From the NCBI GenBank assembly GCA_964426895.1, contig CAYRSH010000002.1, positions 1-53,640 on the forward strand: DNA of 53,640 nt, in the 5' to 3' direction. The translations under genes were made by a program, and so were the position numbers. The stretch comes from an uncultured bacterium. Lineage in GTDB: Bacteria > Hydrothermota > Hydrothermia > LBFQ01. Shown piece after piece: positions 1 to 53,640 of this stretch (position 1 is the stretch's first letter; the number at the start of each line of letters is the position of its first letter). The notes under the pieces were generated by a model. The model ran no database searches, was not told the origin of the DNA, and saw nothing but the letters and a program-made list of their open reading frames with translations.

Positions 1-195
1 ATCCCAAGGGAAATAACTTATAACAAACAAACTATCACCCCTCTAATCCGCAAGATATACAGTATCGTTAAACACCTTCGCCCATAAAACATTTCTAAAG
101 GTATCCGTTGCAAATACCATAAACCCAACACTAAGCGTTGATGTATCAACTGCTATCCTTCCTAACCAATAGGTATAACTTCCCATTCTTTTCAT
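1..195 (-). other. 5' part of a possible MlaE-like ABC permease gene running off the window; frame interrupted by an in-frame TAG at 45-43
   Basis: ATG at 195-193 is preceded by GAGGAAG with a 4-nt spacer. Translation: MKRMGSYTYWLGRIAVDTSTLSVGFMVFATDTFRNVLWAKVFNDTVYLAD*RGDSLFVISYFPWD. Only a weak by-eye resemblance to MlaE-type N-termini. Below the ORF-track size cutoff. Confidence 0.25.
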
Positions 196-392
196 ACATC
201 TTCCTCAATTTACCCTTCAAAACAGTAAAGGCCAATGGGTGTAATATGCTTATAGGGTGCGACAATCCATCCTTGTAAGCCACAATATAAACGCTGTTCC
301 CATATGCCTACCCCTCTAAAACCTCTATCCCCTTCACCTCCCTACCACTAACATCCTTCCCCTGAACCCCAGAAAGACCCATGCCAAGCAGT

Positions 393-404
393 ATTTTAAG
401 GTTG
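393..404 (-). promoter_or_regulatory. Promoter motif caaccttaaaat (minus strand) just after the lpxK stop
   Basis: Same 12-mer as at 3131-3142 and 9861-9872. -10 TAAAAT lies 10 nt upstream of an ATG at 382-380. Confidence 0.4.
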
Positions 405-418
405 AACATTTTTCTTTG

Positions 419-1339
419 TCAATGAGGGTTTATTTCCCTTATCCTTTCATCCAAAAACTCCCAAAACCCCCCCTCAAATACGGGTTTAATCTTCAAAAAA
501 CCAACCCTTTTATCCAATCCTATCCTATAAAAATCCTTCTCAGTACATACCGGTATAGCCCCCAACTTATAGGCCTTTTTTATTATTTTTTTAACCCCCT
601 TTATCCACCAATGATCCGGAAATATCCTATATCCCACAACCTCTGCACCCGAGATTTTCAAAGCGTTTATAAAGCTAAAAGGATCCGCTATTCCGCAAAA
701 GGGGAAAACCCTCAAACCCTTCAAATCCAAAACCCTACCGTTATACTCCACACCCTCAACTTTATACCTCATAACGAAAGCGGGCTTTCCAAGGTTATGG
801 GGTTTAAAGGGTTTTTCTTCAAGTTTTAGGTTGAAAACCAAAACATCCGCATACTTTATGGCGTCATTGGGTTCCCTTAAAGGTCCAAAGGGTAATGTAC
901 TCGCTTTTAAATCGGCAGGTCTCAAAAGTAAAATGTTTATGTGCGCCCTGAGTTTAAAATACTGAAAAGCGTCGTCAAATATTACCAGATTTGCCCCTAA
1001 ATCCTTAGCAATTTCAACGCCTTTAAACCTGTCCTTTGATGCTATAACGGGTCTTCCGGTTTTTTTAAAAATCATATATCCCTCATCTCCTAAGTATTCC
1101 GGAGATGGGTATTCCAAAGAACTATAAACACCCTTGTATTTCCTACCATATCCGAGGGTTATAATCGCCGAATTTTCAAATCTCTTGGCGATTTCTATAA
1201 CAAGGGGCGTTTTTCCGGTTCCCCCCGTCCTCAAATTCCCCACATTTATTGAAGGAATTCCGGGGGTTCTGGGTTTTGAAAACTCCCTTAAAAGTTTAAC
1301 AATCCAAGCATAAGGATTAATCGCATCAAAAACCGTCAT
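419..1339 (-). CDS. lpxK: Tetraacyldisaccharide 4'-kinase (lipid A biosynthesis)
   Basis: 306 aa. INVGNLRTGGTGKTPLVIEIA matches the LpxK P-loop signature VGNxxxGGTGKTP. 4-nt overlap with the upstream gene. Confidence 0.85.
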   Translation of the reverse strand: MTVFDAINPYAWIVKLLREFSKPRTPGIPSINVGNLRTGGTGKTPLVIEIAKRFENSAIITLGYGRKYKGVYSSLEYPSPEYLGDEGYMIFKKTGRPVIASKDRFKGVEIAKDLGANLVIFDDAFQYFKLRAHINILLLRPADLKASTLPFGPLREPNDAIKYADVLVFNLKLEEKPFKPHNLGKPAFVMRYKVEGVEYNGRVLDLKGLRVFPFCGIADPFSFINALKISGAEVVGYRIFPDHWWIKGVKKIIKKAYKLGAIPVCTEKDFYRIGLDKRVGFLKIKPVFEGGFWEFLDERIREINPH

Positions 1340-3123
1340 TTAACAATCAAAACCCTTGTAGTTTTCCCTCTCTTTGCAATATAAACCCCCCTCTTCAAAT
1401 CCTGCGAACACCCTTTACCCTTAAAAATTCTCCTACCAGCAAGGTTAAAAATCTCATAATTCCCACCATAGCATATATTTTTACCCTTTATTTCGGGTTT
1501 GAACATAACCGTAGTACCCACCATCTCCTTAATCGCCGTCGTCGGATACATTGGTATCTTTATGTAAGAGGGATAGTTCGGAGAATGGTATATCTTGTTT
1601 GTGGCCACCAACTTAAAGGTATCGTCCCTAACAAAGGGGCCTCCGTTGTTCGGGTTTGCCTCAAATCTCGGATAATTTGCGGATGATATTATAACCATTA
1701 TCCTATGCCCCGGCATAAATGCCCAAGCGGTTGCCCACACCTTAACCTCAACCGAATCAATACTCCCGGGGTTTAACAAAACCTCCCTATCAAACCCATA
1801 CCTATACCTCGCCTTTATTATCCCATCGGATACGAGTATGGCCTTTCCATCCGGATAAACATCCGCTATCCTAACCGCAAAATCGGTATCGTATCTGTCG
1901 CTTTCTATGTACAATTTTGCTATTATGTTCCCTATAACCACAACCGTATCGGTTAAAACATCGCTTTGGAAGACCAAAACATCGCTCCTTGAAAGCAACG
2001 GCCTTTGATCCTTTGGCCCAGTTCCCCCCGGTAAGGACATCTCGTTGCCCCCTATGGTGGGCGTTGGGTCGTTTGGATCATAAACATAAACGGAAAAACT
2101 ATCCGATGCGGGTTTGTAAAGTCTTAAAGTTCCATCCCCATGCAAATACCAATTTCTGTAATACAACCCCCTCGGTGGAAATGTATCCGCATACGCCCAT
2201 TCATTTATGCCCATTATGTAAAACTTAACCGGTGGTTCATCCATTATCCCGTTATTAACCCCTTTAAGCCAATAATCGTACCACCTTCCAAGGGCATCGT
2301 TTAAATCGCTAAACGATAGGGATGCGTTTGATGGGAATGTTAAATCCCCTTGCGTGGTTTGTCCGAATGTCAAATGTCCCCAAGGCCCTATTATTATCTT
2401 CTGGTTTCCCCTTGCCAAAGGCCCCCCGTTATATTGCAGGTTTATAAAGGCATTTATTTGGCTTTCCAAGAATATATCAAACCATCCCGCAAAGTGAAAC
2501 ATGGGAACATTAACGGATGAAACCCTTTCGTCAAGGTTCATAATTACCCAACTGCTATCATAATTCGGGTGATTCGCCACGGTATCTATCAGGTATCCAA
2601 CACCCAAACCGTTTAACCAGTTTTCAACGAGATTTTTCCTAAATTCTCCACCATAAAAAGCCGCATAATGATATACGCTATGGGCACCAACCAATGGAAC
2701 CGCACATTTATAAGCCGGGTGTAATGTTCCGGCTAACAGGTATTGGGTTATACCCATAGCGGAAAACCAAGAACCGCAAACTTTACCGGAAGACCAACTC
2801 TGCGATATTATCCAATTAACCGCATCGTATCCGTCCTGCAAATCGCCCCACCCGTCCGTACGGAAAACGGAAGGCTCCCCTTCACTCCCCTGAAAACCCC
2901 TCAAACTCTGAATCACCAAGGCATAACCTTTAATATCGGTTATATACGGGATGAAATAGTTTAAACCCACATCCGTGCGACCATATGGTGTTCTGACAAG
3001 GATTGTATGAAGCCTTCCGGTATAAAATGTTGGTTTATATACATCGGTTGCCAACTTTATGCTATCCCTCATTGGAACCATGTAAAAGTCGTGTGAATAA
3101 CTCGGCAATATAATCCAAAGCAT
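1336..3123 (-). CDS. CocE/NonD (S15 X-Pro dipeptidyl-peptidase-like) alpha/beta hydrolase with C-terminal Por/T9SS-type sorting domain
   Basis: 595 aa. N-terminus VPMRDSIKLATDVYKP and C-terminal-domain YHSPNYPSYIKIP are typical of CocE/NonD. The last ~70 aa (YEIFNLAGRRIF...RGVYIAKRGKTTRVLIVK) look like a T9SS CTD. Confidence 0.75.
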   Translation of the reverse strand: MLWIILPSYSHDFYMVPMRDSIKLATDVYKPTFYTGRLHTILVRTPYGRTDVGLNYFIPYITDIKGYALVIQSLRGFQGSEGEPSVFRTDGWGDLQDGYDAVNWIISQSWSSGKVCGSWFSAMGITQYLLAGTLHPAYKCAVPLVGAHSVYHYAAFYGGEFRKNLVENWLNGLGVGYLIDTVANHPNYDSSWVIMNLDERVSSVNVPMFHFAGWFDIFLESQINAFINLQYNGGPLARGNQKIIIGPWGHLTFGQTTQGDLTFPSNASLSFSDLNDALGRWYDYWLKGVNNGIMDEPPVKFYIMGINEWAYADTFPPRGLYYRNWYLHGDGTLRLYKPASDSFSVYVYDPNDPTPTIGGNEMSLPGGTGPKDQRPLLSRSDVLVFQSDVLTDTVVVIGNIIAKLYIESDRYDTDFAVRIADVYPDGKAILVSDGIIKARYRYGFDREVLLNPGSIDSVEVKVWATAWAFMPGHRIMVIISSANYPRFEANPNNGGPFVRDDTFKLVATNKIYHSPNYPSYIKIPMYPTTAIKEMVGTTVMFKPEIKGKNICYGGNYEIFNLAGRRIFKGKGCSQDLKRGVYIAKRGKTTRVLIVK

Positions 3124-3130
3124 ATAAAGG

Positions 3131-3142
3131 ATTTTAAGGTTG
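3131..3142 (-). promoter_or_regulatory. Promoter motif caaccttaaaat for the CocE-lpxK unit
   Basis: -10 TAAAAT (3136-3131) lies 7 nt from ATG 3123, giving a leaderless geometry. Confidence 0.55.
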
Positions 3143-3163
3143 TTTGTTTATAGATGTTTGTCG

Positions 3164-3173
3164 CCATTAGAAT
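3164..3173 (+). promoter_or_regulatory. Promoter ccattagaat for the acyl-CoA dehydrogenase-miaA unit
   Basis: -10 TAGAAT 3168-3173 lies 11 nt before ATG 3185. Supports the internal start rather than 3140. Confidence 0.5.
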
Positions 3174-3184
3174 ACCCATTTTAT

Positions 3185-4294
3185 ATGGTTCCGGAGAAAT
3201 TGGAAGATTTTAGGGAATATGTAAGGGAAATAGCGGAGAAATATGTTAAACCCTGGTCTATGATTGTTGATAAAGAGGACAGGTTTGCAAAGGAAAGCGC
3301 CGAAGCCGTGTTCAAGGCAAACTTGGCAGGCGTAATAATTCCCAAAGGGTATGGGGGTTTGGGTTTATCAACAAAACACTATGTGGTATTTATAGAGGAA
3401 TTGACGAGGGTTTGCCCTTCAACGGCCGTAACCTTTGCGGTAACCTCCGGACTTTCCGCGGGCTTTTTGGTAAATTTCGCATCGGAAGAATTAAAAAGGG
3501 AGTATTTACCAAAGGTTGCAAGTGGAGAATATATAGGGGCTTTTGGTTTAACGGAACCCTGTTGTGGTTCGGATGCGGGAAGTATGAGGACTAAGGCGGA
3601 AGAGGTTGAAGGGGGTTTTAGGATTTATGGGCAAAAAATCTTTATAACAAATGCATCCGTTGCAAAATTCGTTATAACCATGGCAAAAAGCGATCCCGAA
3701 AAGGGTAAAAAGGGTATAACGGCCTTTTTGGTTGATACCGATAGCGATGGATTTTCCGTTATTAAGAACGAGGATAAACTCGGGTGGAGGGGTTCGGTAA
3801 CATCCGCAATATCTTATGACGGAGTTTTTGTCCCTTATGAAAAGATTATAGGAAAAAGGGGGGAAGGTTTTAAGTACGCCTTGGCCTCATTGGATGCGGG
3901 AAGAATAGGAATAGCCGCCATGGGTTTGGGAACTATAAAAAGGGCATTGGAAATTTCTTTGGAATATGTCAAGGAAAACCGATTAAGCGATAACGAGTCC
4001 TTTTCTTTCAGGTTGTCCGATCTCCATTGGATGTATGAAACCGCAAAGGAATACACATTTAAAGCGGCGGAATTGAAGGACAGAGGGGAAAACTTTACAA
4101 GGGAAGCGGCAACGGCCAAATTGATAGCCTCGGAATTTGCTATGAAGGCGGTTAATATAATGATGGATATTTTGGGACCCGACGGCGTTATTTGGGGAGA
4201 GGCGGAAAGGTTGTTCAGGGATACGAAGATTTTGGAAATAGGTGAGGGAACGAGTGAGGTTCAAAGGCTTGTAATTTCTCGATACCTTTTGTGA
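3185..4294 (+). CDS. Acyl-CoA dehydrogenase (short/medium-chain type)
   Basis: GLTEPCCGSDAGSMRTKA and EIGEGTSEVQRLVISR are classic ACAD motifs. Start set at M16 of the track ORF (MVPEKLEDF) because of the promoter at 3164-3173. Confidence 0.9.
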   Translation: MVPEKLEDFREYVREIAEKYVKPWSMIVDKEDRFAKESAEAVFKANLAGVIIPKGYGGLGLSTKHYVVFIEELTRVCPSTAVTFAVTSGLSAGFLVNFASEELKREYLPKVASGEYIGAFGLTEPCCGSDAGSMRTKAEEVEGGFRIYGQKIFITNASVAKFVITMAKSDPEKGKKGITAFLVDTDSDGFSVIKNEDKLGWRGSVTSAISYDGVFVPYEKIIGKRGEGFKYALASLDAGRIGIAAMGLGTIKRALEISLEYVKENRLSDNESFSFRLSDLHWMYETAKEYTFKAAELKDRGENFTREAATAKLIASEFAMKAVNIMMDILGPDGVIWGEAERLFRDTKILEIGEGTSEVQRLVISRYLL

Positions 4295-5166
4295 TACCCG
4301 TAATCATAGGTCCAACGGGTAGCGGTAAAACCGAATTGGCAATTGATTTGGCAAGAAATTACGGTTTTATCGTTATAAACGCGGACAGTAGAAAGGTTTA
4401 TAAATATCTTGATATAGGTACGGCAAAACCTCCAAAAGAATACAGAGAGTTTTATCGTTTAATTGATGTTTTAGAACCCTGTGAAGAATTCTCGGCTTAT
4501 AAATGGGCGGAATTGGCGGAAAAGGAAATTGAGAATTTGTTAAAAGAAGGTAAAAGAGTTATAATTGAGGGGGCAAGCGTTTTGTATTTAAAGGCTCTGT
4601 TTGAGGGTTTTTTTGAACATCCCGAAATACCGAAAGGAATAAGGGAACAGGCCAAAAGACTTGTGGAATCCGGTGAGGGTTATAAAATACTTTTGGAAAG
4701 GGATCCGGAAACGGCAAAAAAAATTCACCCAAACGATAAATACAGGATAAGTAGGGCTTTGGAAGTCTTGTTGGCAACGGGAAAACCGATATCGGTATTG
4801 AGGAAAGAGGGTAAAAAGCCGAAGTTCAAACCGATATATTTTTTAATAGATATACCGAGGGAAATACTTTACAAAAGGATAGGGGAAAGGGCAAGGGAGA
4901 TGTTTGACAAGGGTTTGATTGGCGAAACCGAGGAAATTTTAAAAAAATATCCGTGTTTTAAGGAATGGGGGAAAAAGGTTGTTGCGTACAAACAGGCCTT
5001 GGAGTTTTTAGAAGGCAAATACGATTATGAAACCGCAATTAGAAAGAAGGCAAAAGCGGATAAGGAGTTGGCTAAGAGGCAGTTGAGGTTTATGAAAACC
5101 CTGAAACCGATAATAAAAATCCCTTTCAATCGTAAAGAACTTCTTCTATCGTTCCTCCACCTATAA
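4291..5166 (+). CDS. miaA: tRNA dimethylallyltransferase
   Basis: 291 aa. IIGPTGSGKTELAIDLA P-loop N-terminus. GTGA start/stop overlap with the ACAD gene. Confidence 0.9.
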   Translation: MIPVIIGPTGSGKTELAIDLARNYGFIVINADSRKVYKYLDIGTAKPPKEYREFYRLIDVLEPCEEFSAYKWAELAEKEIENLLKEGKRVIIEGASVLYLKALFEGFFEHPEIPKGIREQAKRLVESGEGYKILLERDPETAKKIHPNDKYRISRALEVLLATGKPISVLRKEGKKPKFKPIYFLIDIPREILYKRIGERAREMFDKGLIGETEEILKKYPCFKEWGKKVVAYKQALEFLEGKYDYETAIRKKAKADKELAKRQLRFMKTLKPIIKIPFNRKELLLSFLHL

Positions 5167-6175
5167 GGTAATCACCCATATAAAAAGCCACCCCTTGACC
5201 GGGAGTTGGGGCAAATTGGGGCTCTTGAAATTCAACTAAAGCATAATCCTTTAAAACCCTCACCCTTGCCCTTTTCGTTGATATACCCGCCCTAACCTGA
5301 ACATCCGATACAAACTCATTTCCGGGAAAATAATGCCAATTTAAATCCAATGCCTTTATCCCCTTGGCCATAACACCTTCAAGGTCATCAAGGATTATAT
5401 CCCCGTTCTTAAACGCCTTAACATAAACCCTTTTACCAACCGCAACATTCAAACCCTTCCTCTGGCCAATGGTGTAATAAAAAGTTCCCTTGTGGGTCCC
5501 TACCACTTTCCCTTTATATATAAACTTGCCCGGCTTTGGTTTTAATCCCCTTTCAATCAGAAAATTCCTATAATCCCCATCAACAAAACATAAATCCTGA
5601 GATTCCGGCTTTTTGGCCGTTGGTAATCCCACTTCAAGTGCCAGTTTCCTAACCTCCTCCTTCGTCATATCACCTACGGGGAATATAAGCCTTGGTATCC
5701 AATCCTTTGGTATCCGGAACATAAAATAGGATTGATCCTTTTTCCTATCCCTACCCCTCATCATGAGTTCAACGCCTTCATAAAAGCCCTTTTTTATATA
5801 ATGCCCAGTTGCCACAAATTCCGCCCCTATTTTATCGGCAAAATCAAACAGGGCCTTAATCTTGTAATCCCTGTTGCAAAAGAGGCATGGGTTTGGCGTT
5901 CTATTTTTGGCGTATTCGCTTATGAAATAACCTATAATATCCCTTTTAAAGCCTTCCGAGTAGTCCAATTCGTGGAATTCTAAACCCAATTTTATCGCCA
6001 CCCTTTTCGCCAACTGTGCGGAACCTATGCTACAACAAGCATATGGATTTTTAGCCTCTTTATATAACAATACCGTAGCACCCACCACATCATAACCCCA
6101 TTTCTTCAACAAATAAGCCGCAACGGAACTATCAACACCTCCCGATAAACCCACTACAACCTTACCCCTCATCAA
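5126..6175 (-). CDS. mnmA: tRNA-specific 2-thiouridylase
   Basis: 349 aa. VGLSGGVDSSVAAYLLK PP-loop. ATGHY and LCF motifs. Confidence 0.92.
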   Translation of the reverse strand: MMRGKVVVGLSGGVDSSVAAYLLKKWGYDVVGATVLLYKEAKNPYACCSIGSAQLAKRVAIKLGLEFHELDYSEGFKRDIIGYFISEYAKNRTPNPCLFCNRDYKIKALFDFADKIGAEFVATGHYIKKGFYEGVELMMRGRDRKKDQSYFMFRIPKDWIPRLIFPVGDMTKEEVRKLALEVGLPTAKKPESQDLCFVDGDYRNFLIERGLKPKPGKFIYKGKVVGTHKGTFYYTIGQRKGLNVAVGKRVYVKAFKNGDIILDDLEGVMAKGIKALDLNWHYFPGNEFVSDVQVRAGISTKRARVRVLKDYALVEFQEPQFAPTPGQGVAFYMGDYLIGGGTIEEVLYD

Positions 6176-8042
6176 CCCCGCCCTTGCTGGGATACTTAGG
6201 TCTCGTATGTTTATATGTTAGCAAAAGGGGTATAAAGGCCTCTTTTATCCTCTCCAAATCCCCCCTTGAAAGCGGCACCCAATCCAATTGGCCATCCTTT
6301 AACTTGTCCTCAAAAACCCTATTTGCAATTTCCCTTATTTCCGACTCCGTTGTGGCACTCCTTGAAGCCGCCTCAACGGAATCCGCAAGCATGACTATTG
6401 CCTCCTCTGGGGTTTTGGGTTTTGGACCGGGATACCTAAACTGCTCTTCGGAATAGGGGAGTTTTGAAGCCTTTGCTTTTAAATAAAAGGGTAATAATAG
6501 CGATGTTCCGTGATGCGATGCGATTATATTTATAACCTCTTCGGGTAAATTGTATTTTCTTGCCAGTTCTACGCCTTTCTTTACATGGGAAATTATTATC
6601 CTCGCGCTGTTTATGGGGTCAAGTTTATCATGCGGATTTTCGTCCCCAATCTGGTTTTCTATAAAATACTCTGGGTTAAACATCTTTCCTATATCGTGAT
6701 AATAACCGCCAACCTTCGCCAATAAGGGATCCGCGCCTATAACCCTTGCCGCGGTTTCGGCTAAATGTCCCACGGCTATTGAATGGGTAAATGTACCCGG
6801 GGCTTTTTCCGACAATTCTTTTAACAGTGGGTGGTCAAAAGATGCCAATTCTAAAAGGGAGTATTCCGTGGCTCTGTGGAAAATTTGTTCAATATTGGGT
6901 AAGAAAAGGATATGGGCGCTCGTTGAAACAAATGAGGAAAGCGAAACCCATAATAACAACTCTTTAAGACTCTCAAATTCAAAGTAATTTACCTCTATAA
7001 ACGGAGAGGAAACAAAGGCTGAAATAATTCCGGCGACAAACATTAAAAGAATAATGTATATGTTCTGTATCCTCCTCTTAAAAACCTTTACACCCATGGA
7101 GGAAACAATGGCCATTGAGCCTATGTATAGGGGTAGGGTTAGGCCAAAATCGTAATTAACCCCCCTAACAACCGCAAGAACCATGGTTAAACCTATTCCC
7201 AAGGTGGGGGTGTCCAAGGAAGAAACCGATAGCGCTATTAAGGGCGAGAGGGTAAAGAAAGGAGAAAAATTTGTAAAATGGTGTATTAGGATTTCCAACA
7301 AAAACACTGAGGAGAATACGAATACCGAAGCGGAAGATGGTACATCCCATCTCCTTAGGTAAAAACCTATGAATATAAATATCCCGAGTATAAAACACAG
7401 AACCGCAAAGGCTATTCTTTTGGGTTTTATGCTGGTTTCCTTATAAGCCTTTAAAATCCGTAGGGTGGTATCATTAACTATTTCACCACGCGAAACCACA
7501 ACCTCACCCGGATTTATTATAAACTCTATTTTGCCTATGTTCCTCAGCTGCAAATTTATGTACTCACGGGTAAGGGAGGAATCGTACACTATTGTTGGAA
7601 AGATGAACATACAAAGGGTATCATCCTTTTCGCACACATCCTTCATTGAAGGAAAACCGGCCCCAAAAGCCGATACATATTCTCCATTTTCATATATCAA
7701 TATCCGTCCGTCGTATTTTGGTTCTATTATGCCCCTTTGCATAATAGTTAGAGCCTTTGCCCTAAACCTTTCGGCGTTGGGTATAAACTTTGAGAGACTT
7801 TCGGATAATATCCTTAACGAATCGTAAAACTCTATCCTTTTGTACACCAAGGGAGAAGAATTTATGATTTCTAAGGAATCCTGCCTTAACCTTTCGGGGG
7901 GTTTCTCAACGAGGATTTTCCTATTGGCTATTATGGTTCTCTTTACAACATCTCCTATCTTGTAATTTAGACTATCTTTGTAAAACAAACCACCTATGGC
8001 TATTACAAGGGAGATTATGAGGGCTCTTATTATCCTGCTCAC
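6162..8042 (-). CDS. pgpH: 7TM-HD membrane phosphohydrolase (PgpH-like, candidate cyclic-di-AMP phosphodiesterase)
   Basis: 626 aa. Extracytoplasmic N-domain, multi-TM core, C-terminal HD domain (GGYYHDIGK ... ASHHG). Conserved phoH-pgpH gene order. Confidence 0.8.
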   Translation of the reverse strand: MSRIIRALIISLVIAIGGLFYKDSLNYKIGDVVKRTIIANRKILVEKPPERLRQDSLEIINSSPLVYKRIEFYDSLRILSESLSKFIPNAERFRAKALTIMQRGIIEPKYDGRILIYENGEYVSAFGAGFPSMKDVCEKDDTLCMFIFPTIVYDSSLTREYINLQLRNIGKIEFIINPGEVVVSRGEIVNDTTLRILKAYKETSIKPKRIAFAVLCFILGIFIFIGFYLRRWDVPSSASVFVFSSVFLLEILIHHFTNFSPFFTLSPLIALSVSSLDTPTLGIGLTMVLAVVRGVNYDFGLTLPLYIGSMAIVSSMGVKVFKRRIQNIYIILLMFVAGIISAFVSSPFIEVNYFEFESLKELLLWVSLSSFVSTSAHILFLPNIEQIFHRATEYSLLELASFDHPLLKELSEKAPGTFTHSIAVGHLAETAARVIGADPLLAKVGGYYHDIGKMFNPEYFIENQIGDENPHDKLDPINSARIIISHVKKGVELARKYNLPEEVINIIASHHGTSLLLPFYLKAKASKLPYSEEQFRYPGPKPKTPEEAIVMLADSVEAASRSATTESEIREIANRVFEDKLKDGQLDWVPLSRGDLERIKEAFIPLLLTYKHTRPKYPSKGGVDEG

Positions 8043-8941
8043 AAACCGTGCTTCTCGTAAGCCTCTATAATCTTCTTTACTATCCTATGCCTTGAAACAT
8101 CTTCTTTTTCAAAATATACAAAGCCTATACCCTCAATGCCTTGGAGTATATTTAAAGCCTCGGATAAACCGGATTTTTCATTCTTAGGAAGGTCAATCTG
8201 GGTAATATCCCCGGTTATAACCACCTTTGACCTGGGACCTATGCGTGTTAAAAACATCTTCATTTGAACCGCCTTTGTATTTTGGGCTTCGTCCAATATA
8301 ATAAAAGCATCGGAAAGGGTTCTACCCCTCATGTACGCCAAGGGGGCAATTTCTACTATCCTTGCATCCATCATACGGCGCACTTTGTCATAGGGAACCA
8401 TTGAAAATAGGGCATCGTATAGGGGTATGAGGTAGGGATAAACCTTCTCCTCATAAGTTCCCGGCAAATAACCCAAACTCTCACCGGCTTCAACGGCCGG
8501 GCGGGTTAGTATAATCCTCTCAATTTTCCCCTCCCTCAAATACTTCACGGCCATCGCCACCGCCAAAAAGGTTTTACCGGTACCCGCGGGCCCTATGGCA
8601 AACACTATATCGTTTTCCTCAATGGCTCTTATATAATACCTTTGCCTTTCCGTTAAAGGTTTTATCTTTTTCTTGAATGTGATTATTACATCGTTGTCCA
8701 AAGCTATCCCCTCGTCCAAGCCGTTGTTTTCCGCAAACCCGTTATCGGAGCCCTCTATAATTTTCATTATCCTGTCCTTTACCATTTCCACATCGCTTTC
8801 CGAACCCCTAAGCCTCAATTCGGAACCCTTTGCTATTATCTTAACCGACGGATACATCTTTTTTAACTCCTTTAAACGCTCGTCATACGCACCAAAAACC
8901 TCTAAAATTTTATCCTCCGGCACAATTATTCTTATTTCCAT
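8039..8941 (-). CDS. phoH: PhoH-like ATPase
   Basis: 300 aa. GPAGTGKTFLAVAMAV Walker A, FIILDEAQN Walker B. Confidence 0.9.
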   Translation of the reverse strand: MEIRIIVPEDKILEVFGAYDERLKELKKMYPSVKIIAKGSELRLRGSESDVEMVKDRIMKIIEGSDNGFAENNGLDEGIALDNDVIITFKKKIKPLTERQRYYIRAIEENDIVFAIGPAGTGKTFLAVAMAVKYLREGKIERIILTRPAVEAGESLGYLPGTYEEKVYPYLIPLYDALFSMVPYDKVRRMMDARIVEIAPLAYMRGRTLSDAFIILDEAQNTKAVQMKMFLTRIGPRSKVVITGDITQIDLPKNEKSGLSEALNILQGIEGIGFVYFEKEDVSRHRIVKKIIEAYEKHGL

Positions 8942-8967
8942 ATCTCCTCCTTCCTCCTAAGGTGGTA

Positions 8968-8978
8968 ATTATAAGGCC
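8968..8978 (-). promoter_or_regulatory. Promoter ggccttataat for the phoH-pgpH-mnmA unit (SD-containing leader)
   Basis: -10 TATAAT is followed by a 26-nt leader carrying AGGAGGAAGGAGGAG before ATG 8941. Confidence 0.5.
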
Positions 8979-8983
8979 GAACA

Positions 8984-9850
8984 TTAAAACCTTTTGGCCA
9001 CGCCCAAACTTATCACCCTGTTGTAAAAACTTTCAATTCTACCAAAAAACATACTTTCAACTTGCGTTATACCAAACATAGTGGTAAATGTGTAATCTTT
9101 AAGGTGCAAGGATAGAAAGGGGTATAATTCTAAGTAGTTTAAGTAGGTATAGTGGCTATAATAATGATAACGACTATAACGATAATAATATATGTGAGGA
9201 TTAAATAATCTAACACCAAGCGTTAGTTTTTCCGGCTTTCCAAAACCCATTTTGAGTTCGGTAAAACCGTAAAATAAGGCATACGGTATAACCGGTATAA
9301 CGTTATATAAATCGTAGTCATATAAATCTAAATAATATAAATCATAATATAAATCGTCCAGTAAAGGATATGGGAAGAGTTGTTTCTGAATTCCGGCGAA
9401 AAGTTTTAATGAAATAAATTTTACACCCAGTTTGATATAAGCGCCCAAATCAAGAAGGGATAGGACGCCAACATTACTATCCGATGATTTAATAAATTCC
9501 CCAACCGCCGCACCACCGTGAATACCCATTTCCGTCCAGATATCGGAAAAAATCCTTTGGGAAGCGGACAGGTTGACGTTGATAATAGTGGCCGGCAGTG
9601 TATAAACCTTTTGTTTCCATCGTGGATAGTAGTCATTCCAGTCATAAAATTTATGAAAATATTGCATATATTGGACACCCACACCCACCGAGGTTTGGGG
9701 GTTGGATATCCAATAGCCGCCGCATGTGGGAGTATAAATGTAATTCTGAGGGCTTTGTATAGTGGCGGTATCATAGGGTATGGGATTTACTAAGACACCT
9801 CCACAAGCGGGGATAAACAACACGACTATACAAACCCATATACTACGCAT
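8984..9850 (-). CDS. Tyr-rich putative lipoprotein / outer-membrane beta-barrel protein
   Basis: 288 aa. Signal peptide with lipobox-like FIPAC. Tyr-rich low-complexity core. C-terminal ...SLGVAKRF ends in an aromatic residue, as in OMPs. Confidence 0.55.
   Translation of the reverse strand: MRSIWVCIVVLFIPACGGVLVNPIPYDTATIQSPQNYIYTPTCGGYWISNPQTSVGVGVQYMQYFHKFYDWNDYYPRWKQKVYTLPATIINVNLSASQRIFSDIWTEMGIHGGAAVGEFIKSSDSNVGVLSLLDLGAYIKLGVKFISLKLFAGIQKQLFPYPLLDDLYYDLYYLDLYDYDLYNVIPVIPYALFYGFTELKMGFGKPEKLTLGVRLFNPHIYYYRYSRYHYYSHYTYLNYLELYPFLSLHLKDYTFTTMFGITQVESMFFGRIESFYNRVISLGVAKRF
9306..9355 (-). repeat. Short tandem-like tataaatc repeats (4 copies, spacing 15/15/12 nt) encoding DLYYDLYYLDLYDYDLY
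   Basis: Copies at 9306, 9321, 9336 and 9348 on the + strand, read directly. Confidence 0.6.
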
Positions 9851-9860
9851 ACATATCGGA

Positions 9861-9872
9861 ATTTTAAGGTTG
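9861..9872 (-). promoter_or_regulatory. Promoter motif caaccttaaaat for the Tyr-rich OMP gene
   Basis: -10 lies 10 nt from ATG 9850. Confidence 0.55.
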
Positions 9873-9971
9873 AAACTTTCTCATCACGGGGTGCAAAAAC
9901 GAAAATAGCCCTCGGAGTTTCGGGATGTAGGGTTAATAAAAGGGTATATTACGCGGTTTTAAAACCATACA

Positions 9972-9981
9972 GGCATAGAAT
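9972..9981 (+). promoter_or_regulatory. Promoter ggcatagaat for the ndk operon
   Basis: -10 TAGAAT 9976-9981, then tcccgttt (8 nt), then ATG 9990. Confidence 0.5.
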
Positions 9982-9989
9982 TCCCGTTT

Positions 9990-10391
9990 ATGGAAAGAAC
10001 GCTTTTAATGATAAAACCCGATGCAGTGGAGAAAAGACTAATAGGCAGGATAATATGGTTGTTGGAGGAAAATGGCTTTAAAATCCTACAAATAAGGAGT
10101 AAGAATTTTTCGAGGGAAGAGGCGGAAAGGTTTTACGAAGTTCATAAGGATAAGCCATTTTTTAACAGTTTGGTGGATTACATTACAAGCGGTATGGTCG
10201 TTGGTATAATGGTTGAAAGGGAAAATGCGGTAGAGAAACTTAGGGAGTTGGTGGGGGCTACGGACCCAAAGAATGCAAGACTCGGGACTATAAGGGCGAT
10301 GTTCGGTGAAAGCATAGAGAGAAACGCCGTTCACGCTTCGGATACACCTCAAAACGCGGAAAGGGAACTGAAATTCTTCTTTGAGATATGA
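9990..10391 (+). CDS. ndk: Nucleoside diphosphate kinase
   Basis: 133 aa. ERTLLMIKPDAV and NAVHASD active-site motifs. Confidence 0.95.
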   Translation: MERTLLMIKPDAVEKRLIGRIIWLLEENGFKILQIRSKNFSREEAERFYEVHKDKPFFNSLVDYITSGMVVGIMVERENAVEKLRELVGATDPKNARLGTIRAMFGESIERNAVHASDTPQNAERELKFFFEI

Positions 10392-11929
10392 GCATAGAGG
10401 AAAAGTTAAAGCAATTAAAGGAATTGAGGGAGAAGGCCCTTAAAGGGGGAGGGGAAGAGAGGATAAAAAAACAGCATGAAGTGGGTAAATTAACCGCAAG
10501 GGAGCGTATAGATTACCTCTTGGACGACGGATCCTTTATGGAAATAGGGATGTTTATAACCCACAGAAACCCGGATGTTAAGGAGAAATATTTGGGAGAT
10601 GGGGTTGTAGCCGGCTTTGGAACCATAGATGGAAGGCCCGTTGCCGTCTTTGCGCATGACTTTACCGTCATAGGTGGTACGGTTTCTGAGGCTAACGCCA
10701 AGAAAATCGTCCAGATTATGGATACGGCTTTGAGGGTTGGTATTCCGGTTATAGGTTTAAACGATTCGGGGGGAGCGAGGATACAAGACGGTGTGGCCTC
10801 CTTAGGGGGATATGCGGAAATATTTTTGAGGAATGTTATGGCTTCCGGGGTAATACCCCAAATATCCGCCATACTCGGGCCATGTGCCGGTGGAGCCGTT
10901 TATAGCCCCGCAATAACGGATTTTATTTTTATGAGAAGGGGAGTAAGTTATATGTATATCACAGGTCCCGAGGTGGTGAAGGCCGTAACGCATGAGGATG
11001 TCACACATGAAACCCTTGGAGGAGCGGATATACACGCCGAAAGGTCCGGGGTAGCCCACTTCGTTTATGATACGGAAACGGAAATATTTGAGGGTATTAG
11101 AAAACTATTGTCTTATATCCCTTCCAATAATGCCGAAGAACCCCCTTATATTGATACCGATGACCCGGAAGATAGGGAAGATGAGGAATTGAACTATATA
11201 GTCCCAACCGATCCTTATCAAGCCTATGACATGAAGGAAGTGATAAAAAGGATCGTTGATAACGGTGAATTTTTTGAGGTTCATGAAAACTTCGCACCAA
11301 ACATAATAGTGGGGTTTGCAAGATTGGGGGGATATAGTGTTGGGATAGTTGCCCAACAGCCCTTGCACTTAGCGGGAGCCATAGATATTAATGCATCCAT
11401 AAAGGCCGCGAGGTTTGTTAGGTTCTGCGACGCCTTTAACATACCGATAATAACATTTGAAGATGTACCCGGGTTTTTACCCGGAACGGAACAGGAACAC
11501 GGCGGTATAATAAGGCATGGTGCCAAACTGCTTTTTGCATATGCCGAGGCTACGGTTCCAAAGATTACCGTGGTAACGAGAAAATCCTACGGTGGGGCGT
11601 ATTGTGTATTGGCATCCAAACAAATAAGGGCGGATTTTAATTTTGCGTGGCCTATGGCAGAATTTGCCGTTATGGGTCCGGAAGGAGCGGTAAAGATAAT
11701 ATATCGTAAGGAAATAGAAAGGAGCGAAAATCCCGAAGAACTTATAGAAAAACTCACCGCACAGTATAGGGAAAAATTTACAAACCCTTATTATGTCGCC
11801 TCGCTGGGATACATAGACGATGTAATAGAACCATCAAAAACAAGGCCTATACTCATAAAGGCGCTTAAATTAACCCGGAACAAGAGGCAAACCTTACCAC
11901 CAAAGAAACACGATAATATACCCCTTTGA
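10388..11929 (+). CDS. Acyl-CoA carboxylase/decarboxylase carboxyltransferase subunit (propionyl-CoA carboxylase beta / methylmalonyl- or glutaconyl-CoA decarboxylase alpha family)
   Basis: 513 aa. Typical two-domain carboxyltransferase (DFTVIGGTVSEANAKK, YGGAYCVLASK). ATGA overlap with ndk. Confidence 0.88.
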   Translation: MSIEEKLKQLKELREKALKGGGEERIKKQHEVGKLTARERIDYLLDDGSFMEIGMFITHRNPDVKEKYLGDGVVAGFGTIDGRPVAVFAHDFTVIGGTVSEANAKKIVQIMDTALRVGIPVIGLNDSGGARIQDGVASLGGYAEIFLRNVMASGVIPQISAILGPCAGGAVYSPAITDFIFMRRGVSYMYITGPEVVKAVTHEDVTHETLGGADIHAERSGVAHFVYDTETEIFEGIRKLLSYIPSNNAEEPPYIDTDDPEDREDEELNYIVPTDPYQAYDMKEVIKRIVDNGEFFEVHENFAPNIIVGFARLGGYSVGIVAQQPLHLAGAIDINASIKAARFVRFCDAFNIPIITFEDVPGFLPGTEQEHGGIIRHGAKLLFAYAEATVPKITVVTRKSYGGAYCVLASKQIRADFNFAWPMAEFAVMGPEGAVKIIYRKEIERSENPEELIEKLTAQYREKFTNPYYVASLGYIDDVIEPSKTRPILIKALKLTRNKRQTLPPKKHDNIPL

Positions 11930-13062
11930 AAAACCGAATAATACTACTTTCATCGTTGCTACTTTGTGCATTGGGGGTGTTAAGTTTACTTCCTAGGGTG
12001 GATTTGGTTATAAGGCAGATTTTTTACATACTTTTTTCCCTCGGGATATTTTTATTCGTTCACAGGATTAATATTAGGGTGATTTTGGATTTTTCAAGGG
12101 TTTTTTACATTATAACCCTTGTGTTACTCGTTCTTGTGCTCTTTGTGGGTACGGGTTCAGGGGGTGTTAATAGGTGGATAAACTTGGGGATAATAAACTT
12201 TCAACCATCGGAATTGGCAAAGGTTTCAATACCTCTATTCCTCCTTACATTGGAGGGAGACATTAAGAAACTACTCGCCGGTCTTGTTCCGGCCTTTCTT
12301 ATACTTATAGAACCGGATCTTGCCACATCAACGGTTGTGGTATTTTTAACTTGGATTGTAGTATTTATAACCACAAGGAATTTACCCTTTGTGATATATT
12401 TAGCATCAATACCCTTTGCGGCCATTTTCTCGTTTTCAAAAATTCCCTTCGGAATATTCATAGGGGCTATTTCCTTATCTTTTATGTTCCTAAGGGTTAA
12501 GTTTGAATGGTTGGTTGGTGCCATTTTATCCCTTATATTTGTGGGACTGATAACACCCGTAATATGGGAAAAGGGCCTAAAAGATTATCAGAGGAAACGG
12601 ATACTTGCCATTATAAACCCTTCCGAACATAGGGAAAAACTCTGGCAAACATATCAATCAAGAATAGCCTTAGCAAACGCTGGACCTTTCGGGAAAGGTA
12701 TATATGGGGCCACACAAAAACTTTACGGGTATTTACCCGCTTCACATACGGATTTTGCCTTTTCCTCATTTGTTGAGACATACGGATTTGTAGGGGGGTT
12801 TATTGTACTATCCCTAACAGCCCTAATGGTTTTTAGTGTCCTATCCATGGCTTTTTCCGAAGATGTGATTTTAAGGAACATATCGGTGGTCGTTGGTTCT
12901 TTCTTCACATACCAATCGTTTGTAAACATGATGTCGGTTTTGGGGGTATTTCCCGTCGCCGGAATACCGTATCCATTTTTAAGCTTTGGTGGAAGTCATA
13001 TAATATCCGAGTGGTTGTTTTTATCCGTTTTGTTTTCCGCTTACATATGGAAAACTTCATAA
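11926..13062 (+). CDS. SEDS-family peptidoglycan polymerase (FtsW/RodA/SpoVE)
   Basis: 378 aa. Polytopic. INFQPSELAKV and SHTDFAFS motifs. TTG start overlaps the upstream stop. Confidence 0.85.
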   Translation: MKNRIILLSSLLLCALGVLSLLPRVDLVIRQIFYILFSLGIFLFVHRINIRVILDFSRVFYIITLVLLVLVLFVGTGSGGVNRWINLGIINFQPSELAKVSIPLFLLTLEGDIKKLLAGLVPAFLILIEPDLATSTVVVFLTWIVVFITTRNLPFVIYLASIPFAAIFSFSKIPFGIFIGAISLSFMFLRVKFEWLVGAILSLIFVGLITPVIWEKGLKDYQRKRILAIINPSEHREKLWQTYQSRIALANAGPFGKGIYGATQKLYGYLPASHTDFAFSSFVETYGFVGGFIVLSLTALMVFSVLSMAFSEDVILRNISVVVGSFFTYQSFVNMMSVLGVFPVAGIPYPFLSFGGSHIISEWLFLSVLFSAYIWKTS

Positions 13063-14560
13063 AAAATTATAAAGAATATTACCGGCACTTTAAAAATCTT
13101 ATAGAACTTGAAAGGGAAGGGCGATCTTAGGATTAAGGGGTAAATTTATGGGTAAGGGGCTTGGGGGTTGTACATTGTAAGGTTTTCGAGGGATAAAGAA
13201 ATAGGTGAAACGGGGATATCTCCGGGTGATGTGGTAATAGTTAGTAAAGGGAAACCTTCGGGGAAGGAACCACAGGGAACCGTTATTGAAAGGGGAAAAA
13301 GTTTTTAACAGTTGGTTTTGAAAAAAACCGCCCGATTATGTGTTTGGTAAGAATTTGAGACCTGTTTGTAAACGACATAACATTTAAGAGGATGGAAGAG
13401 GCATTAAGGGAGTTGAAAAATCACACAAAAATTTTGAATATTTTGTTGGGTTTTTATAAACCATAAATTAAACCATTCTCAAAAGGAAGCTGTTGTTACC
13501 GGAACGGGTAAAAGGGTTCTCGCAGCTACGGATTCAAATGTGGCCGTTGATAACATTGTTGAGAGGTTAAGGGATTTTAACATAAATGTGGTCAGGGTGG
13601 GAAATCCCGCAAGGATAAGCAAATCCTTAATCACATCTAAGATTAGAGGCATTTGGGAAGAAATAGATAAATTGAAGGCAAAACAAGAAAGATTCTTAAA
13701 GCCCACGCCGAGGTGAAGGAGGGGGATGAGTGATGGGGAGATTTTGAGATATGCGGAAACCGGTTCTTAGATAAGGGGGATAAATCCAAAGGCCATTAAG
13801 AGCATGGCTTCTTGGATAAAGCTACAAGAAAAGATAAACGATTTATATCAGGAGGCCAAGAAATTGGAGGATAAATTGATAATGGCGGGTAGAGAATATG
13901 TTAAAGGTTTGAATTTTGATATTGTAGTCGTTGATGAGGCAACCCAATCCGTAGAACCCTCAACCCTTATTCCCATAATCAAGGGCAAAAAGTTTATACT
14001 TGCGGGGGATCATAAACAGTTGCCCCCAACCGTCTTAAACCCCGAGGCAGAAAAGTATTTGCAGATAACCCTGTTTGAGAGGTTGGTAAAAATGTAAAGA
14101 ATGCTATACAACTTTAAGGGTACAGTATAGATGGAATTTCCGAGTAGAATGTTTTACGATAATTTACTGATAGCGGATGAAAAGGTGAAGAACCATACTT
14201 TAAAGGACTTTGGTATAAATGGTGTCTTATGAAAACCCCTTAGAAGCCAAAATTTACTCTTGGATTGTTGTTTAAAACCGGAACACATAGGTGTTATATC
14301 CCCATATGACGATCAGGTTCCCCTTCTAACCGATATGTTGAAAGATACGGGTGTAGAGGTAAAAACAGTTGATGGGTTCCAAGGTAGGGAAAAAGAGGTT
14401 ATAATTGTATCATTTGTCAGGTCAAACCCCGAAGGGAACCTTGGATTTTTGGAAGATTTGAGGAGGTTGAATGTTTCTATAACCCGTGTTAAAAGGAAAC
14501 TATCGTCTTATACACTATGTGTGCCTAAACGGTTTGTACCTGTTGAAAATTTAGAAGATA
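13047..14560 (+). pseudogene. Decayed Upf1/IGHMBP2-like SF1 helicase (AAA_11/AAA_12 type) with multiple stops, frameshifts and loss of the Walker A region
   Basis: Fragments in different frames: MENFIKNYKEYYRHFKNLIELEREGRS*; GAWGLYIVRFSRDKEIGETGISPGDVVIVSKGKPSGKEPQGTVIERGKSF*; VNDITFKRMEEALRELKNH; LNHSQKEAVVTGTGKRVLAATDSNVAVDNIVERL; DIVVVDEATQSVEP...ILAGDHKQLPPTV; [20 protein letters not shown]...[11 protein letters not shown]. Confidence 0.85.
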
Positions 14561-14561
14561 A

Positions 14562-14571
14562 GCCTTATAAT
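14562..14571 (+). promoter_or_regulatory. Promoter gccttataat for the TPR-protein gene, embedded in the pseudogene 3' end
   Basis: -10 TATAAT 14566-14571 lies 10 nt before ATG 14582. Confidence 0.5.
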
Positions 14572-14581
14572 ATTCTGTATT

Positions 14582-16540
14582 ATGGTAGAAATTGGGAAAT
14601 GGTTTAAAGCAAAGAATATCAAAATTGATGACAATTATAATTTTCCGGATGAAGCGTTGTTAAAGATAAAAAATTCTATAGAAAAATACCGGAGTTTCAT
14701 CGTACTTTCATATTGGGGAGATAAAATCCATCAAAAAGTTTTATACGCCTTAAAAAAGATTTCCCCCAATATAACCTTATATGAACCATCGGGTGGAGAC
14801 TTAAAAAATGTAAATCTTTTGCCAAACACCCTTTTATGGAGGAGAAAGGGATACATACTTATAAATTTTGATGAGTATGAGAAATATAAAAACTTAACGG
14901 ACTTTATGAGATTGGGAAAGAGAAAGGGTTACAATTTCATAGGTATTAGTAGTTTTGGTGATGATAAGGAATTGCTATACGAAAACATATTCAGGTCTTA
15001 TGGTATATCGCCAAAGGATATATTTGACGAGGAGATTAATTTGATAGACTTTTACGATTACAACTCTATACTGTATGAAGGTGTTGAGGAATTACTAAAA
15101 TGGGAAAACAGATGGAACAATATAGATATTGAAAGTAGAATGCTTTTGAATATAATAAAGGTTTTTGTTGATAAAGATTTAACTTTGAACAATTCCGGTA
15201 TCCCCATAATATGGTTGGAAAAGATTTTCCAAAAAAGGGGGGCAAATTTTAAGAAGGCGTTAAAAGATTTAAAAATGTTTGAATTCGTTAAAATACAAAA
15301 CGGGTTAATATACCCAAACATGTTATCCCTTCAAATCATTCCGGTAGGGGATGTGGATATAAAGTCCTTTTTGGGCATTGACGATGTATTAAATTTAAAA
15401 ATTTTAAGGAATTTGGTGAGTATGGGGAAATGCGGTTTAGACCCGCGTAGAATAGTGAATATCAACACACTGAATTCTTCCGAAAGGATAGAATTTTTGA
15501 TGATCCTTTTAGATTTTAATGTAAAGAAGTATCTTTTGGATTTGGATATTTCTATGCTGAACTCCGCCGAAATTTATGCGGATGAACTCAAAAGGTTTAT
15601 CAACCGTGTTGATGCGGATATAAAGCATAAAATACTTCATTCTTTGGGGAAATTTTATACCGTTAAAGGTCTTGAAGTAGAACCCTTAAATAGTCTTACA
15701 AAAGCCTTAGAATTTCTGGGGAATAGTTTCACCATAGCCCGCTCCCAAGGGTTTTCATTTTCGGCAGGTAAATATTTCTTGGACTACATTCAAGTGCTTA
15801 TAAACCTTTCGTATATTGAAGAACCCATTGAAGTTTTGAAGAAAGCACATAACCTGATCACCAAATACGAGAACACTATACCTCCATGTTTTGAAAACGA
15901 GTTTAAATATGTAAAGATGCATACAAAATTGCATCTATACTACCATATGGGATATGAAGAGGGATTAAAGGAGTTGTTAAGGGATTTTAAAATACTGATG
16001 AAGAAAATTCCCGAAGATAGCAAAATAAAAGCAAAAGTTTTAACATCCTTGGGAATAGTGTATATGCTTTTGGGGGAATTTCCCATAGCAAATACATATT
16101 TTGAGGAGGCGGAAAAATTGCAGAATAACAAGCATGATTTTTTGCGTTTACACAGCTGGAAACTTTATAATCTTCTAAACTATGCCGATATAAACCTTAT
16201 TGTTGAAGATATAAAAAAGCACTTAAAAGTCGAGATAATTGAAAATGCTCCCATAACATATGGCATATATTTGTTCCTTTTGGGTCTCGCACATTATAAA
16301 ATGTTTTTGAAAGAAAGGACAAATAAATTAAAAAGCGAGGCGATAAGTATTTTAACCTCCGCCGTAAGGTTTCTTAACGGTTTAAGCCTTTTTAAATCCC
16401 TTGCTTGGGAAGTTATGGGAGATATATATATAATTATCGGGGATTACGGTTTATCCCAAGAGTTTTACATGCTTTCAAATGAATATTTTGAAAAATCTCC
16501 GGTTAATAAAATGAGGCTGAAAAAGAAAATTCCTTTATAA
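14582..16540 (+). CDS. Hypothetical 652-aa protein: N-terminal degenerate NTPase-like region, possible winged-helix, C-terminal TPR-like repeats
   Basis: Long intact ORF, visibly more AT-rich than its neighbours. [14 protein letters not shown] where a P-loop would sit, and [11 protein letters not shown] as a Walker-B-like strand. TPR-like segments [27 protein letters not shown] and [21 protein letters not shown]. Confidence 0.55.
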
Positions 16541-16541
16541 A

Positions 16542-16614
16542 AGCCACCGGGCGGACTCGAACCGCCGACCTGCGGTTTACGAAACCGCCGCTCTGCCGAC
16601 TGAGCTACGGTGGC
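16542..16614 (-). tRNA. tRNA-Thr (anticodon CGU)
   Basis: Reverse complement gccaccgtagctcagtcggcagagcggcggtttcgtaaaccgcaggtcggcggttcgagtccgcccggtggc folds as 7-bp acceptor, D arm, anticodon loop ttCGTaa, 5-nt variable loop and TPsiC GGTTCGAGTCC. GC-rich relative to the flanks. Confidence 0.93.
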
Positions 16615-16624
16615 GTGAGTAGAT

Positions 16625-16636
16625 ATTATAAGGGTG
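16625..16636 (-). promoter_or_regulatory. Promoter motif cacccttataat for tRNA-Thr
   Basis: -10 TATAAT lies 10 nt upstream of the mature tRNA 5' end. Confidence 0.6.
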
Positions 16637-16677
16637 AAAGTTTTGAAACCAATTTGCCTTCCAAAACAAACTTCACA

Positions 16678-16687
16678 GGGGTATAAT
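16678..16687 (+). promoter_or_regulatory. Promoter ggggtataat for the nuoN unit
   Basis: TATAAT 16682-16687, then acccgctt (8 nt), then ATG 16696. Confidence 0.55.
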
Positions 16688-16695
16688 ACCCGCTT

Positions 16696-18102
16696 ATGAG
16701 TATTGCAAAGGACATTTTTCTAATACAGCCCGAAATTGTTTTATCCGTAGGCATTCTTGTATCTCTGATTATTGATATACTCGCGAGTAGGTCGGTTAAA
16801 TGGTTTGTATCCTTGTTTTCGGTAATAGTTCTTGTGATAACCGGATTTTATGTATTGACAAACTTTTACAACGAGGGTGAAGCCTTTAAAATGCTTTCCA
16901 TAACTTCTTTAAGCCGAACCTTTGATGTTGTTATTATATTGGGGACCATTATCACAAGTCTTTTGGCATGGGATAGGGAAGGGGAACACCAATTCCTGTT
17001 GTTATCCGCCACCCTCGGCGCTATGGTTTTGGTAAAGGCGATCAGTTTTATATCTTTTATTTTAGCCCTTGAACTCTTTTCGTTTGCCGTTGTAGGACAA
17101 ATAGCACTATCAAAGGATAGTTTGGGAATTGAGGCGGCTTTAAAGTTTTTTATTCTATCGGTTATAGCATCAACTTTTATAGTCATGGGTGTCGCATTGC
17201 TTTATACCATATTTGGTACATTTGATTTTCCAAAGATATTTTTGGAAACAACCTTTAAACCCATTTTTCAAGCAAAACCTTTAATATTCATATCCGCATT
17301 CGTGTTAATATTGGTAGGTTTAGCCTTTAAACTCGCAGCGGTGCCTTTCCACTTCTGGACACCGGAGGTTTTTAGAGGGGCACACTCTTCGGTGGGTGGA
17401 TTTATAGCAACGGTATCAAAGGCTTCGGCCTTTGGCTTTCTTGTTAATTTCTTGTATATAATTTTTGGAAATGTCCCTTACCTTTGGGGTGAGTTTTTAA
17501 TTTGGTTGGGGGCCATTACGATGTTTGTCGGTAATTTGGCCGCCTTGGCGGAAAACGATATAAAGAGGATGTTGGGGTACTCAACCATAGCACATGCCGG
17601 GTATATTATGGTTGCCTTTGGGGTGGGGACGGATACGGCCATTGGAGCCGCCATATTTTACCTTTTGGTCTATACCTTTATGACTCTGGGTGCCTTCGCC
17701 GTTGTGAATTCCATAGGTGAAAATAACACATCCTTGGAACATTATAAAGGCCTATCTAAGAATCACGGTCTTCAAGCCTTTTTACTTTTGATATTTCTCG
17801 TTTCCCTTGCCGGAATACCCCCAACCGCCGGTTTCGTGGGGAAGTTCTATCTGTTTATGGAAGTCGTTAAATCCGGGGAATACGCTCTGGCGATATGGGC
17901 GTTTTTAAACGGCGTAATTTCGTCATTCTATTATGTTAGACCTATATTTTACTCGTATGGCTTTGAGCCAAAATATGAATTCAAAAGCGTATTAACGCCA
18001 ACCATAGCGGCGGTTTTCATAATCGGCTTCATAGGGGTTATATATCTCGGGCTTGCACCAAGTGGAATACTTGAATTCATTTCAAGCGCGTTTACACACT
18101 GA
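16696..18102 (+). CDS. nuoN: NADH-quinone oxidoreductase subunit N-like antiporter-type membrane subunit (no other nuo genes in the window)
   Basis: 468 aa, about 14 TM. N-terminus LIQPEIVLSVGILVSLIID and MLGYSTIAHAGYIM are typical NuoN/ND2 features. Confidence 0.8.
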   Translation: MSIAKDIFLIQPEIVLSVGILVSLIIDILASRSVKWFVSLFSVIVLVITGFYVLTNFYNEGEAFKMLSITSLSRTFDVVIILGTIITSLLAWDREGEHQFLLLSATLGAMVLVKAISFISFILALELFSFAVVGQIALSKDSLGIEAALKFFILSVIASTFIVMGVALLYTIFGTFDFPKIFLETTFKPIFQAKPLIFISAFVLILVGLAFKLAAVPFHFWTPEVFRGAHSSVGGFIATVSKASAFGFLVNFLYIIFGNVPYLWGEFLIWLGAITMFVGNLAALAENDIKRMLGYSTIAHAGYIMVAFGVGTDTAIGAAIFYLLVYTFMTLGAFAVVNSIGENNTSLEHYKGLSKNHGLQAFLLLIFLVSLAGIPPTAGFVGKFYLFMEVVKSGEYALAIWAFLNGVISSFYYVRPIFYSYGFEPKYEFKSVLTPTIAAVFIIGFIGVIYLGLAPSGILEFISSAFTH

Positions 18103-18776
18103 TGTGGGAATTTGGATCTCATAAGATATGGGTTTTATACGACCCCGATAGAATGGGTGTTGAAGACTTTTATGATAAAGTCGTATCTTTGGGGGATCTC
18201 GTGGGTGCAATTCTGGTGGGTACGAGTTTCCTTGAAGGGGATATTTGTCCAAAGGTAAAAGCGTTAAAGGATTTATCAAAATTCCCGGTTATCCTATTCC
18301 CCGGTTCCCACTACCAGATATGCCCCTATTACGATTATGTACTATTTCTATCTTTGATATCCGGGAGGAATCCCGAGTATCTAATAGGTGAGCATGTCAA
18401 GGCCTCCCCAATGATAAAGAGGTATAACTTAAAGGTTATATCAACGGCGTATTTACTAATTGATGGGGGGGTATATACTTCAACGGAATTTATAACCAAT
18501 ACAAAGCCCTTGCCCAGAAACAAGTACGATTTAATCCTTTCCCATTGCTTGGCGGCGAAATACTTGGGTTTTTCGGCTATTTATTTGGAAGCGGGTTCTG
18601 GGGCTATCCTAAGCGTTCCGTATGAGGTGGTAAAGATTGTTAAGGAAGAGGTGGGTTTACCTTTAATCGTGGGTGGTGGTATAAGATTAAAAAAGCAGAT
18701 AGAAAACTATTTTAAAAGCGGTGCGGATATAGTTGTGGTGGGAACCGCAATTGAGGATGATGATAGGGAAATTTGA
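18102..18776 (+). CDS. Geranylgeranylglyceryl/heptaprenylglyceryl phosphate synthase family protein (GGGPS/PcrB)
   Basis: 224 aa. LYDPDR near the N-terminus, FPGS, IYLEAGSGA, IVGGGIR and GADIVVVGTAIE match the TIM-barrel GGGPS/PcrB signature. The ATG overlaps the nuoN TGA (TGATG). Confidence 0.8.
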   Translation: MWEFGSHKIWVLYDPDRMGVEDFYDKVVSLGDLVGAILVGTSFLEGDICPKVKALKDLSKFPVILFPGSHYQICPYYDYVLFLSLISGRNPEYLIGEHVKASPMIKRYNLKVISTAYLLIDGGVYTSTEFITNTKPLPRNKYDLILSHCLAAKYLGFSAIYLEAGSGAILSVPYEVVKIVKEEVGLPLIVGGGIRLKKQIENYFKSGADIVVVGTAIEDDDREI

Positions 18777-19068
18777 ACGGGTTTTGGGGGCAATCTGTTA
18801 TCTACCCTTCTTATTTGTCATTCCCCTATTTTTGAATCCAAGTCCCTTTTTGGTTTTTCATATAAAACAGGGTTTTCTCCTCTCCTTTTTGTGGATAATA
18901 TGGTTATACCTTTACCATTTTATTCCAATAATCGGCTGGTACATAATAGGCCCTTTCGGTTTTATATTCCTCGTGTTCCTTACGATTTTTGGAATGGTCA
19001 AAGCCTTTAACGGCGATATGGAACCGTTACCCTTTGTGGGGATATGGGTTGAAAAATTAAGATTATGA
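18757..19068 (+). CDS. Small membrane protein (DUF4870-like)
   Basis: About 103 aa, 3 TM, with the FHIKQGF motif typical of that family. Start ambiguous (TTG 18733, ATG 18757 or 18760). Overlaps both neighbours. Confidence 0.45.
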   Translation: MMIGKFERVLGAICYLPFLFVIPLFLNPSPFLVFHIKQGFLLSFLWIIWLYLYHFIPIIGWYIIGPFGFIFLVFLTIFGMVKAFNGDMEPLPFVGIWVEKLRL

Positions 19069-20357
19069 AATACATCTGTTCGGTTTGTGGGTATATGTCC
19101 TTAAAGCCCCTCGGTAAATGCCCTAATTGTGGGGAGTGGGACACATTTGTTGAGGAGGGAAAAAAAGAAATAGGGGGAAAGTTAAAAGTCATCAAATTAA
19201 AGGATGTAAAGGTAAAGGAAAACCTTAGAATAAATACGGGTATAGAAGGGGTTAATAGGGTTTTGGGGGGAGGGTTGGTTAAGGGTAGCGTTGTGTTATT
19301 AGGGGGAAGCCCCGGCGTGGGAAAATCCACATTATTCTTGCAAATTGCAAATAACTTACACGATTACGGTTATAAGGTTCTGTTGGTTTCGGCCGAGGAA
19401 TCGGTTTATCAGGTAAAGCAAAGGGCGGAAAGGTTAAACATAAATTTGGATGTGGAAATTACCGAGGAAACCAACATTGATTATGTTTTAAACGGGGCAG
19501 AGGATTACGATGTTATCTTTGTGGATTCCGTTCAGGCGGTTTATACATCCGACCTTAACTCACCTCCGGGTTCAATATCGCAGGTTAGATTTTGTGCGGA
19601 TAAGCTCTTTAAGTTTTCAAAAACGACCAATACAACGGTTTTGCTATCCGGACATATAACGAAAAGCGGAGTTATAGCCGGTCCCAAAACATTGGAACAT
19701 TTGGTAGATGTGGTTTTATACCTTGAAGGTGAAAAGGGTAATATGTTAAGGATTTTGAGGGCGGAGAAAAACAGGTTTGGACCCACGGATGAGATGGCCT
19801 TTTTTGTAATGGAGGAGGCTGGATTGGTTCCAATTGAAGACCCTTCAAAGTATTTCTATACACCATCGGACATTCCCAAAATAGGGGTTGCATATACGAT
19901 AACCATAAAAGGTAACATTCCAATGGTTTTGGAAGTTCAGGCCTTAGTACATAACACCTTTTACCCCGTTCCCCTAAGGCATTCCGTTGGTTATGACCCC
20001 AAAAGGTTGGCCATAGTTTTGGCCCTGTTGGAAAAACTGTTAAACTATAAGTTTGCAAAAACCGATATTTATATCAACATAGGTGGGGGGATTAAAACGG
20101 ATGACTCTTTTATAGACATGGCCGTTTGCTCATCTATAATATCCTCGCTTAGAAACATACCCTTAGACAATGCCGGTATATTCATAGGGGAGATTTCGCT
20201 AACCGGGGAGTTTAAATCCCCGATAAACCTTGAAGTTAGGGAAAACGAGGGGAAAAGGCTCGGTTTTAAGAGACTTTATTCACCTAAACCGGGAAGGACA
20301 CTTGAATGGTTTGAGGTTAAGAACTTAAAGGATTTGAATTCCATTATATCCCCATAA
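19065..20357 (+). CDS. radA: DNA repair protein RadA/Sms
   Basis: 430 aa. Zn ribbon CSVCGYMSLKPLGKCPNCGEW, Walker A GGSPGVGKST, RadA-specific AEKNRFGPT, Lon-like C-domain. Confidence 0.93.
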   Translation: MKYICSVCGYMSLKPLGKCPNCGEWDTFVEEGKKEIGGKLKVIKLKDVKVKENLRINTGIEGVNRVLGGGLVKGSVVLLGGSPGVGKSTLFLQIANNLHDYGYKVLLVSAEESVYQVKQRAERLNINLDVEITEETNIDYVLNGAEDYDVIFVDSVQAVYTSDLNSPPGSISQVRFCADKLFKFSKTTNTTVLLSGHITKSGVIAGPKTLEHLVDVVLYLEGEKGNMLRILRAEKNRFGPTDEMAFFVMEEAGLVPIEDPSKYFYTPSDIPKIGVAYTITIKGNIPMVLEVQALVHNTFYPVPLRHSVGYDPKRLAIVLALLEKLLNYKFAKTDIYINIGGGIKTDDSFIDMAVCSSIISSLRNIPLDNAGIFIGEISLTGEFKSPINLEVRENEGKRLGFKRLYSPKPGRTLEWFEVKNLKDLNSIISP

Positions 20358-20943
20358 CGGCATAATACAGTATGTTTATACCCATCCTTATTGCCTTTTC
20401 CCTTACATCCGGGGGATCTCCATACCTATCCGTCCATCCATCGGAAACATTGGAATTCCAAGTGTATAATACAGCAAGCCTACCCCTAATAAATATGCCA
20501 TAAGCCTTCGGAGTACCGGGATAATGTTCGTGAACCTTGGGAAGGGGTATATCGTAAAATATGTGGAATATGGGATGATCCGGGGGGATTTCCACGAGTT
20601 CATACTCCGGAAAAACCCTTTTTATTTCCCTCCTAAAAGCGCTATCAAGTCCGTAATCATCATCTACATAAAGAAAACCCCCATTTTCAAGGTATTTTCT
20701 TAAATTCTTGATTTCCTCATCGGAAAACCTTATACCGTCATGACCCGTAATAAAAAGCATAACATATTCGTATATTTCCGGTGAAGAAAGTCTTACGGAA
20801 TAGGCGTTTGTGTCAAAAATAGGGGACACCCGGGAGTTAAACTCCTTGGTTATATTGGGTAAAATCTCGGGATCGTTATACCAATCCCCACCACCTCCAT
20901 ATTCAACCCTTGCTATCTTTAATAAGGAGATTAGAATAATCAT
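20344..20943 (-). CDS. DUF4159-domain protein
   Basis: 199 aa. ARVEYGGGGDWYNDPEILPN resembles the DUF4159 N-terminal signature. ATGA coupling to the transketolase gene. Confidence 0.55.
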   Translation of the reverse strand: MIILISLLKIARVEYGGGGDWYNDPEILPNITKEFNSRVSPIFDTNAYSVRLSSPEIYEYVMLFITGHDGIRFSDEEIKNLRKYLENGGFLYVDDDYGLDSAFRREIKRVFPEYELVEIPPDHPIFHIFYDIPLPKVHEHYPGTPKAYGIFIRGRLAVLYTWNSNVSDGWTDRYGDPPDVREKAIRMGINILYYAVMGI

Positions 20944-21746
20944 TCCAACTCTTTTAAGGCTTTCTCATAGAGTTCATCGGTTAATACGCTGCTATGCCAT
21001 TTGTAGTCGTTTTCCATAAATGAAATCCCTTTGCCTTTAACCGTATGCGCTATTATAAACTGGGGTTTTTCCTGTGTTTTCGCCCATGTAAAAACCTCGT
21101 ATAACTCTTCCATATTGTGGCCATCAACCTCTTTTACCACCCATTTAAACGCCTCAACCTTCTCCCTTATGGGCTCCGGGTCGTTTATCTCATTAACATT
21201 TCCCTCTATTTGGAGGTGGTTGTAATCGAGTATGAAGGTTAGGTTGTTTAAGCGGTAATTTCCGGCCATCATAATTGCCTCCCAAGTTTGACCTTCCTGT
21301 AATTCAGCATCGCTTATAACAGTCCAAACCCTTGAAGGCTTATTACTCAACTTTAACCCAAGGGCCATACCGACCGAAATGGATGTACCTTGCGATAACG
21401 AGCCGGTTGAAGCCTCTGCCCAAGGTGTCCTCCTCCTTGAAGGGTGTCCCTGCAAAATACCGTTAACATTTCTGAACTTTTTTAGTTCCTCCCTGTCTAT
21501 CCAACCCAATAGGGACCATATGGAGTATAGAGTTGCGCATCCATGTCCCTTTGATAACACAAACCTATCCCTATCCTCCCAAAAGGGATCTTCCCTTTTT
21601 ATGTTCATAACCTTAAAGAACAAAACCAAACCTATCTCAACCCAAGATAGCGCGCCCCCTTGGTGCCCCGATTGCGCCTTATAAGTCATCTCAATTATAT
21701 CCCTACGAACGATCTTTGCGTATTCCTTCAATTTCTCAAAATCCAT
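20940..21746 (-). CDS. Transketolase, N-terminal (thiamine-diphosphate-binding) subunit of a split enzyme
   Basis: 268 aa. SGHQGGALS, LSKGH and GSLSQG motifs. No C-terminal subunit gene adjacent. Confidence 0.88.
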   Translation of the reverse strand: MDFEKLKEYAKIVRRDIIEMTYKAQSGHQGGALSWVEIGLVLFFKVMNIKREDPFWEDRDRFVLSKGHGCATLYSIWSLLGWIDREELKKFRNVNGILQGHPSRRRTPWAEASTGSLSQGTSISVGMALGLKLSNKPSRVWTVISDAELQEGQTWEAIMMAGNYRLNNLTFILDYNHLQIEGNVNEINDPEPIREKVEAFKWVVKEVDGHNMEELYEVFTWAKTQEKPQFIIAHTVKGKGISFMENDYKWHSSVLTDELYEKALKELE

Positions 21747-21754
21747 AACTTTGT

Positions 21755-21766
21755 AGTATAAAGTTG
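21755..21766 (-). promoter_or_regulatory. Promoter caactttatact for the transketolase unit
   Basis: -10 TATACT lies 8 nt from ATG 21746. Confidence 0.45.
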
Positions 21767-21767
21767 A

Positions 21768-21779
21768 GAACCTTATAAT
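21768..21779 (+). promoter_or_regulatory. Promoter gaaccttataat for the heptosyltransferase gene
   Basis: -10 TATAAT 21774-21779. GTG 21788 lies 8 nt downstream; TTG 21782 is only 2 nt downstream. Confidence 0.5.
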
Positions 21780-21787
21780 ATTTGCCC

Positions 21788-22777
21788 GTGAAGATCTTGA
21801 TAAGACTTCCCAACTGGTTGGGGGATTTCGTTATGTCTTTTGCCTTTTTAAGAAAGGTTAAGGAGGCTTTTGGAGGTTGTGATATATTCGTAATTTCAAA
21901 ACCACAATTTTCACCCCTCTTAAACTTTGTGGGGAGGTTTAATATTTTTCACTTTTCCAAGGATATGTACAAAGGGTTTAAGGGCTTGTTTGATTTCTCA
22001 CTTTCAATAAGGGGGAATTACGAATACTATTTCTCGCTCCCCGATTCCCTTTCATCCGCACTAATGGGGTTTTTATCGGGGGCCAAGAGGAGGATCGGAT
22101 ATTCGGCGGAGTTTAGGGATCTTCTTTTAACGGATGTTTTTAAAAAACCCAAAGGATTACACAGGGTTGAAGAGTATGCATATCTTTTGAAGGATTTTTT
22201 AAAAGAACCTTTAAAGGATTTGGATACATCAATAAGCGTTGAACCGGATCCGGAAATACAAAGCCTTAAAGGTTTAAAGTTTGCGATAAACATAAATTCG
22301 GAAGCCCAAAGCAGGAGGATGTCCATAGAGAAGTGGGCAAGAGTTGTTAACCTCCTCATCCAACGGCTGGATCCCTATATAATCTTAACGGGTGCAGAGA
22401 AGGATGCCGAAAGGGTTAAAAAACTTATAGGTATGATAGATAACGATAAAAAAGTTATCAACCTTTCTGGGAAAACGGACATATTGGGTTTGGCAAGGGT
22501 TTTAAAGGCCGTGGATATAACCATAACCGTTGATTCCGGACCAGCCCACCTTTCAAATTCCGTAGAGACACCAACATTGGTTCTATTCGGTGCAGGGAAT
22601 GAAAAAAACACATCACCGTATTTAAAAAAAGACCTGAAAATATTACGCTTAAAAAACTTAAAGTGTGCCCCGTGTTTAAAAAACAGGTGTAAATATGGGG
22701 AACCTATTTGTCTCAACCGTTTGGATGAGGAAATAATCGTTGAGAATGCCTTATCCCTGCTTCAAAAATACCCATAA
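21788..22777 (+). CDS. Glycosyltransferase family 9 (LPS heptosyltransferase-like)
   Basis: KILIRLPNWLGDFVMS N-terminus and TVDSGPAHL motif are typical of GT9. Start moved to GTG 21788 on promoter geometry. Confidence 0.8.
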   Translation: MKILIRLPNWLGDFVMSFAFLRKVKEAFGGCDIFVISKPQFSPLLNFVGRFNIFHFSKDMYKGFKGLFDFSLSIRGNYEYYFSLPDSLSSALMGFLSGAKRRIGYSAEFRDLLLTDVFKKPKGLHRVEEYAYLLKDFLKEPLKDLDTSISVEPDPEIQSLKGLKFAININSEAQSRRMSIEKWARVVNLLIQRLDPYIILTGAEKDAERVKKLIGMIDNDKKVINLSGKTDILGLARVLKAVDITITVDSGPAHLSNSVETPTLVLFGAGNEKNTSPYLKKDLKILRLKNLKCAPCLKNRCKYGEPICLNRLDEEIIVENALSLLQKYP

Positions 22778-24008
22778 AGAAGTATAAACATAGGTTTAAA
22801 ACCGTAGTATCAAAATTAACCTCAAATATACCCACTAAGGAAAACACCAACCAAACCGAGGCCAAAATAAGGGCAAATGTTGAACCGGTTTTGATGTACA
22901 ATACGGCGTATTTAAGGATAAAGTAAAGGGTTATGATTAATATTAAGGCAAGTCCTATCAAACCCGTTTCTGCAAGGGAATTAATATAAACATTGTGTAA
23001 GTGTGCGGTGTTATCTATAAGACCTTTTTCAAAATAAGGTTTTAAATACCCGGAGACTTGGGAGTAGCCTACGCCAAATATTGGATTGCCTTTCCAAATG
23101 TTTATACCTATTTCCCAATATACCGTGCGACTTGAAAAAGACCATATTAACTTTGGTGAAATAACACTTTTAAAGTAAAGGGCAAAAATTATAGGGAAGG
23201 TTGAAAGCAAAACATAAGGAAAGTTCCTAAGGAAACCAAACCTTAAAAAGAAAACAAAGGATAAGGCTAAGAGGGTAAAGTATATGTAAAGGTAGGAGTT
23301 TGTGAGGATTAAAGCGTAGAGTGAGGGTATAAATGCCAAGATAAACAACGGTGAATAATACAAAGATAAACAAAAAAACATTATGCTTGAAAACGAGAAC
23401 AGTGAGGCGGTATGATGCTTATGTCCATAAAACCCCACAAAGTCATGGGTTATATGCCTATACAAAGGATTAACGGTAATTTCCCTTACCCTTTTCCAAC
23501 CCTTGCCGGGATTTTCATCCGTTGCAATTTTATCACCGAATTTAAACGGAATATTTTTAATCTTTACAAAATCTCCACTTATATACACATTTTTTGGTTT
23601 TTTAAACTCAACTTCACAAGTTTTCTCCACACATTGATATTCGGTTAAAGTCATGTTTAAAATTCCAAAATTCTTGGATAAAAAACCCAATATGGCAAGG
23701 GATGTGGATGATATGGCAAAGGCATATATAACAACTTTTGGATTACCCTTGAATCCGGAAAATGCGGGATAACCCATCTTATCGTATATATCCTTTATTT
23801 CAACCGGTATTATGCGGTTAAAAACGAGGGTTATAAACCTCCAAAAATAAAGGAATATTATTAAAAGGAAATCTTTCGGGGGTCTTTGTTTGTTAAAAAA
23901 CATAAGGAATAAAACCAAGGTCAAAGGCACATATGATGCTGAAATTGAAAATGGGAGTATTAAAGCCATTAAAATCGCCAAAAGGTTATAAACCCTTTCC
24001 CCTTTCAT
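22713..24008 (-). CDS. O-antigen ligase/polymerase-like (Wzy_C) membrane protein
   Basis: Polytopic. NTAHLHNVYINSLAETGLIGL matches the O-antigen ligase loop motif. Start ambiguous (24008, 24032 or 24089). Confidence 0.7.
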   Translation of the reverse strand: MKGERVYNLLAILMALILPFSISASYVPLTLVLFLMFFNKQRPPKDFLLIIFLYFWRFITLVFNRIIPVEIKDIYDKMGYPAFSGFKGNPKVVIYAFAISSTSLAILGFLSKNFGILNMTLTEYQCVEKTCEVEFKKPKNVYISGDFVKIKNIPFKFGDKIATDENPGKGWKRVREITVNPLYRHITHDFVGFYGHKHHTASLFSFSSIMFFCLSLYYSPLFILAFIPSLYALILTNSYLYIYFTLLALSFVFFLRFGFLRNFPYVLLSTFPIIFALYFKSVISPKLIWSFSSRTVYWEIGINIWKGNPIFGVGYSQVSGYLKPYFEKGLIDNTAHLHNVYINSLAETGLIGLALILIITLYFILKYAVLYIKTGSTFALILASVWLVFSLVGIFEVNFDTTVLNLCLYFFMGIFEAGIRHSQRLFPHPNG

Positions 24009-24720
24009 AAAGTAAAGCGTATTTTTGAACATGATACCAGGCTTGCGAAAGTGAAAAGATGAGCCCTTCCACACCGTCAAGAATTGCAAGGTTTAGAATG
24101 TAATACTTTAAAAAAACCAATGGAAAGCGAAAGAATATTTTAAGATACCCCGTTTTCTTTGAACTGCCGGAAAATAAAACGGCATATTGTGTGTTCTTTT
24201 GCCAATGGTGTAATAGGCTTTTATAAGGGTAGTGTATCATCGGATTTTTTAGGGTTAGAACCTTTCCCTCAACTACGAGTTTTTCATGAACCGGAACATC
24301 TGTTATTTTAACCTTTTCCTTTTTGGCAAGTCTCAAAAGTTTTGTGGGTCTCATCCTTTGAACCTTTCCCATATAAACATTTACCCTCTTTATGTAAAAC
24401 CCATCTACCTTGTTTTCAAGGACAACCTTAGATATTTCCTTTCCCAATTCCGGGGTTATTCTCTCATCCGCATCAAGGAACAAAACCCAAGGATATGATG
24501 CCACTTTTAAAGCCTTAAACCTCTGGTACGAATAACCCCTCCAAGGGCTTACAAAAACCCTCGCATCCCTTTCCTTGGCAACTTTTAAGGTTTCATCCCG
24601 CGAGAAACTGTCAAAAATTATAACCTCAAAAGGTATTTCTAAGTATTTTAAACTTTTAAATAAATCCGGAATGTTCTCACCTTCATCTTTCGTTAAGACT
24701 ATTACGCTTAACAACCGCAT
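23986..24720 (-). CDS. Glycosyltransferase family 2
   Basis: 244 aa. LSVIVLTKDEGENI and FLDADE motifs. Confidence 0.8.
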   Translation of the reverse strand: MRLLSVIVLTKDEGENIPDLFKSLKYLEIPFEVIIFDSFSRDETLKVAKERDARVFVSPWRGYSYQRFKALKVASYPWVLFLDADERITPELGKEISKVVLENKVDGFYIKRVNVYMGKVQRMRPTKLLRLAKKEKVKITDVPVHEKLVVEGKVLTLKNPMIHYPYKSLLHHWQKNTQYAVLFSGSSKKTGYLKIFFRFPLVFLKYYILNLAILDGVEGLIFSLSQAWYHVQKYALLYERGKGL

Positions 24721-24741
24721 ATTTTAATAGCGAAACGGCCG

Positions 24742-24747
24742 TATTAT
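24742..24747 (+). promoter_or_regulatory. -10 TATTAT for the MidA-like gene
   Basis: 6 nt before TTG 24754. The complementary strand reads TATAAT (24748-24743), which could serve the divergent GT2 gene. Confidence 0.35.
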
Positions 24748-24753
24748 ATCTTC

Positions 24754-25653
24754 TTGAAACTTTCGGAAATTGTAAAAGAACTCCTTTACGGGAAGGATGG
24801 GTATTACACAAAACATGTTTCAATCGGTAAAAGGGGGGATTTTTTCACCGCCCCACATACATCTCCGCTTTTTGGATATACGGTGGGAAAATTTTTAAAA
24901 AAGGAGGGTGTTAAGTTTTTCGTGGAAATCGGTGGTGGTGAGGGTTATATGATGGAGGATATACTGAACTTTACGGATTTGGAAGGTGCTATATATGAAA
25001 TAAGTCCGAAGTTGAGAAAACTTCAAGGGGAAAGGTTAAAGAAATTTGGGAAGAGGTTTACGCATATTGACAAACTTCTAAATGCGGATGCTTATGTGTT
25101 AAACGAGGTAATTGACGCTTTACCCTTTAACAGGTTTATATTTAAAGGTGGAAAATGGTGGGAATATGAATATATTGATGGGGAATGGGTATTGACGGAA
25201 GGAGAGCCCGAAGATTTTGGAATTGAACCTCCGGAGGGGTTTATTTACGATGAAACGGAGAAATTGGAAGGTTTTTTAAAACCGATTTTTGAAAGCACCA
25301 AAAGGGTTTTGATATTTGATTACGGTTATGAGGAAGAGGAATTCCCAATTTTGGCACCAGAAGGAACCCTTTCGGGGTATAAAGAACATAAAGTTTATTA
25401 CGGTTTTGATGCGTTAAAAAGGGGTATGGATATAACCCATTTCGTGAATTTTACGAGGATTAAAAGGATAGCGGAAAGATATGGGTTTAAGGTTAAAATA
25501 GATCTTCCACAAACGGAATTTTTACTCAAATTTGGGATATTAGACATCTTTTCCGAAATGGAAGACTCCGAGAAGGGGAAGTTGTCCGGAGGTTTAAAAA
25601 CCCTTTTGTTTTCATTTAAGAACCATAGGGTTCTGTATCTCACATCTTTATAA
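24754..25653 (+). CDS. MidA/NDUFAF7-like SAM-dependent methyltransferase (DUF185)
   Basis: 299 aa. GYYT...GKRGDFFTAPHTSPLFG followed by VEIGGGEGYMMEDIL (SAM motif I). Confidence 0.65.
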   Translation: MKLSEIVKELLYGKDGYYTKHVSIGKRGDFFTAPHTSPLFGYTVGKFLKKEGVKFFVEIGGGEGYMMEDILNFTDLEGAIYEISPKLRKLQGERLKKFGKRFTHIDKLLNADAYVLNEVIDALPFNRFIFKGGKWWEYEYIDGEWVLTEGEPEDFGIEPPEGFIYDETEKLEGFLKPIFESTKRVLIFDYGYEEEEFPILAPEGTLSGYKEHKVYYGFDALKRGMDITHFVNFTRIKRIAERYGFKVKIDLPQTEFLLKFGILDIFSEMEDSEKGKLSGGLKTLLFSFKNHRVLYLTSL

Positions 25654-25654
25654 T
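25643..25654 (+). promoter_or_regulatory. Promoter catctttataat for the GT4 gene
   Basis: -10 TATAAT 25649-25654 lies 6 nt before TTG 25661. Confidence 0.45.
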
Positions 25655-25660
25655 ATATAC

Positions 25661-26758
25661 TTGAAATTAGGGATATTGGCCTTATTCTTTGATGATGCCC
25701 CCAGAGGCATAGGAAAATCAACAGGTTTTTTAATGAGGGAGTTCTCCCACCTTGAAGGGGATTATGAGATACTTTCGCCCTTAATACCTAAGGGTGCAAA
25801 TGCCGAAAAGTTCAAAAAGGTATCTTTGGGTTTGGCGCCTGCAAGGGGCAGATGGGGAAATATAAAGAGGTTTTTTTGGCAAAATTTTCTCTTAAAATTT
25901 CGCAATTACAGAAATATATTCTCAACATCTTATGAGAGTTCCCTTCTGTACTTTGGAAATCAGGCCTTTATTATCCACGATGTTATAAACTTGAAGTTTA
26001 AAGATTTCCGTTATCCCCCCCTAATAAAGTACTATTACAATTTTCAAACACCTTTGGTTCTAAAATTTGGTGCAAAAATAGTGGTTCCGAGCAATGCCGT
26101 AAAGGGGGAAATATTGGAAATTTATGGTGTAAAGGAAGAAGATGTAGGAGTTGTTTATTGGGGGATCGATAGGAATATGTATAGGTTTGTTGAGGATAAA
26201 AAAGTATTAAAAAGGTATTCCCTTGAACCCTACGGATATATCCTTTATGTAGGAGATGTTATTCAAAGGAAAAACATCCAACTCATCATAAAAACCCTCC
26301 AATTTGTAAAAGATAAGGTTTTGGTTATAGCAGGCACACCTTTCAAAAAGGTTAAAAACGATTTGGAGGAATTGGCAAATTCCTTAAATGTATCCCAAAA
26401 GGTGAAATTTTTGGGTTATGTACCCGATGAAGAACTCGTTGTTTTATATTCGCAAGCATTTGCTTTCGTATATCCATCATTTATTGAGGGTTTTGGAATG
26501 CCACCCCTTGAAGCCGCCTCCTGTGGAACACCTGTCATAGTTTCCGATATTCCAGTTTTTAGGGAATTATATTCTGGATATTTTCTGTTTGTAGATCCGC
26601 ATAACCCCGAGGATTTAGCCGAAAAGTTAAAAAAATTAGAAAACGAAGACATAAGGAAAAACATCAAAAAAGGTTATGAGGAATTACTCCAAAAATACAC
26701 ATGGGAAAATTCCGCAAAAACTTTGTATAATATCCTACGGGATTGGGGATTCTTATGA
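25661..26758 (+). CDS. Glycosyltransferase family 4 (GT-B fold)
   Basis: 365 aa. PSFIEGFGMPPLEAASCGTPVIVSD is the E-x7-E region of GT4. Confidence 0.8.
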   Translation: MKLGILALFFDDAPRGIGKSTGFLMREFSHLEGDYEILSPLIPKGANAEKFKKVSLGLAPARGRWGNIKRFFWQNFLLKFRNYRNIFSTSYESSLLYFGNQAFIIHDVINLKFKDFRYPPLIKYYYNFQTPLVLKFGAKIVVPSNAVKGEILEIYGVKEEDVGVVYWGIDRNMYRFVEDKKVLKRYSLEPYGYILYVGDVIQRKNIQLIIKTLQFVKDKVLVIAGTPFKKVKNDLEELANSLNVSQKVKFLGYVPDEELVVLYSQAFAFVYPSFIEGFGMPPLEAASCGTPVIVSDIPVFRELYSGYFLFVDPHNPEDLAEKLKKLENEDIRKNIKKGYEELLQKYTWENSAKTLYNILRDWGFL

Positions 26759-27795
26759 AAAGGGCTTTAATACTCGCACCCAATAGGTGGGATGGTTCCC
26801 TTGAAGTGGGTATATTCAAGTTTGCAAAATTCTTAAAGGAATTGGGATTTGAGGTTAGGAATATAAACCTTGAAGGTTTCAGGTATTTACCGTCTAAAAC
26901 CTTTGGGTGGATATTCCCCAAAAACTTTGGAAAGCAATACAAAATGTTTTGGAACCTAACCCATTATTTAAATTCCTTTAAAGTTTTTGGAAATTGGGAT
27001 ATTTTGATGTGCGATGCGAGTCATATGTTGTTTTTTGCGAATAGAATAAAAGCAAGGATTAAAATATACCGTTTAAACGATTGGTTGGAGGGATTTGGAC
27101 TCCCGGCGTTTTTTGTAGATGAGGAAAAACGGTTTATAGAGTTATCCGATGCGGTTATTTCCGCCCATTCAACCCTCTCTTACAAAGTTCCGGATAAGAA
27201 AAAATTCTTTTTACTACCAAACCCCATAGACTTGGAACTTTTTCCTTTAAAAGATGTGGAGGAACCCCCGGATTTAAAAAACATCCCAAAACCCCGTATT
27301 ATATATGTTGGGGCGGTATATCAATGGTTTGATTGGGAGGCAGTTATATATTCCGCAAAAGTATTAAAAAACTTTTCCTTTGTAATCATTGGTCCATATA
27401 CGAATCTACCAAAGGATATTCCCAAGAATGTTTTTATACTCGGTAAGAGGCCTCATAAACGGATATACGAATATTTATACCATTGCGATATAGGTTTTAT
27501 TCCCTTCAAGTTATCCCCATTGATAACCCATATGGATTATCCCAATAAGGTTTTGGAATATTTTGCGATGGGTTTGCCCGTTGTTAGCGTTTATTGGGAG
27601 AGTTTTCCCAAGAACTTCCCGGAGGTCATGTTCTACAAGGAATATAAAGAAATACCGCGATTGTTAAAAGAGGCTTTAAAAAAGGGAAAGGATTACGCTT
27701 TGAGGGAAAGGGTTTTGGAGTTTTCTTCGGATAAGATTTTTTCCAAATTTAAGGAGATAATTTTAGAATTAACCCACGGAAAAATTACACGGTAG
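26743..27795 (+). CDS. Glycosyltransferase (GT-B fold, family uncertain)
   Basis: 350 aa. YPNKVLEYFAMGLPVVS C-terminal nucleotide-sugar-binding-like motif. Confidence 0.6.
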   Translation: MGILMKRALILAPNRWDGSLEVGIFKFAKFLKELGFEVRNINLEGFRYLPSKTFGWIFPKNFGKQYKMFWNLTHYLNSFKVFGNWDILMCDASHMLFFANRIKARIKIYRLNDWLEGFGLPAFFVDEEKRFIELSDAVISAHSTLSYKVPDKKKFFLLPNPIDLELFPLKDVEEPPDLKNIPKPRIIYVGAVYQWFDWEAVIYSAKVLKNFSFVIIGPYTNLPKDIPKNVFILGKRPHKRIYEYLYHCDIGFIPFKLSPLITHMDYPNKVLEYFAMGLPVVSVYWESFPKNFPEVMFYKEYKEIPRLLKEALKKGKDYALRERVLEFSSDKIFSKFKEIILELTHGKITR

Positions 27796-27801
27796 TAAAA
27801 T
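27796..27801 (+). promoter_or_regulatory. -10 TAAAAT for serS
   Basis: Followed by caccgctt (8 nt), then ATG 27810. Same post -10 CCGCTT-ATG context as nuoN. Confidence 0.5.
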
Positions 27802-27809
27802 CACCGCTT

Positions 27810-29078
27810 ATGTTGGATTTGAAATATTTGAGGGAAAAGAGGGATGTCCTTGAAGATGCTTTAAGAAAAAGGGGTTATTCCCTTGATATATTAAAGGAAA
27901 TAGACGAGGTTGATAATCTCCGAAGGGAATTAATAACACAGGCTAACAATTTGAGGGCAAGGAAAAACCAGATATCTAAGGAAATAGCGGCAAGAAAAAA
28001 ATCCGGTGAAAGCGTTGATGACCTTTTGGAAGAGGCGAAAAGGATAGACGAGGAATTAAAAGATTTGGAGGAAAAGGAAAAGGAGATGGATAAACGGTTT
28101 TGGGAGTTGTGGGCTTATATACCCAATATTCCCCACGAATCCGTCCCGGTTGGTAAGGATTCCGAAGACAATGTTGTTGTAAGGGAGTGGGGAAATCCGA
28201 GGGAATTTGATTTTGAACCCAGACCCCATTGGGAAATAGGTGAAATGTTGGGGATTTTAGACTTTGAATCCGCCGCAAAGATGTCGGGTTCAAGGTTTGC
28301 AACATATAAGGGGTTGGGCGCAATCCTTGAAAGGGCTTTAATAAACTTTTTCTTGGATACACACAGAAAAAACGGTTATGTTGAGGTATTTCCCCCTATA
28401 CTCGTTAAACCTGAATCCCTTTTTACATCGGGACACCTACCAAAGTTTGAAGAAGAAATGTATTATATGGAAAGGGATAATATGTACCTCATACCCACAG
28501 CCGAAGCATCCCTGGCAAACTTACATAGGGATGAGGTTATACCAGAGGAAAAACTCCCGTTATATTATGTTTCCTATACCCCTTGTTTCCGGAGGGAAGC
28601 GGGTTCGTATGGTAGGGATGTTAGGGGAATTATAAGGGTTCATCAGTTTAACAAGGTTGAACTTTTTAAATACACAAAGCCCGAAGAATCGTATAAGGAG
28701 CACGAAAAGATGGTTAGGGATGCGGAGAATATACTCCAAATGCTGGGTATCCCTTATAGGGTAGTTCTGTTATGCACGGGCGATATAGGATTTGCGGCTG
28801 CCAAGACATACGATATAGAGGTTTGGGCACCGGGGGTTAAAAGGTGGCTTGAAGCATCTTCTGTGTCAAATGTTGAGGATTTTCAGGCAAGGAGGGCGAA
28901 TATAAAGTTAAAGAGGAAGGACGGAAGGAAGGAATATGTTCATATGTTGAACGGTTCGGGATTGGCAACCCCGAGGGTATTTATAGCGATATTGGAAAAT
29001 TATCAACAAAGGGATGGAAGCGTTGTAATACCGGAAGTTTTGAGGGAGTATGTTGGAGTTGATGTTATAAGGCCATGA
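27810..29078 (+). CDS. serS: Seryl-tRNA synthetase
   Basis: 422 aa. N-terminal coiled-coil arm. Class II motifs (FRREAGSYGRD, GSGLATPR). Confidence 0.95.
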   Translation: MLDLKYLREKRDVLEDALRKRGYSLDILKEIDEVDNLRRELITQANNLRARKNQISKEIAARKKSGESVDDLLEEAKRIDEELKDLEEKEKEMDKRFWELWAYIPNIPHESVPVGKDSEDNVVVREWGNPREFDFEPRPHWEIGEMLGILDFESAAKMSGSRFATYKGLGAILERALINFFLDTHRKNGYVEVFPPILVKPESLFTSGHLPKFEEEMYYMERDNMYLIPTAEASLANLHRDEVIPEEKLPLYYVSYTPCFRREAGSYGRDVRGIIRVHQFNKVELFKYTKPEESYKEHEKMVRDAENILQMLGIPYRVVLLCTGDIGFAAAKTYDIEVWAPGVKRWLEASSVSNVEDFQARRANIKLKRKDGRKEYVHMLNGSGLATPRVFIAILENYQQRDGSVVIPEVLREYVGVDVIRP

Positions 29079-29887
29079 GGGTTTATATATCTGCGGATAT
29101 GGAGGGGATATGTGGGGTTTCGGGATATGAAGATGTTAATCCATCCTCCCCGAGGTTTGAAAGGGCATTAAAACTTATGGAATGGGAAGTGGGGAAGGTT
29201 TGTGAAATCCTGTTTGACAACGGTATAAAGGAGATAACGGTTAACGATGCCCATTGGAATATGAACAACCTACGAATAGAAAACTTGCCAAAGGGGATAA
29301 AACTGATATCGGGTTCCCCAAAATCCCTATCAATGATGGAAGGAATAGATAGAGGATACGATTTTTGTATATTCATCGGTTATCACTCCTCATCAACAAC
29401 ACCATACGGACACTTGGCACATACTTACAGTTCAAGAACGGTAAAGAGTATAACGATAAACGGAGAAATGTGTTCCGAGGCGTATATAAACTCTCTAATA
29501 TCCGGAAGTTTTGGTGTTCCCCTTGCCCTTATAAGCGGCGATAAAAAACTCGCCGAGGATGAAAGGGAAAGGTTGAAAGGGGTGGAGTTCGTTATAACAA
29601 AGGAGGGATTGGGTTTTAACTCTTCAATATTATACCACCCAGAAAAAGTTATAAAGGATTACGAGGAAAAGATTGGGAAAATAGTAAAGGGAAATGGTTA
29701 TTTACCATATATACCCGAAAGTTTTCTCGTTGAAGTTGAGTTCAAAGATATAAGGATGGCGGATGTGGTGGGTATAAACCCTTATGTTAAAAGGCTTGAC
29801 GCCTATAAGGTTTCATTTGAGGAAAGGGATTTTGTAAGGGCTTTCAAGTTTTTGAGGAGTTTAATAGTTATAGCTTCCACCGTATAA
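29075..29887 (+). CDS. M55-family metallopeptidase (DppA-like D-aminopeptidase)
   Basis: 270 aa. MRVYISADMEGICGV N-terminus is characteristic. Confidence 0.8.
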   Translation: MRVYISADMEGICGVSGYEDVNPSSPRFERALKLMEWEVGKVCEILFDNGIKEITVNDAHWNMNNLRIENLPKGIKLISGSPKSLSMMEGIDRGYDFCIFIGYHSSSTTPYGHLAHTYSSRTVKSITINGEMCSEAYINSLISGSFGVPLALISGDKKLAEDERERLKGVEFVITKEGLGFNSSILYHPEKVIKDYEEKIGKIVKGNGYLPYIPESFLVEVEFKDIRMADVVGINPYVKRLDAYKVSFEERDFVRAFKFLRSLIVIASTV

Positions 29888-31199
29888 CATCTACACCCGG
29901 ATAATAGTGTTGAACTATATCAACATAATTATATCCCTTTAAAGCCATACCTATTGCACCCATTTGACACATACCAACCCCATGCCCCCAACCCATACCC
30001 TTAAGTACAAACCCATCACCTTTTTGATAAATCTTAAAAGCGCTTGAAGGCAAAAACGGTTTTCCAAAAACCCACCTTATAAAGTACTCCCCTTTTAGGG
30101 TTATATCCCCCTTATCCGTTAAAACCTTCATCTCATATATCCTGCCGGAATACCCCCTCTTTATACCCTCAAACCCAAAGATTTTTTCAATTTTAAAAAA
30201 CCTTCCCAAGGATTCCAAAAGATCACGTTTGCTATATATAATCTCCCATCTATAAAGGTTTTCTATACCCGGGAAGTTTATATTGCAAAATGCGTCCCCT
30301 TGATTTAAGAAACTTTCAAACCCTTCTTCGGAAGATATATCCTTCAAACCGTTTCCCTCACCGTCGTAAAGGTTCATGTTATAAGGCTTATCATCCCCAC
30401 CCCACACAACCGAAAACCTCTCCATCACACCACCGCAACATTTGGAATACCTCGCCTCTATCGGCTCACCGTTAAATGTTATGATTTCCCCATCCGTCTC
30501 CTCCGATACCTTTAATGTTTCATGTGAAACCCTTTCAAGGCCGAGATAAACCTGACAGTGATCCTCGGAGCATATATCATAAGGCTCATTTGGATGGTGG
30601 GAACCCGCAGTTCTAAAAAGGTTTGTTCTGGCCGCAAGGGCCTGTGCTTTCAAAGCCTCATAAGGTACCTTTGGTATCATTTCAGAACCTATAACGGATG
30701 CTATATAATCCTTAATATCAACTATATTTACCGCCTTAACCTTATCACCCCAAGCGTATATATCAAAATCTCCTAAAAACTTCAAATCCCTTTTATTTTG
30801 CCAATGAAATCCCCTACCAACCCACAGGTTTTTTATGGTTATGGTTCCACCGTTTCTTATCCTCAGAGGTGAATCAACAACCCATTCCCCTTTATCGGTT
30901 TTAACCCTCAAATTCCCGCCCCAACCCTCAACCCAAACCCTAAACTCACCGTTTATATTTTTTGCCAGTTCGTAGGCATGAGATATATTATCTACTATAT
31001 CAACGAGTTCCCACCTAAACTTAAAAATCTTACCGAAAACCTTTCCGGTTTGGGAATTTTTGAAAACGGCAAACTTAACCTTTAAGGGCTTATCGCTATC
31101 CGAAAAAACCTCTAAACTATCGTATTTTCTACCTCCAAGGATTATATCCCCGAAAAGTATAAGTTTATCGTCTTCCGGTAATCCGACCCTTATTAACAT
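29868..31199 (-). CDS. SpoIID/LytB-domain protein (lytic transglycosylase-like)
   Basis: 443 aa. CSEDHCQVY, YSKCCGG and GHGVGMCQMGA motifs. Confidence 0.85.
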   Translation of the reverse strand: MLIRVGLPEDDKLILFGDIILGGRKYDSLEVFSDSDKPLKVKFAVFKNSQTGKVFGKIFKFRWELVDIVDNISHAYELAKNINGEFRVWVEGWGGNLRVKTDKGEWVVDSPLRIRNGGTITIKNLWVGRGFHWQNKRDLKFLGDFDIYAWGDKVKAVNIVDIKDYIASVIGSEMIPKVPYEALKAQALAARTNLFRTAGSHHPNEPYDICSEDHCQVYLGLERVSHETLKVSEETDGEIITFNGEPIEARYSKCCGGVMERFSVVWGGDDKPYNMNLYDGEGNGLKDISSEEGFESFLNQGDAFCNINFPGIENLYRWEIIYSKRDLLESLGRFFKIEKIFGFEGIKRGYSGRIYEMKVLTDKGDITLKGEYFIRWVFGKPFLPSSAFKIYQKGDGFVLKGMGWGHGVGMCQMGAIGMALKGYNYVDIVQHYYPGVDVIRWKL

Positions 31200-32356
31200 C
31201 TGAAAGCCTCTATTCCGGTAATCGCCTCGCCGAGTATGAGTGTATGTATCTCGTATGTACCTTCATATGTTTCAACCGCCTCCAAATTGGCCAAATGCCT
31301 CATTGAATGGTATTCCGCCAATGTTCCGTTTGCACCGAGTATTGCCCTTGCCCTCCTGGCCACTTCTATTGCCGTTCTTACATTATTCCTCTTTGCCAAA
31401 GAAACATGCCTAAAATTCGCCCTGCCGCTATCCATGAGTTCCGCCAACCTCCAAGCGATCAATTGGGCTTCCGTTATTTCGGTAAGCATGTCGGCAAGCT
31501 TTTCCTGAATGAGTTGAAAGGATGCGATGGGTTTTCCAAAGGCTATCCTCGTTTTTGCATAATTAACGGCTTCTTCAAATGTTGCCATTGCACTACCAAC
31601 GGCACCCCATGCTATCCCATATCTCGCCTGCGTTAAACAACTCAGAGGGGCTTTTAACCCTTCCGCCTTTGGTAATACATTTTCTTCGGGTACAAAAACA
31701 TCGTTGAATATCAACTCCGAGGTTACGGATGCTCTCAAAGAAATCTTTGTTTTTAATTCCTGTGTTGTGAAACCCTCAAAACCCTTTTCAACGAGAAGAC
31801 CCCTTATAACCCCGTTTTCATCCTTTGCCCAAACAACCGCGACATCCGCTATCGATCCGTTGGTTATCCACATCTTTGCACCGTTAAGGATATAACCGCC
31901 TTTTACCTTTTTTGCATGGGTTTTCATAGAACCCGGATCGGAACCCGAATCCGGCTCGGTTAATCCAAAACAACCCACCATATCCCCGGATATGAGTTTG
32001 GGTAGAAACCTTTTTTTCTGCTCATCACTACCGTATGTCAATATTGGATATATTACCAAAGAATTCTGGACGGATACGAAACTCCTTATTCCGGAATCCG
32101 CATATTCAAGTTCCCGTGCAACCAAGCCGTATATCCTCTTACTCAGATTTAATCCCCCATATTCCTCAGGTGCGGTAATACCGAGCAATCCCAACTCGGC
32201 AAATCTCTTTATTAGATGCATCGGAAAAATCCCCTTTAACCACCAATCCCCTATATAGGGTAGGATTTCCTTTTTAACAAATTCCCTAACCATATCCCTT
32301 ATCTGTCTTTCTTCCTCGCTTAAATCCTCATCTAAAAGGTAGAAATCCGCCAACAT
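31193..32356 (-). CDS. gcdH: Glutaryl-CoA dehydrogenase-type acyl-CoA dehydrogenase
   Basis: 387 aa. DFYLLDEDLSEEE start, GCFGLTEPDSGSDPGSMKT, CLTQARYGIAWGA and ETYEGTYEIHTLILG resemble GCDH along the whole length. Confidence 0.85.
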   Translation of the reverse strand: MLADFYLLDEDLSEEERQIRDMVREFVKKEILPYIGDWWLKGIFPMHLIKRFAELGLLGITAPEEYGGLNLSKRIYGLVARELEYADSGIRSFVSVQNSLVIYPILTYGSDEQKKRFLPKLISGDMVGCFGLTEPDSGSDPGSMKTHAKKVKGGYILNGAKMWITNGSIADVAVVWAKDENGVIRGLLVEKGFEGFTTQELKTKISLRASVTSELIFNDVFVPEENVLPKAEGLKAPLSCLTQARYGIAWGAVGSAMATFEEAVNYAKTRIAFGKPIASFQLIQEKLADMLTEITEAQLIAWRLAELMDSGRANFRHVSLAKRNNVRTAIEVARRARAILGANGTLAEYHSMRHLANLEAVETYEGTYEIHTLILGEAITGIEAFRC

Positions 32357-32365
32357 AAGTGTTGA

Positions 32366-32377
32366 ATTCTAAGGTTG
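32366..32377 (-). promoter_or_regulatory. Promoter caaccttagaat for gcdH, overlapping the cinA-like stop
   Basis: -10 TAGAAT lies 9 nt from ATG 32356. Confidence 0.5.
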
Positions 32378-32854
32378 GTTTAAAACGAACCCCAAAAGGG
32401 AGTTTAAAATCCTATTAACCGCCTTAAACTTTGATTTTACCCTATCCCCAAAAACCTCTATCCTTTTCAAAGTATAATTGTTGTCGTCTTGGTAAATGCA
32501 ATAATACAAATAACCATGACCGTTAAACTCACCCGTAGTTGATATTCCTATGTGCGCTTTTGAGAGCCTTTTCACATTTTTGGCCATTTCGTATGCAACC
32601 TCTGGCGAATAAACGGAGAAATCCCTTATGGTTTCATGTGAAACACCCAACACGCTTTCCTTCATCTCAGTTTGATACACCACGAGTCCTAAAACAAAAT
32701 ATCCGGAGGAACCCGGTATTGATGTTAAGGCGCTTGATAACTCACCACCCGTACAAGATTCAGCCACCGAAACGGTAATTTTTTTCCTTAAAAGGAGTTT
32801 TTTTAAACACAAAAGGTTATAGTTCTTCAAGGTCTTTAAACCTTCCGAGGACAT
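32369..32854 (-). CDS. CinA C-terminal-domain protein (PncC-type nicotinamide-nucleotide amidase)
   Basis: 161 aa. [21 protein letters not shown] motif. Confidence 0.8.
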
Positions 32855-34520
32855 GCAACCTTATGGGATTCCTCAACTTTTCAAGGGCTTGTGTCTCCAA
32901 CTGCCTAACCCTTTCACGGGTTAAACCCAACTCCTGCCCAACCTCTTCCAAAGTTCTGGGTTTTTTACCGTCAAGCCCAAACCTCAGCTCTATAACCTTC
33001 CTCTCCCTTGGGGATAACATATTTAAAGCCTTCCTAAGCCTTTCCCTCAAACTCTCAATCTTTAACTCCTCCTCTGCCGATAGGGTTTTTTCATCGTATA
33101 TAATTTCCCCAAGAGATGTATCCCCATCTTTACCCACGGGTTTATCCATTGATATGGGTTCCTTTGCAACGCTTAAAGCCCTCTCCACCTTACTAATAGG
33201 CATTTCAAGGTATTCGGCTATTTCTTCAATTGAAGGGGGTCTTCCCTTTTCCTGCAATAACGCTTTTTGCGCTTTGTTTATCTTTGTTATGGTCTCAATC
33301 ATGTGTATAGGTATTCTAATGGTTCTTGAATGATCTGCTACGGCCCTCGTTATGGCTTGCCTTATCCACCAAGTCGCATAAGTTGAGAACTTGAAACCCT
33401 TTTTCCAATCGTATTTATCAATGGCTTTCAAAAGTCCCAGATTACCCTCTTGTATCAGATCCCCAAAGTCCAAACCCCTGTTCATATACCTTTTGGCCTC
33501 GCTTATAACAAGTCTGACATTTCCCTCCGCCAAGGTATTCCTCGCAAATTCGTACTTTTTGTATAGTTTTATGAGTTTATCCGCCACCTCCTTGGCTTCA
33601 GAATAGGGTTGGTTTAGCTCCTTTTCAAGCCTTTCAATTCTTGATTTTATACTCTTTTCTAATGCTTCGTATTCCCATAGGAAGTTTTCCGCACCCATCT
33701 CTTTAAACACATTCTTTTCGTTTCGCAACCTGTTAATCTCATCGTATAAAGATTTTAACTTATCCACCTTTTTAATATACTCGTTATATATTTCCACGAT
33801 TTTGGGGAAAACAGGACCCATCTCGATAATTTTATCAAGTATTTCTCTATAAGCCGTTTCCGCCTCTATCCTTTCCTCATCGGATAGTTTATCCTTTTCC
33901 AAAAAGTACCTTCTGGCTATAGGCCACCTTGCCATAAGGTATTCTATACCCCTTGCCAATCTTTTCCTTTCCTTCTGGTTTTTTACCCTATTCGTCCAAT
34001 AACCGGGGTCAACCTGAAATATTTCTTCTGCTTGTACCAAACCTTTTTGGGCAAACTGGACGAGACTCATAAATTTACTCAAACCAAAGTATGTTTGCAA
34101 TAGAGTTTTTGTTATTTCCGTTCTCGTGGTATCAATTGTTCTGGCCAACTCCAATTCTTCATTTCTGGATAAAAGCCTCATTTCCGCCACTTCCTTCAAA
34201 TATATCCTCACTGGGTCATCTTTATACTCCTTATCAAGTTTTTCCTCTTCCGCCTGAATGATACTTTCAACCTCCTGCTTTCTCTTTGTTTTCTTCTTTT
34301 TATAAGTAGAACTCGTTAAATCCTTTTCAAACTCTATTCCCTTTTCCATCAAGGCTATCATTATCTGTTCCAGAAGTTCATCGTTTTGAACGACATCGGC
34401 GGGTAGTTTTTTCAAAAGGTCATCAAATGTAAAAACACCTCCCTTCTCCTTAGCCTCCTCTATGATTTTTTCTATGGCATCCAGTATCTCCCCTTTTCTA
34501 TCCTTAACCTTCCTTGCCAT
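32817..34520 (-). CDS. rpoD: RNA polymerase primary sigma factor
   Basis: 567 aa. Regions 1.1-4.2, including [16 protein letters not shown] and [20 protein letters not shown]. Confidence 0.95.
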
Positions 34521-36076
34521 TATACACCTACCTCCTTTTTAATGTTATAAACCTCCAAAAGCGCCTTGATATCCCCCTTAGCCCTCTTAACCTTATCCTC
34601 CACCTCCATCTGCGTTAAAATCCTCCTCAAAACTTTAAAAACCTCATCCCTTTCCATATTTAAAGCATAAACCGAGGAGGCTTCCTCCGATTTAAGGGTT
34701 TCAAAGAATTCCGCAAAATCCTTACCAGAGGTTATGTAAGTTTCCAACCTATGCTGTAAGGATGTTTTAGCGGTTAAACGGCTCAGTATATCCATAACCT
34801 CCCCTTTAAAACCATAAGCATATCCGAGGATTAAGATTTTGTCCAAATTTGCCAAAGAAGAATTGGATTTCTTTATTACTTCCCTTACGGATAATTCTCC
34901 CAAATCCACCTTTGTACCAGCCCATTTTTCCAGTTCGCCCAGGTAAAATATGGCCAAATTTTCATCCGAACTTTTGAGTATTGAAATGAAATTTTTGGCT
35001 TTGGTTAATTTTTCAGAAAATTTAACGGGATCTTTGGGCTTTTCACCGAGAATAAAGTTAAAGGCCGTAATAGGCTCGGGTAGTTCCTTACCATGTTGCA
35101 GATAATCGGCGGGATCCAAACCGTTTTCCAATAATATTACATGCACATCTATACCCGCCTTTGCAAGGGAAAATATGGATTTTTCCGCGGATTTCATCCC
35201 CGCTTCATCGCTATCGGGGATTATAACCACCTTTTTTGCAAACCTATAAATCCTTTTGGCGTGTTCTTCACTCAAATGGGTACCCATAATACCTACGGTA
35301 TTTTTGTATCCTTCCTGATACATTAGGATAACATCTATATACCCCTCAACCAAATATAAAAACCCCTCTTTCCTCGCAAAGGATTTTGCCTTATCAAGGC
35401 CAAACAAAACTTCGGACTTTTTAAATATTTTTGTATCGGGACCGTTCAAGTATTTCGGTTCCCCGCCTTCCACAACCCTACCCGCAAAAGAAACCACATT
35501 GCCGGTAATATCCTTAATCGGGAAAATGATTCTGCCATAAAATCTATCAAATATTTCCTTCCCAGTGCTTATAGCAACGCCACTTGAAAGGATATCTTCG
35601 GAAGAGAAACCCTTCTTTATCAAATATTTTATAAGCCCGTATTTATCGGGGGAAAAGCCTATTTCCCATTCGGCCAAACTTCCCGAGTTCAAACCCCTGT
35701 TTTTAAGGTAATCCATAATAAGGGTATGCTTCACGAGTTGGCTTTTGTAAAACTTCGCGGATTCACGCAAAACCTCGTAAATTATAGGCTGCTTTTCATA
35801 TTGGTAATTGCTTATATCTAATCCGAATTCCTCAGCCAATATTGATAAGGCTTCCCTTCTCGTTATCCCTTCAATTTCGGATAAGAATGTTATGGCGTTT
35901 CCCGAAGCCCCACATCCAAAACAGTGATAAACCCCTTTATCGGGATCAACATAAAAGCTGGGAGTTTTTTCCTTGTGAAAGGGACACAAACCCGCATACT
36001 GCGAACCCACCCTTTTAAGACTAACATACCTACCAACAACCTTTATTATATCAACCTTCTCAAGCACTTCATTCAA
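34520..36076 (-). CDS. dnaG: DNA primase
   Basis: 518 aa. Zn finger [15 protein letters not shown]...HCFGCG, TOPRIM EGYIDV. Classic dnaG-rpoD order. TTG start. Confidence 0.92.
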
Positions 36077-36115
36077 TAATGCCTTAAAATATATAAAATG
36101 TCAACTGTTAAGATT

Positions 36116-36376
36116 TTATACCTCTTTCCCGTTTCCGCTTATCCTGTTTTTTAAATCCAGTATTACCTCGTTAAACGCGTCCTCAAACTTTAATATATCC
36201 TCTTCAAACACTATAACCCTTGTCCTCCTAACGGAACCATCTTTCTCCTTTCTCTTTTCCGATATTGCCAAGTATAAATCTCCCTTTTTGTTTTGCTTAA
36301 CATCTATGAAATACACCCTTCTTCCAGCCTTAACCCTTTTACTATACAGGGAATCATCTTTCCTCTGTTCCATCAT
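36116..36376 (-). CDS. PUR-alpha-like ssDNA/RNA-binding protein (DUF3276)
   Basis: 86 aa. [34 protein letters not shown]...[15 protein letters not shown] fits the DUF3276 pattern known from Bacteroidota-like lineages. Confidence 0.6.
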
Positions 36377-37391
36377 TCACCCCCTTATCTTTTCTGTCCA
36401 AAATTTTATCCTCCAAATCTTTAATAATTTTCGGATTTTCTTTCAAAAACTCTATAGCCTTATCCCTCCCCTGACCCAATTGCACATCCCCATAAGAATA
36501 CCAAGACCCCGACTTGTTTATCAAACCCATCTTTAAGCCAAGGTCAAACAACTCCCCGAGCCTATTAACACCTTTGCCGTATATAAGTTCAAACTGGGCT
36601 TCCCTATAAGGTGGAGCAACCTTGTTCTTTACGACCTTTGCCTTTATAATATGCCCTATTATCTCATTATCCTTATCTTTTATAGTATCACCCCTTCTAA
36701 CCTCAACCCTAACCGACGCGTAAAATTTTAACGCCCTTCCACCGGGTGTGGTTTCCGGATTCCCAAAAAATGTTCCTATCTTTTCCCTGATCTGATTTAT
36801 AAAAATGACCACAGCACCGCTTTTTGATATATCGGATGCCAACATCCTCAAACCCTTGGACATCATTCTGGCTTGAAGACCCATCTGTTGATCCTCAATA
36901 TCGCCTTCCAATTCCGCCTTGGGAACCAAAGCGGCAACGGAATCAATTACCACTATGTCAATCGCTCCCGATCTTATAAACCTCGCCACAATATCCAAAG
37001 CCTGCTCACCATAATCCGGCTGGCTTATTACAAAATTGTTTCTTGTATCTATACCCAATGCCCTCGCATAACTTTCACTAAAAGCGTGTTCGGCATCAAC
37101 AAACAAAGCGGTACCTCCGAGTTTTTGGGTCTCAGCAATTGCCAAAAGGGCCAAAGTAGTTTTCCCGGACGATTCTGCACCGTAAATTTCCACTATTCTA
37201 CCCCTCGGATACCCACCAACCCCCAAGGCCAAATCTAAACTTAGAGAACCCGAAGGTATTGCTTCTATCTTTTCTTGTGATCCATCGCTTAGGGTCATTA
37301 TAGACCCCGGACCGTACGCCTTTGTAATTTCTTTTATCGTTGCCTCCAAAAGTTTTTCTTTTACCTTTTCTTCTTTCCCCTTTGCCATCAT
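36354..37391 (-). CDS. recA: Recombinase A
   Basis: 345 aa. [15 protein letters not shown] Walker [20 protein letters not shown]. Confidence 0.97.
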
Positions 37392-37413
37392 AACCCCCTT
37401 TTCACAAGAATGT

Positions 37414-37425
37414 ATTTTAAGGGTG
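37414..37425 (-). promoter_or_regulatory. Promoter cacccttaaaat for recA, bracketed by a 7-bp inverted repeat
   Basis: -10 TAAAAT 37419-37414. 22-nt leader with AAGGGGG SD. Arms TTTTCAC 37399-37405 and GTGAAAA 37423-37429. Confidence 0.55.
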
Positions 37426-37650
37426 AAAAATCGTCTTGAATAGAATTTCCCATATAGGTATTTGCGTTTTAAATTTTGATTGTATTTTGTGTTTTAATTG
37501 TAAAACAACACTATTATATGGTTTATTATAATTTTTAAATTTTTACTTCAATGCAATTATTTTTCTCGTAATTTCTATTATATTTTCAAAATTTCGCAAA
37601 CAAATTAAAAAATTTTTGACATTCATATATCACTTGCGAACCTACGGAAA

Positions 37651-37662
37651 CATCCATATAAT
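37651..37662 (+). promoter_or_regulatory. Promoter catccatataat for the murB-ftsA-ftsZ-ftsX unit
   Basis: TATAAT 37657-37662 lies 12 nt before ATG 37675. Confidence 0.5.
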
Positions 37663-37674
37663 TCCCAGATAAGT

Positions 37675-38526
37675 ATGAAGGTTTTAGAGAATGTACCGTT
37701 AAGTCTCTATACCACCTTTCGTTTGGGCGGTCCGGCGAGGTATTTAATTGAATGTTATGATGTTGAAGATGTAAAAAACGCCATTAAATTTGCCCTTGAT
37801 AAAAATCTCCCAATACTCCCCTTAGGTGCCGGGTCGGATATTTTGGTTTCGGATAGGGGTTTCAATGGGGTTGTTATAAGGCTCGTACATTTAAGGGGTC
37901 AAAGGTTTCAAGGTGGAGAAGTATATTTAATGGCGGGGGAACCTTTGCCAAAAGTGGCGAAAATAACTGCCGATAAAGGGCTTTCGGGTTTTGAATATTT
38001 GGCGGGTATTCCCGGAACTGTAGGTGGCGGAATAGCAAAAAACGCGGGGGCACACGGACACGACATATCAGAAATATTAAAAGAGGTGTATGTTATAAAT
38101 CTTGATGGAGAGATTATTACCCTTAAACCAAAGGATCTAAACCTCCGATACCGGGAATCGGATGTTTTAAAGTATGGAATAGTGGTAGAGGGCAGATTCG
38201 CGCTTAAAGAAGACGATCCCCGTGCTATAAATGAAAGGTTAAATCGGTTTTTAAAGTATAGGGAGGATACCCAACCGTGGAAAACGAGGACGGCGGGTTG
38301 TATGTTTAAAAATCCCCCGGGAAATTATGCGGGTAAGCTCATAGAAGAGGCTGGTTTGAAGGGTTTCCGCATAGGGGGTGTAAAGGTTTCCGAAAAACAC
38401 GCAAACTTTTTTGAAAACATAGGGGGAACAGCCGATGATGCTTTAAGGCTTATAGAGTATGTACAAAAACGCGTTTATGAGATTTTTAAAATAGAATTGG
38501 AGGTGGAAATTGTTCTGGTCAAATAA
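37675..38526 (+). CDS. murB: UDP-N-acetylenolpyruvoylglucosamine reductase
   Basis: 283 aa. TTFRLGGPARY, PLGAGSDILVSD and VSEKHANF motifs. Confidence 0.92.
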   Translation: MKVLENVPLSLYTTFRLGGPARYLIECYDVEDVKNAIKFALDKNLPILPLGAGSDILVSDRGFNGVVIRLVHLRGQRFQGGEVYLMAGEPLPKVAKITADKGLSGFEYLAGIPGTVGGGIAKNAGAHGHDISEILKEVYVINLDGEIITLKPKDLNLRYRESDVLKYGIVVEGRFALKEDDPRAINERLNRFLKYREDTQPWKTRTAGCMFKNPPGNYAGKLIEEAGLKGFRIGGVKVSEKHANFFENIGGTADDALRLIEYVQKRVYEIFKIELEVEIVLVK

Positions 38527-39670
38527 CAACAATGGATATGGCGAAGGGAAGTTTTTAATAATAGATGTAGGAGCGTATGAGATAAAGGGTAAGGTGTGGG
38601 GTGAGAGCATGAGTCCCATAGTTGTAAAGAGCACGGGGTTTAGGGGATACATCACGAACCCTGTTGATCTCAAAAATTCAATATATAATGTTTTGGAAGG
38701 AATAAAATCCACTTACCCTCAGGAAATCACAAGATTATACCCGTTTTTCGCGGTCTCCTTTAAGGATGTGGAATTTGTACAATATGAGGAGAGTATTCCT
38801 TGTTCCCCTAAGGTTAAAAGGGAACATATATATAAGATCAAGGGTATATTGGAAAACAAGATAAGGAATGAATCTCAAAAGGAAATCCTATTTTCCGAAA
38901 TTACGAGTTATAAAATCCTCAATCCGGATAATAAAGAAATGGTAGTTGATTATCCCGAAGGTTTAAGCGCAAGATCCCTAACCGCTCAAATATCATTCCT
39001 CTTGATCCCCCAAGGTATATTTTCCGACTTCTTGGAAACCGTTAAGGGTGTGTGCTCGGATTTCGGACTTAAAAAACCAACCGTGGTGGATTCAACCCTC
39101 GCTCTGGCTTATGGGTTAAAAGAAAAATTTGAAAACTTTGACCTCTTGGATATGGGTTATACATCAACCCGTTTGGTTAGAATAAGGGGCGGAAAACTGG
39201 TCAAGTTTGAAACTATAAATTTCGGAGGGATTAATATTCACCTATCCCTTGAAGCCTTCGGTATCCCAAATTACGAAGTTAAAAATGTTTTACACGACAT
39301 ATTTATCAAGGATAAACCCAAAATAATCGGAGGTCCTAACAATTCGGAGATATATTCCAATGTGATAGAGCAACAGATAGAAAACAGTTTAAGGAATGTC
39401 TTCGGCAGGATATCCTTCTCGGCAATACCGATATTTGTAGGCGGTTTCTCCAATTTGGGAAAAAAGTTTAGGGAGTTGATAAACAGTGCCATAAATGCGA
39501 ATATTATTTTCCTCGATGTGGATCCATTAGATGTTATGGGAAAGGGTATCTCGAACTCCTTTTATGGGAAAATCCAAACCAAGAAAGGTTCGTACGCGGG
39601 AAAGGAGTTTAACTTTTTGGATAGTTTTATAGATTTTATAAAAAGGGAAGTTTTGGGAAAGGAGGACTAA
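38510..39670 (+). CDS. ftsA: Divergent FtsA-like actin-family cell-division protein
   Basis: 386 aa. FLIIDVGAYEIK (phosphate 1), FDLLDMGYTSTRLV (phosphate 2), PIFVGGFSNLGK (adenosine). C-terminal amphipathic FLDSFIDFIKREVL. GGAGGTG SD before the TTG start. Position upstream of ftsZ. Confidence 0.7.
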   Translation: MFWSNNNNGYGEGKFLIIDVGAYEIKGKVWGESMSPIVVKSTGFRGYITNPVDLKNSIYNVLEGIKSTYPQEITRLYPFFAVSFKDVEFVQYEESIPCSPKVKREHIYKIKGILENKIRNESQKEILFSEITSYKILNPDNKEMVVDYPEGLSARSLTAQISFLLIPQGIFSDFLETVKGVCSDFGLKKPTVVDSTLALAYGLKEKFENFDLLDMGYTSTRLVRIRGGKLVKFETINFGGINIHLSLEAFGIPNYEVKNVLHDIFIKDKPKIIGGPNNSEIYSNVIEQQIENSLRNVFGRISFSAIPIFVGGFSNLGKKFRELINSAINANIIFLDVDPLDVMGKGISNSFYGKIQTKKGSYAGKEFNFLDSFIDFIKREVLGKED

Positions 39671-39671
39671 A

Positions 39672-40724
39672 ATGGAAACAAAAATCCTTGTTTTGGGGGT
39701 TGGCGGGGCTGGATGCAATATAGTGGATAAAGTTTATGCGAGTATAAAGTCTTACCCTTATGTTAATAATGTAAGGGTGGTAGCGATAAACACGGATAGG
39801 CAATCCCTTACCAACTTAAAATCCGTAAAAGATTATATAGTTTTGGGTAAGAAGGGTAGGGGTGCGGGATCCGATCCCGAAAGGGGTAAAGAATTGGCAT
39901 TGGAATCTTGGAGAGAAGGCTACCTTGAAAGATTAAAGTTTGACGACACGGTGGATTACGATCTTATAATCGTCATAGCGGGTCTTGGAGGTGGAACGGG
40001 CACGGGGGCGGGTCCCGTTATCGTTAAATATTTAAAAGAAAACTTTAAGGAAGCGGTTGTGCTGTCCATCCTAATCCTACCCGATACCGATGAATACGGT
40101 GAAAAAACCGAAATGGCTAACAGGGGGCTTTCGGAGTTTTATAGGATCAGCGATGCGTTAATGATTATAGATAACGCCGAAATAATTGATGTGAGCAAAC
40201 CTTTGAGTGAGGCTTACGAGCCCGCGAATGAATTCACAAAGAATGTGGTTATAACGATTTTGGATATTTGCGAAATGTATGGAAAACCAAATATTGATTT
40301 TGCGGATGTTCAAAACGCCCTTAATCAAGCAAAGAAATCTTCAAAATTCGTGTTCATAACATCTTTGGAGTTCCCAAATAAGGATCTCATAACGGATTCT
40401 GAAATAAACTCCCGCCTTTTGGATTTAAAGAGAAAAACCGCCGTTGCGAGTTTCAGGGGAGCCTCTTCACTCATAGTGGGCGCCTTCCATAACGGTGATT
40501 TGCCATCGCAAAAGGTTAAGGATTTTGTGGAATTTTTAAAAAGTGAAATTATACAAGGAGGAAAGTCACCGCTTGTAAAAAGGGGAGATTACAAAACGCA
40601 GGATAAGATAATAAGGTTTGGTATTATAATAGGCGGCGTGGATATGGATTCAAGGATAAAGAGGGTGTTATCAACAACCTATCCCGAGAGGGTATTAGAG
40701 GAAGTATATGAAGGAAACTCTTAG
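39672..40724 (+). CDS. ftsZ: Cell-division GTPase FtsZ (divergent C-terminal half, no obvious conserved C-terminal peptide)
   Basis: 350 aa. VLGVGGAGCN, AINTD, AGLGGGTGTGAGPV (T4) and NIDFADV (T7). Confidence 0.88.
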   Translation: METKILVLGVGGAGCNIVDKVYASIKSYPYVNNVRVVAINTDRQSLTNLKSVKDYIVLGKKGRGAGSDPERGKELALESWREGYLERLKFDDTVDYDLIIVIAGLGGGTGTGAGPVIVKYLKENFKEAVVLSILILPDTDEYGEKTEMANRGLSEFYRISDALMIIDNAEIIDVSKPLSEAYEPANEFTKNVVITILDICEMYGKPNIDFADVQNALNQAKKSSKFVFITSLEFPNKDLITDSEINSRLLDLKRKTAVASFRGASSLIVGAFHNGDLPSQKVKDFVEFLKSEIIQGGKSPLVKRGDYKTQDKIIRFGIIIGGVDMDSRIKRVLSTTYPERVLEEVYEGNS

Positions 40725-41538
40725 AGCCATTAAAGTGGGATCTTACAGGAGCATATTTACGATAATAGGGATTTCCCTTTCGCTTCTATCCCTATTTATC
40801 CTTTCAAATCTCCTGTTGGTATCTCATGGTATATACAGGGATGTGAGGGAAGACATAAGGTTTGAAATATTTCCCGAAGGTGATCCCGAAAGTGTCGTAA
40901 AGGAATTAAGCCTTTTAGGGGGTATTAAGGATGTGGAAATAGTTTCCGGAGAAAGGGCACGGAAAGAGTTTTTAAAATACTATCCCGATTTTAAGGGATT
41001 TTTAGAGGACTTGGGAGATGATATATTTTATACCGTAATAAGGGTATATCCGAAGGATTACTGGAAGGAACCTGTATTCTTAGACATTATATACGAAAAG
41101 ATGAAAGCCATAAAAGGCGTTTCGGGTGTGTATTATGGAAAAAGTTGGTTGTCATCCGCGAATACATTTTTTAAAACCCTTTTGAGCCTTACCGTTGGTG
41201 TAATACTTATTACCATCCTCATAATCCTTTCAATCTCCTTTTATACCGTTAGATTCGTGGTTTCTCACAGGAAAAACTATGTGGATATTTTGAGATTATC
41301 GGGAGTATCGCCCTTCAAACTTAGGTATCCCTATATCCTCTTATCAATATTGTATGCCACGATTTCGTGGATTATAGCAACACTAACTTCCATCTATATC
41401 CTGCAAAATCTAAACCTACTAACCAAATACAAAACCGAGAATCTGATTTTGTTTCTCATCTCCTTAGCGGTAGTGGTTATAACCTGTGCCTTCGGATCTA
41501 TAAGGGCGCTCAGGGATATAGAGATGGGTATATCTTAA
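40708..41538 (+). CDS. ftsX: FtsX-like permease (no ftsE adjacent)
   Basis: 276 aa. TM1, periplasmic-type domain (IKDVEIVSGERARKEF), 3 C-terminal TM and the RKNYVDILRLSGVSPFKLRYPY motif. Confidence 0.7.
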   Translation: MKETLRAIKVGSYRSIFTIIGISLSLLSLFILSNLLLVSHGIYRDVREDIRFEIFPEGDPESVVKELSLLGGIKDVEIVSGERARKEFLKYYPDFKGFLEDLGDDIFYTVIRVYPKDYWKEPVFLDIIYEKMKAIKGVSGVYYGKSWLSSANTFFKTLLSLTVGVILITILIILSISFYTVRFVVSHRKNYVDILRLSGVSPFKLRYPYILLSILYATISWIIATLTSIYILQNLNLLTKYKTENLILFLISLAVVVITCAFGSIRALRDIEMGIS

Positions 41539-41956
41539 TCCCTTCAACCCTTAGAAGAAATCGCTTTATATCTAATCCCGCGGAAAACCCACCTAAGCCG
41601 TTCTTGGATATTACCCTATGACACGGGATTAATATTAAATGTCTATTTTTGGAAAGGGCATAACCCACGAATCTCGGATGTAAGTCTAACACCCTTGCGA
41701 TTTCTCCGTATGTTATAACTTCTCCAAACCTCAGGTTTTTGTATATATATTCCAAAACAACCCTTACTTTCATAGGATATACGGATAAATCGGGTTCAAA
41801 GGAAAAACTTCTTCGCCTTCCTTCTAAATATTCGCCTATTTCCTCCAATAACCCCTCGCACATTTCCCCACCATACATTTCAAACCCTATGTATATTATC
41901 TTACCATTTTTTGTGTAAGCGTACAAAGGTTTGTTTAGGATTTTTGGATGGGGCAA
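41510..41956 (-). CDS. ogt: Methylated-DNA-protein-cysteine methyltransferase
   Basis: 148 aa. YGEIARVL ... IPCHRVISKNGLGGF (PCHR active site). TTG start directly after the hutU stop. Confidence 0.85.
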   Translation of the reverse strand: MPHPKILNKPLYAYTKNGKIIYIGFEMYGGEMCEGLLEEIGEYLEGRRRSFSFEPDLSVYPMKVRVVLEYIYKNLRFGEVITYGEIARVLDLHPRFVGYALSKNRHLILIPCHRVISKNGLGGFSAGLDIKRFLLRVEGIKIYPSLYP

Positions 41957-41957
41957 A

Positions 41958-43625
41958 CTATTTTTCCAACCTCGGCATTTTTATGTTAAACTTTTTTGCG
42001 GTTTCTATAGCCTTTTCATAACCCGCATCCGCGTGCCTAACTATACCCAAACCCACATCGTTTGTTAAAACCCTTTCAAGCCTCTTATATGTTTCCTTTT
42101 CACCATCGGCAACTATAACCATACCCGCGTGTAATGAGTAGCCTATTCCCACACCTCCGCCGTGGTGGAAAGATACCCAAGACGCCCCAGAAGAGGCGTT
42201 TAACAGGGCGTTCAATATAGGCCAGTCCGCTATTGCGTCGGATCCGTCTTTCATACCCTCCGTTTCCCTATAAGGTGAGGCAACTGAACCCGTATCGTGA
42301 TGATCCCTACCTATTACCACGGGTGCCTTAACTTCACCTTTTTCAACCAATCTGTTTATAGCCTCTCCCATTTTTGCCCTTTCACCCATACCCAACCAGC
42401 AAATCCTTGCCGGTAATCCTTGGAATTTCACCTTTTCCCTCGCCATCTTTATCCACCTGTGAAGGTGGGGATCGTCAAACAGTTTTAAAACCTCCTCATC
42501 TATGCGGTATATATCCTCCGGTTCTCCGGATAAAACCGCCCACCTGAACGGACCTTTGCCAACGCTGAAAAGGTCCCTTATAAAAGCGGGGACATATCCG
42601 AGGATTTCAAAAGCATCTTTTGCACCGTACTCATAGGCGAATCTCCGCAGGTTATTTCCGTATTCAAAGGTTATTGCCCCCTCCCTTTTCATTTTAACCA
42701 AATATTCAACATGTTCGGCCGCACTTTCTCCTGCCGCCTTTATGTATCCTTCGGGATCCCTTTCCCTCCATTCAACGACTTTTTTCATCCCATCCTCACC
42801 CCACAACCCCTTGGGTATATACCCGTTTAAAGGGTCATGGGCCGCGGTTTGATCCGTAAGTAAATCGGGTAAAAATCCCTTATTGTACAACTCTTTTATC
42901 GCATCAACTATATTGCCGAGTAATCCCACGGATAAAGGTTTCTTGTTTTTCTTCGCGTCTTCTACAAGGCGTAAAGCTTCATCAAGACTGGTTGTCCAAG
43001 TATCCAAATACCCCGTCTTTATTCTCCTCTCAATTGCCCGAGGATTCGCCTCAACGGCCAACATTACTGCACCGGCCATGGTAGCCGCCAGAGGTTGTGC
43101 CCCTCCCATCTCCCCCAATCCCGCGGTTAATATAACCCTTCCGGACAAATCCCCGTTAAAGTGTTTTTTTGCTGCTGCAACAAATGTTTCGTATGTCCCC
43201 TGTAAAATCCCTTGGGTACCTATGTATATCCAACTCCCCGCCGTCATCTGCCCGTACATTATTAAACCTCTTTCTTCAAGTTCGTTAAAATATTCCCAAA
43301 TAGCCCATTTGGGTACCAAATTGGAGTTTGCTATCAAAACCCTCGGTGCCCACTCATGTGTCCTAAAAACCGCTACCGGTTTTCCGCTTTGTACCAAAAG
43401 GGTTTCATCCGGTTCCAATTCGTCTAAGGTTCTAACAATTGCCCAAAAATCCTCCCAAGTCCTCGCCGCCTTACCTTTCCCGCCATACACTATGAGATTA
43501 ACGGGATCCTTTGCAACCTCGGGATCCAAGTTATTCATAAGCATCCTTTTTGCCGCCTCTGCGGCCCATGTTTTTGCAGTTCTTTTATTTCCCCTCGGCG
43601 CCCTTATGGGTTTGTATTCCACCAT
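41958..43625 (-). CDS. hutU: Urocanate hydratase
   Basis: 555 aa. Full-length urocanase pattern ([30 protein letters not shown]). Confidence 0.95.
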
Positions 43626-43634
43626 AGTCTTATG

Positions 43635-43646
43635 ATTTTAAGGGTG
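43635..43646 (-). promoter_or_regulatory. Promoter cacccttaaaat for hutU-ogt
   Basis: -10 lies 9 nt from ATG 43625. Confidence 0.55.
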
Positions 43647-43680
43647 TTCCCTTTGCTTTGGGTTGTGTACTTCGCAACGA

Positions 43681-43689
43681 CTTTAATAT
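43681..43689 (+). promoter_or_regulatory. Promoter ctttaatat for the capA-like gene
   Basis: TAATAT 43684-43689, then ttccggttt (9 nt), then ATG 43699. Confidence 0.45.
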
Positions 43690-43698
43690 TTCCGGTTT

Positions 43699-44673
43699 AT
43701 GTTATGGGTATATGCCGTAGGGGATATAATGTTGGGTTCAATTACCCCGGTTAGGATATTGCCCCCCGATAGTGGAAAAGTTTTTGTGGAAAGCGTAAAA
43801 GGATATTTGGAAGGGGGCGATATAGTTATGGGTAATTTAGAGGGGGCTTTTATAAAGGAGGGTATGAAACCTTCTAAGTGTTCGGAAAGTTCCAGAAAGG
43901 CTAAGAGATGCTATGAATTCGGTATGCCGGGATATTTGGCGAATAGATTAAAGGAAATGGGTTTTAATGTATTAACGCTTGATAACAACCACTCTATGGA
44001 TTACGGTTTTGAAGCGTATAATTACACAAAGCGCCTCTTGGATAGTTTGGGTATATTGGCTGTTGGTAAGCGGGAATATAAGATTATGAACATCGGTAAT
44101 ATAAAGGTTGCAATAGTTCCCTTTGGTTTCAGCGGCTCCTCATGGCATATATCCGATACGATAACGGCAAAAAGCGTTATATCCTCCTTAAAGGATAGCG
44201 CAGATGTTATAATAGTCTCATTTCACGGAGGTGCAGAAGGGGGTAACGCGCGGCATGTTAGAAATGAGGTTGAAAGGTTTTACGGTGAAAACAGGGGTAA
44301 TGTTATGGCGTTTGCCCATGCGGTTATAAATGCCGGTGCGGATTTGGTAATAGGGCACGGCCCCCATGTTTTGAGGGGTGTGGAATTGTATAAAGGTAGG
44401 TTAATAGCGTATTCCTTGGGAAACTTTTTAACCTATGGGAATGTTAATATAGGTGGATATGGGGGTATTACGGCTATACTCAAAGTTATGCTGGATAGCA
44501 CGGGAAAATTCGTAAAGGGTGAGATAGTACCCATTGTACAGAAAAGGCCGGGAATACCGGTTTTTGATGGGGAAAAAAGGGCTATTGAGATAATAAGGGA
44601 ACTTACAAATGAAGACTTTAACGGGGGTGGGGTTGAGATAAAAGACGATGGGTTGATTTTACCAAAAGAATAG
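43699..44673 (+). CDS. CapA/PgsA-family metallophosphatase-like protein
   Basis: 324 aa. GDIMLG, GNLEG, LDNNHSMDYG, SFHGGAEG and GHGPHVLRG motifs. Confidence 0.8.
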   Translation: MLWVYAVGDIMLGSITPVRILPPDSGKVFVESVKGYLEGGDIVMGNLEGAFIKEGMKPSKCSESSRKAKRCYEFGMPGYLANRLKEMGFNVLTLDNNHSMDYGFEAYNYTKRLLDSLGILAVGKREYKIMNIGNIKVAIVPFGFSGSSWHISDTITAKSVISSLKDSADVIIVSFHGGAEGGNARHVRNEVERFYGENRGNVMAFAHAVINAGADLVIGHGPHVLRGVELYKGRLIAYSLGNFLTYGNVNIGGYGGITAILKVMLDSTGKFVKGEIVPIVQKRPGIPVFDGEKRAIEIIRELTNEDFNGGGVEIKDDGLILPKE

Positions 44674-44684
44674 GTTTTATTCTT
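44666..44684. terminator. Weak AT-rich hairpin (aagaata-ggttt-tattctt) flanked by A and T tracts between the convergent capA-like and GT2 genes
   Basis: 7-bp stem read directly. It spans both stop codons. Low stability, so doubtful. Confidence 0.25.
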
Positions 44685-45591
44685 TTTTTAAAGACTTCTT
44701 TATCTTCCTAACCTCATCGTAAATGGATGCCACCACCTCCCCAAGTAATCCCAAAACCCAGAATATAGTTCCCAACACTATTAACAACAAAACCAAAAAA
44801 AGTAAAGGCCTATAACCATGCCCCATTAGGCGGAGTATTAATGCTATAATTCCCGTAATGAAGCCCGTGAAAAAGAAGACACTACCTATTCCACCAAATG
44901 TTAATAGGGGTTTTTGTATAAATACCGTATAAAGTTTTACCGCTATTAAATCCGCAACGCCTACAAATATCCTCCCTATACCCCTATACTTTGAAACACC
45001 GTACAACCTTGGCCTTAGTGTTATTTCAATTTCTCCGACCGAATATCCATAAACCCAAGCCAAAGCCACTATATACCTATGCCATTCCTTCCGTAAAGGT
45101 ATATCTTCCAAAACTTCCCTCCTCACCACCTTTAAAGAATTCATATCGGATACCGGAACACCGAATAACCACCTATTCATAAGGTTATAAACCTGGGAAA
45201 CAAAAGCCTTTTCGTATTTTCCAACTTTCTTTCCGGTAATCAAATCGTATCCGTTTTTCTCCATATAATTCACCATTCTAACCACATCTTCAACCTTAAA
45301 CTGCAAATCCGCATCCAATATGGCTATGTATTTCCCAGAGGATATATAAAAGCCGGTCATTATCGCGGCTGTTTTTCCAAGGTTTCGCCAATGTTTTGCG
45401 ACTTTAAGAAAATTGTAATCCTTTAAGTATTTTTTCACTTCACCATAAGTTCCATCGGTTGAACCATCATCAACATATATAACCTCCCAATCCTTCAAGC
45501 CATATTTATCAAATACTTCCTTACATTCATCCAACAATGGTTTTACATTTTCCCTCTCGTTGTAAGCCGGAACTATTATTGATACCTTCAC
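44677..45591 (-). CDS. GT2 polyprenol-phosphate glycosyltransferase (GtrB/ArnC/Dpm1-like) with C-terminal TM helices
   Basis: 304 aa. VSIIVPAYNERENV, YVDDGSTDGT and ILDADLQ motifs. Two C-terminal hydrophobic helices. GTG start. Confidence 0.8.
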   Translation of the reverse strand: MKVSIIVPAYNERENVKPLLDECKEVFDKYGLKDWEVIYVDDGSTDGTYGEVKKYLKDYNFLKVAKHWRNLGKTAAIMTGFYISSGKYIAILDADLQFKVEDVVRMVNYMEKNGYDLITGKKVGKYEKAFVSQVYNLMNRWLFGVPVSDMNSLKVVRREVLEDIPLRKEWHRYIVALAWVYGYSVGEIEITLRPRLYGVSKYRGIGRIFVGVADLIAVKLYTVFIQKPLLTFGGIGSVFFFTGFITGIIALILRLMGHGYRPLLFLVLLLIVLGTIFWVLGLLGEVVASIYDEVRKIKKSLKKE

Positions 45592-45600
45592 AAAACGGAT

Positions 45601-45612
45601 ATTTTAAAGTGG
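45601..45612 (-). promoter_or_regulatory. Promoter ccactttaaaat for the GtrB-like gene
   Basis: -10 TAAAAT lies 9 nt from GTG 45591. Confidence 0.5.
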
Positions 45613-45643
45613 TGGTAAAAATACCCTTAGACGACTTGAATTT

Positions 45644-45655
45644 CACCCTTAAAAT
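45644..45655 (+). promoter_or_regulatory. Promoter cacccttaaaat for the acidic repeat protein gene
   Basis: Exact copy of the recA and hutU motif. TTAGAC -35-like hexamer 17 nt upstream. 10 nt to ATG 45666. Confidence 0.6.
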
Positions 45656-45665
45656 ACTCGTCTCT

Positions 45666-45890
45666 ATGAAAGGGCTTTTTTCGTTTAGCCATTCGCACAT
45701 GGAGGATATAGAGAGGCTTTTGCGCATAAAGGCTCAAGAGGAGGACTGGGAGGAAGAAGAGGATTGGGACGAGGAAGAATGGGAGGATGAGGATTGGGAC
45801 GAAGATTGGGATGAAGAAGAATGGGAGGATGAGGATTGGGACGAGGAGGAATGGGAAGAGGAGGACTGGGAGGAAGAAGAAGAGAAATAA
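45666..45890 (+). CDS. 74-aa hyper-acidic Trp-punctuated repeat protein (no family recognised)
   Basis: MKGLFSFSHSHMEDIERLLRIKAQ followed by 50 residues, all D/E/W apart from the terminal K. Start chosen from the promoter geometry. The track ORF start at 45537 would overlap the divergent GT2 gene. Confidence 0.6.
   Translation: MKGLFSFSHSHMEDIERLLRIKAQEEDWEEEEDWDEEEWEDEDWDEDWDEEEWEDEDWDEEEWEEEDWEEEEEK
45738..45887 (+). repeat. Imperfect in-frame tandem repeat (12-18-nt acidic-W units; 30-nt higher-order unit gacgaggaagaatgggaggatgaggattgg with two diverged copies)
   Basis: Nine TGG codons, each preceded by 3-5 GAN codons, read directly. Confidence 0.85.
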
Positions 45891-45934
45891 TCTCCAGCAA
45901 ATAGTTTTCAGATATTCCCCGATTTTTGGGTATT

Positions 45935-46130
45935 GATAGGGTTTGTAATGCCCTGTTATGGCAAAAGGGGGAATCCGTTCAGGAGGTTGAGGAGGTCCTA
46001 TTTTCCTTAGGACACTACCGGGTGATGTAAAGATAAGAAATGGGCACACGGGTGCTTTAAGGGGAGCATGCCCGGAGGCAATTCGGTTCTGCCAAAGCCG
46101 AAAATGCCGTGAGTGGTCTCCTACGGGATA
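45935..46130. ncRNA. Candidate structured RNA or leader of unknown class (strand unresolved)
   Basis: No credible ORF. About 50% GC by hand count against roughly 40% in the flanks. Hairpins: aggg/ccct 45938-45954, gtcct/aggac 45995-46013, gcac-acgg-gtgc 46044-46055, ggcaattcgg/ccgaaaatgcc 46077-46108 nested in cccgga/ctacggg 46071-46127. Confidence 0.3.
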
Positions 46131-46136
46131 TATTAA

Positions 46137-46148
46137 CACCTTTACAAT
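46137..46148 (+). promoter_or_regulatory. Promoter cacctttacaat for bioY
   Basis: -10 TACAAT 46143-46148 lies 6 nt before ATG 46155. Confidence 0.45.
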
Positions 46149-46154
46149 TCCCAT

Positions 46155-46682
46155 ATGCGTCTCATTATAGGATTAAGGGATAAGGTATGGGTTTGGGTGG
46201 TTTTTTGGAATATGACACTTATTTTATCCTCGGGTATTTCAATACCCCTTCCCTTCTCACCCGTCCCCATAACCTTGCAAACACTCGCACTTATCCTCAC
46301 AATACTATCCCTTGGAAGGATGGCCTATATTCCCGTTTTAATGTACATAATTGAGGGAGTTCTTGGTTTTCCCGTATTTGCGGGTTGGATGGGGGGCATA
46401 TGGAAATTGTTAGGTCCAACAGGTGGATACATACTCGGTTTCTTAGCATCATCCCTTGTGGCGGGTTATATATGGGAAACCTCGGGAAGGCGTGAAATAT
46501 TCGTCATACCTTTGGGATTCCTCGTTCATATCATAATATACGCCTTTGGTGTTATACAACTCTCAATATTTACCGGGTGGAACAATATTTTGGCCTTAGG
46601 CGTTTTACCGTTTTTGTACGGGGATACATTAAAAGTTATCACATCTTATCTCATATTTAAGGGTTGGAAGGCTTATACATAG
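46155..46682 (+). CDS. bioY: Biotin transporter S-component BioY
   Basis: 175 aa. PVPITLQTLALILT, GFPVFAGWMGG and GPTGGYILGF are BioY hallmarks. Confidence 0.85.
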   Translation: MRLIIGLRDKVWVWVVFWNMTLILSSGISIPLPFSPVPITLQTLALILTILSLGRMAYIPVLMYIIEGVLGFPVFAGWMGGIWKLLGPTGGYILGFLASSLVAGYIWETSGRREIFVIPLGFLVHIIIYAFGVIQLSIFTGWNNILALGVLPFLYGDTLKVITSYLIFKGWKAYT

Positions 46683-47368
46683 GGATTATCGTTTTTAGCA
46701 TTCTCCTTTCGTTTTTGGTTTCATCCTTTGAAATGGTTTATATTAGGAAATCGCCCCTTTTTTCAATCTTTGAAGGATATCTATACGATAGAACGGGGGT
46801 ACTCATTACCGTACTGTTTTGGAATACATTTGCTTTGGTTTTGGGTACGGTTCATATATACAAACTCTTACACATTTTGAAAATACCTTATGATATTCTA
46901 ATTTCCGGATTTGGAGGGGCGCTTATATTCGCTATATTCGGGGATTTGATTCCCAAAGTTTTGGCGGTAATATGGACGGAAAGGTTGTTTAATGTTTTGG
47001 TATATCCCTTTATAGTTTTATACCTCGTATTACGAACCTTGCGCGTAACGAATTTGGCATCAAAAATCTTAACATCAAAGTATTCAAGGCGGGAAGTTTT
47101 GGACTTCCTAATTTCAAACTTAAAGCAGTATATGGACGAGGGCGATATAAACTTTATCCGTTCAGTAGAAAAGCATCTACACAAACCGGCCAAAGACTAT
47201 GTTGTAAAAGGACTAAACGGGACAGATTTTATTGTTGATGAAAACAGTTCCTGCTTGGATGTTTTGAGTTTTATGAGGAAAAAAGGGATAACAAGGCTTT
47301 GCATTGGTAGTGCCGGTGTGTTTGATTTGCACGAATTCATAAAAACCATAGTAAAATCTCATCTTTAA
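46664..47368 (+). CDS. Short CNNM/DUF21-type membrane protein with a single CBS-like C-terminal segment
   Basis: 234 aa. SSFEMVYI and FGDLIPKVLA are DUF21-like. TTG start overlaps the bioY end. Confidence 0.55.
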   Translation: MEGLYIGIIVFSILLSFLVSSFEMVYIRKSPLFSIFEGYLYDRTGVLITVLFWNTFALVLGTVHIYKLLHILKIPYDILISGFGGALIFAIFGDLIPKVLAVIWTERLFNVLVYPFIVLYLVLRTLRVTNLASKILTSKYSRREVLDFLISNLKQYMDEGDINFIRSVEKHLHKPAKDYVVKGLNGTDFIVDENSSCLDVLSFMRKKGITRLCIGSAGVFDLHEFIKTIVKSHL

Positions 47369-47371
47369 AAT
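47360..47371 (+). promoter_or_regulatory. Promoter catctttaaaat for the nucleotidyltransferase unit
   Basis: TAAAAT 47366-47371 lies 11 nt before ATG 47383. Confidence 0.5.
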
Positions 47372-47382
47372 ACCTTCTCTAT

Positions 47383-48345
47383 ATGGAGGTTATTATTCCG
47401 GCGGCTGGTTTGGCAAAGAGGATGAGACCGCTTTCCTTTACGAGACCAAAGGCCATTATGCCGGTAGCGGGCAAACCAATAATCGGTCATATCCTTGACG
47501 AAATTAAAGGGTTAGAACCTAAGATACATTTGGTAATAGGGGAAAACGGCAAAGTAATATACGATTATGTGAGGGACATGGGGTTTAGCGTTGATTATGT
47601 AGTACAAAAGGATATGCTCGGATTGGGTTATGCGATATATCTAACAAGAGGACTCGTAAAATCCGAAAAAGTTCTCGTTATCTTGGGTGATACCCCTTTT
47701 AAAATGGAAAATCTATCCAAAGAGATAGAAATGGGAGATTTTATAGCCGTTAAAGAGGTTTTTAATCCACAGAGGTTTGGAGTGGTGAAGGTTGAGGGGG
47801 GAAGGATAGTGGATATGGTTGAAAAACCGTTGAATCCTCCGTCAAATCTCGCAATAGTTGGGGTATATTATTTTTCAAATGTTTCCCTTTTGTTTGAGGC
47901 ACTGGACTACATAATTTCAAACGATATACGCACAAAGGACGAATACCAATTAACGGATGCGATGAAACATATGATAAGTAAAGGTTGGAAACCTAGACCC
48001 GTTAAGGTTGATGAATGGCTGGATTGCGGAACATTAGACCAAATAATAATCTCGCAAAGGGAACTTTTGAAATATAACCAACACTATGTTTCACGTGAAA
48101 CGGTTCAAGTAATTGAACCCGTCTGGATTTCCGACGATGCAGAAATAGAGAACAGCGTCATAGGTCCAAATGTGCATATCGATAAAGGTTGCCTTATAAA
48201 GAACTCCATTATATCAAACAGCATTATATACCCCGGTTGTAAAATTGAGGATTCGGTAATAAACGACTCCATAGTCGGGGAAAATTCGGAAATAAACGGT
48301 TTTGTTGGGAAGATAAGGGTGGGTGATTATTCCTATGTGGGCTGA
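47383..48345 (+). CDS. Sugar-1-phosphate nucleotidyltransferase with C-terminal left-handed beta-helix
   Basis: 320 aa. IIPAAGLAKRMRPLSFTRPKAIMPVAGKPII N-terminus. Hexapeptide-like C-terminus (IENSVIGPNVHIDKGCLIKNSII). Confidence 0.85.
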   Translation: MEVIIPAAGLAKRMRPLSFTRPKAIMPVAGKPIIGHILDEIKGLEPKIHLVIGENGKVIYDYVRDMGFSVDYVVQKDMLGLGYAIYLTRGLVKSEKVLVILGDTPFKMENLSKEIEMGDFIAVKEVFNPQRFGVVKVEGGRIVDMVEKPLNPPSNLAIVGVYYFSNVSLLFEALDYIISNDIRTKDEYQLTDAMKHMISKGWKPRPVKVDEWLDCGTLDQIIISQRELLKYNQHYVSRETVQVIEPVWISDDAEIENSVIGPNVHIDKGCLIKNSIISNSIIYPGCKIEDSVINDSIVGENSEINGFVGKIRVGDYSYVG

Positions 48346-48754
48346 TATAGGATATATGTTAATCGCCGGATGGCTGAGTATATCCCTTTTTTATACCGCC
48401 GTTATAACCCCATCGGCGTTTAAAGGGATACCATCCGATAAGGTAGGTGATTTCTTAGGGTTAGTTTTTCCAAAATATTACAAGTGGGGTATGGTCTTTT
48501 TCCTCGTTTCATTTGCAATTTTCCTGTTTTCACGAGAATATATACAATCGTTTCTATCCTTTATAGGTTTTTTGTTCATGATATTTGCCGAAATCCTGAG
48601 GATTCGTATAAGGAAAACCCGTATGCAACTTAGAGAAAACCCTGCGGATACCGAGTTAAAAAGGCTTTTCGTTGATTTACACAGGTTCTCCGCCTATTGC
48701 AATTTTACATCCTTAACGGCATCGGTGTTGATCATCGTTCTAAAATGGTTTTAG
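48323..48754 (+). CDS. Small 4-TM membrane protein (DUF4149/TMEM205-like)
   Basis: 143 aa, hydrophobic profile only. Start GTG 48323 or ATG 48335. Confidence 0.4.
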   Translation: MIIPMWADIGYMLIAGWLSISLFYTAVITPSAFKGIPSDKVGDFLGLVFPKYYKWGMVFFLVSFAIFLFSREYIQSFLSFIGFLFMIFAEILRIRIRKTRMQLRENPADTELKRLFVDLHRFSAYCNFTSLTASVLIIVLKWF

Positions 48755-50124
48755 CCTTTTACTATATGTGGTATTCTTCGGGGAAATGGGGGGATGCGAC
48801 ATACACACCTTTGGAGTTTTACAATTCAACGGATTACAAAACATTAAAAAGACACTGTAAGGAGGCAAAGTATGCCAACATAGACGGTTTTATAATATCC
48901 TTTTGGGGTATTCACGAGATAAACAAATTGGAAATTGCCTCAAAGGTTTTTGAAAAATGTGGGTTAAAATATACGGTTTATGTTGAAGTAGGTAGATCCG
49001 CACGGGATGTTATAAATCAGGTGGATACAGCGTTAAAACTTTTCGGGGAAAGGAAGGGATTTTTAAGGATAAACGGAAAGCCAGTAGTCTTTTTATACGG
49101 TAGGGTAATGGATAATTTGAATACCGTTCAACTGGATAGCATATCAAGGGCGTTTAAAGATATTTTAATATTTGCGGATGAGAGGGGGCAGACGACGAAT
49201 ATTTTGTTCAGGAATTTGCATAAGTACATCGTTTTGAGCAGGGATACCAATTTTTATAAAAACTTTTGCAAATTTGTAATAGGATATTGCGCCGTTCCGG
49301 TATCTCCGGGTTTTAAAATGAAAAACAGGGATAAGCCATATGTTCCGCATCAAAACGGGAAGTTTTATATAGATGTATTAAAATTGGCAATTAATTCGGA
49401 TGCAGATATATTACTCATAACCTCGTTTAACGAGTGGTGGGAGGGAACAAATATAGAGCCTTCCAAGGAGTTTGGGGATTTGCATTTAAAAATAACACGA
49501 AAATATGCAAGGATTTTTAAGAAAACTCGCAAGGAAAACAAAAAGATATTTAACGAAAACATGAGTATCCCAAAGTTTAAAAACAAGGCCTGTTTTGTTT
49601 CAGAGCCAAAGGATTTTACACCCCTAATGTTTGAGGAATTGGAAATATTTAGGAAACCCGAGACATTAAAAGGTTGCGATTTGGTTATATATGCCACGGG
49701 TGAACATTACGATACCCTTTGGAATCCGTTTATAAAGGATTATTTAAACAATGGCGGTAAAATGCTAATAACCGGGGGTCCTTACCCTTTTTACTACGAT
49801 ATTTCGGGGAGATATGTCAATATGGCGGATAGGTTTGGTTTGAAGTTAGGGGTAGTTGATGATAAAATTCTACTGGGAGAATCCAAGACTTTTTTGATAG
49901 GTGAGGGGGATTCGGTGGAATTTATACCTTTTGGGGAGAGGAGGATAAGGGATTTAAGGGATTACGATGAGAAGTTTTACGAGATTTTGGTGTGCAAGCA
50001 AAGTTGTAAGGGGTTTGTGGTAAGCGGGAGGAAGGGAAATGTATATTATGTTTGGAAGGGTTTGGTTGATAGCCCTTATGGTGTAAAAATTGTTAGAAGG
50101 GTTTTAAGGCGAATGGGATTTTAA
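48745..50124 (+). CDS. GH99-like glycoside hydrolase domain fused to an unassigned C-terminal domain
   Basis: AFYYMWY, IDGFIISFWG and ITSFNEWWEGTNIEPS resemble GH99-type hydrolases. C-terminal CDLVIYATGEHYD...NNGGKMLITGG resembles class-I amidotransferase-like folds. No signal peptide. Confidence 0.6.
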   Translation: MVLAFYYMWYSSGKWGDATYTPLEFYNSTDYKTLKRHCKEAKYANIDGFIISFWGIHEINKLEIASKVFEKCGLKYTVYVEVGRSARDVINQVDTALKLFGERKGFLRINGKPVVFLYGRVMDNLNTVQLDSISRAFKDILIFADERGQTTNILFRNLHKYIVLSRDTNFYKNFCKFVIGYCAVPVSPGFKMKNRDKPYVPHQNGKFYIDVLKLAINSDADILLITSFNEWWEGTNIEPSKEFGDLHLKITRKYARIFKKTRKENKKIFNENMSIPKFKNKACFVSEPKDFTPLMFEELEIFRKPETLKGCDLVIYATGEHYDTLWNPFIKDYLNNGGKMLITGGPYPFYYDISGRYVNMADRFGLKLGVVDDKILLGESKTFLIGEGDSVEFIPFGERRIRDLRDYDEKFYEILVCKQSCKGFVVSGRKGNVYYVWKGLVDSPYGVKIVRRVLRRMGF

Positions 50125-51655
50125 CCTTTGCACTTTTCTCACCCTTAACATTAACCACCAAAAAGTAAAACCCCCTCCAAAGGTCATCCGTATCGACCGC
50201 AACCTGCCCCTTGGGTGAATTCGGTTTAAATGTTTGCTCCTTTACCAACCTACCCAAATCGTCATAAATTTTAACCCTCAACTCCTCAACTTTAAATTCG
50301 TATCCAAAGGATAAAACGAGTTTTTCGCCCTTTTTATAAACCTTCTTTGGTAGGGAAATTCCGGATGATATATTACCGTATGACAAACTGTTAATCCTGC
50401 CGGGTGTTCCACCCTTGGGGTCCTGTGTGGTTCCCCAATTACTGGGCTCGTTTGTGGATATGTAAGGGGAAACCCTTTCAAGGGATTTGTTATAACCCCC
50501 ACCAAAGGAAGAGGAATAATGCAAGCTGTCTATCGTAAAGTTTTCGGATTTTAAAACTATGTCATCACCCGAATCGTTAAACCTCGGGAAATTGGAAAGG
50601 TATAAATAATCAACTTCGGGGAATAGGTTTTTAAAGTTTGTATCCCCGGAAACCACTAAGAAACCCCCGGGCTCAACATCCCGAAATATACCCTTAGAAC
50701 AGGTGGAAGGGTCGCAGATCTTAAAATTCCTCAAATGCATTTTCCACTCGGAGATGTTATACAACTCCAACCACTCAATACCCTTATATGTAAGTTCGTT
50801 TATTATCAAAGTGGGTTGTCCGTATGTGTGTTGAAAGTATATTGAGTTATCGGATGTATCGCAATCCGTTGTATCCAAGGTTATACCTATATCGTTTGTA
50901 CCGTATTGGGTAAAACGGAAGGTTTTTGTAAACGAGTGTAGGGATTCCGGTTGTAATACCGATGATATGGTTTCACCCTTGGCACCGTTTATAACTAAGG
51001 ATACTTTAAAAGTGGCCGTCTCCGTCCCGTTGTTTTTAATGTTATAGACCACCCTAAGGGAATCCCAAAAGTTTAAGATATTATCCAAAGATATTGAGAA
51101 CTCATAAGGACAGGAAACGGAATTACCAAAACCCAAGGTATTGCCCGTTGGAGATCTTGACGGAAAGAATGTATTTATGTTTGGGGATTTTCTCTCGGCC
51201 GAAATCCCATCCCCGGTGGTCGGGAAAGGGCCAACCATATCCACCGTATCACCATAAGGGTTAATAAGGTATAGTGTATCGTTTTGGGATAAACCGTTTC
51301 CCAATTGAGCGTCGTTAACGGACATTAAAACCGTACCCGAGGGGAAGGAATAGGGGGTGGGGTTTGGGGATGAAGGATTTGTATAATCCCTGTCAAGTAT
51401 TACCCCGAATCCAAAAGGCGGCAGGCATGTGGATATTATGCAAGTTGGACAGGATTCCAAAACGGTACTGTCCGGAAAGGGAATTATGTTATCCGCATCA
51501 TATCTATCCTTTAAAACCCAACCATTAAGGCAAACGGTTGTATCCGAGGGGTTATATATTTCAATTGCCTCGTTATATAAACCCGCCGAGGATTCGTTTC
51601 CTAAGGGGTCGTACATCACCTCGTTTATGATAAAACCGAAGATAAAACTAAACAT
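50093..51655 (-). CDS. Lamin-tail-domain (LTD) x2 protein with C-terminal Por/T9SS-type sorting domain
   Basis: INEVMYDP...EAIEIYNPSDTTVCLNGWVLKD and INELTYKGIEWLELYN are LTD-like. C-terminus VKIYDDLGRLV...GFYFLVVNVKGEKSAKVKI is CTD-like. The ATG overlaps the gyrB stop by 8 nt. Confidence 0.7.
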   Translation of the reverse strand: MFSFIFGFIINEVMYDPLGNESSAGLYNEAIEIYNPSDTTVCLNGWVLKDRYDADNIIPFPDSTVLESCPTCIISTCLPPFGFGVILDRDYTNPSSPNPTPYSFPSGTVLMSVNDAQLGNGLSQNDTLYLINPYGDTVDMVGPFPTTGDGISAERKSPNINTFFPSRSPTGNTLGFGNSVSCPYEFSISLDNILNFWDSLRVVYNIKNNGTETATFKVSLVINGAKGETISSVLQPESLHSFTKTFRFTQYGTNDIGITLDTTDCDTSDNSIYFQHTYGQPTLIINELTYKGIEWLELYNISEWKMHLRNFKICDPSTCSKGIFRDVEPGGFLVVSGDTNFKNLFPEVDYLYLSNFPRFNDSGDDIVLKSENFTIDSLHYSSSFGGGYNKSLERVSPYISTNEPSNWGTTQDPKGGTPGRINSLSYGNISSGISLPKKVYKKGEKLVLSFGYEFKVEELRVKIYDDLGRLVKEQTFKPNSPKGQVAVDTDDLWRGFYFLVVNVKGEKSAKVKIPFALKPF

Positions 51656-53540
51656 CAAGGTTCTTCACAAATTTCGCATTGTTAAGTATAAACTCCCTTC
51701 TCTTTTCAACGACCTCACCCATAAGGATTGAGAATAGGTGATCGGCCTCTACGGCATCTTCCACGGTCACCTTCTTTAAAGTTCTGGTCTTGGGGTTCAT
51801 CGTAGTTTCCCACAACTGCTCCGGATTCATTTCCCCCAAACCCTTATACCTCTGGATTCTTATATCATCACCCCATTCCTTTCTAATCCTTTCAAGTTCC
51901 TCATCGGAATACAGATAAACAACATTTTTACCCTTCTGAACCCTATATAAAGGCGGCATTGCCACATATATATATCCCCTTTCAACAAGGGGCCTCATAA
52001 ACCTCCAAAACAGGGTTAAGAGTAGTGTTCTTATATGCGCCCCATCCACATCCGCATCGCTCATAATTATTATCTTTCCATACCTTGATTTATTGGGGTC
52101 GCATTCATCCTTTATACCACACCCTATTGCGGAAATTATGGCCTTAACCTCATTATTAGACAGGGCTTTAACCAAATTTGCCTTTTCCACATTTAGAATT
52201 TTACCCCTTATGGGCAATATCGCTTGTGTATGCCTGTCCCTGGCCTGTTTTGCACTACCGCCCGCCGAATCACCCTCAACTATAAAGAGTTCCGATGCCT
52301 TCGGGTCTTTACTTATACAATCCGCCAACTTACCGGGTAATGTATCCGATTCCAAAAAATTTTTCCTCTTTACTAGTTCCCTCGCCTTTTTCGCCGCTAT
52401 ACGGGATTTTGCGGTGGTTATGGCTTTTTGGATTATGATTTGCGCCACTTTTGGATTTTCCTCAAAAAACCTCCTTAAACCTTCATAAACAACGCTTTCA
52501 ACAAATGTTTTGGCGGATGGAGAACCCAACTTTGCCTTTGTCTGTCCCTCAAACTGTGGTTCGGGCATTTTTAGGTGCAATACAGCCACCAAACCCTCCC
52601 TAACATCATCACCGGAAAGGTTTTTACCCTTTAACTCCTTCAACATATTGTTCTTTTGGGCGTAATCGTTTATCACCCTTGTTAAGGCACTCCTAAGCCC
52701 GCTTACATGGGTACCACCATCTACGGTTTGTATTGTATTAACAAAAGATAAAATTTCCTCGTCATCGGTATCGTTATAGTGTAAGGCCAATTCTAACTCC
52801 ATATTGTCGTTGGATTTTTTGATATAAAAAGGGGGTGAAAACAAAGGCTTATTCCCCTCATCAACATAAAGTAGGAAATCCACCAAACCACCACTCTTAA
52901 AACTTTCCCCTTCACCGGTTTCCTCATCGTAAAACACGAATTCAACTTCCGGCACTAAATAGGATAATTCCCTTAACCTCCTTTTAATAAAGTTTTTATC
53001 CCAAACCTGTTCCCCGAAAATCTCGGGATCGGGTTTAAACCTTACTATTGTTCCCCTTTCATTCGTTTCACCGATTTCCTTTAACGGTTCAACTATATCC
53101 CCTCGGGAGAATTTAGCCTTATAAACCTTCCCATCCCTCTTAACCACCACCTCCAACCATTCGGATAGGGCATTAACAACCGACGCACCCACCCCGTGCA
53201 ACCCTCCGGAAACCTGATAAATCTTTCTATCAAACTTTCCACCTGCGTGCAATACCGTAAAAACCACCTCAACACCACTTAAACCCAATTCGGGATGTTT
53301 ATCAACGGGTATTCCCCTTCCGTCATCCTCAACGGAAATGGAACCATCCGAATGAACCACAGCCCTTATTTTGCTAACATATCCCGCCAAAGCCTCATCA
53401 ACGGAATTATCAAGGATTTCCAAAAACAGGTGGTGAAATCCCCTTTTACCGGTATCGCCTATATACATTGCGGGCCTTTTCCTTACTCCTTCAAGGCCCT
53501 TAAGAACCTTTATATCCTTTGCCGAGTATTGCGTTTGCAT
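51648..53540 (-). CDS. gyrB: DNA gyrase subunit B
   Basis: LEGVRKRPAMYIGDT, GGLHGVGASVVNALS, EGDSAGGSAKQARDR and PLRGKILNVEKA motifs. Start set at M16 (53540) from the promoter geometry. Confidence 0.96.
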   Translation of the reverse strand: MQTQYSAKDIKVLKGLEGVRKRPAMYIGDTGKRGFHHLFLEILDNSVDEALAGYVSKIRAVVHSDGSISVEDDGRGIPVDKHPELGLSGVEVVFTVLHAGGKFDRKIYQVSGGLHGVGASVVNALSEWLEVVVKRDGKVYKAKFSRGDIVEPLKEIGETNERGTIVRFKPDPEIFGEQVWDKNFIKRRLRELSYLVPEVEFVFYDEETGEGESFKSGGLVDFLLYVDEGNKPLFSPPFYIKKSNDNMELELALHYNDTDDEEILSFVNTIQTVDGGTHVSGLRSALTRVINDYAQKNNMLKELKGKNLSGDDVREGLVAVLHLKMPEPQFEGQTKAKLGSPSAKTFVESVVYEGLRRFFEENPKVAQIIIQKAITTAKSRIAAKKARELVKRKNFLESDTLPGKLADCISKDPKASELFIVEGDSAGGSAKQARDRHTQAILPIRGKILNVEKANLVKALSNNEVKAIISAIGCGIKDECDPNKSRYGKIIIMSDADVDGAHIRTLLLTLFWRFMRPLVERGYIYVAMPPLYRVQKGKNVVYLYSDEELERIRKEWGDDIRIQRYKGLGEMNPEQLWETTMNPKTRTLKKVTVEDAVEADHLFSILMGEVVEKRREFILNNAKFVKNLDV

Positions 53541-53548
53541 AAGTGGGA

Positions 53549-53554
53549 ATTTTA
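53549..53554 (-). promoter_or_regulatory. -10 TAAAAT for gyrB
   Basis: Minus strand reads TAAAAT tcccactt ATG. Same geometry and TCCC discriminator as ndk. Confidence 0.5.
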
Positions 53555-53640
53555 ATTCCGTTAAGTTTTCCCGTGGGAAATGCAAAACTTGACAAAAGAT
53601 ACATTCGTAGGCATAATTGAAAGGTTATGTACAGGTTAAG

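Follow-up and report, generated by a model that had tools for sequence, protein, structure and literature searches.

Disordered polyanionic regions rich in Asp and Glu are exemplified by prothymosin-alpha and, in Firmicutes, by the C-terminal tail of the delta subunit of RNA polymerase, this subunit having in addition a folded N-terminal domain. An array of negative charges imitating DNA is also found in Ocr and ArdA, which are folded DNA mimics, and in Qnr and MfpA, which are pentapeptide-repeat proteins; in the latter, the repeat recurs every 5 residues with a hydrophobic residue at its centre. D/E repeats and electronegative clusters are portrayed as DNA mimics and autoinhibitors in two reports (PMC10250230, PMC8348266). 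In case of the disordered W-acidic tail of WalK, Trp is required for binding to WalR and for competition with DNA (PMC9087282), and the LysW/ArgW carriers possess the C-terminal motif EDWGE (PMC10433800). At the level of the nascent chain, D/E-induced ribosome destabilisation is counteracted by bulky residues and by peptide filling the exit tunnel (bioRxiv 10.1101/2021.02.02.429294).

The window (i.e., the whole stretch of 53,640 nt analysed) contains a micro-ORF at 45666..45890 on the + strand (ATG 45666 to TAA 45888-45890, stop included) encoding 74 aa. The N-terminal part, MKGLFSFSHSHMEDIERLLRIKAQ, is followed by a hyper-acidic, Trp-punctuated tract (45738..45887, +; residues 25-74) composed of nine (D/E)3-5-W units and a closing EEEEEK. 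Of these 50 residues 49 are D, E or W (nine W) and the last is K, exactly as the preceding sequence-only reading had described the ORF. The D/E runs between the Trp residues comprise 3-5 residues and the W-to-W spacing is 4-6, a regularity not attained once when nine W were placed at random 20,000 times. Net charge amounts to -39 for the tail and -38 for all 74 residues. At the DNA level, the tract consists of 15-nt units in a purine-rich tandem array with repeat periods of 15, 30 and 42 nt (TRF, 74-76 % matches), for which a 30-nt unit with diverged copies had been a fair description; a repeat search resolved nine registers spaced by 15 nt (one by 12), and all units are multiples of 3 nt. An assembly artefact is excluded, since the identical sequence is present in two further, independent assemblies (ENA ERZ1669417 and Logan DRR163687; three in total).

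Upstream of the ATG, the 12-mer CACCCTTAAAAT occupies 45644..45655 (+), its -10 hexamer TAAAAT (45650-45655) being placed 10 nt before the start codon. Exact copies precede recA (37414-37425, 22 nt before ATG) and hutU (43635-43646, 9 nt before ATG), as claimed from the sequence alone. Allowing at most one mismatch, the window harbours 8 matches versus 1.26 expected, a count reached in 0 of 100 shuffles. Six ORFs carry the core CCTTAnAAT 7-10 nt upstream of their ATG, and a one-mismatch copy of the 12-mer precedes a tRNA by 10 nt, implying leaderless mRNAs. The motif is the -10-type element of this organism, and the earlier argument that this promoter speaks for a real gene is upheld and sharpened. 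The -35-like hexamer TTAGAC (45627..45632, +) is indeed present 17 nt upstream of TAAAAT; it is shared by the window and the orthologous locus L003 only, its conservation not extending to the more distant orthologues of L004, L005 and L006. On the opposite strand, a divergent family 2 glycosyltransferase gene (GT2; 44677..45591, -) starts with GTG at 45591, preceded at a distance of 9 nt by its own -10-type element CTTTAAAAT (45601..45609, -). The -10 hexamers of both genes are arranged back to back, 43 nt apart. Columns ATATTTTAAAGTGG of the GT2 promoter are conserved in the alignment of orthologous loci, and the same geometry is repeated in L004 (TAAAAT, 7 nt, TTG) and L006 (7 nt, TTG); the divergent GT2 promoter is equally leaderless.

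Orthologues of the micro-protein were found as 13 protein variants (47-147 aa, 4-18 W) at 17 loci in independent assemblies of Caldipriscus-type WOR-3 bacteria, the same-frame orthologous loci being L003-L006, L015, L019-L025 and L032 and additional length variants being P0035-P0037. The Caldipriscus organism lives at 82-84 °C and has a genome of ~1.5 Mb (PMC11696919). Reliable orthologues (47-95 aa) contain 4-11 units, compared to 18 in L025. Family-wide, the units conform to (D/E)3-6-W with a W spacing of 4-7, net charge ranges from -19 to -56, and the C-termini read EEEEEK, EEEEE or EEEEEEK. The micro-gene is single-copy, and the extreme N-terminus of its product evolves fast. The ATG and the -10-type element are retained in all 17 loci, where a C(A/G)CCCTTA(A/G)AAT-type element (in L015 in the form CCACCTTAAAAT) is followed by 9-11 nt and then the ATG. 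This spacing implies a leaderless mRNA, and the micro-gene looks expressed.

Neither Pfam, NCBIfam, PHROGs nor PADLOC yielded a match to the micro-protein, a PDB profile search returned only chance matches to helical proteins, and viral contigs contained no relative. From 5.8 billion proteins (word-indexed) and 1.84 billion representatives (exhaustive HMMER), retrieval was limited to P0001, which is the cluster of the window itself, and P0005. Hence the micro-protein stands outside every described family, as had been supposed. A 92-aa Prodigal call starting at GTG 45612 reads through the micro-gene's own promoter and represents a wrong start; it was rejected as it contains the conserved -10 element and as its extension is not conserved at the protein level in L004 or L006. 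Variants of the T1.2 type are absent from the protein collection, i.e., the micro-gene was missed by the callers. Being either missed or assigned a wrong GTG start, this gene illustrates the loss of leaderless micro-genes in MAG annotation.

The micro-ORF very probably represents a real, selected protein-coding gene. In a 22-codon non-repeat motif segment, pS is ~0.8-1.0 (saturated) versus a pN of ~0.2, an estimate based on only ~9.5 synonymous sites; dN/dS is 0.07 between the window and L003, and the E, L and L codons of the motif switch synonymously between lineages. Within the tract, conservation is periodic in steps of three, with variation confined to third codon positions. All 39 of 39 GAR and TGG codons are one substitution away from a stop codon, and an in-frame stop occurs in none of the variants. 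Divergence of the micro-protein (64-89 % identity) falls inside the range of bona fide neighbours (51-97 %). Length variation by non-multiples of 3, which was looked for as an indication against coding, did not occur, since length always changes by multiples of 3 in the + frame. These frame-preserving changes are partly mechanical, the repeat units being multiples of 3 nt, and concerted evolution of the repeats could retain Trp codons without selection.

A young and effectively neutral expansion of GAR/TGG triplets beside a strong bidirectional promoter, with a product lacking any selected function, would agree with the confinement to one narrow clade without further relatives in the 1.84 billion representatives, with copy numbers ranging from 4 to 18, and with a codon usage that is atypical for the genome; moreover, purine-only repeats are stop-free in two of three forward frames, and the +1 frame is open as well. 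Such neutrality is nevertheless improbable in view of the low pN relative to pS in the non-repeat motif, the ATG and promoter retained in every locus, and the 39 stop-adjacent codons, none of which has mutated to a stop despite synonymous saturation between lineages. The gene is furthermore kept in a genome of only ~1.5 Mb (PMC11696919), and also where the neighbouring GT2 gene has been lost (L015). Absence from close relatives, which had been proposed as a sign of a slippage artefact, was not encountered, the locus being present in all close relatives found.

It is still far less probable that the + frame is non-coding and that the tract acts as a regulatory purine element (H-DNA or an SD-like GGAGG sponge), or that an antisense ORF is the real gene. 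The tract is nearly pure purine with a GC skew of up to +0.77, contains 8-14 GGAGG motifs, above the prediction from genomic codon usage in three of four lineages tested, and is overlapped by a long antisense ORF in the window. However, its substitutions follow a period of 3, Asp codons (GAY) are interspersed, the protein motif is conserved though synonymous sites are saturated, and Rfam matches none of it (no RNA family at gathering or E-value threshold for 45500-46300). Selection for internal SD-like GGAGG was rejected as inconsistent, the motif being enriched in three lineages and not in L006. Conservation of the opposite strand only, likewise considered beforehand, does not apply, since the antisense ORF of 175 aa (45627-46154) is already disrupted in L003 (94 % GT2 identity), as it is in every other relative.

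The divergent GT2 has a C-terminal membrane segment and is of the polyprenyl-phosphate glycosyltransferase type (ArnC, GtrB, DPM1, AglJ-like); it matches Pfam PF00535 (E 3.5e-31), and its best NCBIfam matches (ArnC, PgfS, AglJ) are full length, all under their cut-offs. Back-to-back arrangement with this gene is found in all loci but one, and the GT2 is the sole neighbour common to nearly all orthologous loci, the downstream genes differing by lineage. In L015, micro-gene and promoter persist where the GT2 is reduced to a remnant of ~70 bp. In remoter WOR-3 bacteria the micro-gene is absent beside GT2 genes of ~50 % identity, which would also agree with a young neutral ORF, and these loci show no synteny with the window. 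Accordingly, the expected synteny with the GT2 holds within the Caldipriscus-type clade and does not extend beyond it; the micro-gene is limited to one hot-spring WOR-3 lineage (Ca. Caldipriscus type).

Pairing with the GT2 had suggested that the peptide serves as a glycosylation substrate. In a wider sense, it may be subject to post-translational chemistry, either as target of GT2-fed Trp C-glycosylation or other glycosylation, or as precursor of the RiPP or carrier type with a leader helix and repeated cores or with a LysW-like C-terminal Glu carrier. The gene content has a mannose flavour, with a DPM1/ArnC-type GT2, a sugar-1-phosphate nucleotidyltransferase (GMPPB_C match) and a GH99-like protein; the succession of a leader-like helix and repeats is reminiscent of multi-core precursors, and LysW carriers are small, acidic and end with EDWGE. 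Yet transfer of sugars from polyprenyl phosphate to protein is extracytoplasmic, and a signal peptide, TM segment or hydrophobic N-terminus is found in no variant. The W spacing is 4-7 and never generates WxxW; thus the features of Trp C-mannosylation (WxxW/C, secretion, DPY19-type GT-C) are missing, including any GT-C-like gene among the called genes of the cluster. No genes for GT-C, radical-SAM, ATP-grasp, protease or exporter proteins are present in the annotated part of the window (~16.7-53.6 kb), and instead of the adjacent co-conserved maturase, protease and exporter of RiPP systems only the GT2 is co-conserved. A carrier function is opposed by the lack of Cys, of an EDWGE end and of a match to the Pfam LysW family. 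A PGA_cap protein is encoded two genes away in the window lineage and matches the model of the Trp epimerase MslH; as a candidate 'Trp epimerase' it was rejected, since the match is at superfamily level (72.7 bits versus a cut-off of 700) and the gene is absent from L003 and all other orthologous loci. Modification of the peptide is therefore disfavoured and appears very improbable.

Downstream of the micro-ORF, a DUF21/CNNM/CorC-like membrane protein is encoded (46664..47368, +). CNNM and CorC are its sole family signals, with an E-value of 4.9e-4 for Pfam CNNM (below cut-off) and PDB matches only to CorC transmembrane domains (7cfg, E 0.48; 7cff, E 1.6). In 10 loci, 16 nt (28 nt in L019) separate the stop of the micro-ORF from the TTG start of the DUF21-like gene, which is followed by tightly packed genes on the same strand. 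In the window, bioY (46155-46682) is inserted between the two. There and in L003, bioY is next after the micro-ORF and has its own CCTTTAyAAT, 6 nt and ATG, whereas in L006 gdh follows with its own TAAAAT, 8 nt and ATG; this indicates that the micro-ORF is maintained as a transcription unit of its own. Between micro-ORF and bioY, the 264-nt spacer has no unusual RNA structure (z = -1.5), ~190 nt of it are missing in L003, and no terminator-like site was found downstream of the micro-ORF.

In view of the short distance in these 10 loci, the micro-ORF might function as a cis-acting translational rheostat for the DUF21/CorC-like operon. In this leaderless first cistron of the operon opposite the GT2, the D/E tract would trigger Mg2+- or temperature-dependent intrinsic ribosome destabilisation (IRD), and only finishing ribosomes would reinitiate at the SD-less TTG 16 nt downstream, with Trp tuning the abort rate; exporter and glycan-operon output would then track ribosome stability. 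MgtL and MgtQ are precedents of acidic IRD uORFs upstream of Mg2+ transporters, and the tract of the micro-protein begins at residue 20-25, short of the ~30 aa at which the exit tunnel is filled and IRD suppressed, but is preceded by bulky residues. A rheostat is unlikely, however, as the micro-ORF is equally conserved where bioY (window, L003) or gdh (L006) has its own promoter, and as a sensor would need neither 50-70 acidic residues nor a conserved helix motif. Neither a terminator nor alternative RNA structures that might respond to uORF translation are present, and the purine tract cannot pair with itself. The CorC assignment remains under every threshold, and IRD has been demonstrated only in E. 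coli, Salmonella and yeast. Somewhat less probable still is the more specific idea that the micro-ORF is a ribosome-stability gauge of a hyperthermophile, its completion, limited by destabilisation through the nascent chain and tuned by the periodic bulky Trp, setting reinitiation on the CorC-like/glycan operon; if true, envelope and cation-export genes would respond to Mg2+ and temperature with neither a protein nor an RNA as sensor.

The same neighbour may point to a cytoplasmic cation sink or buffer acting alongside a CorC-like exporter, with 40-56 carboxylates binding Mg2+, Ca2+ or the long polyamines that hyperthermophiles contain. The high charge of the tail (-39 to -56) and, as weak context, the DUF21/CorC-like gene adjoining in most loci are consistent with this function; CorC proteins are tied to stress by excess Mg2+ and polyamines (PMC12421838, PMC11957008). 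Strictly conserved Trp and the N-terminal helix would be left unexplained, though, L006 lacks the linkage to the CorC-like gene and the window and L003 have it interrupted, and a single small protein buffers poorly unless very abundant. A buffering role is as doubtful as that of a rheostat.

AlphaFold2 (overall pLDDT of 60) predicts a helix for residues 6-24, with a pLDDT peak of 72 at residues 11-20, and a disordered tail (pLDDT 52-63) without strands. From alignments and this model, the N-terminal ~20 residues probably form an amphipathic helix with the conserved face phi-E-x-phi-L-x-phi-x-A-x-x-x-D-W, corresponding to the motif [IML]-E-[RE]-[LM]-L-x-[IL]-x-A-[QK]-x-x-D-W at codons M12-W28 (45699..45749, +). 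Acid-W tails of like kind are attached to unrelated heads, namely a LysW-type Zn ribbon, a STAS domain, and a TM segment with SEC-C motif. Their occurrence on unrelated small proteins suggests a modular binding appendage and hints at a common receptor.

The best explanation at present, held tentatively with a probability of about 0.35 and by analogy to described acidic ligands, is that the micro-protein is a cytoplasmic, multivalent W-acidic polyanion competing for basic, nucleic-acid-binding surfaces. The N-terminal helix would dock on a partner or dimerise, whereas the tail would behave as a nucleic-acid-like polyanion, its carboxylates imitating phosphates and its indoles providing stacking anchors. 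The tail may thereby cover basic nucleic-acid-binding surfaces of at least one partner protein, as competitor, decoy or holdase. Trp at every fourth to seventh residue would limit the D/E runs to at most six residues, and with such bulky residues the tract should stay translatable according to the bulky-residue rule of intrinsic ribosome destabilisation; periodic Trp fits this reported rule. The role as nucleic-acid decoy leaves the conserved pairing with the GT2 unexplained, as it does the glycan/CorC-like operon downstream, and the narrow clade confinement counts against it.

If made, the free-standing product would rank with the most extreme polyanions that bacteria are known to produce naturally, with a tail of three residue types. 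The 4-11 W-acidic motifs on a docking helix of 20 residues could serve as a model for 'sticker' recognition of basic surfaces by acidic and aromatic residues, and the gene is a natural case in which to ask if, and by what means, ribosomes make very long D/E tracts, the organism living at 82-84 °C.

Compared to known systems, the D/E-repeat polyanions share with the micro-protein extreme negative charge, predicted disorder and a proposed role as nucleic-acid mimic, competitor or chaperone for basic surfaces; their tracts are without a periodic aromatic residue, in contrast to the periodic Trp of the micro-protein tail. Ocr, ArdA, Qnr and MfpA have rigid folds, whereas this tail is predicted to be disordered with a period of 4-7. 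A pentapeptide-repeat protein is not indicated either, since the period is not strictly 5, Pfam gives no match and the AlphaFold2 model contains no strands. LysW/ArgW carriers of thermophiles are similarly very small and highly acidic and have an essential acidic Trp motif, EDWGE. The micro-protein differs by the lack of the 3-4 Zn-ribbon Cys of these carriers (no Cys in reliable variants), of a PF21344 match and of an EDWGE C-terminus, and the called genes at ~16.7-53.6 kb of the window include no LysX/ArgX ATP-grasp or lysine/arginine biosynthesis genes. LysW-type Zn-ribbon proteins with long acid-W tails do occur in L016.

MgtL, which precedes mgtA, and MgtQ, which precedes mgtB, resemble the micro-ORF in placing a nascent peptide that is acidic near its N-terminus before a Mg2+ transport gene, which is putative in the present case. 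MgtQ comprises 8 aa, and IRD of MgtL strikes at a nascent chain of at most 6 residues, compared to the 47-95 aa of the micro-ORF; both act through RNA switches, whereas the micro-ORF shows none and encodes a conserved helix.

Similar in appearance are the W-acidic SLiMs, i.e., the WalK tail of S. mutans and S. aureus and the eukaryotic TPR ligands of kinesin light chain (KLC), which likewise combine Trp amid acidic residues with disorder. Indeed, every Trp of the micro-protein is flanked by D or E within a predicted disordered region. WalK and KLC ligands are without sequence homology to the micro-protein, and in them a large folded protein terminates in one or two motifs, as opposed to 4-11 tandem motifs in a free-standing protein of 47-95 aa. 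By analogy, the WalK tail may thus be taken as a bacterial precedent for reading the micro-protein both as a W-acidic ligand and as a nucleic-acid mimic (PMC9087282).

The micro-ORF extends on the plus strand from ATG 45666 to TAA 45888-45890 and encodes a product of 74 aa: MKGLFSFSHSHMEDIERLLRIKAQ and then a 50-residue tail made up of 49 D, E or W residues and a terminal K. Translation of this ORF agrees with the sequence-only reading in the D/E/W tail, its terminal K and its nine Trp. Neighbouring Trp residues are separated by 3-5 acidic residues, a regularity that was not reached once when nine W were placed at random 20,000 times. At the DNA level, the tract consists of purine-rich tandem repeats whose periods (15, 30 and 42 nt) are all multiples of three, which bears out the proposed in-frame repetition. 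The micro-ORF sequence is identical in two further assemblies. Codon usage of the tract (45738-45887) and its orthologues is atypical: GAG accounts for 57-67 % of Glu codons and GAC for ~38 % of Asp codons, versus 37 and 19 %, respectively, in 35 long window ORFs. This usage gives rise to 8-14 SD-like GGAGG motifs, exceeding the prediction from genomic codon usage in the window and in two orthologous loci (L005, L019), but not in a third (L006). The +1 frame of the tract is open too (window 45787-45936, +; L003 5647-5781, -; L006 5687-5887, -) and would encode a hyper-basic R/K/G-rich peptide with its own ATG, the position of which is not conserved; this peptide is most likely a by-product of the GAR repeats.

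Orthologous loci were recovered from a genome collection (L003-L006) and JGI metagenomes (L019-L025, L032) by scans seeded with the divergent polyprenyl-phosphate glycosyltransferase-type neighbour (GT2; 44677-45591, -), while a profile search added locus L015 with its micro-protein P0005. The 17 loci encode 13 distinct micro-proteins with 4-18 W each and lengths of 47, 71, 73, 74, 78, 79, 80, 81, 82, 87, 95 and 147 aa, with further length variants among cluster members. The 147-aa variant (L025 1753-2196, -) has 18 W, and W is changed to C at two positions close to its end; here the repeat has either truly expanded or been mis-assembled on this 4.5-kb contig. All variants begin at an ATG 9-11 nt past a conserved -10-type element, which reads C(A/G)CCCTTA(A/G)AAT at every orthologous locus except L015 (CCACCTTAAAAT).

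Part of the frame preservation within the array is mechanical, as every repeat unit spans a multiple of 3 nt, and independent evidence of coding was therefore needed (five lines). Comparison of the 22-codon non-repetitive segment between lineages shows saturation at synonymous sites (pS 0.8-1.0) against a pN of about 0.2, and dN/dS between the window and L003 is 0.07. Within the tract, the invariant alignment columns show a G-A-x pattern, so that variation is confined to third codon positions; a single substitution would turn each of the 39 GAR and TGG codons into a stop, yet an in-frame stop occurs in none of the variants. Identity of the micro-proteins to that of the window ranges from 64 to 89 % and falls inside the 51-97 % span of neighbouring bona fide genes. 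Judged from these sequence comparisons, the micro-ORF would be a real, selected protein-coding gene with a probability of roughly 0.9, and it looks expressed, in line with the earlier proposal of a real gene; interpretations as a non-coding tract or as a neutral young ORF are ranked lower. As a further line of evidence, an antisense ORF of 175 aa is broken in every relative and was rejected as a gene. The gene caller's 92-aa version, which begins at GTG 45612, is incorrect, as it runs through the conserved promoter.

The promoter 12-mer CACCCTTAAAAT (45644-45655, +), which, as previously noted, also precedes hutU and recA, is indeed exact and ends 10 nt 5' of the micro-ORF ATG; with at most one mismatch, it occurs in 8 copies in the window versus 1.26 expected. 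The -35-like TTAGAC reported with it is present 17 nt 5' of the -10 but is not conserved across the orthologous loci. The window contains 19 copies of the core CCTTAnAAT. In six cases it is located 7-10 nt ahead of the ATG of ORFs of 74-652 aa (hutU included), a seventh ORF preceded likewise extends past the window edge, and one further copy lies 10 nt upstream of the mature 5' end of a tRNA (16542-16614). Elements of the (C)CCTTAnAAT type before the ATG of genes or this tRNA are found at 393-404, 3131-3142, 9861-9872, 14563-14571, 16625-16636, 32366-32374 and 43635-43646. From this spacing, CCTTAnAAT is predicted to be a -10-type promoter of the source organism, which seems to make wide use of leaderless mRNAs and of a C-rich extension upstream of the -10; the geometry of the micro-ORF is canonical. 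On the other strand, the GT2 start codon GTG lies 9 nt past CTTTAAAAT. GT2 appears to be leaderless too, its start codon being GTG or TTG. The two -10 elements stand back-to-back, 43 nt apart in the window and about 15 nt in L006, where they are probably too close for simultaneous binding of both polymerases.

The usual gene order (L004, L005, L019-L025, L032) is hutU, GT2 and the micro-ORF on the opposite strand, followed after 16 nt (28 nt in L019) by a TTG-start DUF21/CorC-like membrane protein gene and, tightly packed, genes for a sugar-1-phosphate nucleotidyltransferase (GMPPB-like), a DUF4149 protein and a GH99/WbsX-like protein. The window and L003 differ from this in having bioY (46155-46682, +) inserted 3' of the micro-ORF with its own CCTTTAyAAT, 6 nt and ATG (CCTTTACAAT; window 46139-46157, +, conserved in L003), for which reason 46155 is the likely start rather than the gene caller's later Met; the TTG start of the DUF21-like gene (46664-47368, +) lies inside the bioY 3' end (46664-46682). 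About 190 nt of the micro-ORF/bioY spacer (45895-46085, +), G-rich and with two GGAGG motifs, are missing in the 94 % relative L003; this spacer has no Rfam match, and its RNA fold lacks significance (z = -1.5). The gene that follows in L006 is gdh, again with a promoter of its own (TAAAAT, 8 nt, ATG). The expected GT2 synteny holds within the Caldipriscus-type clade, but L015 (3312-3420) has micro-ORF and promoter after uvrC beside an about 70-bp remnant of the GT2 5' end, and GT2 is split into two ORFs in L032 (2632-3575) with micro-ORF and promoter intact; remnant and split could reflect assembly or sequencing problems. The main rival explanation, in which the micro-ORF would act on the downstream CorC-like operon as a Mg2+-sensitive rheostat, is motivated by the ribosome-destabilisation literature and has precedents in MgtL and MgtQ, but is weakened by retention of the micro-ORF in three downstream contexts, including bioY and gdh with promoters of their own, and at least once without GT2. 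Such retention speaks for a product that acts in trans and against a leader with a purely cis function.

Between hutU and GT2, the window contains a gene for a PGA_cap (CapA-like) protein (43699-44673, +) matching the NCBIfam model of MslH, a lasso-peptide C-terminal Trp epimerase (E 1.9e-20; 72.7 bits versus a cut-off of 700). Since the insertion is confined to the window lineage and absent from L003 and all other orthologous loci, its link to the Trp-rich micro-protein is probably coincidental; the micro-protein as a modification substrate is ranked below the rheostat.

The window GT2 shares 94 % identity with that of a WOR-3 MAG and 79-82 % with those of MAGs of Ca. Caldipriscus; the latter is an abundant hyperthermophile (82-84 °C), and its genome measures about 1.5 Mb (PMC11696919). 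Beside GT2 of 46-52 % identity in remoter WOR-3 bacteria, neither micro-ORF nor shared synteny was found. An exhaustive HMMER search of 1.84 billion representative proteins retrieved the query's own two clusters only, and viral contigs, PHROGs, PADLOC, Pfam, NCBIfam and PDB yielded no matches. Judged by these searches, the family is restricted to one clade without detectable homologues elsewhere, and the micro-protein is, as suspected, previously undescribed, of extreme composition and member of no known family.

AlphaFold2 predicts a helix at residues 6-24 (top confidence at 11-20) and an unstructured tail (mean pLDDT 60). Residues 1 to 8-12 vary among orthologues, whereas the conserved core [IML]-E-[RE]-[LM]-L-x-[IL]-x-A-[QK]-x-x-D-W forms one hydrophobic face of the predicted helix. 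No variant has a hydrophobic N-terminus, and the protein is therefore presumably cytoplasmic. The tail comprises 4-11 units of (D/E)3-6-W and closes with five to eight acidic residues, in some variants plus a K at the very end; terminal K aside, one N and one G are the only other residues in the tails of reliable variants. Net charge ranges from -19 to -56; a role as cation buffer is likewise ranked lower. Periodic Trp limits D/E runs to ≤6. According to Chadani et al. (bioRxiv 10.1101/2021.02.02.429294), consecutive acidic residues destabilise translating ribosomes, a risk that is greatest until the tunnel has been filled by about 30 residues and that bulky residues offset; the acidic tract may thus owe its translatability to the Trp spacing.

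Weak matches are unrelated small proteins in which different heads bear an acid-W tail of similar kind: a LysW-type Zn ribbon with (D/E)nW tail (P0008, two copies at L016 8001-8237 and 9434-9631, adjoining an ABC transporter/GNAT cluster), a STAS domain with such a tail (P0002; example at L035 5001-5459, Bacteroidia MAG) and a TM segment with SEC-C motif (P0029, P0033); the L016 and L035 cases come from other bacteria. This looks like a convergent modular tail type and hints at (D/E)nW as a recurrent, so far uncharacterised module. Either the ribosome-stability or the common-receptor idea, if true, would raise the significance of the finding.

By analogy, we tentatively favour a function in which the N-terminal helix would dock and the multivalent W-acidic tail would, as a polyanion, compete for surfaces that are basic and bind nucleic acids. 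Among bacteria, the nearest precedent is WalK: Trp in its disordered W-acidic tail is required for WalR binding and for competition with WalR's DNA site (PMC9087282); D/E repeats more generally are described as DNA mimics or autoinhibitors (PMC10250230, PMC8348266). The micro-protein represents a novel form of such polyanionic disordered proteins and W-acidic motifs.
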